A stretch of 64,000 nt of DNA from Planctomycetota bacterium (lineage in GTDB: Bacteria > Planctomycetota > JAJSAM01 > JAJVHW01). The position numbers were made by a program, and so were the translations under genes. Shown here one piece after another: positions 1 to 64,000 of this stretch. Location of the stretch: assembly GCA_965248445.1 (NCBI GenBank), contig CBDFJG010000001.1, positions 320,001 to 384,000 of the forward strand. Reading direction: 5' to 3'. Each line of letters starts with the position of its first letter. Position 1 is the stretch's first letter. The notes below the pieces were generated by a model. The model had not been told where the DNA came from. It searched no databases and saw only the letters and a list, made by a program, of their open reading frames with translations.

Positions 1-156
1 AAGGACTCGAACGAGGGCCTGCTTCGCGGACTCGCAGCCGCGTCGCTGGGCATCCTGCTCGAGCACGACGCCGCACGACCGCTGCATCTGGTCGGGCAGG
101 ATCTCTATTGGGGCGCCGCGACCGATCCCGTGACCGAACTCATGTCCATCCTCTGA
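1..156 (+). CDS. 3' end of a gene truncated by the window edge (possibly HEAT-repeat protein)
   Basis: Frame 1 is open from base 1: KDSNEGLLRGLAAASLGILLEHD...VTELMSIL, TGA at 154-156; 'LRGLAAASLG' is HEAT-like. Confidence 0.55.
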   Translation, partial: KDSNEGLLRGLAAASLGILLEHDAARPLHLVGQDLYWGAATDPVTELMSIL

Positions 157-181
157 CATCCGCATCCGGTAGCTTGTCGGG

Positions 182-769
182 ATGAGCGAGAGACACAACC
201 GTCGCCGACCTCTGTGGCATCGCGTGATCGCCGCCCTGTGTGGAATGGCACTCCTTCTCGGATGCGCGAGCAACTCGTCGCCGGGATCCAATGCGACACA
301 GTATCCAGAGCGCACGATGCAACTGCTCCGACGGACGGTTGGCGAGTGGACATACGAGTCCGAGGCGATGACCGGTCGACCAGAGCAGCCGCTGGAGAAG
401 GGCCGCGGCACAGAGAGCGTGCGGCTCGTCGGCAACTGGGCCGTCTTCGAGGGTCGCGTCCCGACCCCGCAAGGAACGATGACGACGCTGCTCACGGTCG
501 GTCACGACTCCCGGCGGGGTGCTCCGTCGGCGACGTGGGTCGATTCCATGACCGACATGCAGTGGGTGTACGGAGGCACGGTCGACGAGACGGGCACAGT
601 CCTCACCCTCACGGCGAAGGGCCCGAACTCCCAGTCGGCCGGCAGAGATTTCCTCTACCGCAGCGTGCTCGAGGTCCCCGACTCGGAGAGCCGCGTGCTT
701 CGGTCGGAGATCCTGACGGACGGCGAGTGGGTCACCTTCCTCACGGCCCGCTACTCGCGCGTTCGGTAG
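182..769 (+). CDS. DUF1579-like lipoprotein
   Basis: Lipobox LLGC; motifs VGEW, GTESVRLVGNW, TWVDSM, LTLTAKGP, C-terminal Y.R typical of DUF1579. Confidence 0.75.
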   Translation: MSERHNRRRPLWHRVIAALCGMALLLGCASNSSPGSNATQYPERTMQLLRRTVGEWTYESEAMTGRPEQPLEKGRGTESVRLVGNWAVFEGRVPTPQGTMTTLLTVGHDSRRGAPSATWVDSMTDMQWVYGGTVDETGTVLTLTAKGPNSQSAGRDFLYRSVLEVPDSESRVLRSEILTDGEWVTFLTARYSRVR

Positions 770-892
770 CGCCAGCTGGGACGGCCCTCCCGAGCGGGTA
801 TCCTCGCCCCCGCGGCTCGGCCACGGGGAGGGCAGGCGGTCTGCTCCTCCGTTGAGCGTTACTTCTAGGCGGCCGGGAGACCGGAGCCGGTG

Positions 893-1969
893 TCACAGCA
901 GCCGGCGGCGGAACTCCTGGATCACGGGCAGCGCGTCCAGCCACGCTGACGCGTCTGCCCGGTGCGGGTCTTTCGGATGCGGATCCCCGGCGTAACCGTC
1001 GGGGATCTGGCTGTCTCCAGCATCGTGGTACTCGTACCCCGGGATGAACAGGTCGTCGTCCCCGTGGACGTCGAGCGTGCGCACGCCGTACGTCGACAGT
1101 TCAGTCGTCAGCGTCTGCGGTGGGTTGACCCACGCGTGCGTCGGCGACGCCATGAACAGGTACTGGATCTTCCCGTTCTCGGAGCGGACGCGGAACTTGC
1201 GCAGTTCCCCACCGAAGAACTTGCTGACTGAGGCGATCACCTCGAGCACGCCGTTCTTGAAGTCCGGCGCGTAGCCGCGCGCGAAGCGCAGAGATGCGGG
1301 GTCGCCCTTCTTGACGAAGCGCGCCACCCGCCGGCCGCCGTTCACGCGCTCGCGGGATGCCGCCAGTTCGCGAGGCCTCGTGAAGTCGGCATAGGGCTCG
1401 ATGCGCCCGGACGGCCCCTCACGCAGCACGAGCTCGACCGCGCGGTTGTCCTTCCGCCGCTTGGCGCGCCGGCTGACCACGTCCATCGCGGCCTGCATCT
1501 CGAACGGCAGATTCGTGGTCTCCTCGGCGCTCACCAGGTGCTCGCCGTCCGCGTCCCGCTCGACGCGCACGTCGCCCTTCCCGATCCAGTACTCGTCGTG
1601 GTCGTGGACGAAGTGGCTGGCAACGCGCCAAACGAGGGAGGAGTCCTTGTAGAAGATGCGCGGATAGACGTCCCGCACCCGCCCGTTCGCGGCGGGTTGC
1701 ACCACGTACGCGATGAAGAACCCGAGCGCCTCGTTGAAGCGGGAGTTGCTCAGGAAGTAGATCGTGTCGAACAGCCGGATCTCGTGACGAGGCAACCGGC
1801 CGTTGCGCAGAAGCGCGTCCGGGTCGTGACGCGCCGTGCCCGCTGCGCGCAGCCGGGCGCCCTCCGACAGAAGTTCCTGAAACCGCTTGGCGACCTGCGC
1901 GCGCGACCGCACCTCCGGCTCGACACCGGTCACGATCTCGGTCCTCTGCCGCCCGCTGCGCGCCTTCAT
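893..1969 (-). CDS. hypothetical protein (358 aa)
   Basis: Long ORF with globular, aromatic-rich composition (PRIFYKDSSLVWRVASH, WIGKGD); family not recognised. Confidence 0.7.
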   Translation of the reverse strand: MKARSGRQRTEIVTGVEPEVRSRAQVAKRFQELLSEGARLRAAGTARHDPDALLRNGRLPRHEIRLFDTIYFLSNSRFNEALGFFIAYVVQPAANGRVRDVYPRIFYKDSSLVWRVASHFVHDHDEYWIGKGDVRVERDADGEHLVSAEETTNLPFEMQAAMDVVSRRAKRRKDNRAVELVLREGPSGRIEPYADFTRPRELAASRERVNGGRRVARFVKKGDPASLRFARGYAPDFKNGVLEVIASVSKFFGGELRKFRVRSENGKIQYLFMASPTHAWVNPPQTLTTELSTYGVRTLDVHGDDDLFIPGYEYHDAGDSQIPDGYAGDPHPKDPHRADASAWLDALPVIQEFRRRLL

Positions 1970-2005
1970 CGCGAGACGGTACGCAGAAGTGCGCCTCCGC
2001 GGCAG

Positions 2006-2419
2006 TTACCGGCGACCGAACAGCCGCACAAGCCGATCCACCCGCGACTCCGCAACGATCTGCACACCGCGCTCCCGCCGCCAGAGTCGGTGCAACCGCT
2101 TGTCGGCCATGGGCGTCTCGTACGTCGTCCCCAGCGGCTCTCCGATCAACTCTTCATAGTGCTCGGCGAACTCGCCGTAGCCGAAGTTCACGGCCGGCCT
2201 GCACGACACACTGTCGGCAGGCGAGTACATCAGCATGGGTCGATCCTCGAAGAACCGCACGACTCCTCCGATGTCCTCGTGCCGCTCCGGCCAGCCCACG
2301 AGCGCGACAAGCGCGATCGGCGCCCAGACTCGTCCGACGGCCCAACAGAGTCCGAGAAACCGGCGCCGGACGTGCTGCCGTCCGGCCCGCAACGGAACTG
2401 GGGTCTGCGGCACCTGCAC
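2006..2419 (-). CDS. possible small hypothetical protein
   Basis: C-terminal part of ORF 2006..2971 looks protein-like (NFGYGEFAEHYEELIGEP); start uncertain. Confidence 0.3.
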   Translation of the reverse strand: MQVPQTPVPLRAGRQHVRRRFLGLCWAVGRVWAPIALVALVGWPERHEDIGGVVRFFEDRPMLMYSPADSVSCRPAVNFGYGEFAEHYEELIGEPLGTTYETPMADKRLHRLWRRERGVQIVAESRVDRLVRLFGRR

Positions 2420-2486
2420 GCGCCATTGGTCGCCCGGCGGAGGCGTTTCTTCCGCGAATACTCGCGAGACCGCCGCTGGTGTACCG

Positions 2487-3074
2487 CTAGCGGCGGGTAC
2501 CGCGACGGCGACCGCCGCGCCGGCCACCGCGTCGACCACTGCGCCGGGCCTTGCGGCCGCCGCGTGACTCCCGCGCCGCTTCGCGTTCCGTCTCGTCGAT
2601 CGTTCCGTCGCCGTTCGTGTCGATCTCGGCCTTGCGCGCGGCTCGCTTGGCCTCGCGGGCTGCGTCGCGCTCGGCTCTGTCGAGCGAGCCGCTGCCGTCG
2701 GTGTCGAACTTCGCGAGCACCTCGGCCTTGCGCGCCTCGCGCGCGGCTTCACGCTCTGGCTGGCTGAGTTCGCCGTCACCGTCGGCGTCGAAGCGATGCA
2801 CCCTCTCGGCGCGCTTCTCCGGCAAGCGCTTGCGCTGACCGCGCTCGGCGCCTCCGCGGCGGCCGCGACGGTCGCGCTGGCCGGCGCGCTCCGCTCTCGC
2901 CGCGGCGATCTCGGCAGCGGAGAGGAGTCCGTCGCCGTTTCCGTCGTGCTTCTCGACGAACTTCTCGGCACGCTCCTGCGCGCTGCGTGGAGCGTCGGTG
3001 TCCTCGGCGGACGCGGCCGGTGCCATGAGTCCGATCAGTCCCGCGAAAACGGCCAGTGTGGTGAGTCTGCTCAT
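2487..3074 (-). CDS. exported EF-hand calcium-binding protein
   Basis: Signal peptide MSRLTTLAVFAGLIGLMAPAASA; four EF loops DGNGDGLLSAAE, DADGDGELSQPE, DTDGSGSLDRAE, DTNGDGTIDETE. Confidence 0.85.
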   Translation of the reverse strand: MSRLTTLAVFAGLIGLMAPAASAEDTDAPRSAQERAEKFVEKHDGNGDGLLSAAEIAAARAERAGQRDRRGRRGGAERGQRKRLPEKRAERVHRFDADGDGELSQPEREAAREARKAEVLAKFDTDGSGSLDRAERDAAREAKRAARKAEIDTNGDGTIDETEREAARESRGGRKARRSGRRGGRRGGRRRGTRR

Positions 3075-3197
3075 CGGTGATTCTCCATTCGTGCGATCGA
3101 GCGGCCGGACTTCCCCGGCCGCTCCTCTCCGCCACCGCTTCAACACGCTCGTGAAGCCGAGGTTTCGCGATCGCTTCGGATCGGGTCGCCGCCGGCC

Positions 3198-4124
3198 TCA
3201 CGCCGCCGGTGCCGCCAGCGGCACCGCCTGGACGTCGCCGGACACGAACAGCTCGCGGGTCTCGCGGGCGAAGTCCTCGACCGACTGCGGAGCGCGGCCG
3301 CCGATGCGGGCCACGTCGTCGGTGACCGCGTTGAACACGCCGTCCTGGTGATCCTGCGCCACGTGGGCTAGGTGACCCGCAAGGTACGCCGGGAGGCCGA
3401 CTTGCTCTGTCAGCACCGACTGCCAGGCATCGACCGGCAGGTCCACGTAGGTGACCTCCTTGCCGATCTCGCGCCCGATCGTCTCGGCCATCTCGGCGAT
3501 CGACAGACTGCGCGGTCCGGTCAGCACGTACCGCTGCCCGGCGTGCGGCGCAGGATCCGCAAGGACCGCAGACGCGACCCGTGCGATGTCCGCCGCGGTG
3601 ACCGGCGCGTGCTTCTCGTCACCGTACGGCAGGTAGAGCCGGCCCTCGGTGGCGATCGTGCCGGCACCCAACAGCGTCAGCATCTCTGCGAAGAACGTCG
3701 CCCTCAGGTGCACCGCACCGACGTCGGCCCAGTCGAACAGCTGCTCGGAGAGCCAGTGGGATCGGGAGAGCGGACTCGGCGCGTCCTCGCGAGCCGTGAT
3801 CTGGGAGAGGTTCACGAGGCCGCGGACGCCCGCGTCCTTGGCTGCGACCGCGACGTTGCTCGCGGCGAGCAACAGTTGTGGCAATTCCGGCGGGTAGCAG
3901 AAGTAGACGCGCGAGACGCCCTCCATGGCCTTACGCATCGACTGCAGGTCGTGCAGGTCCCCCACCACGACTTCGGCGCCGAGCGATTCCAGGCGCTCCG
4001 ACCTCTCGTCGAGGCGACGGACCATCGCGCGCACCGGGAGGCCGCGCTCGAGCAGTTGCTGCACGATGGGCGTGCCCGTCTTGCCGGCAGCCGCCGTGAT
4101 CAGGATCTTCTTCGTGTTCGACAT
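3198..4124 (-). CDS. NmrA-family NAD(P)H-binding atypical SDR
   Basis: ILITAAAGKTG Rossmann start, VVVGDLHD, LRATFFAE, VTAADIARVA, YVLTGP; RBS GAAGGAGG before ATG 4124. Confidence 0.9.
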   Translation of the reverse strand: MSNTKKILITAAAGKTGTPIVQQLLERGLPVRAMVRRLDERSERLESLGAEVVVGDLHDLQSMRKAMEGVSRVYFCYPPELPQLLLAASNVAVAAKDAGVRGLVNLSQITAREDAPSPLSRSHWLSEQLFDWADVGAVHLRATFFAEMLTLLGAGTIATEGRLYLPYGDEKHAPVTAADIARVASAVLADPAPHAGQRYVLTGPRSLSIAEMAETIGREIGKEVTYVDLPVDAWQSVLTEQVGLPAYLAGHLAHVAQDHQDGVFNAVTDDVARIGGRAPQSVEDFARETRELFVSGDVQAVPLAAPAA

Positions 4125-4152
4125 CAGAAATCCTCCTTCTGCACCCACTATT

Positions 4153-4168
4153 GAGTGCATATGCACTC
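4153..4168. promoter_or_regulatory. putative MarR operator (palindrome GAGTGCATATGCACTC)
   Basis: Perfect 16-bp palindrome about 30 bp upstream of the nmrA-like start; near-copy upstream of the marR gene. Confidence 0.7.
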
Positions 4169-4187
4169 TTTGTGCCGGGCTACTCGC

Positions 4188-4652
4188 CTAGGCGCCCCTT
4201 GTGTTCGTGACGACGAGCTGTGCGCCCGCCACCAGGTCGTTCATCTGTGAGGCACCCACCAGCCTTCGCAGGTCTTGCTGCGCCTGCCGCCAGAGCGGGT
4301 ACGCATTCGCCAGCGTCCGCCGGCCCTTCGCGGTGATCAGCAGTTCGCGCACCCGCCGGTCGTCCCCCGCCCGGCTTCGAACCAGACCATCGCGCTCGAG
4401 CGGTTTGAGGTTCCGCGTGAGCGTCGTCCGATCAGTGGCAGCCGCGTCCGCGAGTTCGTTGACCGTAAGAGGCGCCCGGGCGCGCAGGACGGCCAGGAGC
4501 GAGAACTGCGTTGCGCGGAGCCCGGCCGGGCGCAGTGCGTCGTCGTATCGCTGGGTGATCGACCGCGCGGCCTTGCGGAGGCTGAAGCAGGCGCAGGACG
4601 CGGCCTGCCGCAGCTCCTTCTGGCCGATGTCCGCGCGGTCGTCGTTCCTCAT
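4188..4652 (-). CDS. MarR-family transcriptional regulator (N-terminal CxC type)
   Basis: CACFSLRKAARSITQRYD...GLRATQFSLL...DRTTLTRNLKPLERDGLV...DRRVRELLITAKG. Confidence 0.92.
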   Translation of the reverse strand: MRNDDRADIGQKELRQAASCACFSLRKAARSITQRYDDALRPAGLRATQFSLLAVLRARAPLTVNELADAAATDRTTLTRNLKPLERDGLVRSRAGDDRRVRELLITAKGRRTLANAYPLWRQAQQDLRRLVGASQMNDLVAGAQLVVTNTRGA

Positions 4653-4658
4653 GGTTAT

Positions 4659-4670
4659 GTGTATATACAC
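4659..4670. promoter_or_regulatory. putative MarR autoregulatory operator (GTGTATATACAC)
   Basis: Perfect 12-bp palindrome 6 bp upstream of the marR ATG; consensus GTGYATATRCACTCTT shared with the site at 4155-4170. Confidence 0.7.
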
Positions 4671-4762
4671 TCTTCTGTCCCCCGTCAAGCCGAAATCTCG
4701 GCGATTCTGAGTTCCCGTCCAGCGCAGGCTCCGCGCTCGCCGCAACTGGGTAAGATGAACGC

Positions 4763-5536
4763 ATGGTCGGTCGAGGATTGTGCGCCACCGCACTGCTGTT
4801 CGTGTCTGCGTTCGCGAGTTCGGAAGCCGCGCACGCCGACGGTCTCGACGACACCATCACGACGGTCCGCCGGCTGGTGCGCGAGGGCGACACCGAGCAG
4901 GCCAGAGTCTGGGTCGACGCGCTCACCGACTCGAAGGACGACCGGTTCGGCGCGCTCTTGCGCGAGCTCTACCGCGCGAAAGACGACGGGATCGCCATCC
5001 ACGCCTGCCGATTGCTGGCCGAGAAAAAGGACGGTCGCTTCCTGGGGACGCTCCATCGGCGGGCGAGGGACGAGGACTTCCGCCAGGAGCGACCATCCGT
5101 GCACCGCGAGTCGATCGCGGCCCTCGGCAAGTACGCGTCGCCCAGCAGCCGGGGCGTGCTCGAGAAAGTCGTCGGACGCGTCCTCGACAGCGATGCGCGC
5201 CTGGCAAGCGTCGGCATCACGTCGTTCGCGCAGATCGAGAAGCGCAGCGTCGTCGACAGCCTGATCAGGTGGCTCGCGCGCACCGAAGCGGTGGACGCGC
5301 CGGACCGCAATGGACCGGGCGGCGGGATGTCTGGCGGCCCGCGCGGCGGCCCTGGCACCGGCACCGGTGGTCGCAAGCAAGGGGAGCAGGCGGCGGCCAG
5401 CGTCCGTGCGGTCGCCGCCCAGGTGCGCGCGACGATCCTCCGCGAACTCAGCCGCATCACCGGCGAGAACCACGCGGACGCCCCGACGTGGCGCAAGTGG
5501 TGGCGCGACCACCGCACTGCGTTCAAGTTCGGCTAG
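4763..5536 (+). CDS. exported HEAT-repeat-like protein
   Basis: Signal peptide ending AHA; helical repeats (ESIAALGKYASP); C-terminal LSRITGE...WRKWW motif. Confidence 0.7.
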   Translation: MVGRGLCATALLFVSAFASSEAAHADGLDDTITTVRRLVREGDTEQARVWVDALTDSKDDRFGALLRELYRAKDDGIAIHACRLLAEKKDGRFLGTLHRRARDEDFRQERPSVHRESIAALGKYASPSSRGVLEKVVGRVLDSDARLASVGITSFAQIEKRSVVDSLIRWLARTEAVDAPDRNGPGGGMSGGPRGGPGTGTGGRKQGEQAAASVRAVAAQVRATILRELSRITGENHADAPTWRKWWRDHRTAFKFG

Positions 5537-5591
5537 GGCTTCGCGTTCAGCTAGCTCGCTCTCTACTGCGCCGAGCGGGTACGTTGGCGCC

Positions 5592-6113
5592 ATGCGATCC
5601 ACGCTCGCGACCGCACTGCTCGCCTTCGCGGCCGTGGCGATCCCGGGAGGCTGCGCCGTGACACATCACGATCAGGGGGGATCGGCGCGCCACGACGTCG
5701 GCGACGTCGGCGCCGTGCTCGACGACTTCCACCAGGCCGCCGGCGAGGCCGACAGCGCCCGCTACTTCGCGCACTTCGCGCCGGACGGCGTGTTCATCGG
5801 AACCGACGCGACCGAGCGCTGGACTGTCGAGGAGTTTCGCGCGTACGCCGAGCCCTACTTCTCGAAGGGTCAGGGCTGGTCGTACAGCCCGCTCGAGCGG
5901 CACGTCGAGTTCTCTCGCGACGAGACGGTCGCTTGGTTCGACGAGCGTCTCTGGAACGAGAGCTACGGCGAGGTCCGCGGCTCGGGAGTTCTGCGGCGCA
6001 TCGGCGGCCGCTGGAGCATCTCGCAGTACGTGCTCAGCTTCCCGGTCCCCAACGACGTGGCGAAGGAGGTTGTGCGGGTCATCCGCGACGACCTCGAGAG
6101 CGCGCCACCGTAG
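5592..6113 (+). CDS. SnoaL-like/NTF2-family lipoprotein
   Basis: Signal ending GGC; LDDFHQAA, FIGTDATERW, GQGWSY, AWFDERL, RGSGVL, QYVLSFPVPND. Confidence 0.85.
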   Translation: MRSTLATALLAFAAVAIPGGCAVTHHDQGGSARHDVGDVGAVLDDFHQAAGEADSARYFAHFAPDGVFIGTDATERWTVEEFRAYAEPYFSKGQGWSYSPLERHVEFSRDETVAWFDERLWNESYGEVRGSGVLRRIGGRWSISQYVLSFPVPNDVAKEVVRVIRDDLESAPP

Positions 6114-6120
6114 AATCGGG

Positions 6121-7215
6121 CTACTGGATGTTCGGCGGGTCGGAGTCCCCGAACTTGTTTCCCGTGTAGGTGTTCGCCGAGGGGACGTCGCCCGACTCGT
6201 CGTTGATGTCGAACTTCAGGCTCCCTTTGATCTTGTTGTTCGTGACGGTGTTCCCGCCCGCACCGAATTCGAACTCGAGACCGCTGTCGCGCGAGCGAGT
6301 GATCTTGTTGTTCTCGAACGTGTTTCCGGTGCCTTCGACATCCACGCCGTCGTCGACGCTCTGCGTGATCTTGTTGCCGCGATACGTGGAACCGTCGCCG
6401 TCGGCGTCGATTCCGTCATTTCCCGCGCGCCGGATTTTGTTTCCCTCGTACGTGTTGTTGCCGCCCTCGTCGTCGAGTCCATCGTCAGACGGTCTGACGA
6501 TGTTGTTGTTGCGAGCGGTGTTGCCGCTGGCGTCGTCGTTGAACTGAATCGCGTCGGACTCGGTGATCTTGATCGTGTTCTTCTCGAAGAGGTTCCCCGT
6601 ACCGTCATCGACCTCGAGACCGTCGTCGTTCGTGCCCGTGACCTTGGTGCGGCGAACCGTGTTGTCGTCGCCGATACACACCTCGACGCCATCCCCCTCG
6701 ATGCGCTTCATCGAGCACTTCTCGATCATGCCGTTGTCGGAAGAATCCGTGAGGCGCACGGCGTCTCCTTCGATGAGCTCGAACCTCGTCTTCTCGACAA
6801 TCACGCGGTTCGAAGCTTCGACCCGCACGCCGTCACCGCCGCAAGCGTCGACGCGGCACTTCGACAGCGTGACGTCGTTCGAATTCTGGATCAGGAAGCC
6901 GTTCAGGTCGGCGCCCTCGACCCGGATCTTCTTGATCAGGATGTCGTTGCAGGTCGTGACGGTCAGCGCGGTTCCCGCACCACCGTCGATGATCACCTTG
7001 CCCTTGCCGCAGATCGTGATGTTGTTGTTCCCGTCGATGACGACGTTCTCGGGGTAGGTGCCCTTCTTCACGATGATCGTGTCGCCGTCGCCGGCCAGGT
7101 CGACGGCGCCCTGGATCGTGTCCGAGCTGCCAGGCACCGTGAGCTCAACGGCTCGCGCCAGAGACGTCAGCGACAAGAGACTCACCGAGAACACTGCACA
7201 AAAGATCCAACGCAT
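6121..7215 (-). CDS. exported right-handed parallel beta-helix protein (paralog 1)
   Basis: Signal peptide; TVPGSSDTIQGAVDLAGDGDTIIVKKGTYPENVVI; repeated DG.....N...GNKI units. Confidence 0.88.
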   Translation of the reverse strand: MRWIFCAVFSVSLLSLTSLARAVELTVPGSSDTIQGAVDLAGDGDTIIVKKGTYPENVVIDGNNNITICGKGKVIIDGGAGTALTVTTCNDILIKKIRVEGADLNGFLIQNSNDVTLSKCRVDACGGDGVRVEASNRVIVEKTRFELIEGDAVRLTDSSDNGMIEKCSMKRIEGDGVEVCIGDDNTVRRTKVTGTNDDGLEVDDGTGNLFEKNTIKITESDAIQFNDDASGNTARNNNIVRPSDDGLDDEGGNNTYEGNKIRRAGNDGIDADGDGSTYRGNKITQSVDDGVDVEGTGNTFENNKITRSRDSGLEFEFGAGGNTVTNNKIKGSLKFDINDESGDVPSANTYTGNKFGDSDPPNIQ

Positions 7216-7435
7216 CGTGATACCTCCGCGCGACCCCTGTCCGGCCGTCCGGCCGGGGTGCGCGCGCACGACGTGCTCCGTATGATCACGCCGCCGCAAC
7301 GCTCACGTCGCCCCTCTGGTCGCAGAGTCAGGGTGCCAGAACCACCGGCGCCGATCCACGGCGGGACCGAACGCGCGGCCCTTCGAGCCCAAGAGAGCGC
7401 AGGCCTGCGCAGCAATCGGATGCGACTATGTCGTG

Positions 7436-8024
7436 GTGCCGACCATCTTCACGCACGCCGTCCTGGCCGCCGGAGCGTTCACGCTCGTGTCGAACGGGCG
7501 TCGCGGCGCGCGGCTCGGAGCGTGTGTCGCCGCCGGGCTCTCCATGCTCCCCGACGGGGACGTGCTGTGGTGGAACCTGACGTCGTACGGAGAACCGTGG
7601 GGCCACCGCGGCATGACGCACTCGCTCTTCGCCGCGGTGGTCCTGGGCGCCGCGGCGGCGCCGCTGGTGCGGCGCCGCATCGACTTCCCCGGCGCAGAGT
7701 GGGGACTGTTCGCGCTCTTCGCGGCGGTGACGGCCTCCCACGGGCTACTCGATTCCCTGACCGATGGCGGGCGCGGGATCGGCTTCTTCCTTCCCTTCGA
7801 CGAGACGCGGTACTTCCTGCCCGTGCAGCCGGTACCCGTGGCGCCGATCAGTGCGAACCTCCTCTCGCCATGGCTCTGGCGTGTGCTGGCCGGTCGAGGT
7901 GCTGCTGTTCTGGCCGCTGGCGGCAGCTATGGCCTGGGGCCGACCGCCGCGCCGGCGCGTCCACGCCGCCCTGCTCGTGGCGGCTCTCACGGCGAGCGCG
8001 GCGACCTGGGCCGTCCGCATCTAG
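7436..8024 (+). CDS. YdjM-like membrane metal-dependent hydrolase, frameshifted near 7890
   Basis: MPTIFTHA, MLPDGD, GHRGMTHSL, SHGLLDSLTDGG.G motifs; the hydrophobic C-terminus (VEVLLFWPLAAA...WAVRI) continues in the +1 frame after 'ctggccggtcgag'. Confidence 0.8.
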
Positions 8025-8041
8025 AACGCGCTCGGCAAACG

Positions 8042-8077
8042 AAAAGGGCCCCCGCCACGCGCCGCGTCGCGGGGGCC
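8042..8077 (-). terminator. intrinsic terminator
   Basis: Stem GGCCCCCGC/GCGGGGGCC with AAAA on its left (U-tract on the minus strand), just past the stop of gene 8099..10105. Confidence 0.65.
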
Positions 8078-8098
8078 GTCGTTGCTATCCGTGAGGGC

Positions 8099-10105
8099 CT
8101 ACTTGTACCTCAGCCTCGTGCCGACATCGTTGACGCTGCAGACCTGCACAGCATGTTCGGTCACTCCGTCGTACCTGACGGAGAAGTAGAACGGGGCCGA
8201 CCCGATCGGGAACGTCCCGAGGTCGATGTCGCGTGCGAACACGCGCAGCCGGCCCCTCGCGAAGTCGAACTCGACGAACCACACGTCTGGCGGCTTCGCC
8301 GCGCCCGGCGGGTCCGGGCGGACGATCCTCACGCGCATCGGGAGGTTCTGCGTGACGTTCGCGAGCTTGGGCACGATGACGTCGTACGTGTTCCCGGGCT
8401 CGCCCATGCGAAGGTGGATGGCTCCCGTGATGGAACTCAGTTCCGGCAGCGCGGCAATCAGACTCAGCGAGTCGTTGCCCGGGCCGGCGGGGATCTTGGC
8501 CGTGATCCTCTCGATCGCCAGTGCCGGGTCGACTCTCGGCTGCATGCCGGTGCGGAAGGACCCGCCGACCAGGATGACGTCGCTCGCCACGACGAAGGCG
8601 CCCCTGACCACACGGAAGTGGAGCAGGTCGCCCGGTCCCGACGGCGGGAGCGTGTCGGTCCAGTTGATCACGACGATCGAGACGCGCGCCTTGGACGAAG
8701 GAGCGCGCGGCGGCTTGACCGTCCTCCGGAAGTTGCCGGCGCGGACTGAGAAGCTGGTGCCGCGCCGGTTCGGCTTGAGGCCGTTGGGCAGGCTCTGGGT
8801 GAGCGTCCCGTACTCCACCGTCATCGGCTGTGTGAAGTCCACGGTCTTGTCGCCCAAGTCGAGGCAACCGCTGAGGCGCAGTTTCCCGCCGATCGTGCGG
8901 ACGGACCTCAGGGCGAGGAACCCGTTCGGCGGAACCGGCAACGGACCGAACACGTGTTCGTCCGCGCCGTCGTTGGGGTTCGTGCCGTCGACGTCCACCT
9001 CAGGGCCGTCGTCGACGCCGCCTGAGTCCGTGTCCGCCGTGTTCGGGTCGGTGGCACCGTGCCCGTGGCTGGCGCCCGCGCTGTCCTCGCCGTTCGACTC
9101 CTTGTCATCCCTTAGCGTGTCGGCGTCGGTGTCGGCGTCGTTCGGGTTCGTCGGGGCTCCGTCAAAGGCATTTCCGCTTCCGCTGGTTTCGGCACCGTCG
9201 TTGATGGTGTCACTGTCGGAATCCGCGTTGCTCGGGTCGGTCGGATCGCCCGGCCCGAACGGGTCGCTGACACCGCTGATCTCATCGTCGTCATCGATGT
9301 TGTCCGCGTCGGTGTCGGCGTTGTTGGGGTCGGTGACGAAACCGTCGGCACCTGCGACCACCTCTTCACCGTCGTTGATCGTGTCGTTGTCCGAGTCCGA
9401 GTCGGTCGGGTCGGTCTGAGCTCCGCCGAACGGGTTGAGCGCACCGCTGATCTCATCGTCGTCATCGATGTTGTCCGCGTCGGTGTCGGCGTTGTTGGGG
9501 TTCGTGATGAAGCCATCAGCCCCTGCAGCCACCTCTTCACCGTCGTTGATCGTGTCGTTGTCCGAGTCGGCGTCGTTCGGGTCGGTGGGCCCGAAACCCG
9601 TCAAGTTGCCTGCCGAGTCTTTACCCGCGATCTCGTTCGTGTCCGCGAGTCCGTCGCCGTCGCTGTCGGGCGCAGTGACGGTGAACACACAACTCCAAGC
9701 GTGCGCATTGACGGCGAAGTTTGTGAACAACTGCACGCAGTACGTCCCCGGGCCGACAGACACGTTCGTGTTGGACGACGTGCCGGTGGTATTGGGATTG
9801 AACGAGCTGCAGGCGTCAAAGCCCCACGTTCTGGTCTCGCCGGCGCCGCCCGTGATACTGAAACTGATGTTCGTGATCGTGTGATTGACGGGCACGACTA
9901 CGTTGTACGTGTCCTGATTCGTGGTCGGCGTTCCCGGTAGCGTCCCCCGCACCGTGTTCGTGCCCCCGGTCATGGTGATGTTCGTGACGAAGCCGTTCGG
10001 CAGGTCCCCGTCGACGGCCTCGTTGTAGTTGTCTGCGTTGGCAGTCGCCAACGGCACGAGCAGGAACAGACAGAGGGGCAGAATCCCCTTGATGAAGCTT
10101 CTCAT
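8099..10105 (-). CDS. exported protein with bacterial thrombospondin type 3 (Ca-binding) repeats
   Basis: Signal peptide MRSFIKGILPLCLFLLVPLATANA; repeats DSDGDGLADTNE, TDPNDADSDNDTINDGEEV, NPNNADTDADNIDDDDE. Confidence 0.82.
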   Translation of the reverse strand: MRSFIKGILPLCLFLLVPLATANADNYNEAVDGDLPNGFVTNITMTGGTNTVRGTLPGTPTTNQDTYNVVVPVNHTITNISFSITGGAGETRTWGFDACSSFNPNTTGTSSNTNVSVGPGTYCVQLFTNFAVNAHAWSCVFTVTAPDSDGDGLADTNEIAGKDSAGNLTGFGPTDPNDADSDNDTINDGEEVAAGADGFITNPNNADTDADNIDDDDEISGALNPFGGAQTDPTDSDSDNDTINDGEEVVAGADGFVTDPNNADTDADNIDDDDEISGVSDPFGPGDPTDPSNADSDSDTINDGAETSGSGNAFDGAPTNPNDADTDADTLRDDKESNGEDSAGASHGHGATDPNTADTDSGGVDDGPEVDVDGTNPNDGADEHVFGPLPVPPNGFLALRSVRTIGGKLRLSGCLDLGDKTVDFTQPMTVEYGTLTQSLPNGLKPNRRGTSFSVRAGNFRRTVKPPRAPSSKARVSIVVINWTDTLPPSGPGDLLHFRVVRGAFVVASDVILVGGSFRTGMQPRVDPALAIERITAKIPAGPGNDSLSLIAALPELSSITGAIHLRMGEPGNTYDVIVPKLANVTQNLPMRVRIVRPDPPGAAKPPDVWFVEFDFARGRLRVFARDIDLGTFPIGSAPFYFSVRYDGVTEHAVQVCSVNDVGTRLRYK
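9271..9568. repeat. intragenic tandem duplication, period 171 bp (57 aa)
   Basis: 'caccgctgatctcatcgtcgtcatcgatgttgtccgcgtcggtgtcggcgttgttgggg' starts at both 9271 and 9442 and continues nearly identically. Confidence 0.85.
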
Positions 10106-10367
10106 GACGCGACCTCCCATGGTGCTGCGTCGAACGGCGCACTTCCCTGAGCACTGACGGCCACCCACCACGAGCGGCGCGCTCCCCTTGCTGCGCCCCA
10201 CGCAGACCGTCAAGCCCGGCGACCCGCGTAGAGGCACGAGGATATCGAACTTGCGACCGGGTCGCAACGGGGTGAGCGACTCCGGTCACGGATCGCTGTC
10301 GCTCACCACGGCAGGTGGCGGAAGTCGCCAGATCCGACGCCGTGCAGGACGGCTCGCGCGGGACCTT

Positions 10368-11462
10368 CTACCGCCTCGACGGACCGTGCGGGTCCGTGAC
10401 CGGTACCTCGCCCTCCCAGTCGACGCCCTTCTTGCGGCCTTCGCGGATGTGCTCGCGGGCGTCCTTCGTGCCGGGGGCGTGCGCCTTCATCGCTGCCGCG
10501 AGCGCCTTCTCGAGGGAGTCGGCGTCGGTCTTCGCGGTCTGGGCGAGCACCTTGCCCTCGAGTCCGAACGCATCCGGTTGCACGATCACGAGCGCTGCGT
10601 CCGCAGCAACTTCCGCGATCTTCTCCAGGTCCTTGCGTTTCGTGGTCTCCGCCCAGACGAGGCGGCCGATGAAGTCGTCGGCCCACGCGAGCGGACGCAG
10701 TTGCTTCTCGAGTGCCTCACGCGCCGCGTCCGTCTTGGCGACGACGATGGCCGTCGGCAGCATGTCGCACGCGGCGACGTTCAGACCGAGGCGCACGTCC
10801 TCGACGTACGGCATGGTCCCGGGGCCCGTCTTCCCCTTCTGCTTCTTCGCGTACCGCGCCGCGATGTCCGTCAACGTCGCAACCATCTTGGTGACGTCCT
10901 CGCCGCCGGGGCTGTCCGGCCGTCCCCGCCGAGGACGACCGTCCCCGAGCGCCATCTGCGGTGAGCGTCCGGCGCGCGTGAGCTTGGTCTCGCCGTCGGG
11001 GGCGAGGATCGAGAAGACGGTGTTCTCGAGCTGGCCGCTACGTCCGGTGAAGACCGTCGCGAGGAACTCGGCTTCGTCCTTGTCCTCGTACGTCGAGAGA
11101 CGCGCGCACACGAACTCGCGCGAGACCGCGACCACCTCGGGCTGGGACAGGAAACTCCTGTCCATGTTCTGCTTGCCGGGTCACCAGATCCCCGAGATGC
11201 CGTGGCACTGGGGTGCCGCGGACAGCAGGAAGATCGGCTTGCCCGTCCGCTCCGCCTCGGCCTTCGCGCCGTCCCACGTCCCGAACCACTGCACCAGCGT
11301 TCGCTCGGCAGCGGCCTCGCCGCTTCCGGCAACGGGGCCTTCGGGGCGAGGCGGGCCGCCTCTTTCGCCTCCCGGCGGGCCGCCGCGGTCCTGCGCAGAC
11401 GCGACGGACGTCGCGGCGGCGAGGCACATCACCAGGATCAAGCTGCTCTTCATGCGGGACAT
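10368..11462 (-). CDS. exported thioredoxin-like protein with in-frame TGA (putative selenoprotein, U94)
   Basis: ORFs 11181..11597 and 10368..11165 are in one frame separated only by TGA 11181-11183: KPIFLLSAAPQCHGISGIW-U-PGKQNMDRSFLSQPEVVAVSREFVCARL; signal peptide; RBS GGAGGAG; ends in TAG. Confidence 0.82.
11145..11163 (-). promoter_or_regulatory. putative bacterial SECIS element
   Basis: mRNA GGACAGGA-GUU-UCCUGUCC: perfect 8-bp stem, loop G 26 nt 3' of the UGA. Confidence 0.72.
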
Positions 11463-11578
11463 GGACTCCTCCGAGGCCCGAAGTCTCCATGGCGGTCCTT
11501 GCGCAGTTCTTACGCACGATCGACCGGGCGGGAGGTCGCGACGGGCACCGCCCCCACCGGTCCTGCGATACTGCCGCC

Positions 11579-12763
11579 ATGCGCAACCTCCGGGCATTCG
11601 CGCCGGCCGCGCTGGCCGGCGCTCTCTTTGGTCTCCTCGGGACCGTCGTCATCGCAGCAGACGACGAGACGGGCGGTGCGCTGCGGGGAGACGTCGGTGA
11701 TCGGGACGGGGTCACCAAGGGAGCAGAGGTCGCGGCCGGACCGCTCGGGTGGAACCCCGACTTCGGCGAACACGTGGCGACCACCACGACCGACGAGCTC
11801 GGCAAGTTCTCGCTCGAAGGCGCTCCGCTCGGGCCGATCGACGTCTGGGTGCGGCCCAAGGACGGCAAGTGGAAGTTCTCGATCCGCATGATGCACCCAG
11901 GGGTGAACGACCTCGAGGTGAACGCGACGCCGGTGCGCGAGTACCCAGATGACTTCGGCGGATTCGGCGACGACAAGGGTGAACCGCGCACAGGCGTGGT
12001 GCTCGACAACAAAGGGAAGCCGCTGGCCGGCGCAGCGGTCGGCGCATCCGGAAGCGGCCTCGCGTGGACCGTCACCGATGCGGACGGGAAGTTCGCTTTC
12101 GAGAAGCTCGCGAACGGAGACCGGTTGCTCGTGCGCGCGCGCGGCTTCAAGGACAAGATCGTCGAGTTGAAGAAGAAGAAGAAGGTGAAGGTCAAGCTGG
12201 GCGTCCCCAAGCCGACCACGGTCCTCGTCGTCAACAAGGCCAAGGAGCCCGTCGCGGGCGCATGGGTCACGCTCGGGGACGAAGACCGCATGCTCGGCAC
12301 TGAGGGCTTCAGTCAGTTCCCGCCGGCAGACCGACTCGTCGGCGGCTGGACGAACGCGGCGGGCGAGGTGCAGATCCTCTGGCCGGGAAAGAACACCAAG
12401 TCCCTCGCCACGGCGTACGCGCACGGGTTCGCGCCCACGCGCGGCAAGTTCACTGCGGCGAAGCGCACGACGCTCACGCTCGAGCCGGCCAAGCCGGTGC
12501 GCGCGATCGCCGTCGTGAAGGAGTCTGGCTACACGCTCAACGACGTGTTCGTGGGCGCGCTCCACAAGAGCTCAGGCGGCGTCGACACCATCTCCGCCGT
12601 GCCGCAGGCCGATCAGCGCGGCCCGATCGTGCTCGGGCGCACCGATCAGAACGGCCAGTGCGTGATCCCCGCGCTGCCACTCGACTCGAAGATGCTCTGC
12701 GTCGTCGGCGAGCAGCGCCGCCACGCGAACGTCACTACGGAGCCGGTCGGAGCGGTCGAGTAG
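11579..12763 (+). CDS. exported carboxypeptidase-regulatory-like (prealbumin-fold) domain protein
   Basis: Signal peptide; repeated G.V.D..G.P..GA.V and TD..GKF motifs. Confidence 0.72.
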   Translation: MRNLRAFAPAALAGALFGLLGTVVIAADDETGGALRGDVGDRDGVTKGAEVAAGPLGWNPDFGEHVATTTTDELGKFSLEGAPLGPIDVWVRPKDGKWKFSIRMMHPGVNDLEVNATPVREYPDDFGGFGDDKGEPRTGVVLDNKGKPLAGAAVGASGSGLAWTVTDADGKFAFEKLANGDRLLVRARGFKDKIVELKKKKKVKVKLGVPKPTTVLVVNKAKEPVAGAWVTLGDEDRMLGTEGFSQFPPADRLVGGWTNAAGEVQILWPGKNTKSLATAYAHGFAPTRGKFTAAKRTTLTLEPAKPVRAIAVVKESGYTLNDVFVGALHKSSGGVDTISAVPQADQRGPIVLGRTDQNGQCVIPALPLDSKMLCVVGEQRRHANVTTEPVGAVE

Positions 12764-12964
12764 AGAAGCGGCTCACCGCGCGCTGCAGGCGATCCGACAT
12801 GAACTCGCGGTGAACAGAACTCGTCGCGACGTGCTCGCCCGTGTTCACGGTGTCGTAACTCGGCGTCTGCAAACTCCTCTTCCTCACGGCATTGCGGGGC
12901 ACGCGAGCGCATGGGGCGCGAGCGGAACCCGATCGGGCCGTGTGCAAGACGGATGGAGGCAGAC

Positions 12965-13705
12965 ATGCGCAAGATCAAGCGTATCGCGTTGGCTTTGCTG
13001 CTCGCCGGCGTTGTAGTGCCGTCGGGTACGGACGCGCTGGCGGGGAAGGAAGAGGTCGAACTCGCCGATGCGGCGGTGTTCATCGAGTGGAACTTCACGG
13101 ACACCGACTTCGGGATCCACTTCTTCTGGGACGGAGTGGGCTGGGAGAAGATGAAGGTCCGGGACGATCGGGGAAAGACCGTCCTGCAGGTGAAGACCTC
13201 CAAGAACGTGAAGGCGCAGAGCCTCACGGAGGCGATGTTCGAGAGCCGCGAGCCGCCGGCTTCCGAGCTCTCGATGGAGCAGTTCTTCGACCGCTTCCCA
13301 GAGGGCACGTACGCATTCAAGGGGAAGTCGTTCGACGGCAACAAGCTCGTAGGCGAAGCCGACTTCGCGCACACCTTGCCTGCGCCCACCACGATCACGT
13401 CGCCCACCGGCGGCAGCACGCAGTCCGCGGACGGTTTCACGTTCAGTTGGACCGAGGTGACGCAGGACATCGACGGCAACGACATCACGGTGGAGGGCTA
13501 CGTCGTCGTGATCGAATCGACGAGCGAGGACCCGGCAGTCGAACTCGAGCTGTTCGTCCCGTTCGGCACGAACTCACTCGACATCCCCGGTGAGTTCATC
13601 ACTCCGGACAACACCTACAAGGCCGAGGTGATCGTGATCGACGAGGAGAGCGGCAACCGGACGATTCGAGAGTCCGGGGAGTTCTCCACCGACTCCGGAT
13701 CGTAG
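12965..13705 (+). CDS. exported hypothetical protein
   Basis: RBS GGAGG; signal MRKIKRIALALLLAGVVVPSGTDALA; acidic beta-rich mature part (IEWNFTDTDFGIHFFWDG). Confidence 0.78.
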   Translation: MRKIKRIALALLLAGVVVPSGTDALAGKEEVELADAAVFIEWNFTDTDFGIHFFWDGVGWEKMKVRDDRGKTVLQVKTSKNVKAQSLTEAMFESREPPASELSMEQFFDRFPEGTYAFKGKSFDGNKLVGEADFAHTLPAPTTITSPTGGSTQSADGFTFSWTEVTQDIDGNDITVEGYVVVIESTSEDPAVELELFVPFGTNSLDIPGEFITPDNTYKAEVIVIDEESGNRTIRESGEFSTDSGS

Positions 13706-13727
13706 GGATCACGACCCGGATAGACGA

Positions 13728-13759
13728 CGCCCGGGAGGAGCCTGTGCTTCTCCCGGGCG
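13728..13759. terminator. hairpin between convergent genes
   Basis: CGCCCGGGAGGAGC-ctgt-GCTTCTCCCGGGCG. Confidence 0.6.
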
Positions 13760-13767
13760 CTCGCTGT

Positions 13768-14718
13768 CTAACGGCCGAGTTTGCGCCGCAGGTCGTTCGT
13801 CAGACGCACGGCGTCGTCGTAGTGATCGCCGATGCGCAGGCTGGATCGCGAGACGACCAGCGCGCGGTCGAGGGCGCCCTTGAGGTCCTTCTTCTTCGCC
13901 AGATCGCGCGCTTCCTGGAGCGCCTTCTCCTGGCGTTCGAGCCGTTCCTCGACTCGCCCCCAGTACGGCTTGAAGTGCTTCTTCACGCTGCTCTCGAGGA
14001 ACTTTGCGATGTCGCGCGAGCGCCGCATCGGCGGCGCACTCTCCACGACGTGTAGACCGGCGTCGACCACGACCATGCGCGGCCCGGTCGCGTCACCGAA
14101 GTGGCGCAGGAGGGCGGGATCGCTCTTGTCGATCTCGACGCGCACCAGCCGGTAAAGGCGCGCCCAGCGGGCGACGATCTCGTCGTCGATCGCGAGGCAC
14201 TGCTTCTCTTGCTTCTTGAGCACGGCGGCGGGGGTCGTCGGGGCGGCCTCGTCTCCGTAGTGCGACACGTGCAGGTGCACGAGCGTCGGACGCGTCTCCG
14301 CCTTGCGGATCCGCAGCAGCGACCGCACGCGGGACTCGATGTCGTCGGTACCGTCCGCGTCGGGCGGCTTCGTTCCCTCGTCGCCCCCGGTCACTGCCTT
14401 GGGCTGGGTCAGGTAGATGCTGCGCCAGCGCGTCTTGGTTCGATCGGTGTCACCGCCGGTCGTGGCGGGACTGCCGTATCCGCCGCCGGTCGTCGTAATG
14501 CCGCCGCCGGGCTTGTCGTCCCCGCCACCGGTCACGGGTCCCGCCGGCCGGCCGGGCTGTTCCTTCTCCGTCTCGGGACCGTTGGTGCCCGGAAGCGTCT
14601 CTCCAACTGGGGCCGTCACGACGACCGAGCCGTGACCGGGTCAGGTCGGCGGCAGGACCCCGAAGATCGACATCGCGGCGACGAGCACAGGCAGCGAAAA
14701 GGCGTGCAGCGTGAGCAT
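13768..14718 (-). CDS. exported protein with in-frame TGA at codon 26 (candidate selenoprotein), G/P/T-rich linker and degenerate thioredoxin-like domain
   Basis: RBS GGGGAGA, then ATG 14718: MLTLHAFSLPVLVAAMSIFGVLPPT-TGA(14641-14643)-PGHGSVVVTAPVG..., in frame with ORF 13768..14619; ends in TAG. Confidence 0.6.
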
Positions 14719-14819
14719 TGCTTCTCCCCCGGTAGCGGCGTCGGCTGCACTCGCGCGCGCAGCCATGCCGACGACGCCGATGATAGACGCGATCGGCGAG
14801 TCCGGCACGGGGCGGCCTC

Positions 14820-15446
14820 TCAGTCGGGCTTCCGGGCCAGTACGAGCGTGTGGCCCACGTCGCCCTCGGGCACGAACCGGGTCCACTCGACGCGGAACCC
14901 AGCCTCCTCGATCCAGCGGACGTTCGTCGCTTCGTCGGCGTGGCTCCACGCCATCAACCCCTCTTCGACGTCGAGGTACTGCTCGTCTGTACCGGTCCAC
15001 TCCTCGTGACCGACGATCGCCAGGAAGACGCCGCCCGGCCGCAGCCAGCGCGCGACGTCGCGATAGAGCGGCGCGTGCGCCGCGAGTGGCATGTGGATGA
15101 TCGCGTAGAACGACACGACCGCGTCGAATGCCGCCGCAGGCAGGTCGAGCCCCACGACGTCGGCGCAGACAAGCCGTGCATCCGGCACCAACTTGCGCGC
15201 GCGTTCGATCTGCACACTCGAGAAGTCGACGCCGGTGACGTCGTATCGCCGCGCCAAGAGCCTGGTCGCCGGCAGCCCGCAGCCGCACCCGAGATCGAGG
15301 ACTGGCGACCCCTCCGGAACGCGCTCTGCGAGCATGTCGATCCACTCGGCGTACTGCTCGTAGTCGTCGGGAGTCTCATCGGACCGGTACACGAACGAGA
15401 GCCGGTCGTAGCCGCGACGGACGATCTCACTCTGGTTCTTGATCAC
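14820..15446 (-). CDS. class I SAM-dependent methyltransferase
   Basis: VLDLGCGCG, VTGVDFS, FDAVVSFYAIIH, LRPGG; GTG start overlaps the upstream TGA. Confidence 0.9.
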   Translation of the reverse strand: MIKNQSEIVRRGYDRLSFVYRSDETPDDYEQYAEWIDMLAERVPEGSPVLDLGCGCGLPATRLLARRYDVTGVDFSSVQIERARKLVPDARLVCADVVGLDLPAAAFDAVVSFYAIIHMPLAAHAPLYRDVARWLRPGGVFLAIVGHEEWTGTDEQYLDVEEGLMAWSHADEATNVRWIEEAGFRVEWTRFVPEGDVGHTLVLARKPD

Positions 15447-15850
15447 GGCGGCGGAATCTTCCAGGTCTCGTGCACGTGCCGCCACAGGAAGCCGCCCGGA
15501 GCAGCATCGTCGCGCGTAAGCAGGACCGTGGAGATGCGCGCGGTCGTGTACTCGGCGTGGTCATGCCACTCCTCGTAGGTGGCAACCACCGCGTCGCCCT
15601 CGTTCCAGGCGACGCCCGGGTTTTCGATTCGAATGCGAATCGAGCGAGCGCCGTGACCCTCGCGAATGTTCGAGAGCTTCTGCGACCGCGAGACAAGGTC
15701 ACCCCGCGGCGAGATGAAGGTGAAGCCCGCTCCGATCGAGGCTTCGATGCGTCCGAGGTCGTCCGACTCGCCGCGAAGCCAGCGCTCGAACTCGACGTGG
15801 AGCGCCGCGATCTCGGCGGCTACAGCAGACGACAGGTCCGGGTCGGTCAT
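15443..15850 (-). CDS. DUF4440/SnoaL-like protein
   Basis: EIAALH.EFERW, FTFISPRG, ATYEEW, W.HVHETW. Confidence 0.78.
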   Translation of the reverse strand: MTDPDLSSAVAAEIAALHVEFERWLRGESDDLGRIEASIGAGFTFISPRGDLVSRSQKLSNIREGHGARSIRIRIENPGVAWNEGDAVVATYEEWHDHAEYTTARISTVLLTRDDAAPGGFLWRHVHETWKIPPP

Positions 15851-15896
15851 GATGCAACGTTAGCGACGCCCTGCCGGCGAAGCGAGACCGCGGCTC

Positions 15897-17114
15897 CTAC
15901 CTCACCAGTTCGCGCGTTTCGTCGCTGGAGACGAACGTGGTCTCAACGTGACGGCCATTCGCACGGAACGTCTGTTTGGGCAAGATGTGCAAGCGCCAAT
16001 CGATCCGCAGGGACGCGGTCGGAGCGGACGAGTCGCTGATCTTCGAGCTCGTCTCGATGATGAGAGTCGAGAACGTCGCGTCGGCGTGCAACTGGATTCC
16101 CGTGCCCTCTTCGGTCACTGGCTGGCCGCGAATCACCACCGTCCCACCGGAGCAATGCACGCGGGCGGACTCGAGGACATGCCGTCCGCGCCACTTGGAC
16201 TGGTTGACGTTGATCATCCCGTCCCGCATGTCCACACGCCCGCTGAGCACGAAGGCGCCGCCGCGCGACGAGTTCCGGAGCTCGCCGCCGAGGATGGTCA
16301 GCACCGAGCCCGAGCGCCAGATGTCGTCGTCGATTTGCACGACGCCGTCGTGGATCGTGATCTCGGCTTCGCCGAAGTCGGCGTCGCCCCCGGCGATGAA
16401 CTTCCCCGAGTAGACCGTCAGCGTGCTGCCCGGCAGCCACGAGCGTTCACCGCGATCGGTGCCGTTTCCGTTGAAGAACCGGCAATGGAACTCGCCGCCC
16501 TGGATGACCAGATCACCTGCGATCTGGAATCCGTACGCCGCGCGCGTGTCCCACTTGGACCCTGCCTCGATGATGAGCGTCGCGTCCGGACGCACGTACA
16601 GGCCGGCCTCACCGGGCTTCGCGTTCTTGCGCGAGTGTGTGCCGAACGCGCCTCGCAGCCGCTTGATCCCGCGCGTCATGTCGATGCGCGTTGCGATGAG
16701 CTTCCCTTCGAGCGACTGGTCGTCACCGTCGGGCACCAGGATCGTGTCACCGGCCAGCAACGTCCCCCGAACCACGACATCGCCGCTGACGTGGACACGT
16801 CCCGCCGGCAGCGTGCGCGTCTCGCCCGCCGCAACGGTCAACTCAGGCAAGACAAGCGTCGTAGTCGGTGCGGGCGGGGATGGCGTCTCTCGCCCGGGCA
16901 GCTCCTCGGCTCGGTCGTTGGCGCGACGTCGGCGCGTCTCCCGCCGACGGGAAGAGTCCTCTGTACGCGAGTGCGTGGCGGGCTCCCGAAGTGCGTCGGC
17001 CGGGTCAGCCGATCCGGCGGGATCTGTCGCACCCGATCGGAGCGCCATCGCGCCGACCGCGGCCGCCAGGACGACCGCGGCGATCAGGCTTGTTCCGATC
17101 CAGACTCCACGCAT
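15897..17114 (-). CDS. membrane-anchored hypothetical beta-solenoid-like protein
   Basis: N-terminal hydrophobic helix, P-rich linker, repeated L.I.GG/SG strands. Confidence 0.62.
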   Translation of the reverse strand: MRGVWIGTSLIAAVVLAAAVGAMALRSGATDPAGSADPADALREPATHSRTEDSSRRRETRRRRANDRAEELPGRETPSPPAPTTTLVLPELTVAAGETRTLPAGRVHVSGDVVVRGTLLAGDTILVPDGDDQSLEGKLIATRIDMTRGIKRLRGAFGTHSRKNAKPGEAGLYVRPDATLIIEAGSKWDTRAAYGFQIAGDLVIQGGEFHCRFFNGNGTDRGERSWLPGSTLTVYSGKFIAGGDADFGEAEITIHDGVVQIDDDIWRSGSVLTILGGELRNSSRGGAFVLSGRVDMRDGMINVNQSKWRGRHVLESARVHCSGGTVVIRGQPVTEEGTGIQLHADATFSTLIIETSSKISDSSAPTASLRIDWRLHILPKQTFRANGRHVETTFVSSDETRELVR

Positions 17115-17197
17115 CGTGTCCCTCGCAGCGTTCGATGCTACTCGTTGGGGAGAAACCACCGCGCCATGCGCAGGCACGATCATCTAGCGTTGACGTG

Positions 17198-18757
17198 ATG
17201 AAGCCCGGCGCCCGACGACGACTCGCCTTCGCCACGGTTGCGGCCGTCGTGCTGCTCACCGGTTGGTGCGCGACCCGTCCCACTGAGCCGGAGGGTGCGA
17301 TGAAGCCGGAGCCGGCCGCAGACACGGACGAGACCGATCGAGAGCGCGTGAACGTGGTGCCTCCGCAGTCGGCCGGCGACGAGCCCGCGCAGCCCGCGGT
17401 GACGGAACCGCAGGCGCCGGGGGCCGACCCGACGGCGCGGATCGTCGTGCGTGTCCTCGACGAGCGTGGCTCGCCCGCCGCAGAGGTCACCGTGGTGATC
17501 GTCGCCAAGTACCCGTCGGACCGCGGACGATTCGAGGACGGCATCATCGAGACCGGTCTGACCGGCAACGATGGCTCCCTCGAGCTGACCGTCCCCGATC
17601 TCGGTGGTGTGAACGTGTTCGTCCACCGCGGGCGCGGCGCGGCCATGCGCGGGAACCTCCAGTTGGACCGAGCGGAGCCCCTCGAGGTCGAGCTGCGGCT
17701 CGGCGACGCGCCTCCGGTCCGCGGCGTCGTGCGGCACGAGAACGGCGCCCCCGTGACCGGCGCACCGGTCGTCGGACGATTCCAGACAGCTCCGCTCTCG
17801 CACTGGACGCACTACGTCCACACGACGTCCGGAAGCGACGGCGAGTTCACGCTCACGGGCGTGCCGCTCGACCACCGCGGACGGGAGGCATTCGTCAACG
17901 TGCCGCACGTCCAGGGCGTGTTCTGGGGCGGCGAGACGCGCATCGAAGTCGGGGCGTTCGATGAGCTCGTGCTCGTCGAGACACCACGCATCTGCCGGGT
18001 GCGGGGGCACTTCGTCGACAGCGATGACGACCCCATCGAGCCGGCGCGCGGGCAGTGGCGGTCCAGGAAGATCAGCTACGACACCGGGACGGACGACGAC
18101 GGTCGCATCGACATCAGCCTTCCGTACGGGACGTACGACGCGGAGATGTTCCCGATGCTCGCCGCCGCGTGGGAGCGCAAGGACATCGTGCTGGATCGGG
18201 CCGAACTCGATCTCGGCACGATCGTCCTGCCCCCCGGCGTCGCGCTCCGCGGAACGGTGCTGAATGCGGACGGCACCCCGGCCGCGCAAGCCAACGTGAA
18301 GGTCTCCTCCGCCTGGTGGGCTGTCGCGACGGACGAGGATGGACGCTTCGAAGTGCTGCACCTGAATCCCGGACCGCACCGTGTCGCCGTGCGCGCCGAC
18401 GGTAACTGGGGGTGGGAAGAGTCAAGCTACATCGAAGACGAGATCACTGTTCCGACCGACTCGGCGGTGATGCGTCTCGACGACGGCCGCTTCCTCTCAC
18501 TCAGATTTCAGGATGCGGACGGAGCCGAAGCGGAAGTGAGGAAGGTCGTTCTGCTGGTCTCCGATCCGGAGTCCGGCGACCGGGTGTACGGACACACGTG
18601 GAAAGGACGCAGTCATCGTGCCCGCCGTCGCCTGCCGCGTGCGGGCACGTTCGACGTCACCGTCACTGTGGACGACCGGGAGCCGGTGCGGTTCCCCAGA
18701 GTGGTGATCCAGGAGCTCGCGGAGACCGCGCTTCACGTGACGCTCAGCGAGAAGTAG
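17198..18757 (+). CDS. carboxypeptidase-regulatory-like repeat protein
   Basis: N-terminal TM; repeats VRVLDERGSP, GVVRHENGAPVTGA, GTVLNADGTPAA, TDEDGRFEV. Confidence 0.72.
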   Translation: MKPGARRRLAFATVAAVVLLTGWCATRPTEPEGAMKPEPAADTDETDRERVNVVPPQSAGDEPAQPAVTEPQAPGADPTARIVVRVLDERGSPAAEVTVVIVAKYPSDRGRFEDGIIETGLTGNDGSLELTVPDLGGVNVFVHRGRGAAMRGNLQLDRAEPLEVELRLGDAPPVRGVVRHENGAPVTGAPVVGRFQTAPLSHWTHYVHTTSGSDGEFTLTGVPLDHRGREAFVNVPHVQGVFWGGETRIEVGAFDELVLVETPRICRVRGHFVDSDDDPIEPARGQWRSRKISYDTGTDDDGRIDISLPYGTYDAEMFPMLAAAWERKDIVLDRAELDLGTIVLPPGVALRGTVLNADGTPAAQANVKVSSAWWAVATDEDGRFEVLHLNPGPHRVAVRADGNWGWEESSYIEDEITVPTDSAVMRLDDGRFLSLRFQDADGAEAEVRKVVLLVSDPESGDRVYGHTWKGRSHRARRRLPRAGTFDVTVTVDDREPVRFPRVVIQELAETALHVTLSEK

Positions 18758-18764
18758 CCGCTAG

Positions 18765-19478
18765 CTAGCGCTGACCGGCGAAGACCTTCTGCAACAGGTC
18801 GCTCACGCGCGCCGCCGGGTTCGTGCGGATGTCGCGCTCGATCTTCCCCAGTTCGGTGAACAGGCCGTCCAGCGCGCGCTCGGTGACATACGACTCGAGA
18901 TCGAGGTTCACCTTCGGCGCGAATGGCACCTGCTCGTACGTCGCCTTCAGATCGTTGAACGTACGCGCGGCGCCGACCTGGTCCATGTGGTTCTTCACGA
19001 TCGGCCGGTAGAGGTTCGTCAGCGCGCCCGACGTCTTGCGCCGGAAGAACGACGTCGCGGCCGTCTTGTTGCCGCCGAGGATCTTGCGCGCATCGTCGAA
19101 TGACATGCTTCGGATCGCGTCGCTGAATATGGGTGCGGCCTGTGTGACGGCGTGCTCGGCGGCCTCGTTCATCTTTGCCTCGAACGTGTCGATCTGTCCG
19201 CCGAGTCCGATCTTGCGCAGCGTCGACGCCAGATCGTCGAGCTCGTCGGGAACGATGATGCGGCGGACCGCATCGTTCGCGTAGCCGCCGGGGCGCGAGA
19301 GCAGGTTCACGGAGCGGTCCGTGCCGACGTTGAGCGCCTCCTTCAGCCCTGCGACGATCGTGTCGTTGCCGAGCCCACCCTGTCCCAGGACGTTTCCGAA
19401 GTCACCGGCACTCAGCGACTCGCACGCGGGGAGAGTCAGAGAACAGACCAGGAGCAGGACGGTGCCGAGGTGTTTCAT
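18765..19478 (-). CDS. DUF4197-family lipoprotein
   Basis: Lipobox LPAC; GLKEALNVG, MNEAAE.AV, DA..IL.G...AAT.FF, ALDGLF......E..IRTNPAAR...LLQKVF. Confidence 0.9.
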   Translation of the reverse strand: MKHLGTVLLLVCSLTLPACESLSAGDFGNVLGQGGLGNDTIVAGLKEALNVGTDRSVNLLSRPGGYANDAVRRIIVPDELDDLASTLRKIGLGGQIDTFEAKMNEAAEHAVTQAAPIFSDAIRSMSFDDARKILGGNKTAATSFFRRKTSGALTNLYRPIVKNHMDQVGAARTFNDLKATYEQVPFAPKVNLDLESYVTERALDGLFTELGKIERDIRTNPAARVSDLLQKVFAGQR

Positions 19479-19546
19479 GCCGCACAGTCTGACCGATCGG
19501 GTCCACCAGGCTCCGAATCGCTCGAGAGGCGTCCGCTGCGGCGCGC

Positions 19547-20092
19547 TCAGTCCTTCGAGCAGTCGATCGCGATCACGCCGTCGCCGAACGCAACCCAGAG
19601 CGAGCGCCCGCCGGGTCCCTCGCCCCATACGAGCTTGCGGTTCTCCTCGTCCACTTGCATCGTGTAACGCAGCCGCGCGCCGGCGACGACCACGCTTGCC
19701 CTCGCGGCCGTCCAGTCGTACTCGCCGGTGAGCAGGACGACGGAGATTTCCGACATGCGCGGCTCCTCGTCGTCGTCGTAGCACTTCACGACGCCCTGCC
19801 AATCCCCCTCCGGCGCGAACATCGACGCATCGAGTGGCAACCAGACCTCGCCGACGCTGTTAGCCGCGTCCTTCGTGTACTTCGCGACGTCGCGCTGGCG
19901 CATGCCGGGGAAGAGCCCGGTCTTCGCGCCGACGAGGTTCTTCATGATCTCGGCGACTGCGGCGTGAGTCGCCGCATCCCGGTCCTCTGCCCCCTCCTTC
20001 TCCTGCGCGGGCGCGCGCTCCGCGCTGAGCAGCCCCACCACGAGAGCCACGGAGACGATCGCTCCGAGGACGGCCAGATGACGGATCTTCAT
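19547..20092 (-). CDS. exported hypothetical protein
   Basis: RBS AAGGAG; signal peptide ending APA. Confidence 0.65.
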   Translation of the reverse strand: MKIRHLAVLGAIVSVALVVGLLSAERAPAQEKEGAEDRDAATHAAVAEIMKNLVGAKTGLFPGMRQRDVAKYTKDAANSVGEVWLPLDASMFAPEGDWQGVVKCYDDDEEPRMSEISVVLLTGEYDWTAARASVVVAGARLRYTMQVDEENRKLVWGEGPGGRSLWVAFGDGVIAIDCSKD

Positions 20093-20183
20093 GGGTGTCT
20101 CCTTCACGTCTGCACAGACCGAGGATAGACGACAGCCGGCGACGAGACCGGTGACAAGGAGCGAGGGGACCTACCATGTCGGG

Positions 20184-20924
20184 ATGCGCACGCTCGCGCT
20201 TCTCGTCTTGTCTTCCTTTCCGGTCGCGACCGCCTGTTCCGGCGGAGCGGGCGTGGACGCCGGCGTGACGCACGTCGCCGCGATCGGGCCGCGCGCGGCG
20301 GAACGCGAGCACATGGTCGCGACTCAGATCGAAGCGCGCGGCGTTCGCGACCAGCGCGTCCTCAACGCCGTGCGCGCGGTGCCACGGCACGAGTTCGTCC
20401 CGGCGGCTTGGGTGCGCCACGCCTACGAGGACACGCCGCTGGAGATCGGAATGGAACAGACGATCTCGCAGCCCTTCATCGTGGCGTCGATGACCGAGGC
20501 AGGCCGGGTCCGGCCCGGCGACCGCGTGCTCGAGATCGGCACGGGCTCCGGGTATCAGGCCGCCGTCCTCGCAGAGATCACCGACGACGTCTACACGATC
20601 GAGATCATCGACGAGCTGGCGAGCACCGCGCGGGATCGCCTCGCACGACTCGGGTACGACACCGTGCGGTGCCGCACCGGCGACGGCTACGCGGGGTGGC
20701 CGGAGGCCGCTCCGTTCGACGTGATCATCGTGACGGCTGCGCCCGATGAGCCGCCGCCCGCGCTCGTGGAGCAGTTGCGGGCGGGCGGACGTATGATCAT
20801 CCCGCTCGAACGCGGCGCCGCGGCCCAGGCGCTGGTGCGCATCACGAAGGACGCGGACGGCACGGTCTCGACCGAGACGCTCTATCCCGTCTCGTTCGTC
20901 CCGTTCACTCGTGAGACCGACTGA
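20184..20924 (+). CDS. pcm: protein-L-isoaspartate O-methyltransferase
   Basis: MVATQIEARGV.D.RVL.A...VPRHEFVP, QTISQPFIVA, VLEIGTGSGYQAAVL, GDGYAGWPEAAPFDVIIVTAA, FVPF. Confidence 0.95.
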   Translation: MRTLALLVLSSFPVATACSGGAGVDAGVTHVAAIGPRAAEREHMVATQIEARGVRDQRVLNAVRAVPRHEFVPAAWVRHAYEDTPLEIGMEQTISQPFIVASMTEAGRVRPGDRVLEIGTGSGYQAAVLAEITDDVYTIEIIDELASTARDRLARLGYDTVRCRTGDGYAGWPEAAPFDVIIVTAAPDEPPPALVEQLRAGGRMIIPLERGAAAQALVRITKDADGTVSTETLYPVSFVPFTRETD

Positions 20925-20934
20925 GCTCCGGTCT

Positions 20935-21384
20935 CTACAGCTCCGGCGTCACGCTCTCGTCGTAGACGCCGAGCCTCAGCGTGACCAGGACTCCGTTCGA
21001 CCACGGCCAGAGCGCTGCGAACGCGACGCGGCCGTCGTTGTAGCGGCGCAGGTAAAGGCACTGATCGGCATGGATGCCGTCGTGCGAGTCGACCATCCGC
21101 TGCATCGGCTCGTCGAGCATCGGGCGGCAGCCGAACGGCTTCCTCGGGAGCCCGAACACACGCGCGAGCATCTCGGAGCAACTCTCCAAGTCGTCGCTGG
21201 AGATGATCCCGTGCAGGTACTCCGCGGAGCAGCCATGGCGCAACTTGACGTCGAACTCGCCGAGGATCGACGTGACCAGCGTCGAGACGACCGCCGTGGA
21301 CTTGCCGCCGGCAGCCGGATCGAACAGGGTGACGCGCGTAGCGGCCCCGTCGACCAACGTCTTCAGAGAATCCATCATCCACAT
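20935..21384 (-). CDS. hypothetical protein
   Basis: Globular-looking ORF (GIHADQCLYL...AALWPWSNG.LVTLRL); start uncertain. Confidence 0.6.
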   Translation of the reverse strand: MWMMDSLKTLVDGAATRVTLFDPAAGGKSTAVVSTLVTSILGEFDVKLRHGCSAEYLHGIISSDDLESCSEMLARVFGLPRKPFGCRPMLDEPMQRMVDSHDGIHADQCLYLRRYNDGRVAFAALWPWSNGVLVTLRLGVYDESVTPEL

Positions 21385-21505
21385 GGTGAGCCAACCCCGG
21401 TCGGACGATAGAGAGCGACCGGGACCACTCCCCAGATCGGCATCGCCGGCCTCCGGCGTGAGAGGCAGTCGGTGCGGGCCCGCCCGGCCCCGGTCAGCGC
21501 CCGGA

Positions 21506-21946
21506 CTACCGCGGACGAGTCCCTCGCAGGCTCGCCAGCGTCTCGGGGTCGGCCTCGCCCACGTCGTCGGGGATCGTGTTTTGCGCCACGCTGGGCGCAC
21601 GAATTGTGTCGACCATCACGCTCGTGTCGGCCGGGACACGGCGCAGCAGATCGCGCGCCGCGGCCACGCCCGAGACACGCACACGCACCCAGCCGTCCTC
21701 GCCGACGAGCCGCTTCGCTTCGTCGAGCTCATCGAAGCTCTTGAGGCGATTGGTCCCCGTGATCAGCGTGAACCACGTTCTCCCATCGCGCTCCCACGCG
21801 TAGAGCACGTAGCCCTTCATCGAGTGCGGGAGGAAGTCCGGAAGGGAGTTGAGCGCCGGCGGGTCCGGCCGGTCTGCATCGGCGAGTGGATCCCCGCACG
21901 CGGCCAGGGCAACCGCAGCGAGCAAGACGGCGAGTGTGCTCCTCAT
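21506..21946 (-). CDS. hypothetical lipoprotein
   Basis: Lipobox LAAC; SMKGYVLYAW, FTLITGTNRLK. Confidence 0.72.
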   Translation of the reverse strand: MRSTLAVLLAAVALAACGDPLADADRPDPPALNSLPDFLPHSMKGYVLYAWERDGRTWFTLITGTNRLKSFDELDEAKRLVGEDGWVRVRVSGVAAARDLLRRVPADTSVMVDTIRAPSVAQNTIPDDVGEADPETLASLRGTRPR

Positions 21947-22037
21947 GCGCAGAGGCTACGCGCCCGAGCTGCCCAGCGTGTAACGGCCGCGCAACCTGGC
22001 GTGGTCAGCCCTGGACCTGGACTGCTGGGGCGACTAG

Positions 22038-23706
22038 CCCGAATCGTTCACCAGCCGGGAATCTGAGCGGGCCGTCGTCTGTCTAAGTGCTCGTACTCGC
22101 TAGTACTTGCACCGACAGGAGCGCCGGCCCGATGACGACAGACTGTAGCCCGCAGGGGACCCTCTTCGCGGGCATCTGTGGACGCACCGCGGTGACGCGC
22201 TTCGACGCCGGTACCGTGACGAGCGACGGGGGCGTGCTGCTGCTCGAGCGGACCGATCGTCGCATCGATCTGCTCTCGCGGTTTGCGCGCTGCTTCGGGG
22301 ACCACCGGGACCCGCGTCGGGTCGAGCACACGGTCGGCCAGATGCTGCGTCAGCGGGTCTTCGGGCTGTGCGCGGGCTACGAGGATCTGGTGGACCACGA
22401 CCATGTCGGCAAGGACCCGCTGTTTGCCGCGGCGTGCGGCAAGCGCGAGGGTGCTCTGGCCACGCACCCGACGCTCTCGCGGCTCGAGACCACGCAGCTC
22501 GGCGCCACGGCACAGACGCGCTACGCCAAGATCGAGATGGACCAGGAGCGCGTGGACAGCGTGCTCAGCGACGTCTTCTGCGAGGCCATGGGGCCGGAGG
22601 ATCCGGGCCTGCTCGTGCTGGACCTGGACCACTCCGACGTGCGGCTGCACGGCCGGCAGGAGGGCCGCTTCTTCCACGGCTACTACGGGCACTACTGCTA
22701 CCTGCCGCTGTACGTCTTCTGCGGCGAGCACCTCTTGCTCGCTCGGCTCCAGACCGCTGACAGAGATCCCGCGCGCGGAGTCGTGGACGAGCTCCGTGCG
22801 CTGGTCTTACGTCTGCGGCGCCGCTGGCCCCGGGCCAAGGTGCTCGTGCGCGCAGACTCGGGCTTTTGCCGCGAGGAGCTGATGGCCTGGTGCGAGGCCG
22901 CCGGCCACTTCTACCTGCTGGGCATGGCGCGCAATGAGCGCCTTGAGCGACACGTCGAAGACGCGCTCGATGAGGCCGCAGCCCGTGCCGTGCAGACCGG
23001 CCGAGCAGCCCGGGTCTTTCGCGACTTTGCCTGGACCACGCTGGGGAGCTGGAGCCAGAGGCGTCGCGTGGTCGCCAAGGCCGAGCACCTGCCGGGCGGC
23101 AAGCGCAATCCCCGCTTCGTGGTGACCAATCTGCCGCCTCGTAGCTGGAGCAGCAAGCGTCTCTACGAGCAGCTCTACTGCGCCCGGGGCGAGGCGGAGA
23201 ATCGCATCAAGGAGCAGCAGCTCGAGCTCTTCGGCACCCGTCTGTCGGTGCACACGATGCAGGGCAACGCCGTGCGGATGGCCATGTCGGCCATGGCCTA
23301 CGTCCTGACCTGTGCGCTGCGACGCATCGGTCTCGCCGGCACCGAGATGGCGCGTGCGCAAGCCGGCACGATCCGCCTGCGGCTGCTCAAGATCGGCGCG
23401 CTCGTGCGGATCACGACGCGCCGGATCTGGGTCTCGATGTCCTCGTCGTGGCCCTGGCAGCACGTCTTCGAGCGCTGCGCGCAACGACTGCTGGCATCCC
23501 CGAAGCCGACCTGACGTCCCGCCGCGCCGTCCGCCACACCACCGCCCGGCCTACGGTCTGCCCACACCGCAGAATCCGCGCCGTTTCGGCCGCTCACTCG
23601 CGTTGCCCTTGTGGCAACGACGACAGCATCCGCCCTCGCCTGGCCAAGATCTGACCCTGTGGACTCCGAAAGCACCGTCATCGCGACGTCTCGTGAACAG
23701 ATGCGG
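22038..23706 (+). mobile_element. IS1380-family insertion sequence (1669 bp)
   Basis: Imperfect TIRs CCCGAATCGTTCAC (22038-22051) and GTGAACAGATGCGG (23693-23706); flanking CTAG at 22034-22037 and 23707-23710. Confidence 0.85.
22132..23514 (+). CDS. IS1380-family DDE transposase
   Basis: FDAGTVTSDGG.LLL, QRVFGL.AGYEDL.DH, LDLD...HG.QEG.FFHGYY...CYLPLY, RADSGF, YCARGEAENRIKE, TIRLRLLKIGA. Confidence 0.95.
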   Translation: MTTDCSPQGTLFAGICGRTAVTRFDAGTVTSDGGVLLLERTDRRIDLLSRFARCFGDHRDPRRVEHTVGQMLRQRVFGLCAGYEDLVDHDHVGKDPLFAAACGKREGALATHPTLSRLETTQLGATAQTRYAKIEMDQERVDSVLSDVFCEAMGPEDPGLLVLDLDHSDVRLHGRQEGRFFHGYYGHYCYLPLYVFCGEHLLLARLQTADRDPARGVVDELRALVLRLRRRWPRAKVLVRADSGFCREELMAWCEAAGHFYLLGMARNERLERHVEDALDEAAARAVQTGRAARVFRDFAWTTLGSWSQRRRVVAKAEHLPGGKRNPRFVVTNLPPRSWSSKRLYEQLYCARGEAENRIKEQQLELFGTRLSVHTMQGNAVRMAMSAMAYVLTCALRRIGLAGTEMARAQAGTIRLRLLKIGALVRITTRRIWVSMSSSWPWQHVFERCAQRLLASPKPT

Positions 23707-24735
23707 CTAGTCCGCCGCGTCGACGGACGCGCATCGCTCGTACACCGGAACGAGGCAAGTGGACCGATAGTCCAGCCCGCGAGCGGTTCCGTGGACCTCG
23801 AGCTCCCAGTACGTCGCGGGATATCCGGAGAGACGTGTAGCGGGCGCGCGTTCAGGAAGCGCGAACTCGAGGTGCAGTTCGGCTCCGGCGGTGACGTGTG
23901 AGGCGACGTCCGCGAACTCTCGCACGTCCTCATGGACGCAGAAGACCTCGATCGAGGTCTCGGTGCCGTCGTGGGTTCCCCGAACCGCAATCTCCTCCTC
24001 GATGGCGCGGAACGTGAAGCGCAGCTTGTCGAACGAGCGTGGACGCGAGAGTGAGAAGCCGAGCGAAGCATCATCGCCGACGAAGAACGGCGCTGCGTCC
24101 CAGCGCACCGTCGCACTCCCGTACCTCGCGGCGTGAGCGAGTTGCATGAGGACACCCACGAACATCCACGCGGCGATCAGATCCGCGACGGCGCAGAGGG
24201 CCCAGAGCCAGATCGCGTCGGCGTGCGCAGCGAGGATCAGGTTGAGCGGAGTCACGATGACGGCCGCGGTCGCGAGGATCGCGAGCTGCGTTCCGAGGCG
24301 CCCTAGCCCGCGGTCCTTCGCACCGCCGACGCGCCATGGATGGTCCGCTCGCCAAGCCTGGTCCGGATACAGCCTGCGCAATCGAGCGCGGCGCCGCCGG
24401 CTGATCGCCATCCTGAGTCCGGAGAGCACGACGAACAGTCCGGTGAGGGCGGGCACGACGACCAGGAAGTGCCCGACGACCGCGTACACTGCTCCGCGCC
24501 TGCCAGATGCGCTCCCGAAGTCGGCACGCCACATCAACCAGAACGCGCCCGCGACGACGAAGGCGACGGCGCCAAGAGCGCAGTAGAGACGCGGGCTGTC
24601 GTGCGGCAGGCTGCGCGTCGTGCGACGGTGCAGGCGCGTGCGCGTCAAGCCGTCTCCGGGACCGCCTTCCACACCCGCCAACGTGCGCGGCACGTCGGCG
24701 CCTGGGGGACCTATCGAGAACTCGATGAGAGCCAT
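23707..24735 (-). CDS. membrane protein with C-terminal beta-sandwich-like domain
   Basis: About four hydrophobic segments, PWRADHPW-like motif, WELEV.G...GLDY...LVPVY; its TAG stop is part of the IS target CTAG. Confidence 0.65.
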   Translation of the reverse strand: MALIEFSIGPPGADVPRTLAGVEGGPGDGLTRTRLHRRTTRSLPHDSPRLYCALGAVAFVVAGAFWLMWRADFGSASGRRGAVYAVVGHFLVVVPALTGLFVVLSGLRMAISRRRRARLRRLYPDQAWRADHPWRVGGAKDRGLGRLGTQLAILATAAVIVTPLNLILAAHADAIWLWALCAVADLIAAWMFVGVLMQLAHAARYGSATVRWDAAPFFVGDDASLGFSLSRPRSFDKLRFTFRAIEEEIAVRGTHDGTETSIEVFCVHEDVREFADVASHVTAGAELHLEFALPERAPATRLSGYPATYWELEVHGTARGLDYRSTCLVPVYERCASVDAAD

Positions 24736-24864
24736 ACAGCACCATCGGGCCCGGAGGCGGTCCACCCTGACCGGCACCCCCGTGTCAGCCTGGGAGCAGC
24801 CTCGTAGCACTCGCGGCGATCCGCCATGTACGCCAGGACACCCTGGGCACTCTAAGATCGACGC

Positions 24865-25563
24865 ATGCAAATCCGCGTCGGCACCAGTGGGTACTCGTAC
24901 AAGGAGTGGAAGGGGTCCTTCTACCCCGAGAAGCTCGCCGCTTCGAAGATGCTGACGTACTACGCCGAGCGGCTGCCCGCTGTCGAGGTGAACTACACGT
25001 TCCGGCGCATGCCCAGCGAGAAGACCGTCGCGCGCTGGGTCGCAGAGACGCCTGATTCGTTCCGCTTCGTCTTGAAGGTCCACCAACGGATCAGCCATCG
25101 TCAGCGACTCAAGGACAGCGGCGACTCTCTCGCGTACCTGCTGAAAGTCACCGACGGGCTCGGCGAGAAGCGCGGTCCGTTCCTCGTGCAGCTGCCGCCG
25201 AACTTCAAGGCAGACGTCGACCGGCTTGCGTCGTTCGTCGACCTGATCCCCGACGGAGTTCGGGTCGGCTTCGAATTCCGAAACGACTCGTGGTTCGACG
25301 ACGCCGTGTACGACGTGCTGCGCGCGAAGAATGCGGCCGTCGTCTTCGCAGAAGCCGACGATCGCCCGGAGTCTCCCGCGATTGCTACCGCCGACTGGGG
25401 CTACGCACGCCTCCGTAAGACCCAGTACGACAAGAAGGCGCTTGTCGCATGGAGCAAGCGCATCAGTGAGTGCGGGTGGAATGAGGCCTTCGTCTTCTTC
25501 AAGCACGAGGACGGAGGCGCCGGGCCCAAGTTCGCGACCGAGTTCGCGGAACTCACCGGCTGA
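24865..25563 (+). CDS. DUF72 (YecE-like) protein
   Basis: GTSGYSYKEW.G.FYP, VEVNYTFRR.P, QLPPNF, FEFRN.SW, YARLR, FFKHED. Confidence 0.93.
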   Translation: MQIRVGTSGYSYKEWKGSFYPEKLAASKMLTYYAERLPAVEVNYTFRRMPSEKTVARWVAETPDSFRFVLKVHQRISHRQRLKDSGDSLAYLLKVTDGLGEKRGPFLVQLPPNFKADVDRLASFVDLIPDGVRVGFEFRNDSWFDDAVYDVLRAKNAAVVFAEADDRPESPAIATADWGYARLRKTQYDKKALVAWSKRISECGWNEAFVFFKHEDGGAGPKFATEFAELTG

Positions 25564-25587
25564 GACAGGCGGGCGTCTGCGCGCCGT

Positions 25588-26952
25588 CTACTCGAGCAGC
25601 TCCACCGCGGCGCCCTCCTCCTCGAACAGGTCGTCGCCGCGGACACGCGAGAACGTGTTGCCGCGCCGCTCGGAGCGGCTGCCCGCAGCGAAGTGGATGC
25701 CGTCGCCTCCGCAACGCGTGATCCGATTCGTGTCCAGCACGACAGTGCCGGCGCCCTCGCGCACGAACACCCCGTGGCGCAGACTGCCCACGATGTGGTT
25801 CTGGGCGAGCACGAGCCGCGTGCCGTCGGTGACGGCGATCAGACCCGCCTCGCCGTCCCGGCCGCGGACGCCGGTCACGGTGTTTCCCCGCGCGAGGATG
25901 GTCCCCGTATCCCCACCGTCGACGATCATGGCGTTGCCGTTGCACGCGGAGACCCTGTTCTGCGACACATCCAGCACACCGCCGAGTTCGTGGCTGTGAA
26001 ACACCAGTAGTCCCCACTGCGCGTTCCTGACGCGATTGTCCCGCACGGTGCCGGCGCCTGGCTCGGGGTTGTCACCTCGGCTCCTGAGCCCTGCCTCGAT
26101 GCCTCGACTGTGGCGACGCTTGGATGGGCGGCCGACGACTCGGTTTGCGACGACCGTGAGCGCGGACGCGTCCACGCTGATGGCGTGACCGGCTTCGACC
26201 ATCCGGATCCGGTTCCCCCGCACGACCACCGCGACCCCCGGCGGGGACGAGACGTTCTGATGGATGCCTATCGCGCCGCCTCCGCGCGCCGGCACGAATC
26301 GGTTCTCCTCGATCACCACGCTATGGACATTGCCCGAGATGATCCCGCCCTCGATGCGGTTGCGCCGGATCACGAGGCCGGAGCTCCCGGCCAGGCTGAC
26401 GTTGAAGTTCCGTCCCGCGATGTGGTTGCCTTCGAGCGTCGTGTCGCGGTCGTGGTCGAAGAAGAACTTCCCGCCGGACGTCGTCGCGCGCGGCCCCACG
26501 TTGAAGCGGTTCGGCCTGCCTTGCGTGCCGATCACGGTGTTCGAGACGTCATCGAGGTGCAGGTCGGCGCCGTAGAACCTGTTGCCGACGATCGTCGCGC
26601 CGTCTCCCGGACGTTCTACGCGCACGTCAACGCGGTCCAACGTGATTCGCCGAAGCGTCGTCCGTTCGGCGCGCACGATCAGCGTAGTCCCGCCCCGGAT
26701 CCGCACCGGCCCGCGGATCGTCAGGTCGCGCACGCCGAGGGGTAGCTCCAGGTCGTCTGCGAGTCGCACCTCTCGCACGCGAAACCGGATCACGTCCCCG
26801 CTCTCGACTTGGCTCAAGACGTCCGGCAACGAGCCCGCGCCGCCACCCGACGACCTCACGATCCACTCCTCGGCGAGAGCGGCTGACGAGCACACGAGCA
26901 GCGCCAGCATCACCAGCGCCCACCGTCCTGCAGTCGTCAAGCTCACTCCCAT
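25588..26952 (-). CDS. exported right-handed beta-helix protein (paralog 2, divergent)
   Basis: Signal ending ALA; GSL.....SGD.I; repeated .N.I/V...G motifs; ends GNTF...DLF. Confidence 0.75.
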   Translation of the reverse strand: MGVSLTTAGRWALVMLALLVCSSAALAEEWIVRSSGGGAGSLPDVLSQVESGDVIRFRVREVRLADDLELPLGVRDLTIRGPVRIRGGTTLIVRAERTTLRRITLDRVDVRVERPGDGATIVGNRFYGADLHLDDVSNTVIGTQGRPNRFNVGPRATTSGGKFFFDHDRDTTLEGNHIAGRNFNVSLAGSSGLVIRRNRIEGGIISGNVHSVVIEENRFVPARGGGAIGIHQNVSSPPGVAVVVRGNRIRMVEAGHAISVDASALTVVANRVVGRPSKRRHSRGIEAGLRSRGDNPEPGAGTVRDNRVRNAQWGLLVFHSHELGGVLDVSQNRVSACNGNAMIVDGGDTGTILARGNTVTGVRGRDGEAGLIAVTDGTRLVLAQNHIVGSLRHGVFVREGAGTVVLDTNRITRCGGDGIHFAAGSRSERRGNTFSRVRGDDLFEEEGAAVELLE

Positions 26953-27043
26953 CGCGGATGCCAGCGTACCTGGAATCGCGCTGGTCGACACCGCCGCCCC
27001 ATCGGCGACGCGCTTCCGGGGTCGCCCCGGTAACGTGGTTGCG

Positions 27044-27697
27044 ATGCGCACCGTGCTGCAGCTGCTCGTGGCCGGCTTCTTCGTACTCGGCTGCACAGGG
27101 TCGCCAGATGCCGATGTCGCAACCGTTCCCGAGCCGACGACCGCGGCGATCGCGTTGCCGGCCGAGGGGCAGGCTCTGATCGGCACCACGGCGCCGGAGT
27201 GGGCAGAGGACGGCTGGCTCACGAGCGGCCCGCTGGCGCTCGGTGATCTGCGGGGACGGGTCGTACTCCTGCGGTTCTTCACCAATACGTGCCCCTTCTG
27301 CGCGGCGAGCATGCCCGCACTGGAGGGGCTCCACGAGCGGTACCGCGAGAGCGGTCTCGAGGTCGTGGGCTTCTATCACCCCAAGCCGTTCGGCGCAGAG
27401 CACTCGGACGAGAGCGTCCGCGCGCTGCTCGACGCATGGGGTGTGACGTTCCCGATCGCGCTCGACACGCAGTGGTCGACGTTGCGCAGGTACTGGCTCG
27501 ACGGGGGAACGAGAAGCGCAACGTCGGCATCGTTCCTGATCGATCAGGACGGCGTCATCCGGTACCTCCACCCCGGCCCGGAGCTGCACCCGGAGGGAAC
27601 GGCGTGCAACCTGGATCCGAGCGAGTGCGCCCGGCACTACCGCGAACTCGAACACGCGATCCGTGTCCTGACGAAGCAGCTGCCCGCGCCGCGTTGA
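27044..27697 (+). CDS. TlpA/redoxin-family thiol-disulfide lipoprotein
   Basis: Lipobox VLGC; LRGRVVLLRFFTNTCPFC, TFPIALD, FLIDQDGVIRY. Confidence 0.88.
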   Translation: MRTVLQLLVAGFFVLGCTGSPDADVATVPEPTTAAIALPAEGQALIGTTAPEWAEDGWLTSGPLALGDLRGRVVLLRFFTNTCPFCAASMPALEGLHERYRESGLEVVGFYHPKPFGAEHSDESVRALLDAWGVTFPIALDTQWSTLRRYWLDGGTRSATSASFLIDQDGVIRYLHPGPELHPEGTACNLDPSECARHYRELEHAIRVLTKQLPAPR

Positions 27698-27745
27698 CGT
27701 AAGACCAATCAGGTCACGTTGCTGCTCGCCCGATAGCATCGTGGA

Positions 27746-28240
27746 GTGGTGAACGGTCGGATCTGGTTCCCGGGCAATCCATGGCCCGAAGGTCACGCGC
27801 TGAAGGCGCTTGTGTTCGACGGCGTGCTGCTTCCGGAGCGCGGTCTGGCGTTGAACCTGCGCCTCGAGTCGGAGAAGCACTACTCCGAACGAGAGGTCGA
27901 GGAACCCGACGAACCCGTGAGCTCGTTCGCGTCACCGTTCGCTTGGGCGAACTATCACGCGTGCAAGATGAGCGGAGAGCCGTGGAACCGCCGGGGCTGG
28001 CTCGTCGGCACCCCGGGCGCGCCGTTGCGGTTCTCGGAGATCTCCGGAAGGGAGTTCATGGTCGACGCGAGCGACGACGACGACTTCGATGAGGACGACC
28101 CCAACGAGCGCGCGTTCGGCATCTACCTGCAGGGCCACGACGAGGTCGCCGATCACCACATCGGCCTTCTTCGTGGCGACGACCGGACGTGGAGCCTCGC
28201 GTGGACCGGACGCATCGCGCTCTCGTACGCGGGGGACTGC
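27746..28240 (+). pseudogene. hypothetical protein, apparently 3'-truncated
   Basis: Protein-like to ...WTGRIALSYAGD, then low-complexity sequence running antisense into ligD; end coordinate approximate. Confidence 0.45.
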
Positions 28241-28360
28241 GTAACCGTTGCTGCGCAGATGCGGAGGCGTTCGAGGTCGTCCAGCGCGAGCGAGGCCGGC
28301 GGTTCATGCTCAAGGTTTGATGGTCGCAACTCGAGACGTACCCGGCGCAGGCCTGTTGCG

Positions 28361-30423
28361 TTACGACGGCCCGAAGTGCTCCTGGAACGCTGCCAGCGCC
28401 GGGCCGAGACCCTGCTGGTCGGTGAGCACGCCGCGGAAGAGGTCGCCGCGTTCGGCCAGGCGGTGGGGAGCGTTGACGATGGTGAAGTGGGCGGGGTCGA
28501 GGTCGCTGTCGAGTTCGTCCCAGTCGAGCGGCATCGAGACGGAGGCGGCGGGGACGGGGCGCGCGGAGTAGGGCGGCACGACCGTCTGGCCCTTTGAGTT
28601 CTGCAGGTAGTCGACGTACACCTTGCCCTCGCGGCGGCCGACGCTGCGCTCGACCGTCGCGATCTCGCCGTGTTCGTTGACGATCGCGCGCGCGACCATC
28701 TCGGCGAACATGCGCGCCTGCTCGTACGTGTAGGCCGAGACGAGCGGCACGGTGATGTGCAGCCCGGTCTTGCCGCTCGTCTTGAGATACGGCCGCAGTC
28801 CGATGCCACGCAGCAACTTGCCGAGCGCGCGCGCGATGCGGACGACGTGCGCGAACGGAGCGCCCTTCGGATCGAGGTCGAGCACGAACCAGTCAGGTGT
28901 GTCCGGACTCGTGCGGCGCGACATCCACGGGTGCATGTCGATGCTCGCCAGGTTGGCTAGCAGGAGCAGCGTGTCCCGGTCGTTGCAGATGATGTAATTG
29001 ACCGACTTGGACTCGCTCGCGATCCGTTCGGTCTCGACCCAGCCCGGGACGTGGTCGGGCGCGTCCTTGTGATAGAAGGCCTTCCCGTCGATCCCGTCAG
29101 GGAAGCGCTGCATGTGGATCGGACGCTCGTGCAGGTGCGGGAGCAGCAATTCGGCGACGCGGCCGTAGTAGTCGATCAGATCGCCCTTGGTGAGACCGGC
29201 CTCGGGCCAGAACACCTTGTCCCTGTTCGAGATCTTCACGCGGCCGGGTGACTTCGCCGCCGCAGCACCCAGCGCATCCGCAACGCTCTCTGCTCCCGCC
29301 GCCGCAGGCGTCGCCGGAACTCGCCGCCAGTCCTCGGACGCGCCGCCCTTGTAGGTGGACAACGAGCGCTTCGCGATGACGCCGGTCAAGCCCGCGGTTG
29401 CCACCGTGGCGGACAGGCTCGCGCCCTCGCCGAGTACGTGATCCACGTAGAGCAGCCGCCGGGAGGGCGGGAGCAACGCGCCGAGCAACCGCTTGCGCTC
29501 GTAGAGACGGTGTGCACCGAGGCGCCAGTCGTCGAAGTGCAGCAGGTCGAACGCGTAATAGAAGAGAGGCACGCCATTGGCGCCAGCGAGTCGCGCGGCC
29601 AACGCCTCACGGCAGGGCCGCTCCTGTTCGTCGAGGGCCACGAGCACACCGTCGAGTACCGCGGTGTGCGCGTGCAGACGTGCGACCTCGTCGGTCACTT
29701 CGTCGACGTCGGCGGTGACGAGTTTGCCGGTGGAGGCGTCGCGCAGCGTGACCGAGTCGCCGTCCTTCATCGCGAACGCGCGCAGGCCCGCGAACTCGAG
29801 CTCGAACAGCCAGCCGGGGTCAGAGAACGGTGCGACGTCATTGCCCGGGCGCATCGGCTTGCGACGCGTCACGGGCGGCTTGCGCGCAGCGGAGGCGATC
29901 TCCACGTCGAATGGGAACGGCGCCTCTCCTTCCGCGCGCGCGTAGGCATCGCGCGACTTGAAGAAGAGCCAGTCCTTCTCCGAGCGGCGCGTCTTGACGA
30001 GGTGCCACTCGCCGCGGGCACGCGTGCCGTGGAGGATGAACTTCAGCTCACCGCTCGAGATGCCTTCGTCCGTCGGCGGGACGTTCAGGAGTTCATACTC
30101 GCCGCGGTCCCAGATCTTCATCGTGCCGGCGCCGTACTGCCCCTTCGGGATGACGCCCTCGAAGTCGTAGTACTCGAGCGGGTGGTCCTCGGTGCGCACC
30201 GCCAGGTGCTTGTGAGCAGGGAAGTAGGAGAAGCCCTTCGGGATCGCGAACGACTTCAGGACACCCTCCATCTGGAGCCTGAGGTCGTAGTGGAGCCGGC
30301 TTGCCTCGTGCCTGTGGACGACGAAGATCGGGAGGTCCAGATCGCCTGCGGCGAGGCTGGAGCGGGCTCCGGGGTTGCCCCGAAGTCTCGTTTCCGGCGA
30401 TAGTCCTCGAGGCTGTCTGGCAT
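28361..30423 (-). CDS. ligD: LigD (phosphoesterase + degenerate ligase + primase-polymerase), frameshifted at about 30341-30370
   Basis: N-terminus MPDSLEDYRRKRDFGATPEP (ATG 30423) is in one frame, FVVHRHEASRLHYDLRL...PKG...EDHPLEY...YGAG...WDRG in the next; polymerase motifs TKGDLIDYY, RFPDGI, LDLDP, KTSGKTGLH, YVDYLQN. Confidence 0.9.
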
Positions 30424-30528
30424 CGGATGCGGTGTCCAGGGGGCCGGCCGGGTCGATGAGCGGGCCCCGATCGGCCGATGTAGTCTGACACGAGGAACCG
30501 CGTACCTAGCACCCGTGGGGGTATCTCG

Positions 30529-31395
30529 ATGGCTCCGCGCGCCAGTTGGAAGGGCTTTCTCAGGCTCAGTCTGGTCTCCATCCCGGTCAAGTCGTACTCC
30601 GCGAACTCGACCGGTGCCGAGATCCGGCTGAACCAGCTCCACGAGGAGTGCCACAGCCGGATCAAGTACCAGAAGGCGTGCCCCCAGCACGGTGTCGTCG
30701 GCAACGACGAGATCGTGAAGGGGTACGAGTACGCCAAGGACCAGTACGTCGTCATCGACGCCGATGAGATCGCCAAGCTGCGAGCCGAGAGCGACAAGAC
30801 CGTGACGATGGAAGGCTTCATCCCGGCGGATGCGATCGACCCGGTGTTCTTCTCCGGCCGCACGTCGTACGTCGCCCCCGACGGTGTCGCGGGTCTCAAG
30901 CCGTACCACCTGCTCATGCAGACGATGGAGGCTCGCGGCCTGAACGCGCTCGCGCGAATGGTCACCTCCGGAAAGGTGAGCCTCGTCCTCGTCCGGCCGC
31001 TGGACGGAATCCTCGCGCTGACGCAGCTGAGCTACGCCGACGCCGTCAAGCCGGTGGACGAATTCAGCGACCTCGTCGGCGAGGCGGAGTTCGCGGACGC
31101 CGAGCGCAAGCTGACCGAGACGCTCATCGACGCATCGCTGTTGTCGGAGTTCGACTTCTCGAGCTACGAGAACGAGCAGGTCCGTGACATGCACAAGCTC
31201 ATCCAGTCGAAGGTGGACGGCGAAGAGCTCGTCAGTGCGCCCAGCCAGGAGGAGCCGAAGATCCTCAACCTCATGGAGGCGCTGAAGGCCAGCGTCGCGG
31301 AGGCCCAGGCCGCGCCGGCCAAGGCGCCTGCGAAGAAGATGGCGAAGAGCGCGCGCAAGAAGCGCTCGGCAGCGAGCAAGCGCAAGAGCGGGTAA
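30529..31395 (+). CDS. ku: non-homologous end-joining protein Ku
   Basis: MAPRASWKGFLRLSLVSIPVK, LNQLH..C.SRIKY, IVKGYEY.KDQYV, NLMEALKAS, basic K/A-rich tail. Confidence 0.96.
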   Translation: MAPRASWKGFLRLSLVSIPVKSYSANSTGAEIRLNQLHEECHSRIKYQKACPQHGVVGNDEIVKGYEYAKDQYVVIDADEIAKLRAESDKTVTMEGFIPADAIDPVFFSGRTSYVAPDGVAGLKPYHLLMQTMEARGLNALARMVTSGKVSLVLVRPLDGILALTQLSYADAVKPVDEFSDLVGEAEFADAERKLTETLIDASLLSEFDFSSYENEQVRDMHKLIQSKVDGEELVSAPSQEEPKILNLMEALKASVAEAQAAPAKAPAKKMAKSARKKRSAASKRKSG

Positions 31396-31408
31396 CTTCA
31401 CCCGCCCG

Positions 31409-32341
31409 ATGACTCGCGTCCCCGACACCCCTCGCCTCCCCGACACAGTGGCTCCGATGCTCGCCGAGAAGGCGGAGCCGTTCGACTCCGACGAGCATGT
31501 CTTCGAGATCAAATGGGACGGCATTCGCGTCGTAGCCTTCGTCGAGGACGGCGGCTACCGGTTGCAGAACCGAAAGCTGAACGACTGCACGCACCAGTAC
31601 CCGGAACTCGACGGGATCGGCGCGCTGCCCGCGGGGACGGTGCTCGACGGCGAGATCGTGATCCTGATCGATGACGTTCCTGACTTCCAGCGAATGCAGC
31701 GTCGCTGGATGACGACGGGCGAGCACGACGTGGCGCGACTGGCCGCCGAGGCCCCTGCGACGTTCATCGCGTTCGATCTGCTCTACGACGAGTTCGAGTC
31801 CGTCATGGACCGCGCGCTGTCCGAGCGCCGTGAGCGGCTGGAGGCAGTGGTGCGCCCCGCCGAGGGTCCGCGTCTGGCGTTCTCCGCCGGCGTCGTCGGA
31901 GGCGGGAAGGCGTTCTTCGAAGAAGCGCGCAAGAAGGACCTCGAGGGGATCATGGCGAAGAAGCTGCGCAGCCGCTACCGCCCCGGCCGACGCAGCGACG
32001 CGTGGATGAAGATCAAGTCGCGCAAGACCATGCACTGCGTGATCATCGGGTTCTTGCCGGAGGACGAGGACGTGCGGAGTCTGGTCGTCGCGGCGCCGGA
32101 CGAGAACGGCGCTCTGCGCAGCGTGGGACGAGTGGGAAGCGGCCTCGGCGCCGTCCTGCGCAAGAGTCTCGGCAAGCGCCTGCGCGAGCGCGTACGCAGC
32201 GCGCCCGTCGTGCAGTGCGAGACGGCCCCAGCCGACGCCGTGTGGGTCGAGCCCGAGCTCTTCTGCGTCGTGAGTTTTGCCGAGCAGACGCACGGCGGAG
32301 AGCTGCGTCACCCGGTGTTCGAAGGACTTGTCGACGGATGA
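31409..32341 (+). CDS. stand-alone ATP-dependent DNA ligase (LigD ligase-domain type)
   Basis: PMLA, FEIKWDGIR (motif I), LDGEIV, FDLL, EGIMAK...SRYRPGRRS.AWMKIK, VGRVGSG, WVEP, LRHPVF. Confidence 0.93.
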   Translation: MTRVPDTPRLPDTVAPMLAEKAEPFDSDEHVFEIKWDGIRVVAFVEDGGYRLQNRKLNDCTHQYPELDGIGALPAGTVLDGEIVILIDDVPDFQRMQRRWMTTGEHDVARLAAEAPATFIAFDLLYDEFESVMDRALSERRERLEAVVRPAEGPRLAFSAGVVGGGKAFFEEARKKDLEGIMAKKLRSRYRPGRRSDAWMKIKSRKTMHCVIIGFLPEDEDVRSLVVAAPDENGALRSVGRVGSGLGAVLRKSLGKRLRERVRSAPVVQCETAPADAVWVEPELFCVVSFAEQTHGGELRHPVFEGLVDG

Positions 32342-33465
32342 CCCGTCTGCATGGCCGCCGCGTCGCGTTTACGGGACGACTGTCTGCGATGAAGCGCGAC
32401 GAAGCCGCCGCCGCGATCCGCGAGCACGGCGGCGAGTTCGTTTCGAGCGTCTCTCGCAAGACCGATCTGCTGGTCGTCGGACAGGAGGGCTCTCCGCTCG
32501 CCAAGGACGGCGGACTCACGCTGAAGCTTCTGCGCGCGCGCGAGCTGGCAGACGAAGGACACGCAATCGAGATCCTCTCCGAGGACGAGTTCCTCGCGGA
32601 GCTCGGGCGAGAACGCGAGTCGCGTCACTACACGCTCGCGCAGCTCAGCCGGATCCTCGGCATCTCCGGTGCGCGACTCCGCACGTGGGTGCGCAAGGGA
32701 CTGGTGAAGCCGATCCGCACCGAACACCGGCTGCACTACTTCGAGTTCCGCGACGTAGCCGCCGCGAAGGCCGTCGCCGAGCTCGTTCAATCCGGCGTGT
32801 CGCCCGAACGCATCCGAGCGAGCGTCGCCGAACTGGCGGCGTGGCTGCCGGCGTCCGGCGACCCGTTCCTCGAGGTCGGGCTCGAGAAGCTCGGACGCGA
32901 TCTCGTAGTGCGTCTCGACGACGGTCAGCTCGCGGACACGCGCGGGCAGTTCCAGTTCGACTTCGATGCTCCCGCCGACGTGCGCCCGATGCCGTCAGCC
33001 GTGTCGGAGCCCGAGCCACTGAGCTGGTTCGAGCAGGGTCTCGCCCGCGAGGACGCCGGCGATCCGGCCGGCGCCGCACGCGCGTACGGGCTCGCGATCG
33101 CAGAGGACCGACAGAGCCCCGAGACGTACTTCAACCTCGGCAACGTGCTCTTCGAACTCGGACGGAAGGAGGACGCCGCGCGTCGTTTCGAGGAGGCCGT
33201 GGCACTCGACACGAACTACGTCGAGGCCTGGAACAACCTCGGCAACGCGCTTGCCGACTCCGGCCGAAGGGACGACGCCGTCCGCGCGTTCGAGCGGGCG
33301 CTCCTGATCGCCCCGGACTACGCGGACGCGCACTACAACGCCGCCGAGGTCCTCTACGCTGTCGGCCGCCAGGACGCCGCGCGCTGCCACTGGCGTGCTT
33401 ACCTCGCCCTCGACGGCGCGAGCACCTGGGCCGAGCACGTACGCAGTCGCCTCGACGAGGCCTAG
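32338..33465 (+). CDS. BRCT + MerR-type HTH + TPR protein
   Basis: VAFTGRLSAMKRDEA...GGEFVSSVSRKTDLLVVG...ILSEDEFL (BRCT); YTLAQLSRILGISGARLRTWVRKGLVKP (MerR HTH); YFNLGNVL, AWNNLGNAL, DAHYNAA (TPR); ATGA overlap with the ligase gene. Confidence 0.9.
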   Translation: MTRLHGRRVAFTGRLSAMKRDEAAAAIREHGGEFVSSVSRKTDLLVVGQEGSPLAKDGGLTLKLLRARELADEGHAIEILSEDEFLAELGRERESRHYTLAQLSRILGISGARLRTWVRKGLVKPIRTEHRLHYFEFRDVAAAKAVAELVQSGVSPERIRASVAELAAWLPASGDPFLEVGLEKLGRDLVVRLDDGQLADTRGQFQFDFDAPADVRPMPSAVSEPEPLSWFEQGLAREDAGDPAGAARAYGLAIAEDRQSPETYFNLGNVLFELGRKEDAARRFEEAVALDTNYVEAWNNLGNALADSGRRDDAVRAFERALLIAPDYADAHYNAAEVLYAVGRQDAARCHWRAYLALDGASTWAEHVRSRLDEA

Positions 33466-33480
33466 CTCTCCTCGCAACCG

Positions 33481-34650
33481 CTAGGGGAAGCTCGTCGTCC
33501 CGAACTTGTTGTCCTCGAAGGTGTTCGACCCCTCCGCAGGGTTGCTCTGCAGATCGACGATCGTGCTGCCGCTGACCTTGTTCCCGCGCAGCGTGTTGCC
33601 GCCTTGGGTGAGCAGGAACCCCTCGCCGGTGGTCTTCTTGATCACGTTGTTCTCGTAGAGGGCATCCGTCCCGCGAGCGGCGATGCCCTGGCCCGTGGCC
33701 TTGTTGACCCTGTTGCCGGTGACGGTCGACATCGAGGCGTTGTTGACGATCCCGCCCAGCCGGGCGTCGGTGATCTTGTTGTCCGAGATGTCGATTCCGG
33801 TGGCGAGGAACGTGTTCCCGATGCCGAGTCCGTCCGAATCCTTGATGTTGTTCCGCGTGACCGTGACCTGCACCGAGAAGATCCGCACGCCTCCCGACTG
33901 ACCGATGCCCTTCATGCGGTTCTTCGAGACCACTGCACCCGTCGAGTCGCCGGTGCTCGAGCGCACCCCGCCCTCGCAGTCTGTGAACCGGTTACGGTCG
34001 CAGATGAACCGCAGCGCCTGGAAGAAGACCCCCCGATCGAGAATCCCGCGGAAGCGGTTCTTCACGACGGTGACGTCTTCGCCGACGACGACCGAGACGC
34101 CGTCGTCCAGTCCGGCTTCGAGGCGGCACTTCGTGACGATCAGCCGGTCACTCTCCGAGCCGTCGATTCCGATGTGACTCCCCGCGCCCGCCGCCGTGCC
34201 GCCGACCTTGGTCTTCTCCACGACGACGTCGTCGGACATCTGCACTCGCACGCCGGCCTGCGCAGGCGACTCCACTGTGCACTTCGTCACGGTGCAGCCG
34301 GGGGAAGCACTGATGAGCACGCCGTGGCCCTCGCCCTCGACCACCACGACCTTCGAGAGTACGACGTTGGTGCAGTTCACGATCTGGATCTGCGGCATCG
34401 CGCCACCGTCGCCGATCCTCGGCTTGCCCTTACCGACGATCACGATGTCATCGAGACTGCTCATCACCAGCCGCTCGGGGTACGTGCCCTTCTTGATGAC
34501 GAGCTTGTCGCCGTTCTCGAGTTGAGCGACGGCGTCCGCCAGCGGCGTCTCGCCCTGCGCTCCCGGCTTGACGGTGACAGTTGCGGCCGCCGCGACGACA
34601 CCGAAGGCGAGCACGAGGGTTGCGACGAAGCACACAAATCGAATCGACAT
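33481..34650 (-). CDS. exported right-handed beta-helix protein (paralog 3)
   Basis: Signal peptide; LADAV..LENGDKLVIKKGTYPE; ends NTFEDNKFG. Confidence 0.86.
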   Translation of the reverse strand: MSIRFVCFVATLVLAFGVVAAAATVTVKPGAQGETPLADAVAQLENGDKLVIKKGTYPERLVMSSLDDIVIVGKGKPRIGDGGAMPQIQIVNCTNVVLSKVVVVEGEGHGVLISASPGCTVTKCTVESPAQAGVRVQMSDDVVVEKTKVGGTAAGAGSHIGIDGSESDRLIVTKCRLEAGLDDGVSVVVGEDVTVVKNRFRGILDRGVFFQALRFICDRNRFTDCEGGVRSSTGDSTGAVVSKNRMKGIGQSGGVRIFSVQVTVTRNNIKDSDGLGIGNTFLATGIDISDNKITDARLGGIVNNASMSTVTGNRVNKATGQGIAARGTDALYENNVIKKTTGEGFLLTQGGNTLRGNKVSGSTIVDLQSNPAEGSNTFEDNKFGTTSFP

Positions 34651-34803
34651 CCGGACACCTCCACGAATTTTCACTCTCCGAGCGACTCATCATAGGAGGG
34701 CACAACTGCCGAGACCGGTGAACAAACGCGCTCGGCTGCTCGGCGCCGACGCCGCGCACCGGTCTGTCGCCGCGACGCCGCCCGCCGCTGTATGATGCTC
34801 CCG

Positions 34804-35259
34804 ATGTCCGTCGAGAAGCAGAACGCCGAGATCGTGAGGACCTGGTTCGAGGGCGGCGTCTGGGGCAACCCCGACGTGCGCGCGGCGGAGGCCTACATCG
34901 ACGCGCACTACGCCGCGGACGGTCGTGCGTACGGAATCGGCGGGACGTTCGTCGAGGGACCCGCGGCGTTCAAGGAGTTCCGTGCGGCGATGGTCGCCCG
35001 ATTCCCCGACATCCGGTTCTCGGTCGAAGAGGTGTTGACGACGGGCGACAGCGTGGCGGTCCGTTTCACCGGACGCATGACGTACCGCGGGATCGCGGCG
35101 GAGCTCCCGGCCGGGGCGTTCGTGGTGATGCGCGACAGCCAGATCGTCGAGGCGCGGAACCTCGTGAACTTTCTGGACCTCCTGGAGCAGATCGGTGCGC
35201 TGCCAGAGGAGTGCTTCGCGAGTTTTCTCGCGAGCGGGACGCTCGGTACGGAGTCGTAG
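34804..35259 (+). CDS. SnoaL-like ester cyclase-family protein
   Basis: NAEIVRTWFE.VW, GPAAFKEF....ARFPDIRFSVEE, GDSVAVR, IVEARN. Confidence 0.82.
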   Translation: MSVEKQNAEIVRTWFEGGVWGNPDVRAAEAYIDAHYAADGRAYGIGGTFVEGPAAFKEFRAAMVARFPDIRFSVEEVLTTGDSVAVRFTGRMTYRGIAAELPAGAFVVMRDSQIVEARNLVNFLDLLEQIGALPEECFASFLASGTLGTES

Positions 35260-35261
35260 TT

Positions 35262-35333
35262 CCGAGACCGGACTCAATCTCGTCACGGACTGCTGGGGTT
35301 CACGCCGTGACGCGATTGAGTCCGGTCTCGGTA
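35262..35333. repeat. 27-bp inverted repeat (REP-like unit)
   Basis: CCGAGACCGGACTCAATCTCGTCACGG (35262-35288) / CCGTGACGCGATTGAGTCCGGTCTCGG (35305-35331), one mismatch. Confidence 0.85.
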
Positions 35334-35517
35334 TCCGGCACGACGCCGCGACCACCTGTGGCCAGGCACGTCCGAAGCCGCCTCGACGAGGCGTAGGGCG
35401 ACCGGCGCCGCCTCGGCGCGAGTGCGGGTGAGCCGGTCTCGGTAGGCTGCGGCTGTACGGTTTTCGAGAATCCCTGCACCGTTTCCGGCACTGACGGCAA
35501 CTGCGTAGGTGAGAGCG

Positions 35518-37383
35518 ATGAGCCAGATGTCCCCGCCGCCGACCCCGCCGCCGACCCCGCCACCGGGCGCCGCCCCTATCGAGGCGCTTCTGGCCCACAG
35601 GGAGTGGGTCCGAGCGCTCGCACGCAGCCTCGTTCGCGATGAGAGCTCCGCCGACGACGTCGTCCAACAGACGTGGCAGGCGGCGCTCCAGAACCCGCCC
35701 GCCAAGCTGAGCGCCGCGCGCGCTTGGCTCGGATCCGTGGTCCGCCGCACCGTGCGGGACAGTCAGCGCCGACACGTCCGGCGGGAGCGTCGCGAGCTGT
35801 CCGCCGCGCGGCCGGAGGGACTCCCTGCGACCGCCGATGTCGTGGCCCGCGTGGAGATCGATCGCGCGGTCGTCAACTCGGTGGCGGAGCTTCCCGAGCC
35901 GTACCGCACGACTCTCCTCCTTCGTTTCTACGACGGCCTCCCTCCGCGGGACGTGGCCGCGCGGATGGGTGTCCCCGTCGAGACGGTGCGTGCTCGCACG
36001 CGCCGCGCTCTCGAGCGTGTTCGGGGCGGCCTCGACGCGCGTCACGGCGGCGAACGCGGCGTATGGAAGGCCGCGCTGGTCCCGTTCCTCGCGGGACCGG
36101 GCGGTCCCGCGACTGCTGACATCGCGCCCGACACGCCTGCGACGGGAGGGACGGCCGCCGGCACCGCGAGCGGACCGCTGGCACCACTGGTGACCACGTT
36201 CGCGGCCGCGCTCGGGTCCTTCGTGCTCGGCGTCGTGGGCGCGCGCCTGATGAACACGGACGCCACGGACGCGGCTGGTCGTGGCGCTGCGGCCCCGACG
36301 CACGAAGCGCTCGTGACAGCGGAGCGCGCCGTCGACGCCGACAGGAAACACCTCGCGCGAACCCGTGCGCGCATCAACGACGTCCGTGCCTCGGCGGACG
36401 ACCTCGAGCATCAGCTCGCGCAAGTCCGGCGCGCGGTGCTCGCGGCCAGCGCGTCGGCGCCGCAGCCGGACTCGAGTGACGACGTGGAGCGCGTGCCGTT
36501 CGAGCGACCGGTCCGCTTTCCGGCGTTCGACGCGGCGCTGTCGAGCGTGGACTGGGATGATCTCGGCGAGCACATCGCCCGCATGGTCTTGCTCCTTGGC
36601 GAGATCCACAGGGACGTGAACGCGGGCCGCGCGCTGCGACCGGCAGCCATCGGAGAGGTGCAAGCCCACAACGGGGCGCTGCTCTCCGTCGTCGGGCCGC
36701 TCGACGAGTCGTTCCCCGGCGGCGCGGCGAACACCGCCCTCACGCATCCTGCGTTCATGGCAACGCTGGTGGCGGCCGTCTGCCATGCCCGAGACCTGCC
36801 CCTCAGCGCCGAGCAGATCACGGCCCTCGATCGCGCGGCGAAGGACGCCTCGCTCGCGGTCGCGCGGACCGTGGACGAGACGCGCGAGTTCCGGCTCGCG
36901 GCGGTGATCGACGAGACCCGCGCGAAGCTCGAGTTCACGAACGCTCTGCGCACTCTGCTCACGCCGGAACAGCGAGCGCTTCTCGGGGACGATGCGACGC
37001 GCGGCGTGGTCGGCTACGACCTCTTCGGCCCCGGACCCGTCTGGGTCACGTCGCTCGAGACAGGGAGGTTCTCCTCCGGGGACGACCTCAGCATGCGCAT
37101 CGCGACCGGCATTGGCCGTGAGCTCGAGCTCGATACGCAACAGCAGAACGCGTTGAACGGCATCGTCGCCGAGTGGGTCAACACCCTGCCTGACGAGTAC
37201 CTCGGACGAGCGTCGAGCCCGGTCGAGGAGCGCGACGAGGCGCATCACCTGGAGGTCGTCCTGACGGCCGCGCAGTACATGCTCGATCTGATGCGGCGCG
37301 TCAGCGAACTGGATCTCACGGCCGACCAGCGCGCGTCCATCCGGAACTCGCGCGAGGTCATGGTTCTGCGACGCACGGACTGA
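35518..37383 (+). CDS. ECF sigma-70 factor with transmembrane helix and large C-terminal extension
   Basis: WVRALARSLV.D...ADDVVQQTW, ARAWL, LPEPYRTTLLLRFYDGL...VA..MGVPVETVRAR..RAL; hydrophobic helix FAAALGSFVLGVVGA, coiled coil, then a helical domain. Confidence 0.9.
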   Translation: MSQMSPPPTPPPTPPPGAAPIEALLAHREWVRALARSLVRDESSADDVVQQTWQAALQNPPAKLSAARAWLGSVVRRTVRDSQRRHVRRERRELSAARPEGLPATADVVARVEIDRAVVNSVAELPEPYRTTLLLRFYDGLPPRDVAARMGVPVETVRARTRRALERVRGGLDARHGGERGVWKAALVPFLAGPGGPATADIAPDTPATGGTAAGTASGPLAPLVTTFAAALGSFVLGVVGARLMNTDATDAAGRGAAAPTHEALVTAERAVDADRKHLARTRARINDVRASADDLEHQLAQVRRAVLAASASAPQPDSSDDVERVPFERPVRFPAFDAALSSVDWDDLGEHIARMVLLLGEIHRDVNAGRALRPAAIGEVQAHNGALLSVVGPLDESFPGGAANTALTHPAFMATLVAAVCHARDLPLSAEQITALDRAAKDASLAVARTVDETREFRLAAVIDETRAKLEFTNALRTLLTPEQRALLGDDATRGVVGYDLFGPGPVWVTSLETGRFSSGDDLSMRIATGIGRELELDTQQQNALNGIVAEWVNTLPDEYLGRASSPVEERDEAHHLEVVLTAAQYMLDLMRRVSELDLTADQRASIRNSREVMVLRRTD

Positions 37384-37436
37384 CGAACAGAAACAAACAC
37401 CGCAAGCTGGGCGCCGTCGAGCGGCGCCCGAGGAGA

Positions 37437-38678
37437 ATGAACATGAACGGAAGACTGCTGATCGGATCTGCGATCGGGCTGGTGCTCGGTGTGGGAGCTG
37501 GGTGGCTCTCGGCGAGTGCGTCAGTGTCCGAGCGCGAAGGGACCGCCGAAGAGCTCGCGAGCGTGGAGCTGGAACGCGATGCCGTCGCCACCGAGAAGGA
37601 CACCGCGACGGCCGAGCTCGAGACGGTCACGCGGCGGGTCGCCAGACTCGATAGAGACCTGAACGCCGCGCGCACCGCTCTCGCGGCTGCGGAGAAGCAG
37701 CTCGAGGAGGCGCGTGCGGCGGCTCTCACCGAGGCCGCCGGGACCACGGGCGAGCTCGAAGACGGCAGTGCGTCCGGCCTCGGAGAGGGCCAGGCGTTCT
37801 CGTCCCCGGAGTACGACGAGCACCTCGCGACGGTCAACTGGACCGACGTGGGCCGGCACGTGGGAGCCATGGCGCCGATGCTCGCGGAGATCATCGCGGC
37901 GGTCTCCACGGGCGAGCAGCCGTCACCCGAGGCGATCGGAGGCGTCCAGCGACACAACGGTCCGCTCGTCACGGTTGCCATGACGATGCACGGCAAGCTC
38001 CCGGGAGAGACCGTGAACGGCGCGTTCAGCCACCCGTCGGCCGTCGTCAACATGATCGTGACGACGCTCGCAGCGATGGGGCAGCCGCTCGACAAGGCTC
38101 AGCTCGCCGCGCTGGGGCGCGTCGGCAGTGACTTCGTCGCGGAGGACGAGCGTCGCAGGCAAGGGTACGACGAGAACACCCTAGCGCTGCGCCGCCACGC
38201 CGAGGAGTCGCTCCTCAAGGGGCGCTTCTACGAGGCCGCAATGGACGTCCTCACCGAAGAGCAGCACACCGCGCTACGGCCGGAGGTGACACGCGGCCGC
38301 GTGACGGCGGACCTCTTCTCGGCGTCGCTCGTCTGGGTCGGCCGTGCGCGGCCCGTTCCGTTCCGCGACCGCGAGCACCTCGCCGAGATCCTCGGCGAAC
38401 GCATCGGCCGTGATCTCGATCTGGAAGGTGGCGCGCGGGATCGGTGGATGGCGATGGTCTCCGACTGGGTCCAGGGTCTGCCCTACGACATGCTGAGGCG
38501 CGAGCCGGATGCGTTGTGGCTGCGAGGCCTCGTGCCGATCGACGCGATCGACTTCGCCGCGAAGCACCAGCTCGTGCTCATGGACCGCATGCTCTCCGAG
38601 CTCGATCTGTCTGAAGAGGCTGTCCGCGAGCTCCGCGATCACGTTGGCGCCTTCGTCCCGACGTGGCGGCCGGAGTAG
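37437..38678 (+). CDS. membrane-anchored paralog of the ECF C-terminal domain
   Basis: RBS GAGGAG; N-terminal TM and coiled coil; aligns by eye with the sigma extension (V.W..G.H..M, AIG.VQ.HNG.L, PG...N.A..HP, PL...Q..AL, LT.EQ...L, DLF, WV..LP). Confidence 0.85.
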   Translation: MNMNGRLLIGSAIGLVLGVGAGWLSASASVSEREGTAEELASVELERDAVATEKDTATAELETVTRRVARLDRDLNAARTALAAAEKQLEEARAAALTEAAGTTGELEDGSASGLGEGQAFSSPEYDEHLATVNWTDVGRHVGAMAPMLAEIIAAVSTGEQPSPEAIGGVQRHNGPLVTVAMTMHGKLPGETVNGAFSHPSAVVNMIVTTLAAMGQPLDKAQLAALGRVGSDFVAEDERRRQGYDENTLALRRHAEESLLKGRFYEAAMDVLTEEQHTALRPEVTRGRVTADLFSASLVWVGRARPVPFRDREHLAEILGERIGRDLDLEGGARDRWMAMVSDWVQGLPYDMLRREPDALWLRGLVPIDAIDFAAKHQLVLMDRMLSELDLSEEAVRELRDHVGAFVPTWRPE

Positions 38679-38700
38679 GCGAAGTGAACAGGTCTTGGTC

Positions 38701-38773
38701 GACTCCGGTCGCCGGGAAGACGCCGTCCGCGCGTTCGAGCACGCATTCCTGATCGCACTGGACTACGCGGACG
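38701..38773 (+). repeat. 73-bp diverged copy of TPR-gene segment 33256-33328
   Basis: Ungapped manual alignment, 63/73 identical; encodes DSGRREDAVRAFEHAFLIALDYAD vs DSGRRDDAVRAFERALLIAPDYAD. Confidence 0.88.
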
Positions 38774-40586
38774 GAGCGGCAGGCGGCGCGCGGACCGGCA
38801 GCGCGACCGTGAACGTCGTTCCCGTGCCGGGCTCGCTCGACGCGTCGATCCGGCCGCCCATCATCTCGCAGAAGCGGCGCGTGATGGTAAGACCCAAGCC
38901 GGTTCCTCCGTACTCGCGGGTCGTGCCGCCATCGGCCTGCGCGAACGCGTCCCACACCCGTTCGAGCGCCGAATCGGTCATCCCGATGCCCGTGTCGCGG
39001 ACGTCGATCCGCACCCAGGGCTCGCCGTCGCTCGACGTCCGCTGCACCGCGAGGATGATCGTTCCCTCGCGAGTGAACTTGCAGGCGTTCGAGAGCAGGT
39101 TGTCGAGGATCTGCCGGAACTTCGTCAGGTCCGCATGCATGGAACCGAGTGTGTCCGGCACGTCGAGTTCGAGCGTGTTCGAGTTTTTCGCGACCAGCGG
39201 GCGCATCGTGTCCGTGATCTCGGCCAGCGTCATCGCGAGATCGAACTCTTCGGGGCGCATGTCGAAACCACCCGCCTCGATCTTCGAGATGTCGAGGACG
39301 TCTTCGATCAGACGCAGAAGATGGCGGCCCGACTCGTGCACCTGGCGGACGTCATCCGCGAGCGCCTCCTGTCCGAGGGCGCCGAGGTCCTCCTCCACCA
39401 TCTCGCTGTACCCGATGATGGCATTGAGCGGCGTCCGCCGCTCGTGGCTCATGTTCGCGAGGAACTGGCTCTTCGCGCGGTTGGCGTCCTCGGCCGCCTC
39501 CTTCGACACTCGCAGGGCGCGTTCGGCCTCCTTGGCCTCGCTGATGTCTCGCAGAACGCCGACGAAGTGGGGTTCATCGTCCAACCAGATCTCACTGACC
39601 CCGAGATGCAACGGGAAGCGCGTACGATCCTTGCGAACCCCCTCGACCTCGCGCCCGATGCCGATGATCCGGGCCTCCCCGGTCTCCGCAAAGTGCGCGA
39701 GGTAGCCGTCGTGCTCGCCCCTGTACGGCTCCGGCATCAACATGCGGACGTTCTCTCCGATCATGTCGGATGCGGCGTACCCGAACATGGCCTCGGTGGC
39801 GGGGTTGGCCGTCTGGATGACGCCGCTCGCATCGATCGAGACGATCGCGTCCAACACGCCCGTGACGACGGCATCGAGATGCCGCATCGTCTCCAGTCGT
39901 AGCGCCGCGTCGCGTTCCGAGCGCTGGTGCAGGCGCTCGATGCGGCGCGTCCCCCAGAACACCGCGCCGCACATGAGCGCCATCACGGCGGCGGCCACGG
40001 CGGCCCACCCGAACGCGGTTCCGATCTTCGCGGCGCTGTGATCGTTGAACTGCTTGACGGTGCCGTCGATCTTGCGGTCCAGGCTCCGATTGAGGGACAG
40101 CAGGATCTGCAGGAGTTCTTCCCGCTCGGGATGCGTCTCCTCCATGGCCAGCAAGCTCGTGGAGGCTTCGACCTGTTGGTCCATCAGCCACCACTGATGC
40201 GTCAGCGCGTCCTTGATCTCCTCCGACGGCGCGGCAGGCAGTGTGCGCTTCGCCCCGGTGGTCTCGTCCACGACAACGTCGCCGCCGTCCTGGAGCGCAC
40301 GCAGCGTCTCGAGGAACAGCGTTCGCGTCTCCTCGCGGGAATTGGAGGCACCTTGCGAAGCCAGCAGCACTTCGTTGAGAAGTCGCTGATTGAGCATGCG
40401 CTGGCGCCCGGCCGCGTCGATGATGAATGCGTCGTCTCGATGTGCCGCGATCGCGTTGACGACGAACGCAGCCGCGATGATCCCGGCGACCAGCATGGCG
40501 GCCGGAAACGTGTACATCGCCGCGAAGCGGATCCCCTTGCTCGCGGCCGGCGATCCTGGTCGCGGTTGCTCGCGGTCGGAGCTCAT
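38763..40586 (-). CDS. sensor histidine kinase: PilJ/NarX-like periplasmic domain, FixL-like PAS, HisKA, HATPase
   Basis: IIDAAGRQRMLNQR; LMPEPYRGEHDGYL...IIGIGREV; AKSQFLANMSHERRTPLNAIIG; NLLSNACKFT, DTGIGM, GGTGLGL. Confidence 0.92.
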   Translation of the reverse strand: MSSDREQPRPGSPAASKGIRFAAMYTFPAAMLVAGIIAAAFVVNAIAAHRDDAFIIDAAGRQRMLNQRLLNEVLLASQGASNSREETRTLFLETLRALQDGGDVVVDETTGAKRTLPAAPSEEIKDALTHQWWLMDQQVEASTSLLAMEETHPEREELLQILLSLNRSLDRKIDGTVKQFNDHSAAKIGTAFGWAAVAAAVMALMCGAVFWGTRRIERLHQRSERDAALRLETMRHLDAVVTGVLDAIVSIDASGVIQTANPATEAMFGYAASDMIGENVRMLMPEPYRGEHDGYLAHFAETGEARIIGIGREVEGVRKDRTRFPLHLGVSEIWLDDEPHFVGVLRDISEAKEAERALRVSKEAAEDANRAKSQFLANMSHERRTPLNAIIGYSEMVEEDLGALGQEALADDVRQVHESGRHLLRLIEDVLDISKIEAGGFDMRPEEFDLAMTLAEITDTMRPLVAKNSNTLELDVPDTLGSMHADLTKFRQILDNLLSNACKFTREGTIILAVQRTSSDGEPWVRIDVRDTGIGMTDSALERVWDAFAQADGGTTREYGGTGLGLTITRRFCEMMGGRIDASSEPGTGTTFTVALPVRAPPAAPSA

Positions 40587-41308
40587 GTGTCCGACGTCTC
40601 ACGCCGCCTCCGTCTGCCCAGGATGAAGAACGTCACGATGCCGAGCAAGAGCGCCGAGATCGCATGCACCGGCAGCAGCGCCTCGAGCGCGCTGGTCCGC
40701 GCCGACCCATCGATCGGCGCGGGCATCGAGATCGCCAGCACCCCCCGTACATCGCCGACCTTCCAGTCACTCTTGGGCGTGTCCGGGTGAGAGTTATGGC
40801 ACGACACGCAGCTCACGCGCATGAGGTCCGCGCGGGCATACCGCAGGTGCCGGACTCCGTCGACATCCTCGAACCTGTGGTACGCCGAATGCGGCGACTT
40901 CTTGAGCGCTTCCAGAGCCGCTTCTTCGTACGACCCGAGCCACCGTTTGCCGGCGCGCCACGGGAACGGGTACTCGCTGAACAACTGCGCCGTGAGACCC
41001 GAACCGCGTTCCCCGATGTGATCGGCCAGGCGAATGCTCAGCGTGGCGGGTAGCGGGATCGCGTGCTCGGACGTCTCGTAATCGTGGGTCACCTTCACTG
41101 TGCGGGGCACGCGCGCGACGACCTCGGAGGTGTACAGAGTGCGGAAGCTCTCGAGTGACCGGAGATGACTCTCGGCACTCGTCAGCAGCTGCGCGTCGAG
41201 GTCGCGCCGCGACTGTTCCTCCATGAACTTGGCGCTCGCGAGGAGGAGCACGAAAACGGCGGCGGTCAGCGCAAGCACGATCGTCCATCGAGCGCGTCGA
41301 GACACCAT
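40583..41308 (-). CDS. DUF3365 (Tll0287-like) c-type heme sensor membrane protein
   Basis: RTLYTSEVV, IPLPATL, S.YPFPWR, CVSCH.SHP..PK.DWKVGDVRGVL; two TMs; ATGA overlap with the kinase. Confidence 0.88.
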   Translation of the reverse strand: MVSRRARWTIVLALTAAVFVLLLASAKFMEEQSRRDLDAQLLTSAESHLRSLESFRTLYTSEVVARVPRTVKVTHDYETSEHAIPLPATLSIRLADHIGERGSGLTAQLFSEYPFPWRAGKRWLGSYEEAALEALKKSPHSAYHRFEDVDGVRHLRYARADLMRVSCVSCHNSHPDTPKSDWKVGDVRGVLAISMPAPIDGSARTSALEALLPVHAISALLLGIVTFFILGRRRRRETSDT

Positions 41309-41423
41309 CCGCAGTCCCCCTCGAATCGGACGTCGAGTGCCCGTGTTCTTCTGCGGACTCTAGCGGATTCGTCCGCGGCCCGTCGCCTGGCGATTCACGG
41401 CCCCCCGGGTGCGGCTTCCACAC

Positions 41424-41993
41424 CTAGTCCGGCGGATGCGGGTGCGCGGCGCGGACCTCGTCCGGCCAGAAGTCCTCGAGGTCGATGCCGAGGCCATCGA
41501 CGGTGCGGTTGCACCACGCGAAGAACCCGCTGATCTGATTGACCCCGACGATGCCCTCGTCGGAGAAGCCGACCGCGCGCAGCGCTTCGACGTCGGCGCG
41601 ACGCATGGCGCCCGGCGTCCGGGTGAGTTTGATGACGTGGTCGATGAGAGCGCGCAGCCGGGGCGTCGTCTCGACGGTCGTCGGATCCGCCTTCAGTCCT
41701 TCCACGTAGTCAGCGTCGTTGCAGTGACCTAACAGGCCCCGCGCGTGGTGGACCACTCAGTAGTAGCAGTCGTTCACATGGCTGACGGTGACGGCGATCG
41801 TCTCCCGCTCGATCATCGTCAGATCGAGCGGCCCGTGCATCACGCCCTTGTAGAAGGTCAGCAGCGCATCGAGCGCGCACGGCACCAGCGAGTGCGCCTG
41901 CACGACGTTGTCGGGCCGGCCGGGCAACCCTGCGTAGAGCGCCGCCAATTCGCCCGTGGCCTGTTCGGGGCCGATGAGGGGAACCCACGCCAT
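41424..41993 (-). CDS. AhpD/carboxymuconolactone-decarboxylase-family peroxidase, selenoprotein (CxxU, U79)
   Basis: ERETIAVTVSHVNDCYY-TGA(41757-41759)-VVHH in frame; KLTRTP, LRAVGFSD, FAW.NR.VDGLG; ends in TAG. Confidence 0.9.
41721..41742 (-). promoter_or_regulatory. putative bacterial SECIS element
   Basis: mRNA GCGG-GGCCU-GUU-AGGUC-A-CUGC hairpin; loop G 24 nt after the UGA; spans the rare codon TTA. Confidence 0.68.
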
Positions 41994-42122
41994 ATCGAGA
42001 TCCTCCAGGGTGTGACACGCGACCATCACAACCAGGCGAACTTCCGACGAGTCGGTGGTCGAGTCGGTCAACGAGTGAGTTTAGTTGGCGACTGTCCAGC
42101 TGACACCCGGCGATCATGAGCC

Positions 42123-43196
42123 ATGCGCATTCAGCGCCGCTCGTTCAGAATCGCGGCACTTCTGCTCGGGAGCGTGCTCGCTCTGCTGGCCGGAGAACTC
42201 GCGGCGCGGCTGATCCTCGACAACGGTCCCCTGTTCGCGCGGGCAGACCGGTGGATCGCGCACGAGCGTCTGGGAGGCGTGCTCCGTCCGAATCATGCGT
42301 ACACAGCGCGTGGTGAGTCCTACCGCACCAACCGGATCCACCTGCGCGATCGCGACTTCGCGCCGGTGCCCGAGCGCGGCGTGACACGCGTCGCCGTGGT
42401 CGGCGACTCGTTCGTGTTCGGTGTCGGACCGCTCGATGAGACGATCGCGAAGGTGCTCGAAGCCCGGCTCGGCGACACGTTCGAGGTGATGGCCGTCGGA
42501 CTGCCCGGCTACGGCACGATCCGCCAGAACCGCTTCCTCGAGGAGTTCCTCGACGAGTACCGCTTCGACGTCGTCATCCTCGCGTTCTGCGTCGGCAACG
42601 ACATCCTGGAGAACGCTCGCATGTTGGTGCGGGGAGAGGACGCTACGTGGCTGCGCCCACGCGAACGGGGCCTGTTGCGGCGTCACTCCTACCTCTACGC
42701 TGCGCTGCACCGAGTCGTGCGTGATCCCGCGCGGGCGCGCAAATCACGCTTCCTCGAGCACGTCGAGACGCGCATACGGCTCGCGCGGCCGCGCTACTAC
42801 GAGGCGCCCGAGGGCGCGGCTGCATACGCACGCACGCTCAGCGAGATCGACGGGATGCGCTCGTGGGCGGAGGAGCGCGGCGCTGTCTTCGCCGTGGCTC
42901 TACTGCCCGAGGAGTACCAGATCGACCCGGATCTGCGCCGTCAGGTGCGGACGTCGCTCGACTTGCCAGAGGAAGGCGTCGAGACCGACCTGGTCCAGGT
43001 CCGCATGCGAGAGGATCTCGCGCGCGCGGGGACACCCGTCATCGATCCGCTGCCCGCGTTCCGCGCCCAGGCTCGGGATGCCGCGCTGTTCATCCCTCAG
43101 GACACGCACTTCGACACCGCGGGCAACCAGATCGTGGCCGAGGCACTGCATGGGTGGATCGCCGCGCGCAATCTGACCGGTTCCACTGCACGCTGA
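42123..43196 (+). CDS. SGNH/GDSL-family (AlgX/AlgJ-like) membrane-anchored protein
   Basis: VAVVGDSFVFG, G.PGYG, GNDI, DTHF..AGN. Confidence 0.85.
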   Translation: MRIQRRSFRIAALLLGSVLALLAGELAARLILDNGPLFARADRWIAHERLGGVLRPNHAYTARGESYRTNRIHLRDRDFAPVPERGVTRVAVVGDSFVFGVGPLDETIAKVLEARLGDTFEVMAVGLPGYGTIRQNRFLEEFLDEYRFDVVILAFCVGNDILENARMLVRGEDATWLRPRERGLLRRHSYLYAALHRVVRDPARARKSRFLEHVETRIRLARPRYYEAPEGAAAYARTLSEIDGMRSWAEERGAVFAVALLPEEYQIDPDLRRQVRTSLDLPEEGVETDLVQVRMREDLARAGTPVIDPLPAFRAQARDAALFIPQDTHFDTAGNQIVAEALHGWIAARNLTGSTAR

Positions 43197-43235
43197 GCGT
43201 TCACGATCCTGAGGCCGAACTCATGTGATGCGACG

Positions 43236-43330
43236 TACCGGAGACCGGTGTCGATCGGCGCCGATGTCGCCGAGGCGGCCGGAGCTCTGCGTGCGCGTCC
43301 GTGGACCACCGAACGACACCGGTCTCGGTA
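43236..43330. repeat. REP-like inverted-repeat unit between convergent genes
   Basis: TACCGGAGACCGGTGTCGATCGG ... CCGAACGACACCGGTCTCGGTA. Confidence 0.75.
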
Positions 43331-43337
43331 TGGCTGC

Positions 43338-44519
43338 TCAGAGCCCGGCGTTGTTCTTCGGGAACGTGTTGCCGTTGAAGGTCGAGCCCGTGGCGCCGTC
43401 GAGGAAGAGATCCTGCTCCTTGCTCTTGGTCGCCTTGTTGTTGGTGAAGGTGTTGTTGCTGCCTTGGAGTTCCACGCCGTTGCTCTTGGCCTTCAGGATG
43501 GTGTTTCCCTCGAACGTGTTGCCCGTGCCCGTGATGGGCACCTCGAGGCCGTCGTCCTTCGGAGCCTTGATGTTGTTGTTGCGATAGGTCGAGTTCGTGC
43601 CGCGGGCGGCGATGGCGTCGTCTCCGGCCTTCGTGACGCTGTTGTTCTCGACGAGGTGGCCGTCGCCGTCGAACACCATCCCCTCTTGCGTCGTCTTCTT
43701 GACGGTGTTGCCACGCGTCGTGTGGCCGTCTCCGACGACGAAGATAGCAGCCAGATTGGCGCCCGTGACCTTGTTGTTCTCGATCGTGTGATCGGATCCG
43801 AACACGCGAATCCCGATCAGCGCCGGCTTCTTGACCGTGTTGCCAGAGACCGTGTTCATCGACGATCGATCGGCAGACGCGAACGTGCTGATGTCGATGG
43901 ACGTCCCGAGACACTTCACGAACGTGTTGTTGCGAACGATCGCGCCGTTCGTCTGCGCCGCGACTCCTCCCGCGGTTGCCTTGATGATCTTGTTGTTCTC
44001 GATGACGGCACCCGTCGAGTCGCCGATCACCAGACTGCCGTAGCTGATCGGCAGGACCGCTTTCTTGAACGTGCAGCCACGAACGATGGCGTTCGGCGTT
44101 CCGCGCACGCCGACGGCGATGCTGCTGGTGGACTTGCTGAACTTGCAGTTCTCAACGCGGAATCCGGCGCTGGTCATGACGAGCAACGTCGTTGCCGTTC
44201 CGCCGCGGACCGACAAGCCCTCGATCACGACGACGCCGGAATCCACGAGCTGGAGCGGGTTCGCGGTCTCTCCGAAGTCGAGCTTCGCGCCGCGCGATCC
44301 GCGGATCGTCAGATCGCCCTTTCCGTCGATCAGGATCGCACCGCTGTGCTTGCCCTTCACCTGGATCACGTCGCCGTTCCCCGCCGCGTCCACCGCCTCT
44401 TGAATTGTCGCGTGATCCCCGGGCACCGTCAGCGTGGCGGCGTTCGCCGGTACGGCGAGCACGACTGACAGCAACGACACCCCGACGGCATAAAACGCAC
44501 CAGGCCCGCTCTTGATCAT
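43338..44519 (-). CDS. exported right-handed beta-helix protein (paralog 4)
   Basis: Signal ending ANA; TLTVPGDHATIQEAVDAAGNGDVIQVKG; repeats NTF.GN.I; ends TFNGNTFP. Confidence 0.88.
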   Translation of the reverse strand: MIKSGPGAFYAVGVSLLSVVLAVPANAATLTVPGDHATIQEAVDAAGNGDVIQVKGKHSGAILIDGKGDLTIRGSRGAKLDFGETANPLQLVDSGVVVIEGLSVRGGTATTLLVMTSAGFRVENCKFSKSTSSIAVGVRGTPNAIVRGCTFKKAVLPISYGSLVIGDSTGAVIENNKIIKATAGGVAAQTNGAIVRNNTFVKCLGTSIDISTFASADRSSMNTVSGNTVKKPALIGIRVFGSDHTIENNKVTGANLAAIFVVGDGHTTRGNTVKKTTQEGMVFDGDGHLVENNSVTKAGDDAIAARGTNSTYRNNNIKAPKDDGLEVPITGTGNTFEGNTILKAKSNGVELQGSNNTFTNNKATKSKEQDLFLDGATGSTFNGNTFPKNNAGL

Positions 44520-44646
44520 CTGTACCTCCCTCCCGGCGACACCCCGACTCGCCGGTCACAGGACAGCTTAGCGATCCGTGCTCCGTATGGGACGAGCAGA
44601 GCCCCCGCCATTCTCGGTACCCTCCCCGACCGGAGGGCAGGGCACG

Positions 44647-46368
44647 ATGGACCGGCTGATCACCCCGCACGGCGGCGAACTCCTCGACCTTGTCGTTGGC
44701 GACGAGCGAGCGGCAGAACTGAAGGGTGCCTCGCGGGACTTCCCGACATGGGACCTGACCCCACGGCAGATGTGCGACCTCGAGTTGCTCCTGAACGGCG
44801 CGTTCTCGCCGCTGCGCGGTTTCATGACGCGGCGTGACTACGAGCCCGTCTGCTCGTCCATGCGGCTTGCGGACGGAACGCTCTGGCCGATCCCGATCTC
44901 CCTGCCCGTAGCCGCCGAGTTCGCGCAGGGGTTGAGCAACGGCGATCAGGTCGCGCTGCGCGACGCCGAGGGCGTGATGCTTGCCGTGCTCACCGTCGAG
45001 GACGCGTGGGAAGCCGAGCGCGAGAAGGAAGCACTCTCGGTGTACGGGACGGCGGACCCCCATCACGCGGGCGTGCGCCCTCTCATGACGCGCCCGCGCG
45101 GCTGGTATCTGGGCGGCCGGCTCGCGGGACTGCAACTCCCGACGCACCACGACTCGAAGGCGCTCCGCCTGACTCCGCACGGTACGCGGCGCGAGTTCGC
45201 GCGTTTCGCGTGGCGGCAGGTGATCGCGTTCCAGACCCGCAATCCGATGCACCGCGCGCACTTCGAACTGACGATGCGGGCGATCAAGGAACACGAAGCC
45301 AACCTCCTCCTGCACCCAGTTGTGGGCATGACGAAGCCGGGCGACATCGATCACTACACGCGCGTGCGCTGCTACCAGGCGCTGCTCCTCCAGTACCCGC
45401 AGCACACGGTCTACCTCGCACTGCTGCCGCTCAGCATGCGCATGGCCGGCCCGCGGGAGGCACTCTGGCACGCGATCATCCGCAAGAACTACGGGTGCAC
45501 CCACCTGATCGTGGGGCGCGATCACGCCGGACCGGGCAGCGACCGGGACGGCAACCCGTACTACGGCCCCTACGAGGCGCAGGATCTGCTGCGGGAGCAC
45601 GAGGGCGAATTGAGCGTTCGGATGGTGCCGTTCCAGATGCTGCGGTACGTTGAGGACCTGGACGCGTTCCTCAGCGAGGACGAAACGCCTGAGGGTGCAC
45701 GGACGCTGACGCTCTCGGGCACGGAGCTGCGCGACCGCCTGTCACGCGGCCGCGAGATCCCCGGCTGGTTCACCTTCCCCGGCGTCGCGCGAGAATTGCG
45801 GCAGACCCACCCGCCGCGGCACAAGCAGGGCTTCACGGTGTTCTTCACCGGGCTGTCGGGCTCGGGCAAGTCCACGATTGCCAACGCGCTGCTCGCGAAG
45901 CTGCTGGAGATGGGTGGACGGCCGGTGACGCTTCTCGACGGCGACATCGTGCGCACGAACCTCTCCTCCGAGCTCGGCTTCTCGAAGGAGCACCGCAACC
46001 TGAACATCAGCCGCATCGGTTTCGTCGCCAACGAGATCACGAAGAACGGCGGAATCGCTATCTGCGCGCCCATCGCTCCGTACGACGCGGTGCGACGTGA
46101 CGTGCGCGAACTGATCGAACATCGCGGCGGGTTCATGCTCGTGCACGTGACGACGCCGCTCGAGGTCTGCGAGCAGCGCGACCGCAAGGGCCTCTACGCG
46201 AAGGCCCGCGCCGGCATCATCAAGGAGTTCACCGGCATCTCCGACCCCTACGAGGCCCCGGAGAACGCGGATCTCGCGATCGATACCGCCGACTACACGC
46301 CCGAGGAGTCCGCGCAGAAGGTGATCCTGCACCTCGAACGCGAGGGCTACATCGGCGCCGGCATCTGA
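44647..46368 (+). CDS. sat/cysC: bifunctional sulfate adenylyltransferase / adenylylsulfate kinase (Sat-CysC)
   Basis: LI.PHGG.L, G.FSPL.GFM, FQTRNPMHRAH, HAIIRKNYGCTH.IVGRDHAG; FTGLSGSGKST, LLDGD.VR, GFSKEHR, RDRKGLY.KAR.G.IKEFTGISDPYE. Confidence 0.96.
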   Translation: MDRLITPHGGELLDLVVGDERAAELKGASRDFPTWDLTPRQMCDLELLLNGAFSPLRGFMTRRDYEPVCSSMRLADGTLWPIPISLPVAAEFAQGLSNGDQVALRDAEGVMLAVLTVEDAWEAEREKEALSVYGTADPHHAGVRPLMTRPRGWYLGGRLAGLQLPTHHDSKALRLTPHGTRREFARFAWRQVIAFQTRNPMHRAHFELTMRAIKEHEANLLLHPVVGMTKPGDIDHYTRVRCYQALLLQYPQHTVYLALLPLSMRMAGPREALWHAIIRKNYGCTHLIVGRDHAGPGSDRDGNPYYGPYEAQDLLREHEGELSVRMVPFQMLRYVEDLDAFLSEDETPEGARTLTLSGTELRDRLSRGREIPGWFTFPGVARELRQTHPPRHKQGFTVFFTGLSGSGKSTIANALLAKLLEMGGRPVTLLDGDIVRTNLSSELGFSKEHRNLNISRIGFVANEITKNGGIAICAPIAPYDAVRRDVRELIEHRGGFMLVHVTTPLEVCEQRDRKGLYAKARAGIIKEFTGISDPYEAPENADLAIDTADYTPEESAQKVILHLEREGYIGAGI

Positions 46369-46412
46369 GACCGGCACCGCCGTTCTCCGTTCACGGTCCT
46401 GAGGTCGAACTG

Positions 46413-47120
46413 ATGAGCGACGCATCGCCGATCCGACTCCTGGTCACGGGCGCCAACCGGGGCATCGGCTTGGAGCTCACGCGGCAGGCCGTGTCGCCGG
46501 GCGATCACGTCCTCGCTACCTGTCGCGACCCCGCCGGAGCAGATCAGCTGCAGGCGCTCCACTCCGAGCACCCGGAGTCACTCGAGATCTTCGCCCTCGA
46601 CGTCACGAGCGACGCCTCGGTGGCAGCGCTGACGCGATCGGTCGGTGGCCGGGCGATCGACGTTCTCGTGAACAACGCCGGCATCTCGGGGGGCCCGGCA
46701 CAGGACACCGAGCGCATGGACTACGGCGCCTGGGCAGATGCCCTGTCGGTGAACACCATGGCACCGTTCCGTGTGACGATGGCGGTGCTCCCAGCGCTTC
46801 GCCGTTCCTCGAAACCGCGCGTCGTCACGCTCTCGTCCTTGATGGGATCGCTCACCGGTACGGGCACGGGTTCGTTCGCTTACCGCTCGTCCAAGGCGGC
46901 CGTCAACAAGGTCATGCAGCTCCTCGCGACCGAGTTTGCCGGCGCCGGGATCATCGTCGTGCCCGTGCACCCCGGGTGGGTTCGTACGGACATGGGCGGA
47001 TCGGACGCACCGCTCACTGTTGATGAGAGCGTTCGCGGCCTGCTCGCCCTCATCGACCGACTGACCCAGGCCGACTCCGGTCGCTTCCTGGACTGGACGG
47101 GAGGCGAGCTACCCTGGTGA
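46413..47120 (+). CDS. SDR oxidoreductase (CsgA/C-factor-like)
   Basis: TGANRGIG, NNAG, YRSSK, HPGWVRTDMGG. Confidence 0.92.
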   Translation: MSDASPIRLLVTGANRGIGLELTRQAVSPGDHVLATCRDPAGADQLQALHSEHPESLEIFALDVTSDASVAALTRSVGGRAIDVLVNNAGISGGPAQDTERMDYGAWADALSVNTMAPFRVTMAVLPALRRSSKPRVVTLSSLMGSLTGTGTGSFAYRSSKAAVNKVMQLLATEFAGAGIIVVPVHPGWVRTDMGGSDAPLTVDESVRGLLALIDRLTQADSGRFLDWTGGELPW

Positions 47121-47150
47121 TCCTGGGGGCGATGGCTCTACGCTTCGGCG

Positions 47151-47915
47151 ATGGACGAACGCGAGTTGCGCGCACACATCCTCGAGATGCTCCGGTTCAA
47201 CGCTGCGCGCACGCTGAGCACGGCCGAGCCCAGTCGCTTCCAGGTCGAGTCCGGCGGCGGACTCAGTTGGTGCATCGACGCGGCCCGTCGGGCGCCGTAC
47301 TACAACCGGGTGCTCGGGTTCGACCGGACAGCGATCGCGCGACTGGAGGGGCTCCTCGGCAGCTATGAGCACGCCGGGCTGACCCCCCAGTTCGATCTCG
47401 AACCGGAGGCACTCTGCCCGGAGGTCAGCGCCGCGCTCTCGTCGCACGGGTTCTCTCCGAGTATCAACCTCGGGTTCTTGCAGCGATCACCGGAGCCGCC
47501 GGAGCCGCCGGAGGTTCGCGTCGAGCGATGGACACACGACCGCGCGGATGACTTTCTCGCGCTCCTCGCGACGAGTGGCGCGACGTGCGATCCGTCGATC
47601 TGGGCCACGCAGCGGCGCTTCTACTGCACAGACGAGTTTCGGACGTTCGTCGCGTATCTCGATGGACGCCCGTGCGCGTGGGCCACGCTTCTGGTTCTGG
47701 GCGACACCGGCTACCTCGCCAACGCGTACACCCAGGACGGACTTCGCCGACGGGGCGCGCACACAGCGCTACTTAGCGCGCGCATCACCGACGCGGCAGA
47801 ACTCGGGCTGTCCACCGTCTGGACAGACGTCGAGTGGCGCACCGACAGCCACCGAAACTGCGTCCGCGCGAGCTTTCGGCTCCTGACGATCCACACGCAG
47901 TGGACGACAGCCTAA
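47151..47915 (+). CDS. GNAT-family acetyltransferase
   Basis: YNRVLG, A.T....RRRGAHTALL.ARI..A, S.RN..R. Confidence 0.8.
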   Translation: MDERELRAHILEMLRFNAARTLSTAEPSRFQVESGGGLSWCIDAARRAPYYNRVLGFDRTAIARLEGLLGSYEHAGLTPQFDLEPEALCPEVSAALSSHGFSPSINLGFLQRSPEPPEPPEVRVERWTHDRADDFLALLATSGATCDPSIWATQRRFYCTDEFRTFVAYLDGRPCAWATLLVLGDTGYLANAYTQDGLRRRGAHTALLSARITDAAELGLSTVWTDVEWRTDSHRNCVRASFRLLTIHTQWTTA

Positions 47916-49582
47916 CGACGCGGCGTCAGCAGTTCGCCCGTGATCGCATCCAGCATCGCCGCATTGCGACGGTCGAGCGTTGTGACCATACAGCGCACCG
48001 TCGTCTCCGCCGTTCCGTCCGGCAGGGTGCGCTTGCCAGCGCGTAACTGGATCCAGCCGACGCTCTCGCCGGCCGGCACCTGCGCGCGCGCCAGCAGTTC
48101 CGACAGGGGCCGTACAGATTGGTAGACGCTCATCTCCAGTGCTCGGATGCCGCGCTTGCCACGCCGCGTCGCCTTCTTCGGTGTTTTGAGTGACGTCCCG
48201 TCATAGATGCGCGTGATGCGCTCGACGGCTGCCGTGGTCGCATTGAGGGTGTAGAAGTCGATCTCCGCCGGAGCGTCCCGCGCGCCCGGGTGGATGTCCA
48301 CTCCGATGACGTTCTGCACCCCGGAGGTCGCGGTGAGCGCCAGGACGCGCAACGCATCCTGCACCGAGAACCCGGGTGTGCCGTCCTCGAACGTGACGCC
48401 CTCGACAGACTTCGCGTACTTGGCGCCCCACCTCTCGCTGCGCTCCTCTTCCGACATCGCCGCCGAGCCGATGGCGACTTTTCCGCCAGTGACGTGCATC
48501 GTAACGCCCCCCGTGTCCGGCCGCGCGACGCGGGAATCTGCGAGCTTGGCGTTCTCGAAGCGACAGTCGCGCGCGTGGGCAACTGCAGCACGGTCGCGTC
48601 CACCCGGCCCTATGAACACCGCGTCGACGTCCGTGATCAGGCAGCGCTCGAGCGCCGCGAGACCCACTCCCCGGAAGCTCAACGCGTACCCGTCCCCGGG
48701 GCCCACGATCTCGCAGTCCTGCATTGCCAGATAGGCGCTGCCGCTCACTCCGATCGGTGCAGCGTGACCGGCCACCTGCCAGCCGCGGATGCGCACACGC
48801 TCGAGGGCGGCCGCGATCCCGCCGCGTGCGTCGAGGACGATCTGCCCCATCTCGGCACCGTCGATGGTCAGATCGCGGATAACGAGGTTGTGCAGAGATG
48901 CCTTCTCGTCGCAGCACAGGAACGCCCAGCCGGGCCCGATCAGTGTGGTCTCGTCCATGCCCGCGCCGCGGATCTCGAGCGACTCGATGTCCTCCCGCGG
49001 GACGTTCCAGCCGTTGCCGCGCTTCAGTACGAACGTCCCCGGCCCGAACTCGATGACGCCCGACTTCCCCATGTGCTCGCTCAGGTCGACTTCGGTGCGA
49101 TCCCCGGTCGACGCGATCGATGCGACGGGACCGGGTGCCGTGCGGATGTGTGCACGCATGGCCGCGTAGTCCGAGACGAGGCCCGACACGTCGGCACCGT
49201 GCTCCATGTACCTCTGCACAACCTCGAGTCCCGCATCGTCCGCCGTGACGACGGATTCGCGGCGCCGCCGGCGCTCCTCCGCGAGCGCCCGCTGCAGGAA
49301 CTCGATCTCCTCGGCGGTCAGATCCGTTCCGGCGATACCGACATTCGGCACGGCCCCCGCGTCGAGGGACGGACTCGGCTCACCCGCCCCAACGCGCACG
49401 CGATCCCGCTTGGGGGGTGGGTCACGCGGCGGCGGGTCCTCCGACGCAGGGGACTCTGCGTCTGGCGCAACCGCCCCATCGCTCTCCCCGACCGAACCGA
49501 CCACGCCGATCGCCGTGGCCATGAGTGCTCCGGCGCCGAACGCCACGAGCGCAACGAGTGCCGTGCGATGCCATGCCTGCAT
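47912..49582 (-). CDS. membrane-anchored protein with beta-helix-like domain
   Basis: N-terminal TM, P-rich linker; IEFGPGTF, IRGAGMDETTL, IRDLTIDG, DC.I repeats. Confidence 0.62.
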   Translation of the reverse strand: MQAWHRTALVALVAFGAGALMATAIGVVGSVGESDGAVAPDAESPASEDPPPRDPPPKRDRVRVGAGEPSPSLDAGAVPNVGIAGTDLTAEEIEFLQRALAEERRRRRESVVTADDAGLEVVQRYMEHGADVSGLVSDYAAMRAHIRTAPGPVASIASTGDRTEVDLSEHMGKSGVIEFGPGTFVLKRGNGWNVPREDIESLEIRGAGMDETTLIGPGWAFLCCDEKASLHNLVIRDLTIDGAEMGQIVLDARGGIAAALERVRIRGWQVAGHAAPIGVSGSAYLAMQDCEIVGPGDGYALSFRGVGLAALERCLITDVDAVFIGPGGRDRAAVAHARDCRFENAKLADSRVARPDTGGVTMHVTGGKVAIGSAAMSEEERSERWGAKYAKSVEGVTFEDGTPGFSVQDALRVLALTATSGVQNVIGVDIHPGARDAPAEIDFYTLNATTAAVERITRIYDGTSLKTPKKATRRGKRGIRALEMSVYQSVRPLSELLARAQVPAGESVGWIQLRAGKRTLPDGTAETTVRCMVTTLDRRNAAMLDAITGELLTPRR

Positions 49583-49621
49583 GCGGACCCTCCCTCCGTA
49601 GAGAGGATAATGTCCGCTGGG

Positions 49622-50881
49622 CTACACGCGCCCCCCGATCGGAGTCGGGTTCGGCACAAGATGCGCAGTGGCGCCGCGGGCCAGGATCGCGTCGCCCCCC
49701 TGGGTCTGCGTCTCTCCGAGCACGTCGCGAAGGAGCGCGGCCAGGCGGCGCCAGACCGAGTCCTGCAGGTACGGCATGCCGTATTGCTCGCAGAGCTCCT
49801 GCAGTCGCGGTTGAGCGCGGACCAGTTGCGCGGGCGCCAGGTCGGGCCACAGGTGATGCTCCACCTGGTAGTTCAGATAACCGTGGAGGAGGTCGTTGAC
49901 TGCACCGCCCGTGCGGTAGTTCGCGGTTCCGTGAAGCTGCCGCAGGAGCGCCTCATCGCTGGTCTGGGGCGGTGTGTCAAATCGCAAGATGTCGTCCCCC
50001 GCATGGCTGGGCACGATGATCGCGAACGCGTGCAGGTTCGCGAGCACCTCGGCTACGAGCAGATTCGCGAGAACGGCGAGCGTCGCGCCCAAGCCGAGTG
50101 GCAGGAAGCACAACGGGAGCAACACGAAGCGCAAGAGCAGCGTCGGCAGCCACACCTGCAGCCAGACTTCGCGGCCGAGACGCCTGGTCGGCAGGTAGAC
50201 GTCAGCATCGAACGGATCGAACGGCGTCGGCGGGATGCGCTCCTTCCGTTCCATCACGCGTCGCACGGTGTTCGGGCCGTAGTACACCGGCCGCCAGATC
50301 GCGGCGGCAATGAACACGAAGACGGCAGCGAACGGCCGCCGCAACCCCCAAGCGCGCAACCAGGCGAAGTTCGCGACGGGTTCGTCCGGGTCGTACGTCT
50401 CGCCGAGTCGGTGGTGGTGCAGGGAGTTGTGTTCGACCACCCACGCCCTCGGGGGGATCCAGTCCGCCCAGTCGAGGATGCGCCGCCACCCGCGCGCGAA
50501 CGTGCGACTGGTCCAGTGCGACGGCGCGTCGTCACGTTCGTCGAACGCGCCGTGCAAGATGTGGTGCGCGACGATTGTCCAGCGGATCACGCCGCCGAGT
50601 GCGAGGGCCACCACGGACAGTGGATTCAGCGCCCACCACGCAACTCCCAAGCCGAGGAGAGTGAGCGAGCGGCCGAGGAGCGAAATGCGCGCAAGGTGGG
50701 CGACATCACTCGAACGTCGATCCGCACGCAACTCATCGCCCAGCGCGCGCACGTCGCGCAGAAATGCCGCCGTGCGAACCGGACTCTGAATTCTGCTCAC
50801 GGCGCCCCCACACGATTGCGGGGCGTCAATGCCACGCGGAACCGGTGCCGCCGAAGAGTCTTCACATGGGAGCACTGACAA
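49622..50881 (-). CDS. fatty acid (acyl-CoA) desaturase
   Basis: His boxes HHILH, HNSLHH, QVEHHLWP; start uncertain. Confidence 0.9.
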   Translation of the reverse strand: MSVLPCEDSSAAPVPRGIDAPQSCGGAVSRIQSPVRTAAFLRDVRALGDELRADRRSSDVAHLARISLLGRSLTLLGLGVAWWALNPLSVVALALGGVIRWTIVAHHILHGAFDERDDAPSHWTSRTFARGWRRILDWADWIPPRAWVVEHNSLHHHRLGETYDPDEPVANFAWLRAWGLRRPFAAVFVFIAAAIWRPVYYGPNTVRRVMERKERIPPTPFDPFDADVYLPTRRLGREVWLQVWLPTLLLRFVLLPLCFLPLGLGATLAVLANLLVAEVLANLHAFAIIVPSHAGDDILRFDTPPQTSDEALLRQLHGTANYRTGGAVNDLLHGYLNYQVEHHLWPDLAPAQLVRAQPRLQELCEQYGMPYLQDSVWRRLAALLRDVLGETQTQGGDAILARGATAHLVPNPTPIGGRV

Positions 50882-51022
50882 CGGCGGATTTCATCACCGC
50901 ACCGACGTCGCTGACACGCCAACCGAGCAGCGCCGGCAGCGGCCCGTCCCGTAGCGCGGACACGATGTGTCAGTCAGTCCTCACACTCACGCCAGCGGCA
51001 GCGAGCACGCGGGCGTGGTGCG

Positions 51023-52876
51023 TCACTTCGCCGCGCGCTTCTCCTCGGCCTTTTGGATCACTTCGGCAAGCACCGCTGCAGCCCTCGCGGTCTGATCCTC
51101 GAGCGCGGCGCGACAGATCTCCAGCACGCGATCGTGCTCGACGGCGTTGCTCGTGAGCGACCAGCGGGCCGCGCCGCCGATCAACAGCCGTGCCGTGTCG
51201 GACTCATCCTCCGACCATTGCAGAACCTTGATGATCCGCCGCACATGCTGTGCGTCGCCACTGGCCATGAACATGCCCCAGAACATGTCCAGGACACTCG
51301 GAGACGTGATCGGGATGTCCTCGTCGGCAGGCGGGCTGGTCGTGAGCAACGGCGCGAGCATCGTATCGTCACCATCAGGCCCCGCGGCGGCACGCAAGCG
51401 TGTCTCCAGTTCATCGACTTGCGCCATCCAAAGTGCGCTGACGACGACGCGCCGGCAGTTGAGGCTCGTGTCGCCGAGGCGCTCGGACCAATCCGCGATG
51501 CGATCCGGGTTGGCGCGGAAGATCTCCGCCAGAAAGGACGTGATCACGACCTGCGCCCCTTGGCGCTTGAGCAGACCGTCTCCGTCGACGAAGCGCAGGT
51601 ACTCTTCCACGCGCTGCGGCTCCGGGTCGAGGTAGTACCCCTGGAACCAGCGATCGGCGCCCGCGCGGTCGGCGATGCGTTCAGCGGCGGGCGCGTCATC
51701 CTGCAGACCGTCGGCCTCGGCCACGAGCGCGAGGATCACGTCGTTGCACGCCTTGGGTCCGGCCTCGCCCCGCGCATTCGCGACGGCGAGGAACGCGAGA
51801 CCGCGCTCCGGGGCGAGCCAGGCGCTCGCGTACCACATGGTGTTCGATCCGTTGTGCGTGAGCACCGGTCCGGGCTTCCCGTCGGCGCCGGCCCACGACT
51901 GCGTCGTGACCATCCAGCCGAGCGCGTAGCTCTGGCCCGGCAGCGGCGTGTGCAACGTGTTGAAGGTCTCCTTCGAGAGGAAGCCCTCGACGTCTCCCTG
52001 TGCCCCGCGCAAGTGCGCCGCGCAGAACCGTCCCCAGTCCTCGAGAGAGAGGTGCACCCGCCCCGCCGGAGCGATCGCCGTCGGATTGTCCGCGCCGGGG
52101 ACGTTCGGAGGCATGGGGCGCCACGTTTCCCCTTGTGCGGCGTGGCCCCAGGGCTGGTCGGGCGCCGCCGGCTTCGTCTTCTTCCCGGGGGGACCGAAGC
52201 CGGCCGTGGTGATGCCAAGCGGCTTGAACACCTCACGCTGCACGAGCGATTCGTAGTCGAGCTTCGCCCGCACCTCGGCGGCGTGGCCCGCGAGCGCAAA
52301 GCCGGCGTTCGAGTAGAGGTTGTCCGTCCCGGGAGCAGCCTCGGGCGGACGCTTCGCGAGGTCGGCGAGCAAGAGCCGCCGCGCCTTCTGCGGTGTCCCC
52401 TTGTGCGACCAGAGCTGCAGCCAGACCGGCAGTTGCGTCAGATCCGCGCCCACACCGGCCCGGTTGCCGAGCAGGCGGTGCATCGTGGCGCCCTTCCAGC
52501 CCTCGGCGAACTTCACCCTCGGAAACACCGCGGTGAGCTCCGTGTCGAACGTGAGCTTCTTCTGCTCGTGCAGCCGCGCCAGCAGCGTCGCTGTGATCGC
52601 CTTCGTGTCGGACCCGATGTGCCACAGGTCGCGCGGCGTCACCGCCGTCTTGCCGCCGTGTACGCGCACACCGCTCACTCCGAGCGCCACGGTGCGCCGC
52701 GTGTCCACGATCGCCCCGCCGAGCGCCGGCACACCGTGCTTCTCGAGGATCGGAGCCAGCACGGACGAGATGTCCCGCGGCGGAACGGGGTCCTTCGCTG
52801 CGCCCAGATCCGCTAATCCCGCGGTAACGGCGAGGCCTGCGGCCAGCACGACGAGCGACGGTCGACGAAGTCCCAT
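51023..52876 (-). CDS. exported serine hydrolase (beta-lactamase class C-like) with extra C-terminal helical domain
   Basis: WHIGSDTK (SxxK), YSNAG, AGRVH.S, YALGW, HNGSNT; about 200-aa extra domain. Confidence 0.88.
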   Translation of the reverse strand: MGLRRPSLVVLAAGLAVTAGLADLGAAKDPVPPRDISSVLAPILEKHGVPALGGAIVDTRRTVALGVSGVRVHGGKTAVTPRDLWHIGSDTKAITATLLARLHEQKKLTFDTELTAVFPRVKFAEGWKGATMHRLLGNRAGVGADLTQLPVWLQLWSHKGTPQKARRLLLADLAKRPPEAAPGTDNLYSNAGFALAGHAAEVRAKLDYESLVQREVFKPLGITTAGFGPPGKKTKPAAPDQPWGHAAQGETWRPMPPNVPGADNPTAIAPAGRVHLSLEDWGRFCAAHLRGAQGDVEGFLSKETFNTLHTPLPGQSYALGWMVTTQSWAGADGKPGPVLTHNGSNTMWYASAWLAPERGLAFLAVANARGEAGPKACNDVILALVAEADGLQDDAPAAERIADRAGADRWFQGYYLDPEPQRVEEYLRFVDGDGLLKRQGAQVVITSFLAEIFRANPDRIADWSERLGDTSLNCRRVVVSALWMAQVDELETRLRAAAGPDGDDTMLAPLLTTSPPADEDIPITSPSVLDMFWGMFMASGDAQHVRRIIKVLQWSEDESDTARLLIGGAARWSLTSNAVEHDRVLEICRAALEDQTARAAAVLAEVIQKAEEKRAAK

Positions 52877-52920
52877 TCCGGCATCGTACGGGGGAGGCGC
52901 TACCGCTAGCCTCCGCCTTC

Positions 52921-53916
52921 ATGCCAAACTTCACACGTCGGGACGTACTGGGAGCGGGAGCACTGGCGGGCGCCGCGCTGGCGCTGGGAGCGAGACGCGC
53001 TTCCGCACAGTCGGCGAAAATGCCGATCTCCGTGTCCAGCGGCAACGGACTGAGAGCCGTCGCCAAGGCGTGCGAGCGCGTTGCGGCCGGCGACCGGCCC
53101 GTTCACGCCAGTGTGCAGGGCGTCAGCATCAACGAAGCGGATCCGGAGGACACCAGCGTCGGTCTCGGCGGCTCCCCGAACGAACAAGGTGTCATGGAGC
53201 TCGACGCGTGCGTCATGGACGGCACCCGTGGGCTCGCGGGATCGGTGGCGGGCATCCGCGACATCCTGCATCCCTCCCAGGTCGCGCTGCGTGTGCTTGA
53301 CCGCACCGACCACGTGATGCTGGTCGGGGAGGGCGCCTACAAGTTCGCCCGCGCCCACGGCTTCCCGCACACGGACCTGTTGACGGAGAAGGCGCGCAAG
53401 CGCTGGCTCGATTGGAAGGAGAACCTGTCGGACAAGGACGACTGGGTGCCGCCCAACGATGGCGGGACCATCACGTGTCTGACCCGCGCAGTGGACGGGC
53501 GCATGGGCGGGTCCACGACCACGAGCGGTCTCGCCTACAAGATCCCCGGCCGCGTGGGCGACAGCCCGATCATCGGTGCGGGCTTGTACGTGGACGACAC
53601 CGCGGGAGCCGCCGGCTGCACGGGGCGCGGCGAGGCCTGCATCGTCACATGCGCGGCGTTCCTGGCGGTGGAGTCGATGCGCTGCGGCATGACGGCGACG
53701 GAGGCCGCGCTGGAGGCGTGCAAGCGCATCGTGGCGCGAACGAAAGACGAGCGTCTCCTGAACGAGCAGGGACACCCGACCTTCAACGTGAAGATCCACT
53801 GCCTCCGCAACGACGGCGACCACGGCGGCGCGGCGATCTGGAGCGGCGGGAAGTACGCGGTTCAGGACGCGGAGGGTGCCCGGCTCACCGACATGGCCCA
53901 CGTATTCGAGCGCTGA
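52921..53916 (+). CDS. Tat-exported N4-(beta-N-acetylglucosaminyl)-L-asparaginase / isoaspartyl peptidase (Ntn hydrolase)
   Basis: TRRDVL Tat motif; EADP.D.SVG.GG.PN, LDAC.MDG, GTI, TTTSGLAYKIPGRVGDSPIIGAG, TGRGE. Confidence 0.92.
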   Translation: MPNFTRRDVLGAGALAGAALALGARRASAQSAKMPISVSSGNGLRAVAKACERVAAGDRPVHASVQGVSINEADPEDTSVGLGGSPNEQGVMELDACVMDGTRGLAGSVAGIRDILHPSQVALRVLDRTDHVMLVGEGAYKFARAHGFPHTDLLTEKARKRWLDWKENLSDKDDWVPPNDGGTITCLTRAVDGRMGGSTTTSGLAYKIPGRVGDSPIIGAGLYVDDTAGAAGCTGRGEACIVTCAAFLAVESMRCGMTATEAALEACKRIVARTKDERLLNEQGHPTFNVKIHCLRNDGDHGGAAIWSGGKYAVQDAEGARLTDMAHVFER

Positions 53917-53958
53917 TCGCGGGACTCCGGCGGCGGCGCCGGCCCACAAGATTGCGTT

Positions 53959-54405
53959 CTAGGGGCTCCCACGAATCGGGAGTCGATCGAGCACGCCGCG
54001 AACGCCCGCACTGATGGCCGGCAAGTGACTCTGATCGATCGAGAATCGAAACCTGTGGTCCTGGTGCAGATGGTCTGGCGAAACTCGGACCTCTGCTTCA
54101 ATCGTGCCACGCGAGTCTGCAATGGAGAGCTCGACTCCCAGGTTCGGCTCCATGCACGAGAGTTCGGCCTTTCCGCTGAGGACCTCGTGAAGCGACTCGC
54201 ACTGAGTCGCGAAGCTCGCCAACTCGGGTAGATGCAGGATCGAGCCGTGGGCTCGTACCGACCCACCGCCCTCGGCGCAGTGCGCCGTGATGCGCAACCA
54301 GTTGCCGTCCCAGTAGTCCTGAGAGTCGTCGAACTGGCGCCCATGAACCCAGATTCGGAGAGGTCCGATCTCGATGTTTGGCTCGCCGAGCTTCGTCACA
54401 TCCAT
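53959..54405 (-). CDS. hypothetical protein, WapI-like immunity family
   Basis: GRQF....DYWDGNWL, EL..F...., GKAEL..MEPNL, F.IDQS.L. Confidence 0.6.
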   Translation of the reverse strand: MDVTKLGEPNIEIGPLRIWVHGRQFDDSQDYWDGNWLRITAHCAEGGGSVRAHGSILHLPELASFATQCESLHEVLSGKAELSCMEPNLGVELSIADSRGTIEAEVRVSPDHLHQDHRFRFSIDQSHLPAISAGVRGVLDRLPIRGSP

Positions 54406-54479
54406 GTCCGTCCGCCGTGGGAGAGGTACCGCGCTCCAAAGTAGCGGACACGGCACTTCAGGGATCGTCTCCGATCCGC

Positions 54480-55361
54480 TCAGCGCGCCGTCGCGTCCTT
54501 GCGATCACGAACCTCGTCGAGAAGTTCGAGGCGGCTCTGCAATGCCGTGTCCTTGGGAAAGAGGTCGAGGCCCGAGCGCCACGTCTTCTCAGCGTCTTCC
54601 GCGCGGTCGAGGTTGTAGTAGAGGTGGCCGAGCCACACGAACGCCTCGGCGTGCTTGTCGAGCGGCGTGCGGTCCCGCTGCTGCCGCACCAGGAGCTCGA
54701 ACTCGCGGAGTGACTCCGCCTGCATGTCGGCCCAGTAGTAGTGCCGTGCGAGCGCGAATCGCGCCTCCCAGTTGGTCTCGTCGAGTTCGAGAGCGCGCAG
54801 CAGGGCGTCGGCACCTCGGCTGCCCCACTTGCCGGCCTGGGGGCCCCCGGGCGTCGAACGCATCTTCGCGAAGTACGCCCGCGCGAGCTGCAACTGTGCC
54901 GTTGCGTCGCGGGACTGGTCGCCTGCGATCGCTTCGAATCGCGAGACGAGCTCATCGGTGGCGCCAGCTTCCTGCACCTGCGCCCACAGTTCGTCGCGCT
55001 CCGCCTGGGAGAGTCCGGAAGTCGAGAGTTGGGCAAGGAACTGTGTCACATCGACCGGTGTGTTCGCGGGTTCCGCCGCTGTCGTCGACGCCGCAATTCG
55101 CAGATCGACGATGCGCGGCACGTCGGCTTCGGTCAGTCCAGCCGCCGGCGTAACGTGGGGCTGGCCCCGCGGCTCCGGTGCGCGCACGCGCGCCGTCGTG
55201 CCCTGCCGCCGCTCCAGAGCGTCGAGACGCTGAGCGATCTCCGCCAGCGCGGTGTCGTGGTCGGTCGATTCGACGTCGTCCCGTGTCAGGAGAACGGTGG
55301 TCGCGGCAGCCCCGGCGACGGACAAGGCAATCGTCAGCGCGACGAGTTGGAGCTGTTTCAT
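54480..55361 (-). CDS. membrane-anchored TPR protein
   Basis: N-terminal TM; AQLQLARAY, ALELDETNWEARFALA, AFVWLG.LY...AEKTWRSGL.LFP. Confidence 0.8.
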   Translation of the reverse strand: MKQLQLVALTIALSVAGAAATTVLLTRDDVESTDHDTALAEIAQRLDALERRQGTTARVRAPEPRGQPHVTPAAGLTEADVPRIVDLRIAASTTAAEPANTPVDVTQFLAQLSTSGLSQAERDELWAQVQEAGATDELVSRFEAIAGDQSRDATAQLQLARAYFAKMRSTPGGPQAGKWGSRGADALLRALELDETNWEARFALARHYYWADMQAESLREFELLVRQQRDRTPLDKHAEAFVWLGHLYYNLDRAEDAEKTWRSGLDLFPKDTALQSRLELLDEVRDRKDATAR

Positions 55362-55469
55362 GTCTCAGACGGTAGCGCTCCCGTGGCGAAGACAGTCCCG
55401 AGAACAGCAATTCCCATCACGGTGTCGGCGCAATCGCTCACGAATCGAGCGGGAGAGCGGCGTCCGCGC

Positions 55470-55640
55470 TCACTCGTCGTCGAACTCCTCGCTCGCGAAC
55501 TCGTTGCCGTCGCACGTGTTCTCGCTCTTCGGTCGCAGGCTGTTGAAGTTCGGTTCACCGTTCGTCTTCGCCGTGTTCTGGTGAACTTGACCGCGTTCTT
55601 GATCAGCGTCGTCGTCTCTCCGATCACTTCGTCGATGCCA
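55470..55640 (-). pseudogene. C-terminal remnant of a beta-helix paralog
   Basis: GIDEVIGETTTLIKNAVKFT, frameshift, then QNTAKTNGEPNFNSLRPKSENTCDGNEFASEEFDDE*; resembles the ends of the beta-helix paralogs. Confidence 0.5.
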
Positions 55641-55655
55641 GCGACGCGGCCGGGA

Positions 55656-56895
55656 TCAGTCGCCGAGCGAGAATCCGTTGCGGCGTCCGTCGATGGTCGC
55701 GTCGGCGGCGTCGAAGTCCGCCGGCACGAACGAGGGCGCCCCACGGAACACGTAGATCGTCCCGCCCTGGTTCACGTTGGTATCGTGCTCCGGTGCGCCC
55801 ACGATCAGATCGTCGCGGCCGTCGCCGTTGGTGTCGTAGAGGAGCAGCGAGCGGCCGAACGCATCCTGCGACGTCTCGGCGTCGATGATGTCGCGCGAGT
55901 TCCCGAAACCGGCCGTGCCGATCGCGACGCCGCCGAGGTAGATGGCGACGCGACTGCCGAAACTGCCGAAGCTCCCGTCGCCCGGACGGGGCGCGGAGAC
56001 GAGCAGGTCGTCCTGACCGTCCGCGTTGACGTCGCCGATGACGAGCGCAGCGCCGACCAAGTCGTTCTGGATCACCCCGCGGATCGAGCCGTCCGCGGCG
56101 ATCGCCGAGCGCGAGACCGGCGTCGCTGAACCGTTGAAGACCCACACGCGGCCCTCGTCGGTGTTGACGAAGTCGTGGAACGGCGCGCCGACCACGACCT
56201 CCGCGAACTGGTCTCCGGTCAGTTCACCGACGGCCAACGTCTGAGCGAAGTCGGCGAGCAGGCCCTCGGCCGAGTACGTCACGTCGGGCACCGACGAGAA
56301 CACGCCGCTCGACTGGAGGAAGACGTAGACCTCCTTGACCGCCGTCGCTCCGGCGGCCACCACCAGATCGACCTCGCCGTTGCCGTCGTGGTCACCGAGG
56401 CCCACCGCCGAGCCGAAGTCGTCATCCGTCGTGGTGCCGCTCACAATCCGCAGAGTCGGTGTGCCGCCGAATCCTGCGCCGCCCTCGATCAACACCGCGC
56501 GGCCGGCCGACCCGGGCAGCGGTTCGCCGACGAGGAGATCGTCCGCACCATCTCCCACCGCGTCCGCGGCCGAGAGCGATGCGCCGAACACGGCTCCCGG
56601 AGCGGCCCCGGCGAAGCTGTAGTCGGCATCGGTCACGTCGAGATTCCCCGTGATGCGCGTACCGCCGGCGAACACGAAGACCCCGTCTCCTGCCGGCGTC
56701 ACGCGAGAGACGGCCAGGTCCGTTACGCCATCGCCGTCGAAGTCCCCCAGCGCAATGGCGAGCGGGAAGAGCACGGTGGTACCCGCACGGTCGGCGATGA
56801 CGACGAATGCGTCCGAGTCCTGTTGAGCTCCGTCGAGCGCCGTGAACAGCCGTACCTCGCCCTTGCCGTTCGCGCGCGACACACGCGCCACGATG
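55656..56895 (-). CDS. FG-GAP (integrin-alpha-like beta-propeller) repeat protein, likely 5'-truncated
   Basis: GDFDGDGVTDLAV, FGASL...DGADDLLVGEP, GDVNADGQDDLLVSAP, DTNGDGRDDLIVGAP; no signal peptide or clear start. Confidence 0.75.
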
Positions 56896-56921
56896 TCGGA
56901 CGCGCTACAGTGAGGCGCAGC

Positions 56922-59167
56922 ATGGAGAGCGACGACGAAGCTGGGCGAGGGGAAGGCGTACCCCTGTCGATCGCTCTTTCTGGTGGCGGACACCGTGCGA
57001 CGATGTGGGGTCTCGGAGCCCTCCTGTTCCTGGTCGACTCGGACTTCCACCGCAGGGTCGGCACCATCGCTTCGGTCTCGGGCGGTTCGATTCTGAACGC
57101 GCAGTTGGCCACGTTGGACACCAAGTACAACGCCGTCGACCAGCGCGAGTTCCAGGTGGAGTTGAGCCAGCTCGCGGCGCAGGTCGCGGGATTCCCCGTG
57201 GCGGTTCGGCTGTTCCGGAATCTGCTGGCGGGGTGGATCGCGATTTGCCTTCTGTTCGGCGATTTCCGGGTATTCGAGGACCCGTTTCTAGATCGCCTGC
57301 GCGGGCGGTCGCCAATGGTCTGGCTCGTGTGCGGCTCTACGTGCTTGGGCCTGCTCATTGGCACGAGGGAGGCCTATCGGCGAGCCACCCTCTCGCTCCA
57401 ATACCCGGTGCTGGCGGTCCCGCTGATCGTCGGGCTGTCGCTGTACTGGCCTTTCACGCTCTGGGCGTTCGTCGACCGAGGTCCGGGAGACTGGGGGCTC
57501 ACGTTGCTCATGGGCGTCCTGTTCCCCTCCTACATGGCCGGATCCGTCGCTGCCTACCTTCGCGGGACGTTGTGGAGCTGGTGGGGCATCTGGGTCTTCA
57601 TCGCGATGCTCACCGCAATGGTGTTGACCGCCGGCATGGTGTGGTGGATGGAGTGGTGGCAAGTACTCCCTTGGTCCAACGGAATGCTCCTTGCGTCGGC
57701 CGCGATCGCCGTGGGCGTTGCGTTCATCCGGTCAGCGCGCTCCGCCTTCCACCCCATCGAGACGCGAATCTACGGCGTGCTCCTGTCAATCACCCTGGCC
57801 CTGCTGGCGGTCGCAGCAATCGACGCCGTGGCGTGGCGCCACGAGGCGATCGTCGCAAGGGCGGTGACGTGGCTGGCGTTCGTCCTGCTCATCGCGGAAC
57901 TCGCGTCGGCGAGGAGCTTCCTTGCCGGTCGCGCACTTCGTGCGACGTTCCTCGGTGTTCGACACAAGGCCACCTACGGGGCGGTGCCCGGGGGCCGTCT
58001 CCCGATGCCCGATGCCGAGGATCTCTCAACGCCCTCCCGACCCTGGACCGCGAAGAGTGTGAAACTGGGCGAAATCGGTTCCGAACCGCTTCATGTGTTC
58101 TGTGCTACGGAACTCACAACCGGTCAGCCGATTTTCTTCTCTCGGGACTTCGTCTACAATGACTCGTTCGGCATGGGCAGAGCCCAGAAGATGCCGCTCC
58201 ACGACGCCGTGCAAGCGTCGGCAAACCTCCCAGGTGCATTCGCACCTCGGGCCGTGAAGTCGAGCCTCTTCAACTTCCGTCCGACGACGGCCGACGGAGC
58301 GAGCGATGCCGGAGCGTGGAGTTCCGTTCGACGTCTGTTACTCACGGACGGTGGTGTGTTCAACAACATGGCCGACGACTGGTGCCTACGGCTGCCGGCC
58401 CGAGCCGACGCACTGTTGGACGGCCTGACGCGGCTCCGGAAAGACGGTCTCGCGAGCGAGAGTGAGGTCGCGTCGCTCGTTGACTACGTGCGTCGAGAGT
58501 CCGGCAGACGCGATCTGCTCGTGCTGAACGGCTCAGGCCCTCCAGCCCCGCAGTCCAAGCCCCTGCTGACCATGCCGGGCGTGGGCGAGTTCCGGCACCT
58601 CGGTGCTGCGCTCGAGCTGCTCTATGTTCAGACGAATGCCAACCGGTCGCGAGAGCTCGAGAAGCGCTTCCGCGATCCCGAGGACTCGCTCGGCGGCGCG
58701 ATCATCCGGATCGAACAGAGTCCCTACGATCTCGCGGAGTCTCTTGCGCAGTCGGATCACGTCACCGAGCAGGTGCGACAACGCGCGAACGAAGCGATCG
58801 AGCTGCTGGATCTGATCCAACCCGACGTCTGCCGCCCGCAGAAGTCGTCGGTGCTGGTCCGGATGAGCCCCCGCGTCAGTTCTGGAGGCGAGTCGCCGAG
58901 CACAACTCCCGAGTCGGGACGACGCTCGACCCCCTCGGGCTCGACGTGATTGCGACGCTCCTGCAACACTCGTACGCTCTCACCCTGGTCAACGTGTATG
59001 TCTTGCTAGGGTGGGAGGACATCAAGGCCGGGCTCCCCCCGTACGCCCTGTTTAGGCACTTCGGCACGGGGAAGGGTGGGTGGCAACTCGACGACCCCGC
59101 GAAGACCAACGCGGCCCGCGAGCACCCGGACGACGAGCCACTCTCTGATGCGGTCGCCGCATCGTGA
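56922..59167 (+). CDS. patatin-like phospholipase with inserted multi-TM region, frameshifted near 58829
   Basis: ALSGGGHRA, SVSGGS, ASANLPGAF, LTDGGV; C-terminus FWRRVAEHNSRVGTTL...LLQHSY...VNVYVLLG continues in the -1 frame to TGA 59167. Confidence 0.82.
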
Positions 59168-59340
59168 CGACTCGTCTCGTGTCAGATGGGCACTCGACGC
59201 GCGCGCGCTGAGTCCACGCTCGGGTGGCGGTTCGCGCTTCCCCCGCGCTTCGGAGTGCCGCAAGATCGGTGAAGAGGCCGCCGGGGCGGCGGCAGCACTG
59301 CACTGAACGTGCGCGACGGCGCACGGGGGAGGGCTCCACC

Positions 59341-60267
59341 ATGCGCAAGACCACGCTCGCGGCGTTCGTGACGGTCGCACTCACTGCTTCGTTCGTTACA
59401 CCGACACTGGACACGGCACACGCCGTTAACGGCGACGAGATCGCCAGGGCGATCTCGAAGACGATCAACCGTCGCTTCGGCGCGCTCGTCAAGCGACACA
59501 AGTTGCTGGTCAGCGACCACAAGAAGTTCTTTTCGCAGCAGACGAAGACCATCGTCCAGAACCTGAAGTCATCGGATCCGGACGTGCTGCTCATCTTCTT
59601 CCAGACGGAGAACGCGCTGCAGCAGACGTTCTCTCAGACGACGAACGACACGCGCGGCATGATCGCGAGCCTCGCGAGCATCGTGCTGGAGTTCTACGAC
59701 GACAATCCCACGGCACTCGATGCCGTCCCGGAGCTGAGCGGCGACATGGACAGCCTGCTCGGGGAGGCGATCGAACGTCTGAACCGGAACAACGACAAGG
59801 TGCTGGCCGCCGTCCGGAAGGCGTCCGGAAAGATCGAGAAGACGGCCCGCAAGAACGACGTCCTCATGGACATCGACCTCTTCGACTTCCCCCAGTTCGT
59901 CGCGCCTCAGTTCGACCGCAACAACCAGGCCAGCAGCGGCGCGACACGCAATCGACTGGAGTACTTGTTCCTGACGGACTTCACATTCGAGGGGAACCGA
60001 GTCATCACGGGGACCGGATACACCGGCTACGAATCTCTAGACGGCGACGACATCTGGGCCGGCGTGTTCGACGCCGACAACTCGGAGATCGACAGGATGC
60101 AGCCGTCTCGGCAGCCGGACGGGCTGTTCCAGAGCGTGTTCTCAGGACTCGACTGCGACCCGAAGATCACCGCGTTTGAAATCGAAGAGAGCGAGATCGA
60201 CACCTCCCTGATCTTCGCCGACGGATTCGAGTCGGGCGACGTGTCCGCGTGGTCGAGCGGAAGGTAG
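59341..60267 (+). CDS. exported protein with C-terminal IFADGFESGD.SAWS motif
   Basis: Signal ending AHA; final residues LIFADGFESGDVSAWSSGR. Confidence 0.8.
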   Translation: MRKTTLAAFVTVALTASFVTPTLDTAHAVNGDEIARAISKTINRRFGALVKRHKLLVSDHKKFFSQQTKTIVQNLKSSDPDVLLIFFQTENALQQTFSQTTNDTRGMIASLASIVLEFYDDNPTALDAVPELSGDMDSLLGEAIERLNRNNDKVLAAVRKASGKIEKTARKNDVLMDIDLFDFPQFVAPQFDRNNQASSGATRNRLEYLFLTDFTFEGNRVITGTGYTGYESLDGDDIWAGVFDADNSEIDRMQPSRQPDGLFQSVFSGLDCDPKITAFEIEESEIDTSLIFADGFESGDVSAWSSGR

Positions 60268-60379
60268 CGCCACGCACGACGGCTTCCTCGCGCGCGAGCC
60301 CATAGAACGCGAGACAGTCGCAACCAAGCCGACTTACGGCGCTCGCCCCGGCGGCGGTGGCCGACAAGCGGGCGTGATT

Positions 60380-60499
60380 CCGGTGACAGATTCGTCACGG
60401 TGTCGCACACGCAGGCTGTGGGAGTCAGAACCCCCCGCGCCTTCGGGCCGGTACACCTGGCGGAATCTGTCACCGGTCTCGGTGTGACGGGTCTCGGTA
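60380..60499. repeat. REP-like inverted-repeat unit between convergent genes
   Basis: CCGGTGACAGATTC (60380-60393) / GAATCTGTCACCGG (60463-60476), followed by two GGTCTCGGT copies. Confidence 0.72.
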
Positions 60500-60553
60500 T
60501 GACGCGGTACCGCGCGCGTCTTCTTCTGCGGCCCGCCGGCAGCGGGAAGAGCG

Positions 60554-61405
60554 CTACCGGTCCCAGCTGTAGTCGCTCAGGAAATCGTGCTGCGCGATGC
60601 GTCGCTCGACGTCGCTGCGATCCTCATCGCTCCACTTCGTCTGGTCGCGGGAGCGGTTCGGTGCCGCGTACACGATGCCGGACGCCGCGCGGAGGTACTC
60701 GGGGTCGGCGTCGAGCCCGATGAAGTCGAGGATCCGCGCGATGGTGACGGACGGGTCGACGATCAGGTCCTCATGACGGACGTCGAGAATCTCACCCGGT
60801 CCCGCGACCTCGCGAATCGTGCTGACGGCTCGACACAGGGCGAAGTGACGCTCGATCGTCTCGCGGAGCTCGTCCTTCGGCCGGCGGCGGTGCCGCGTGG
60901 CGATATTGTCGTACGGGTTGCGCACGACGTGCACCATCCGCAGGGGCACACGCACCGTGTCGCGCAGCCGCGCCAGCAACGCCGGGTTCGCGCCGAGACG
61001 CCGCGTCGTGCGGCCGGCCTTCTTGTCCCCGATGACGCGAGTGCCCTCGCTGCGGCCCTGGAACTGACCCGGAACCTCGTAGGAGTAGCCGGTCCACTCC
61101 CGCCCCGACCCCGAGAACTCGGCGGAGTTCGCCGCGATGAGGTGGAACAGCTGCGAGCGTCCGAACCCACGATCGAGGAACCCGACCGCGTCCAGCTCGT
61201 GCGCGATCGTGGCGTGGCGGTGGGCGTCGATGAGCGATCCGACGAGGCTGCTGCCGCTGCGCGGATAGCCGATCAGGAATGCGTAGGTCCGCACGTCCCG
61301 GAAGAGCGCCCGGTCGCGGAGACCGAGCGCAGCGCTGCGCAGATACAGCCGCCCGATGTCGAAGCGGCTGCGCCGCCGGATGCCCGCGAACCGCGGCGCC
61401 TTCAC
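60554..61405 (-). CDS. PAPS-dependent sulfotransferase
   Basis: IGYPRSGSSL (5'-PSB), GDKK, HVVRNPYDNI (3'-PB), VRHEDL..DP; GTGA overlap with the ABC gene. Confidence 0.88.
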   Translation of the reverse strand: MKAPRFAGIRRRSRFDIGRLYLRSAALGLRDRALFRDVRTYAFLIGYPRSGSSLVGSLIDAHRHATIAHELDAVGFLDRGFGRSQLFHLIAANSAEFSGSGREWTGYSYEVPGQFQGRSEGTRVIGDKKAGRTTRRLGANPALLARLRDTVRVPLRMVHVVRNPYDNIATRHRRRPKDELRETIERHFALCRAVSTIREVAGPGEILDVRHEDLIVDPSVTIARILDFIGLDADPEYLRAASGIVYAAPNRSRDQTKWSDEDRSDVERRIAQHDFLSDYSWDR

Positions 61406-64000
61406 ACGCCGTCCCGGCCCTGCCCCATCTGCAGCTCCCACATCCGCTTGAACTGACTGTCCGGATTGTCGAGAAGGTCGGCTGGAGCGCCGGTCTCGAC
61501 GATCTTGCCGTCCCGCATGACGACCACGCAGTCCGCATTGCGGATCGTCGAGAGGCGGTGCGCGACCACAATCACCGTGCGTCCCGACATCAGCTTGTCG
61601 AGAGCGGCCTGGACCTGCTTCTCGGCGTGCGTGTCGAGCGCACTCGTCGCCTCGTCGAGGATCAGTACCGGAGCGTCCTTCAGGATCGCTCGAGCGATCG
61701 TGATGCGCTGACGCTGTCCGCCCGAGACAGAGGAACCGCGCTCCCCCGCCTCCTTCTGATAGCTCCCCTCCATGCCCTTGATCTCGTCGTGGACGAACGC
61801 GTCTACGGCCGCGGCCCGGATCTCCTCACCGGTAGCGTCCGCCTTGCCGTAGCGGATGTTCTCGGCAATCGTGGCGTTGAACAGGAACGCGTCCTGCGTG
61901 ACGACCGCGATGTTCTCCCGCAGGCTTTGCACGCTGTACTCGCGGATGTCGGCGCCCTCGCAGAGGATCGCGCCCTCCGTCGGGTCGTAGAACCGCGAGA
62001 CGAGATCGCAAAGCGTCGTCTTTCCGGCACCGGTCGGTCCGACGACGGCGACGATCTCACCCGCACCGATGGTCAGGTTCACGTCGCGCAGGACGTCCTT
62101 CTCACCGTAGGCGAACGAGACGTCGCGGAACTCGATCCCACGCTTCAGCCGGCCCTGCGCCATCTCGCGCGGTCCGTCCTTCAGTGAGTTCTCGTAGTCG
62201 AGGATCTCGAACACGCGTTCGGTCCCCGGCGTTGCGTTGACGACCGAGTTCGCCGTCTTCGTGAGCTTCTTCGAGGCAGTGTAAGCGCGCTGCACGATGA
62301 CGATGAACGCCGTGACGTCGCCAACCGACACCTGGCCGCCGAGCACCAGGTAGCCGCCGCCGACGAAGATGATCGCGGCGCCGAGGTTCTGCATCAGTTC
62401 GAGCAGCGACTCGGACAGCGCGGACAGTCGATGCACCCGCCGCGCCTCGCCGATGAACCGCTGATTGGCCTTGTCCAGCCGTTCCGCTTCGCGCTTTTCG
62501 CCGACGAAGGCTTTGATGACCTTCACTCCGACGAGCATCTGGAAGATCACGTGGCTGATTTCTGCGAGCAGGACCTGGCGAGACTCCGCACGGCTCTTGA
62601 TCTTCTTCGCGATGCGGAACAGCGGCCAGACCAGGATGGGCATCCCGAGGAGCACGAGCGCCAGTCGCGAGTTGACCACGAATGCCGTGACGACGGCACC
62701 GACCAGTTCGAAGGGCTGGATGGACGCGGTGCCCATCGCCAGATTGATGACCCGCTTCATCGCGGCGGCGTCGCGCTCGATGCGTGCCAACAGGTCGCCG
62801 GAGCGGAAGCGCGCGAAGAACTCGAGCGGAAGCGAGACGATCTTGGTGCCGATCGTCAACCGAATGTCCGCCATCATCGCGGTCGCGTAGTAGTTGTTGA
62901 GGTACTCGCGCGCGTAGTGCGCTCCCGCCAACAGCACCGACATCCCCGCGATGAGTCCGGCGAGTGTCCACAACAGGCCGATCGGGTCGTCGCCGGGATT
63001 GACGAGAACGTCGTCGATCAGCTTCTGGACCAGCAGCACCTTCGTGACGAGGCCCGCCGCGGAGTAGAAGATGCCGAGCACCACGACCCCGACGATGCCC
63101 CATTTGTAGGGCGCCATGAACTGGAAGACGCGGATCAGCACGCCGTACTTCACGCCGCGCCGTTGCAGCGACAGGAAGGTCGTCAGCAGCAGGCAGAGAA
63201 TCCCGAGGCCGAGGGTGAGGTGCCACAGGAAGAGCTGCGCGAACTCCGCACCGAACGCTCGGAGCGGGAGTCCCGCGGCAGACCACGTGGCATCGACGTC
63301 GCGGATCTCGACCAGCGCCCACGTGCCCGGCACGGCGGCAAGTTCGCGCCACGAACCGAATGCCTCGTCGCCGTCCTCCCCCTTGTACCCCCGGGCGTCG
63401 CCGGCATCGCCGTGCGAGATCTGCTTGCGCGCGAACGTCTTTCCCGAACCGCCGAACAGGTTGGTGATGTCGAGCCCGCCACCGTCGTCGCTCTTCGGCG
63501 CGGCTCCGTGGAGGAACAGCGTGCTGCCGTCCGAAGAGACGAGCCCGATGCGTGAGTACCGGCCCTCGCGCTCCGAGGCGGCGGAGGCCGGCAGACCAAC
63601 GGCGGCGTCGGCTTCGAGCCGGTCGATCAGCGCGGAGTGCGCAATGCGTCCGCGGCGGTAGGTTGACGCTGCCTCGCCGGGGACGATCACGTGGATGCCG
63701 TCGCCGGCGAACTGAACGGCCGCGTCTACCCCGGCGATCAGCACCGTTTCGGGGGCCGCGGAGGCAGACACGCTCTCGGCCCAGTCGATGGTCTGAGTGG
63801 GAGGACCGCTCCCGTCCCACGCACGCAGCGCGTCCGCGCCCTCGGAGAGAGTCGCGACGAACCGGTTCTCCAGCGCGTCGACCGCTGGTCCCAGCCCACC
63901 GACGGCGGCGGCGCGCAACGCCTTCGTCTCGTGGTAGTGACCCCAAGCCAGCGCGACGGTGGCCGCCAGGAACACAACGGTGAGGGCGAGGAAGATACGC
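61402..64000 (-). CDS. MsbA-like ABC exporter (TMD + NBD) with large N-terminal extracytoplasmic extension; 5' end beyond the window
   Basis: GPTGAGKTT, VTQD.FLF, SGGQRQR, ILDEATSALD, VAHRLST; six-TM permease preceded by TM, about 240-aa soluble domain, TM. Confidence 0.9.
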   Translation of the reverse strand, partial: RIFLALTVVFLAATVALAWGHYHETKALRAAAVGGLGPAVDALENRFVATLSEGADALRAWDGSGPPTQTIDWAESVSASAAPETVLIAGVDAAVQFAGDGIHVIVPGEAASTYRRGRIAHSALIDRLEADAAVGLPASAASEREGRYSRIGLVSSDGSTLFLHGAAPKSDDGGGLDITNLFGGSGKTFARKQISHGDAGDARGYKGEDGDEAFGSWRELAAVPGTWALVEIRDVDATWSAAGLPLRAFGAEFAQLFLWHLTLGLGILCLLLTTFLSLQRRGVKYGVLIRVFQFMAPYKWGIVGVVVLGIFYSAAGLVTKVLLVQKLIDDVLVNPGDDPIGLLWTLAGLIAGMSVLLAGAHYAREYLNNYYATAMMADIRLTIGTKIVSLPLEFFARFRSGDLLARIERDAAAMKRVINLAMGTASIQPFELVGAVVTAFVVNSRLALVLLGMPILVWPLFRIAKKIKSRAESRQVLLAEISHVIFQMLVGVKVIKAFVGEKREAERLDKANQRFIGEARRVHRLSALSESLLELMQNLGAAIIFVGGGYLVLGGQVSVGDVTAFIVIVQRAYTASKKLTKTANSVVNATPGTERVFEILDYENSLKDGPREMAQGRLKRGIEFRDVSFAYGEKDVLRDVNLTIGAGEIVAVVGPTGAGKTTLCDLVSRFYDPTEGAILCEGADIREYSVQSLRENIAVVTQDAFLFNATIAENIRYGKADATGEEIRAAAVDAFVHDEIKGMEGSYQKEAGERGSSVSGGQRQRITIARAILKDAPVLILDEATSALDTHAEKQVQAALDKLMSGRTVIVVAHRLSTIRNADCVVVMRDGKIVETGAPADLLDNPDSQFKRMWELQMGQGRDGV

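Follow-up and report, generated by a model that had tools for sequence, protein, structure and literature searches.

The VPGUxxT selenoproteins (NF041383/NF041382) are the nearest curated relative of the protein described here, over its first thioredoxin domain (domain a) only (hhalign probability 96.3%, 98 columns). In both, V-P-G precedes selenocysteine (Sec), the register from Sec to L-S is identical and a hairpin lies at a comparable distance, and both occur in the same phylum. Their second domain, which we take to be MsrA-like, has its own Cys/Sec site and could not be aligned to the Cys-less second thioredoxin domain (domain b) of our protein. The Trx7/PDZ selenoproteins (NF041199) likewise have a Thioredoxin_7-type N-terminal domain with Sec. 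The VPGUxxT family is listed with one Sec and the Trx7/PDZ motif as CxxU (PMC13188914). The fold and nucleophile position of domain a are found in the PF13899/PF03190 proteins ERp18/TXNDC12, AGR2/3, DsbH and DsbD-gamma (PDB 1sen, 3ph9, 2ju5, 1vrs, 3ira, 3f9u, 2lst), and the order of a catalytic followed by a non-catalytic thioredoxin domain in PDI and ERp44.

In our study, a stretch of 64,000 nucleotides from a Planctomycetota genome (the window; contig CBDFJG010000001.1, positions 320,001 to 384,000) was found to encode a protein which differs from all of these. In comparison to VPGUxxT, the Sec94 protein and its homologs have x-W between VPG and U, UxxK in place of UxxC/T, an added Cys86 and a lost cis-proline; the family motif is [VI][PS]GxWUPGK, not VPGUxx[TC]. 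The match to Trx7/PDZ is weak, occurs in 23 of 36 members and is limited to about 70 residues, and the Pfam scan of the Sec94 protein showed no PDZ domain. Compared with ERp18, AGR, DsbH and DsbD-gamma, the family has Sec for Cys, Lys for the second Cys, an eight-residue loop insertion, no cis-proline, and an extra domain and tail. PDI and ERp44 were matched by the predicted model with Foldseek E values of 1.5e-5 to 1e-3, a resemblance and not a membership, but the whole-chain TM is about 0.25 with 9-16% identity, and the Sec94 protein is bacterial, Sec-based and devoid of CxxC.

The earlier note on this DNA did not recognise the protein as a described family, and our searches agree. The best NCBIfam score is 15.9 bits against a cut-off of 300 (NF041199), and 36 members gave only weak matches, to Trx7/PDZ and VPGUxxT selenoproteins. 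The VPGUxxT model NF041383 (cut-off 275) gave at most 14.1 bits in the nine members scanned and a best E of 0.003 over 36 members, and no VPGUxxT match was present in the source genome at E 1e-10. Table 1 of a 2026 catalogue of 119 selenoprotein families contains no C-x7-U or WUPGK thioredoxin family (PMC13188914). The literature search found no description of the family, the families of Haft and Tolstoy 2025 being covered via the review table and NCBIfam. The terms searched were not found in about 4.0 million characters of the large spreadsheet in the BSepDB supplement (PMC13326102), a portion which possibly ends short of the family table, and the passages compared on BSepDB and on deep-Sep (PMC12013277) hold no description of it. 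Sequence searches of the PDB gave nothing below E 0.2. The family is well supported and apparently uncatalogued. Its parts are as follows.

11466..11472, minus strand: Shine-Dalgarno-like GGAGGAG, read from the sequence, with GGAGG 5 nt upstream of the ATG at 11462.
10368..11462, minus strand: whole gene, 364 codons plus TAG, with one UGA predicted to be read through (Sec94), from the window translation and homologs in one frame across the TGA.
11394..11462, minus strand: predicted Sec-translocon signal peptide, residues 1-23, with a cleavage-like A-S-A end, from sequence and a hydropathy rule.
11298..11393, minus strand: Gly/Pro/Arg-rich linker, from sequence; some homologs have a haem-c (PSCyt1), EF-hand or LTXXQ-like domain at the same place.
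10833..11297, minus strand: domain a, residues 56-210, Thioredoxin_7/DsbH/DsbD-gamma/ERp18-type fold with Sec94, from PF13899 and the model.
11190..11213, minus strand: active-site loop insertion of about eight residues, approximately 84-91, with Cys86 (codon 11207-11205), from the ERp18 gap, the model and the Cys offsets.
11181..11183, minus strand: UGA, predicted selenocysteine 94, in the motif W-U-P-G-K directly before the active-site helix, from the homolog column and the model.
11145..11163, minus strand: candidate bacterial SECIS hairpin, 8 bp stem and GUU loop, inside the D-R-S-F-L-S codons, from folding, covariation and consensus fit.
10482..10820, minus strand: domain b, residues 215-327, second thioredoxin fold without active-site Cys, from VIA-align and Foldseek on the model.
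10389..10466, minus strand: conserved C-terminal helix and W-x4-P-x-T-D-P tail, from conservation, mean-field covariation and the model.

The two predicted open reading frames (table 11; 11181-11597 and 10368-11165, both minus) lie in one frame broken by a single TGA, as had been proposed from the sequence. This TGA is codon 94 (11183-11181) and the only one in the 364-residue translation of 10368-11462, and the peptide quoted earlier for the read-through product matches that translation exactly. The gene does end in TAG, an uninformative point: family genes stop in TGA, TAG and TAA 54, 52 and 51 times, respectively. The earlier note names no strand; the gene is on the minus strand, and the plus-strand reading of 10368-11462 gave an unrelated frame and was rejected. 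The stretch is covered, with zero letter differences, by Logan contigs from three runs of a single sample, which may be the source of the assembly. The proposal that the protein is exported agrees with its predicted N-terminal signal-like sequence, and a hydrophobic stretch precedes the domain in most family loci (169 of 200, against 21 of 410 mature control windows, by a hydropathy rule rather than a signal-peptide predictor). Searches for a promoter or same-strand terminator consensus of the gene found none, Rfam gave no match of note, and the plasmid search gave no match for the gene.

At the column of codon 94, TGA was present in all of the 215 homologous loci, which represent 169 distinct cores. 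They comprise a set of 30, a further 25 and, out of collections of genomes and metagenomes, 160 (the best 80 of 174 and the best 80 of 149), with overlap between the sets. Patterns for scanning the collections were taken from Sec members, which biases those scans towards Sec; the phylum search is less biased in this way. A search with a single protein confirmed none of 49 candidate related loci and a diverse alignment was too variable, but a closer alignment worked. Ten further fetched regions, which are weak matches to other Trx7-like genes, were excluded from the column count. Three full-length database proteins (P0171, P0203 and P0240) have Cys at this column, and the residues that follow it in them deviate from D-R-S-F-L-S.

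The source genome has selA, selB and selD above the curated cut-offs and a tRNA-Sec by ARAGORN; its selD itself contains an in-frame TGA. A profile search placed the family in 48 of 401 phylum genomes. selA was found in 47 of these 48 carriers against 288 of 401 genomes overall, a comparison cross-read by eye among kin that are not independent. The sole carrier without selA has selB and tRNA-Sec, and among the five carriers labelled outside Planctomycetota four have selA and the fifth has tRNA-Sec. Taken together, the TGA column, the covarying hairpin described below and the Sec machinery all agree by comparative genomics with the selenoprotein reading of the earlier note, and recoding of UGA94 as Sec is, on these sequence data, practically assured. 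Homologs with Trp or another non-Cys residue, halves that are usually separate genes, reads with TGG or TGC and absence of Sec machinery, which that note had named as contrary outcomes, were not encountered.

It has also been considered that the TGA is a true stop, dividing a short exported peptide gene from a separate gene starting at Met100, or else that the gene is a pseudogene, the TGA a sequencing error or the UGA translated as Trp. The downstream half is indeed called as a protein of its own almost everywhere in the databases, and an ATG is kept at codon 100 in 141 of 169 loci. However, no ATG lies within 10 codons of the TGA in the other 28 loci, the split would fall inside one folded domain of the model, fused Cys forms exist, the hairpin covaries and the carriers have the Sec machinery. 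A sequencing error is excluded because the same TGA occurs in 169 distinct loci. UGA is not reassigned genome-wide, since TGA ends most long open reading frames of the source genome (2541 of 3872, a count which includes shadow frames), and it also terminates 54 of 157 family genes, which speaks against reading it as Trp. This group of explanations is therefore very improbable.

The hairpin GGACAGGA-GUU-UCCUGUCC folds as claimed earlier, at -12.7 kcal/mol, and its loop G lies 26 nt beyond the A of the UGA. Bacterial SECIS elements are described by a loop of 3-9 nt, a G in the first two loop positions, a distance of 16-37 nt from the UGA and an energy of -7.5 kcal/mol or lower (PMC13188914), and the 3-nt GUU loop, loop G, 25 nt spacing and folding energy lie within these limits. 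An alternative form has the loop AGUUU with the top pair open. The suggestion that the hairpin uses AT-richer codons stands for AGG and AGT, which are rare in the source genome (4.7% of Arg and 4.6% of Ser codons), but not for TTC, which is its normal Phe codon (96.5%). In the shuffle test the 36-nt piece gave z -3.17 (1 of 200 shuffles), and a 74-nt piece only z -0.93. The hairpin alone is weak evidence because 220 of 2031 ordinary-looking TGA stops of the source genome also pass a loose SECIS rule; it becomes significant through its family-wide conservation. Across 54 loci (51 distinct), 93.4% of the stem cells are paired and compensatory two-sided changes occur in seven of the eight stem pairs. 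This level was reached by none of 500 shuffles, slid controls were at most 61.3% paired, and RNAalifold recovered the same stem; the structure was derived from the sequences also used for testing, which favours it, and kinship inflates the shuffle tests. Support independent of that derivation comes from codon bias: AGT serves as the loop codon in 141 of 154 distinct sequences, while elsewhere in those genes it makes up 11.6% of the Ser codons; AGG precedes it in 104 of 154 and elsewhere makes up 7.2% of the Arg codons. The recoding mechanism is ordinary SelB/bSECIS with nothing unusual in it; the interesting parts are the active-site architecture and the Sec-dominant distribution.

The AlphaFold2 model (149 sequences; pLDDT 94.2, pTM 0.92) shows two tandem thioredoxin folds in structure searches. 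The earlier note, with its Thioredoxin_7-like pattern, was right as to the fold, but it overlooked that there is a second thioredoxin domain, that the cis-proline is lost and that the C-terminal tail is conserved. PF13899 scored 27.0 bits, exactly its Pfam gathering cut-off of 27, and 15-22 bits, under the cut-off, on the Cys homologs. The nearest folds to domain a are DsbH, DsbD-gamma, DUF255 and AGR/ERp18 (VIA-align Z 10.6-11.9, rmsd 2.5-3.8 A over 114-128 residues). The TGA falls, as had been predicted, at the catalytic first-Cys column, W-U-P-G-K standing against W-C-G-A-C of ERp18. When the family profile was aligned with ERp18 (E about 0.4, used for register only), an eight-residue gap appeared before the first Cys of CGAC. 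From this alignment, Sec holds the first, nucleophilic position and Lys97 takes the place of the second Cys. The second Cys of CxxC is indeed absent, with Lys at 97 in 163 and Cys in none of 170 sequences. Sec is model residue 39, and the active-site helix starts at model residue 40.

The active-site insertion is modelled as a short beta-hairpin with strands at model residues 30-31 and 34-35. Among 158 distinct N-terminal segments, 157 have a Cys in this loop, at offset -8 from Sec in 152, -9 in four and -4 in one; the remaining segment has none. Since the offsets vary while the Cys persists, the loop Cys appears to shift instead of vanishing. Member L167 has His at -8. Divergent members (L074 from G247, and L065, L067, L069 and L070) have the loop Cys at -4 or -9, and U-K-G replaces U-P-G in them. 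According to a survey from 2009, insertions into the thioredoxin fold are tolerated essentially only after strand 2 (PMC2757866); the insertion of the Sec94 protein lies in the active-site loop itself, unlike that pattern.

The cis-proline is absent as well. None of 425 sequences has Pro at residues 147-149, a region placed by alignment with the related VPGUxxT family, which reads N-N-P-V there. Near-invariant residues are Arg121 (421 of 421), Asn147 (422 of 423), Arg166 (421 of 423), Glu126 and Glu130. Cys119 is present in 415 of 420 sequences, and in DUF255-like genes too; it probably lies buried in the core. Cys232 (345 of 425) is dispensable.

Domain b resembles plain thioredoxins (VIA-align Z 8.0-9.3 over model residues 158-276), and hhalign detected no internal duplication of domains a and b (probability 0.7%). 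The tail region is modelled with pLDDT 95-99 up to model residue 300. Mean-field covariation, on a shallow alignment (Neff of 118 over full-length rows) that overlaps the one behind the model, recovered the expected sheet contacts. Moreover, it coupled the hairpin with the tail (Q85-G351, z 8.5; S90-V347, z 8.0; I89-G342; H87-A335) and the tail with domain a (A131-V353, z 12.1; E146-D357), and according to these couplings domain b and the tail are packed against domain a. This suggests that the tail packs on the active-site insertion, beside the active site, as a clamp, and holding of the hairpin against the tail helix could keep Cys86 away from Sec. There is an analogy in ERp44, where the C-terminal tail covers the active site.

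The tandem layout raises the explanation that the protein acts on exported proteins as a PDI/DsbC-like disulfide reductase, isomerase or redox chaperone, with polypeptide clients bound by domain b. PDI and ERp44 are the top Foldseek matches, the nearest folds of domain a include DsbH, DsbD-gamma, ERp18 and AGR, and fusions to haem-c and LTXXQ-like domains would agree with such a role. However, the PDI matches, with TM about 0.25 and rmsd above 15 A, imply a different domain arrangement, and the couplings pack domain b and the tail against domain a. Further, the cis-proline, which is tied to polypeptide binding (PMC2757866), is missing in all 425 sequences. We consider this role unlikely.

The function favoured here, with somewhat better than even confidence, is that of a periplasmic Sec oxidoreductase in which Cys86 resolves and a DsbD-type relay re-reduces the protein. 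According to comparative genomics, the in-frame SECIS element would be read by SelB and Sec inserted at UGA94, and the predicted signal peptide would direct the product to the periplasm. There it would fold, as modelled, into catalytic domain a, non-catalytic domain b and a tail returning to domain a. The Sec94 selenolate at the helix N-terminus is very probably the redox nucleophile of this thiol/selenol oxidoreductase and would attack an oxidised substrate. With Lys97 in place of the resolving Cys, Cys86, the residue eight positions upstream that the earlier note had proposed, would be its probable partner, forming a Sec94-Cys86 selenenylsulfide to be re-reduced through the DsbD-type relay. 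In the source genome, a DsbD membrane domain is followed by a thioredoxin domain reading G-K-G-U-I-N-C with an in-frame TGA (G000:C1:397943-398936, minus strand), and this DsbD thus appears to be itself a selenoprotein.

The weakest step is the substrate. A specific one, probably small, anionic and oxidised, is tentatively favoured over general protein disulfide exchange, because the cis-proline is missing, hairpin and tail would form a lid, and Arg121, Glu126, Glu130, Asn147 and Arg166 are nearly invariant; such specificity may hold, at slightly less than even chance.

This step overlaps with the explanation of a GPx-like selenoperoxidase for periplasmic hydroperoxides, resolving via a Cys outside the CxxC position. 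Glutathione peroxidases surround Sec with a tetrad that includes Gln, Trp and Asn. They have the tetrad Asn in WNF(S/T)KF and a resolving Cys outside the motif (bioRxiv 10.1101/2025.11.24.690144). The Sec at the first-Cys position without a CxxC partner would suit this reading, as would the near-invariant Asn147, which by eye occupies the tetrad-Asn place. But the motif is UxxK and not UxxT, with Thr in only 1 of 170 sequences, and the model is devoid of the helix-strand insertion after strand 2 common to GPx and Prx (PMC2757866). No glutathione peroxidase was among the fold matches listed, and kinship may nonetheless exist. A peroxidase is regarded as improbable.

Binding of a soft metal or metalloid by Sec94 and Cys86, as in a periplasmic chaperone, sensor or scavenger, has also been weighed. 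The cis-proline may prevent metal binding by CxxC (PMC2757866) and is absent here, His338 is conserved (381 of 419) on the helix coupled to the Cys86 hairpin, and one fused domain is weakly like Pfam Metal_resist. On the other hand, the Metal_resist match is under its cut-off, His338 is substituted in 12 full-length members which retain Cys86, and metal-handling neighbours do not recur across lineages. The chance of this role is judged to be small, about that of the peroxidase.

Beyond the redox role preferred here, it can be speculated, as a doubtful extension, that the family is a new periplasmic selenoenzyme class whose thioredoxin fold encloses a pocket for one specific substrate, a small anion of sulfur, selenium or a metalloid. 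CxxC would be replaced by a Sec-x7-Cys ring formed on the inserted hairpin, this hairpin would be locked as a lid by the tail, and the chemistry would depend on selenium so much that Cys forms are rare late reversions. If true, Cys versions as late reversions would be the reverse of nearly all known selenoprotein families. Two Cys members are nested inside starred Sec clades of the unrooted trees, which suggests, from sequence comparison, Sec-to-Cys reversion. For independent reversions the trees need two changes, and a single Cys clade was not rejected (p-AU 0.284, unrooted). Full-length Cys homologs were also sought through their N-terminal region; this search, weak with only 16 candidates, gave nine matches and no new Cys member. 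Further Cys members are possibly contained in an atlas cluster (54 proteins of 373 aa), so the description 'nearly always Sec' is provisional.

Most record titles of the family name Planctomycetota, some name Verrucomicrobiota, and there is one bin each of Omnitrophota and Alcaligenaceae. In a 331-genome sample from the phylum of one Verrucomicrobiota carrier, the family was found only in that carrier, as two tandem copies. An early stop occurs downstream in at least 5 of 169 cores (L051, L072, L075, L098 and L180). Databases name the downstream half 'hypothetical protein' or 'thioredoxin family protein', and, among the 150 best cluster representatives, only 3 cover the mature protein in full, while the others start after the UGA or are fragments. 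The read-through gene corrects this systematic annotation error and adds to the selenoprotein catalogue the family of the 48 carriers. The surprise is tempered by the ordinary recoding and by the many such exported selenoproteins that planctomycete genomes evidently hide.

The neighbourhood gave no conserved operon that would point to a substrate: neighbours recurred only within groups of apparent close relatives, and the top 25 clusters do not include the window's own neighbours. These are a divergently transcribed exported protein with a CarboxypepD_reg domain (11579-12763, plus strand) and, downstream, a protein of Asp-rich repeats for which Pfam gave no match (8099-10267, minus strand), neither being among the commonest homolog neighbours. 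The N-terminal fusions are lineage-specific (planctomycete haem-c domain, EF-hands, LTXXQ-like module) and fit a periplasmic role; haem-c, EF-hand and LTXXQ-like domains are promiscuous in planctomycetes. Loci L029, L030, L033, L128 and L179 have an N-terminal PSCyt1 (CxxCH) cytochrome c fusion and are predicted haem-c selenoproteins.

Other candidate selenoproteins were observed in the same searches. In the window, the gene at 41424-41990 (minus strand), presumably AhpD/CMD-like from its motif, reads C-Y-Y-U (CxxU) in frame through a TGA at 41759-41757 and is its second probable selenoprotein. The source genome has 56 TGAs with coding-like codons on both sides, of which by eye roughly 25 are at Cys positions of thioredoxin-fold or AhpD-like proteins, and these therefore point to a large hidden selenoproteome. 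Two Trx7/PDZ (NF041199) genes above the cut-off in this genome have two TGAs each (L256, G000:C3:1610654-1611823; L257, G000:C3:1539388-1540575), and L256 reads U-D-P-U, that is UxxU, where the catalogue gives CxxU. Other Trx7-like genes (L077, L078 and L080, also L076 and L079) have a TGA at the nucleophile column and similar hairpins, with the motifs W-U-P-A-C, T-T-U-S-A-N and N-C-U-P-G-A in this group; NCBIfam gave no match for L078 and weak matches only for L080. In the VPGUxxT members L087, L090, L091 and L095, a second TGA lies in the C-terminal domain, within M-T-U-Y-W or M-G-U-F-W, and is accompanied in each by a separate hairpin.

Follow-up and report, generated by a model that had tools for sequence, protein, structure and literature searches.

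Thioredoxin-fold selenoproteins of bacteria are represented in Table 1 of PMC13188914, an inventory of 119 selenoprotein families, by Trx UxxC proteins, Prx-like and DsbA/DsbG-like proteins and the Trx7/PDZ family NF041199. As far as that table describes them, selenocysteine (Sec) lies mostly in the active-site motif. The legend of Fig. 2 of the same paper models the bacterial Sec insertion element (bSECIS) as a G-loop hairpin 16-37 nt behind the UGA. Other described proteins carry Sec at a terminus. Mammalian thioredoxin reductase has a flexible C-terminal Gly-Cys-Sec-Gly arm (PMC10452626), and SaoC (NF040734), which has a signal peptide, and KCU-star (NF033934) have vicinal Cys/Sec residues at the protein end. 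The YbbN/CnoX chaperedoxins, in which a thioredoxin domain is followed by TPR-like helices, are also relevant; E. coli YbbN is described as using a Cys outside the canonical motif and CnoX as working with GroEL/ES.

The gene described here is likely an odd, single-Sec member of a family of exported selenoproteins of Planctomycetota that is absent from the catalogues compared. With the bacterial thioredoxin-fold selenoproteins, as outlined in PMC13188914, the family shares the fold, the in-frame UGA, a candidate coding-region hairpin and, as proposed, the SelB pathway; it differs from them in that the CxxC site has been lost and the predicted Sec lies outside it, on a tethered N-terminal arm. 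Similar to the thioredoxin reductase tail as summarized in the source cited above, Sec is usually next to a Cys, flanked by Gly and at a flexible, exposed terminus, and G-U-C-G, the commonest motif of the family, is the mirror image of that tail. However, the family arm is N-terminal and behind a signal peptide, there is neither a flavin/NADPH domain nor homology, and this paralog is without the neighbouring Cys; the comparison therefore concerns only how the two may work. The vicinal motif of SaoC and KCU-star is C-terminal, whereas that of the family, for which no NCBIfam match was obtained, is N-terminal. A thioredoxin domain followed by TPR-like helices is also predicted here, as in YbbN, but the TM-score to YbbN is only 0.32 (rmsd 9.8), no profile match was found and the helical tail is short; CnoX is reported to associate with GroEL/ES, whereas the present protein carries a leader and a proposed Sec arm. 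The closest fold is that of the periplasmic DsbD-gamma/Thioredoxin_7 domains, from which this protein differs by the absence of CxxC, by long insertions and by the lack of a membrane domain.

The gene is encoded on the reverse strand of the 64,000-nt stretch of Planctomycetota DNA that was analysed (the window). A Shine-Dalgarno-like GGGGGAG (14724..14730) is located 5 nt before the ATG at 14718, and GGAG-type sites also precede the leaders of homologs. The ATG opens a hydrophobic leader of 25 residues (14644..14718), a predicted signal peptide or membrane anchor, which is followed by an in-frame TGA at codon 26 (14641..14643), the likely Sec codon. From there the frame continues without interruption through 290 open codons to a TAG stop (13768..13770), such that the arrangement of ribosome binding site, start, leader, TGA, open frame and stop given in the original prediction was seen in full. 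Behind the TGA, residues 27-87 (14458..14640) form a Gly/Pro/Thr-rich linker predicted by AlphaFold2 to be disordered, residues of about 93-252 (13963..14442) a thioredoxin-fold domain without CxxC, and residues 253-316 (13771..13962) a C-terminal TPR-like helical tail indicated by the structure model and by profile and structure matches. A sigma-70-like promoter was looked for and none was found.

Several trivial explanations for the TGA were considered. Between 10300 and 15200, no difference was found from the contigs of four sequencing runs, all made on a single sample that may itself be where this genome comes from; a base-call error was therefore rejected and an assembly error is unlikely, though this agreement is not independent support. 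TGA is the commonest true stop of the genome and ends 1297 of 2086 long coding ORFs, which argues for the standard code rather than code 4 or 25 and rules out a reading of TGA as Trp or Gly. Initiation at the downstream GTG (14619) was rejected, as no start backed by a Shine-Dalgarno sequence lies within 150 codons and homologs retain the leader. The TGA-CCC-GG context is indeed shared with the gene at 10368-11462, as the original prediction had pointed out, but is not a feature of the family; it is outside the eight commonest 5-mers after family TGAs and occurs at 5 of the 1297 true stops, and was not retained as a signal. No homology between the two genes was detectable (best E 0.49). The gene at 10368-11462, also on the reverse strand, encodes an exported Thioredoxin_7-like protein with the sequence C-H-G-I-S-G-I-W-U-P-G and a GTT-loop hairpin at +26, and matches the Trx7/PDZ selenoprotein NF041199 weakly (E 0.005).

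When the 5' ends of homologs were inspected, the leader was found to be kept, and TGA or Cys was found at the codon in question, as would be expected if the proposed recoding were real. With a profile made from the domain only, 12 of the 17 genomes in the class were found to contain the gene, 15 copies in all, and 13 of these copies carry TGA just behind the signal peptide; a metagenome scan by domain motifs identified 15 loci, three of which end before the N-terminus, with TGA at the same place in all 12 that have a readable one. Since these homologs were collected by their domains and share the placement (13/15 and 12/12), it is beyond chance. A full-length profile, which includes the leader and the motif and is thus biased towards TGA in its weakest matches, placed the family in 37 of 401 Planctomycetota genomes. 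Record titles and source names also put the family in Planctomycetota. Single-protein searches gave one match in one case and none in another. A pattern scan of genome contigs yielded 116 matches, only nine of them with a leader and a long frame (eight of these nine are Planctomycetota or Planctomycetia by title), and is circular with respect to TGA and not counted as support.

Altogether 59 genes were tabulated. Not counted were L189, which nearly duplicates L169, the first gene of L214, frameshifted at the motif, three loci truncated at the end of a contig, and further loci representing a gene already included. TGA just behind the signal peptide, with homology on either side of the codon, was found in 56 of the 59, and in all 53 members with a complete start the UGA is at codon 24-35. 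The motifs of the 56 are U-C (26 genes), C-U (11), U-x-U (8), U-U (2), a lone U (4), U with a Cys five residues away (3), U-x-x-U (1) and, in L204 as counted from its true start, C-T-U-P-C (1), so that 52 have a second Cys or Sec within five residues of Sec, in either order. The presumed reactive residue of the family switches among U-C, C-U, U-U, U-x-U, U and C, and the U-P-G emphasized in the original prediction is not the family motif. A lone Sec was also found in L205, L210 and L211, and T-U-P in L204. Of the three tabulated genes without Sec, L005 has Cys, encoded by TGC, at codon 26, whereas the motif is absent altogether from L015 and from the second L201 gene; in addition, P0036 has Cys at the Sec position. 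The frameshifted L214 gene (L214:1195-1975) is a tandem paralog with G-D-C-G-G-G, whose frame shift falls where its neighbour has the Sec codon, and represents either a pseudogene or an assembly slip. A more distant relative, L037:1021-1878 (G005), encodes an exported tandem thioredoxin with V-U-S-P-C in domain one and no CxxC in domain two.

No recurring partner gene was found within about 1.5 kb of family members, and a conserved operon was rejected because synteny exists at the lineage level only. In the window, the gene has a class I methyltransferase upstream (14820-15485, reverse strand; PF13649, E 6e-20), and on the forward strand an exported protein for which Pfam gave no match is encoded convergently (12911-13705); neither recurs beside homologs.

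The genome encodes SelA, SelB, SelD and tRNA-Sec, and its SelD itself carries a TGA. SelA was found in 36 of the 37 family-bearing genomes as compared to 290 of 401 in the Planctomycetota sample, a comparison in which related genomes are not independent. With SelA in 290 of 401 genomes, Sec use appears to be widespread in the phylum. A genome-wide search also yielded 140 read-through candidates, among them 36 TGA sites in UxxC/T/S/U or CxxU context, many in thioredoxin-like motifs, which points to a large candidate selenoproteome; 17 of these 36 pass the SECIS rule described below. One further candidate selenoprotein is encoded in the window at 41427-41993 (reverse strand); its motif is C-Y-Y-U, and a GTT loop is located at +24.

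Substrates of signal peptidase I have a charged n-region, a hydrophobic core and an A-x-A cleavage site. Most family members have all three features, whereas this copy has the hydrophobic core only. Its leader has no Lys or Arg in the first seven residues (Lys and Arg are absent from 5 of 57 family leaders), its best 11-residue hydropathy is 2.5, and P-P-T-U is found instead of an A-x-A ahead of Sec. That Sec would be placed right after the signal peptide in this particular copy is therefore argued from its homologs. Bacterial lipoboxes conform to [LVI][ASTVI][GAS]C; no lipobox was seen by eye, given P-P-T-U here and leaders ending in A-x-A or A-x-G in most members, and a lipoprotein reading was set aside. 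For the family as a whole, an exported protein whose mature N-terminus carries Sec on a flexible tether is a conserved, predicted design, and the unusual architecture first proposed for this gene can be upheld at that level.

In the AlphaFold2 model (55 sequences, pTM 0.74), the N-terminal 62 residues are disordered and precede a thioredoxin fold, which is followed by three helices at the C-terminus; pLDDT is below 50 over mature residues 1-36 and 38-62, the region of the linker. The best structural match was DsbD-gamma (1vrs_D; Z 11.2, rmsd 2.4, 112 residues aligned), followed by 3f9u_B (Z 10.7), with ordinary thioredoxins tied with DsbD-gamma within 1 Z unit. Foldseek returned nothing at E 0.001 and ranked YbbN first (3qou and 3qdn; E 1.4e-3 and 2.3e-3), and profile searches gave weak matches to TPR proteins and disulphide isomerases. 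In the ESM Atlas, the nearest clusters were unnamed (0.97-0.94), followed by Thioredoxin_7/2 below 0.9; the Atlas matches serve as leads only. The model and the structural matches agree on a thioredoxin-like domain, as the original prediction had it. No member scored above the Pfam cut-off among 19 (PF13899 matched 2 of 18 weakly) or above the curated cut-off of NCBIfam release 20 among 18. Among 55 aligned members, His150 is conserved in 39, His153 in 37, Cys174 (14197..14199) in 43 and Pro213, at the thioredoxin cis-Pro position, in 52. Cys174 is the sole cysteine of this protein, a second Cys on the next strand being found in 45 of the 55 members and absent here. Of the 55 members, 12 are without an equivalent of Cys174, and 2 are without both domain cysteines although Sec is kept in them. 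Distant members likewise keep the Sec motif and lose the His pair. As the domain has no CxxC and Sec is on the N-terminal arm, the UxxC/CxxU placement of thioredoxin-type selenoproteins does not apply. The distance from Sec to the first conserved strand is 72 residues here and 14-92 across the family. AlphaFold2 did not predict docking of the arm in this protein, nor was the G-U-C terminus placed in another member whose linker is very short (residues 1-3, pLDDT below 50).

Hairpins behind the TGA were assessed with the Fig. 2 model of PMC13188914, as given there, applied in our own code in a lenient and a strict version. The lenient rule was passed by 62 of 66 family TGAs, 195 of 400 true stops and 63 of 110 linker windows, and the strict rule by 57 of 66, 47 of 400 and 32 of 110, respectively. 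When pairing of the first 9 nt was forbidden, the same fixed rule was passed by 39 of 55 family genes as compared to 106 of 1297 true TGA stops and 158 of 1300 Cys codons; among synonymous recodings the share was about 30%. Judged by folding energy alone, just 9 of 54 family genes were in the top tenth of their own recodings. Stems of at least 5 bp are centred at i+j = 40, 41, 46 and 47 in 10, 13, 8 and 8 of 54 genes, where 1.7, 3.0, 3.2 and 1.0 would be expected. These centres peak for loops starting at +19 and +22, and G-C, C-G and A-U pairs are exchanged at the same stem places across the family.

In this gene, the 8-bp stem GTCACGGC/GTCGTGAC (14615..14636; +5 to +26 after the TGA, loop UCGGUC at +13) is the unconstrained minimum free energy fold. 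The original prediction was correct that this stem follows the TGA directly, but it does not lie at the family SECIS position and is not unusually stable. Its loop is inside the published minimum spacing and its centre, 31, corresponds to no clear family peak (5 observed, 2.7 expected), and it was rejected as the SECIS. The best SECIS candidate is an overlapping 6-bp hairpin (14611..14626; +15 to +30) with the loop CGUG at +21 and a G at +22, centred at 45, one nucleotide off the family peaks. The ribosome keeps the bases just behind the codon unpaired, and this hairpin is predicted to win once at least 5 nt after the UGA are held single-stranded. When the peptide was recoded synonymously 3000 times, 2623 recodings folded as well as or better than the first stem and 2734 as well as or better than the second, so that 87-91% match or exceed these hairpins. 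The gene passes the SECIS rule only through the +21 hairpin; 1142 of 3000 recodings (38%) pass the same rule, which puts the signal of this copy at chance level. The +15 to +30 hairpin thus fits the SECIS position better than the first stem and is no stronger than chance. CGUG or GUG loops at +19 to +27 are common behind other candidate Sec codons of this genome.

The genome contains three paralogs, namely this gene (T-U-P), C4:680511-681350 (G-U-C-P) and C3:1483134-1484078 (S-C-G). The Cys paralog at C3:1483134-1484078 is 41% identical to this gene, and Cys is found at the same codon 26 in an in-genome paralog (TGC in paralog L005). In a quick tree of 58 rows, made without L189 and the truncated L163 and without bootstrap, this gene groups with the Cys paralog and L015 (SH-aLRT 99), and the three are nested in a G-U-C clade (96). 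Since its two sisters in this nested clade have Cys only and neither residue, respectively, this gene appears to be a derived copy in a branch with a loosened motif. With a lone T-U-P, no A-x-A and sisters with Cys or nothing, this copy is a weak, atypical single-Sec member, and the original prediction was right to rank it below the other two candidates of the window.

TGA or Cys across the family, a full Sec machinery and an intact frame make it likely that codon 26 of this copy is decoded as Sec. Alternatively, the family could consist of true selenoproteins while this paralog is a recent pseudogene, in which TGC changed to TGA and the product ends after 25 residues. TGC and TGA are one base apart, the sister genes are without Sec, the SECIS signal of this copy is at chance level and its function could be covered by the two other paralogs. 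There is also precedent in this genome: the signal peptide of a conserved exported gene at L216:686-2065 (G000:C3:1285185-1286564, reverse strand) is interrupted by a TGA, a codon that none of its orthologs shows there; they encode Arg, Ala, Pro or Ser instead. Contigs of three of the four runs cover this site without a difference, and its TGA is either a nonsense change or neutral read-through, such that TGAs other than Sec codons do occur at leader junctions. A nonsense codon could however arise from a single base change by 79 routes in this gene, of which codon 26 is one, and a chance change is disfavoured because it would have to strike the family Sec position. The second motif position, moreover, is TGA in the 11 C-U and 2 U-U genes, and the members with a lone Sec or T-U-P listed above show that the motif of this copy is not unique. 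The downstream frame retains His150, His153, Cys174, Arg184 and Pro213, and its coding score of 0.20 per codon, against 0.19 and 0.26 in the two paralogs, gives no sign of decay. A genome scan for a Shine-Dalgarno sequence, leader, stop and long coding frame, which misses some cases, found nine TGA, among them that of C3:1285185-1286564, and no TAG or TAA; the overall in-frame stops (31 TGA, 31 TAG and 8 TAA) are swamped by adjacent in-frame genes and no nonsense rate can be derived from them. Taken with these observations, a pseudogene seems rather improbable.

If Sec is decoded, what it does in the protein is a separate question. In 52 of 56 genes, Sec is paired with a Cys or a second Sec; together with a Gly-rich tether and a thioredoxin domain without CxxC, this suggests a swinging redox arm, a function that, by analogy and given decoding, is favoured with some reservation. 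The undocked arm in the models, the members that keep Sec without domain cysteines and the lack of a recurring neighbour speak against it. The main rival, though an unlikely one, is that Sec together with the free amine, a neighbouring Cys and His150, His153 and Cys174 binds a soft metal or metalloid (Cu, Hg or As) without shuttling electrons. Such a role would fit the retention of the two His and Cys174 in most members, C-U and C-C mark predicted metal sites in the SaoB/SaoX/SaoL system (10.1101/2022.07.06.499078), and GxUC/CU motifs occur in the CopZ-like and MbdU families of Table 1 of PMC13188914. It sits less well with the distant members that have lost the His pair and kept the Sec motif, with the near-universal thioredoxin cis-Pro position and with the neighbourhoods of the family, in which genes for metal transport or resistance do not recur. 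The pseudogene reading ranks after metal binding, and so does the possibility that the early UGA serves mainly as a selenium-dependent expression gate, the residue itself being nearly neutral in this paralog. A UGA so close to the start, where failed read-through costs little, and members that work with Cys or with neither residue would be compatible with a gate; the early position, however, follows simply from placement just behind the signal peptide, and the neighbouring Cys/Sec and the exchange of Sec and Cys point to chemistry, which leaves a gate quite improbable.

A protein decoded with Sec, exported and equipped with a tethered, swinging redox arm is thus the reading preferred here, and the account as a whole is given a probability of roughly one half. 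In this account, SelB would read a hairpin behind the UGA, here probably that at +15 to +30, formed when the ribosome melts the nearer stem. The leader is predicted to direct export, after which Sec would be the first residue of the mature protein or only a few positions from it, on a predicted disordered linker of roughly 60 residues. In most members, the U-C, C-U, U-U or U-x-U pair may cycle between selenolthiol and selenenylsulfide, and the arm may hand electrons on to a partner that is bound by the thioredoxin and TPR-like part of the protein, whose own CxxC has been lost. As Sec is alone in this paralog, Cys174 would be its only possible intramolecular partner, in a U26-C174 selenenylsulfide.

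No matching entry was found in Table 1 of PMC13188914, and neither Planctomycetes nor the terms signal peptide, periplasm, secreted and N-terminus turned up in the accessible text of that paper. The portion of PMC4807772 that was available covers other selenoproteins and not this family, no account of the family was met in the part of BSepDB (PMC13326102) consulted for comparison, and a literature search that covered few subscription papers gave no description of it. Among the best 55 database matches, only four have a real leader and all four are Sec-free; the others start downstream or are fragments. The databases therefore seem to hide the family, as gene callers start entries past the TGA or leave fragments.

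In two further exported proteins of this genome, both found by the leader and stop scan described above, a TGA lies behind the leader. At L217:630-1283 (G000:C4:1662829-1663482, forward strand), a second exported family has Sec behind the leader in S-S-A-G-U-G-P-P-F-A-C; TGA is present in 11 of 11 genomes matched (A-G-U-G-x-P-F), and 8 of the 11 have a loop with GG at +19. This family gave no NCBIfam match and a weak match to the profile of the first family (E 0.003 among five sequences). At L215:698-3046 (G000:C2:723197-725545, forward strand), an unrelated exported protein of 782 residues has TGA directly behind A-F-A, with Cys in 3 of 3 homologs. It is tempting to speculate that several exported proteins of Planctomycetota (this family, the G-U-G-P-P-F-A-C family and the 782-residue protein) share a portable N-terminal Sec arm that cleavage by signal peptidase exposes, as a bacterial, extracytoplasmic mirror of the animal thioredoxin reductase tail, with U-C, U-only and C-only versions in one genome and, for the U-only copy, a SECIS that cannot fold until a competing stem has been melted by the ribosome; this broader proposal is tentative and, taken whole, doubtful.

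The value of this copy is that of a transitional member, and the claim for the family is independent of it. The presence of U-C, U and C paralogs in one genome makes the benefit of Sec over Cys directly testable on a single scaffold. If the proposed account is true, the family would represent an uncatalogued route for extracytoplasmic redox or metal chemistry in uncultured Planctomycetota.
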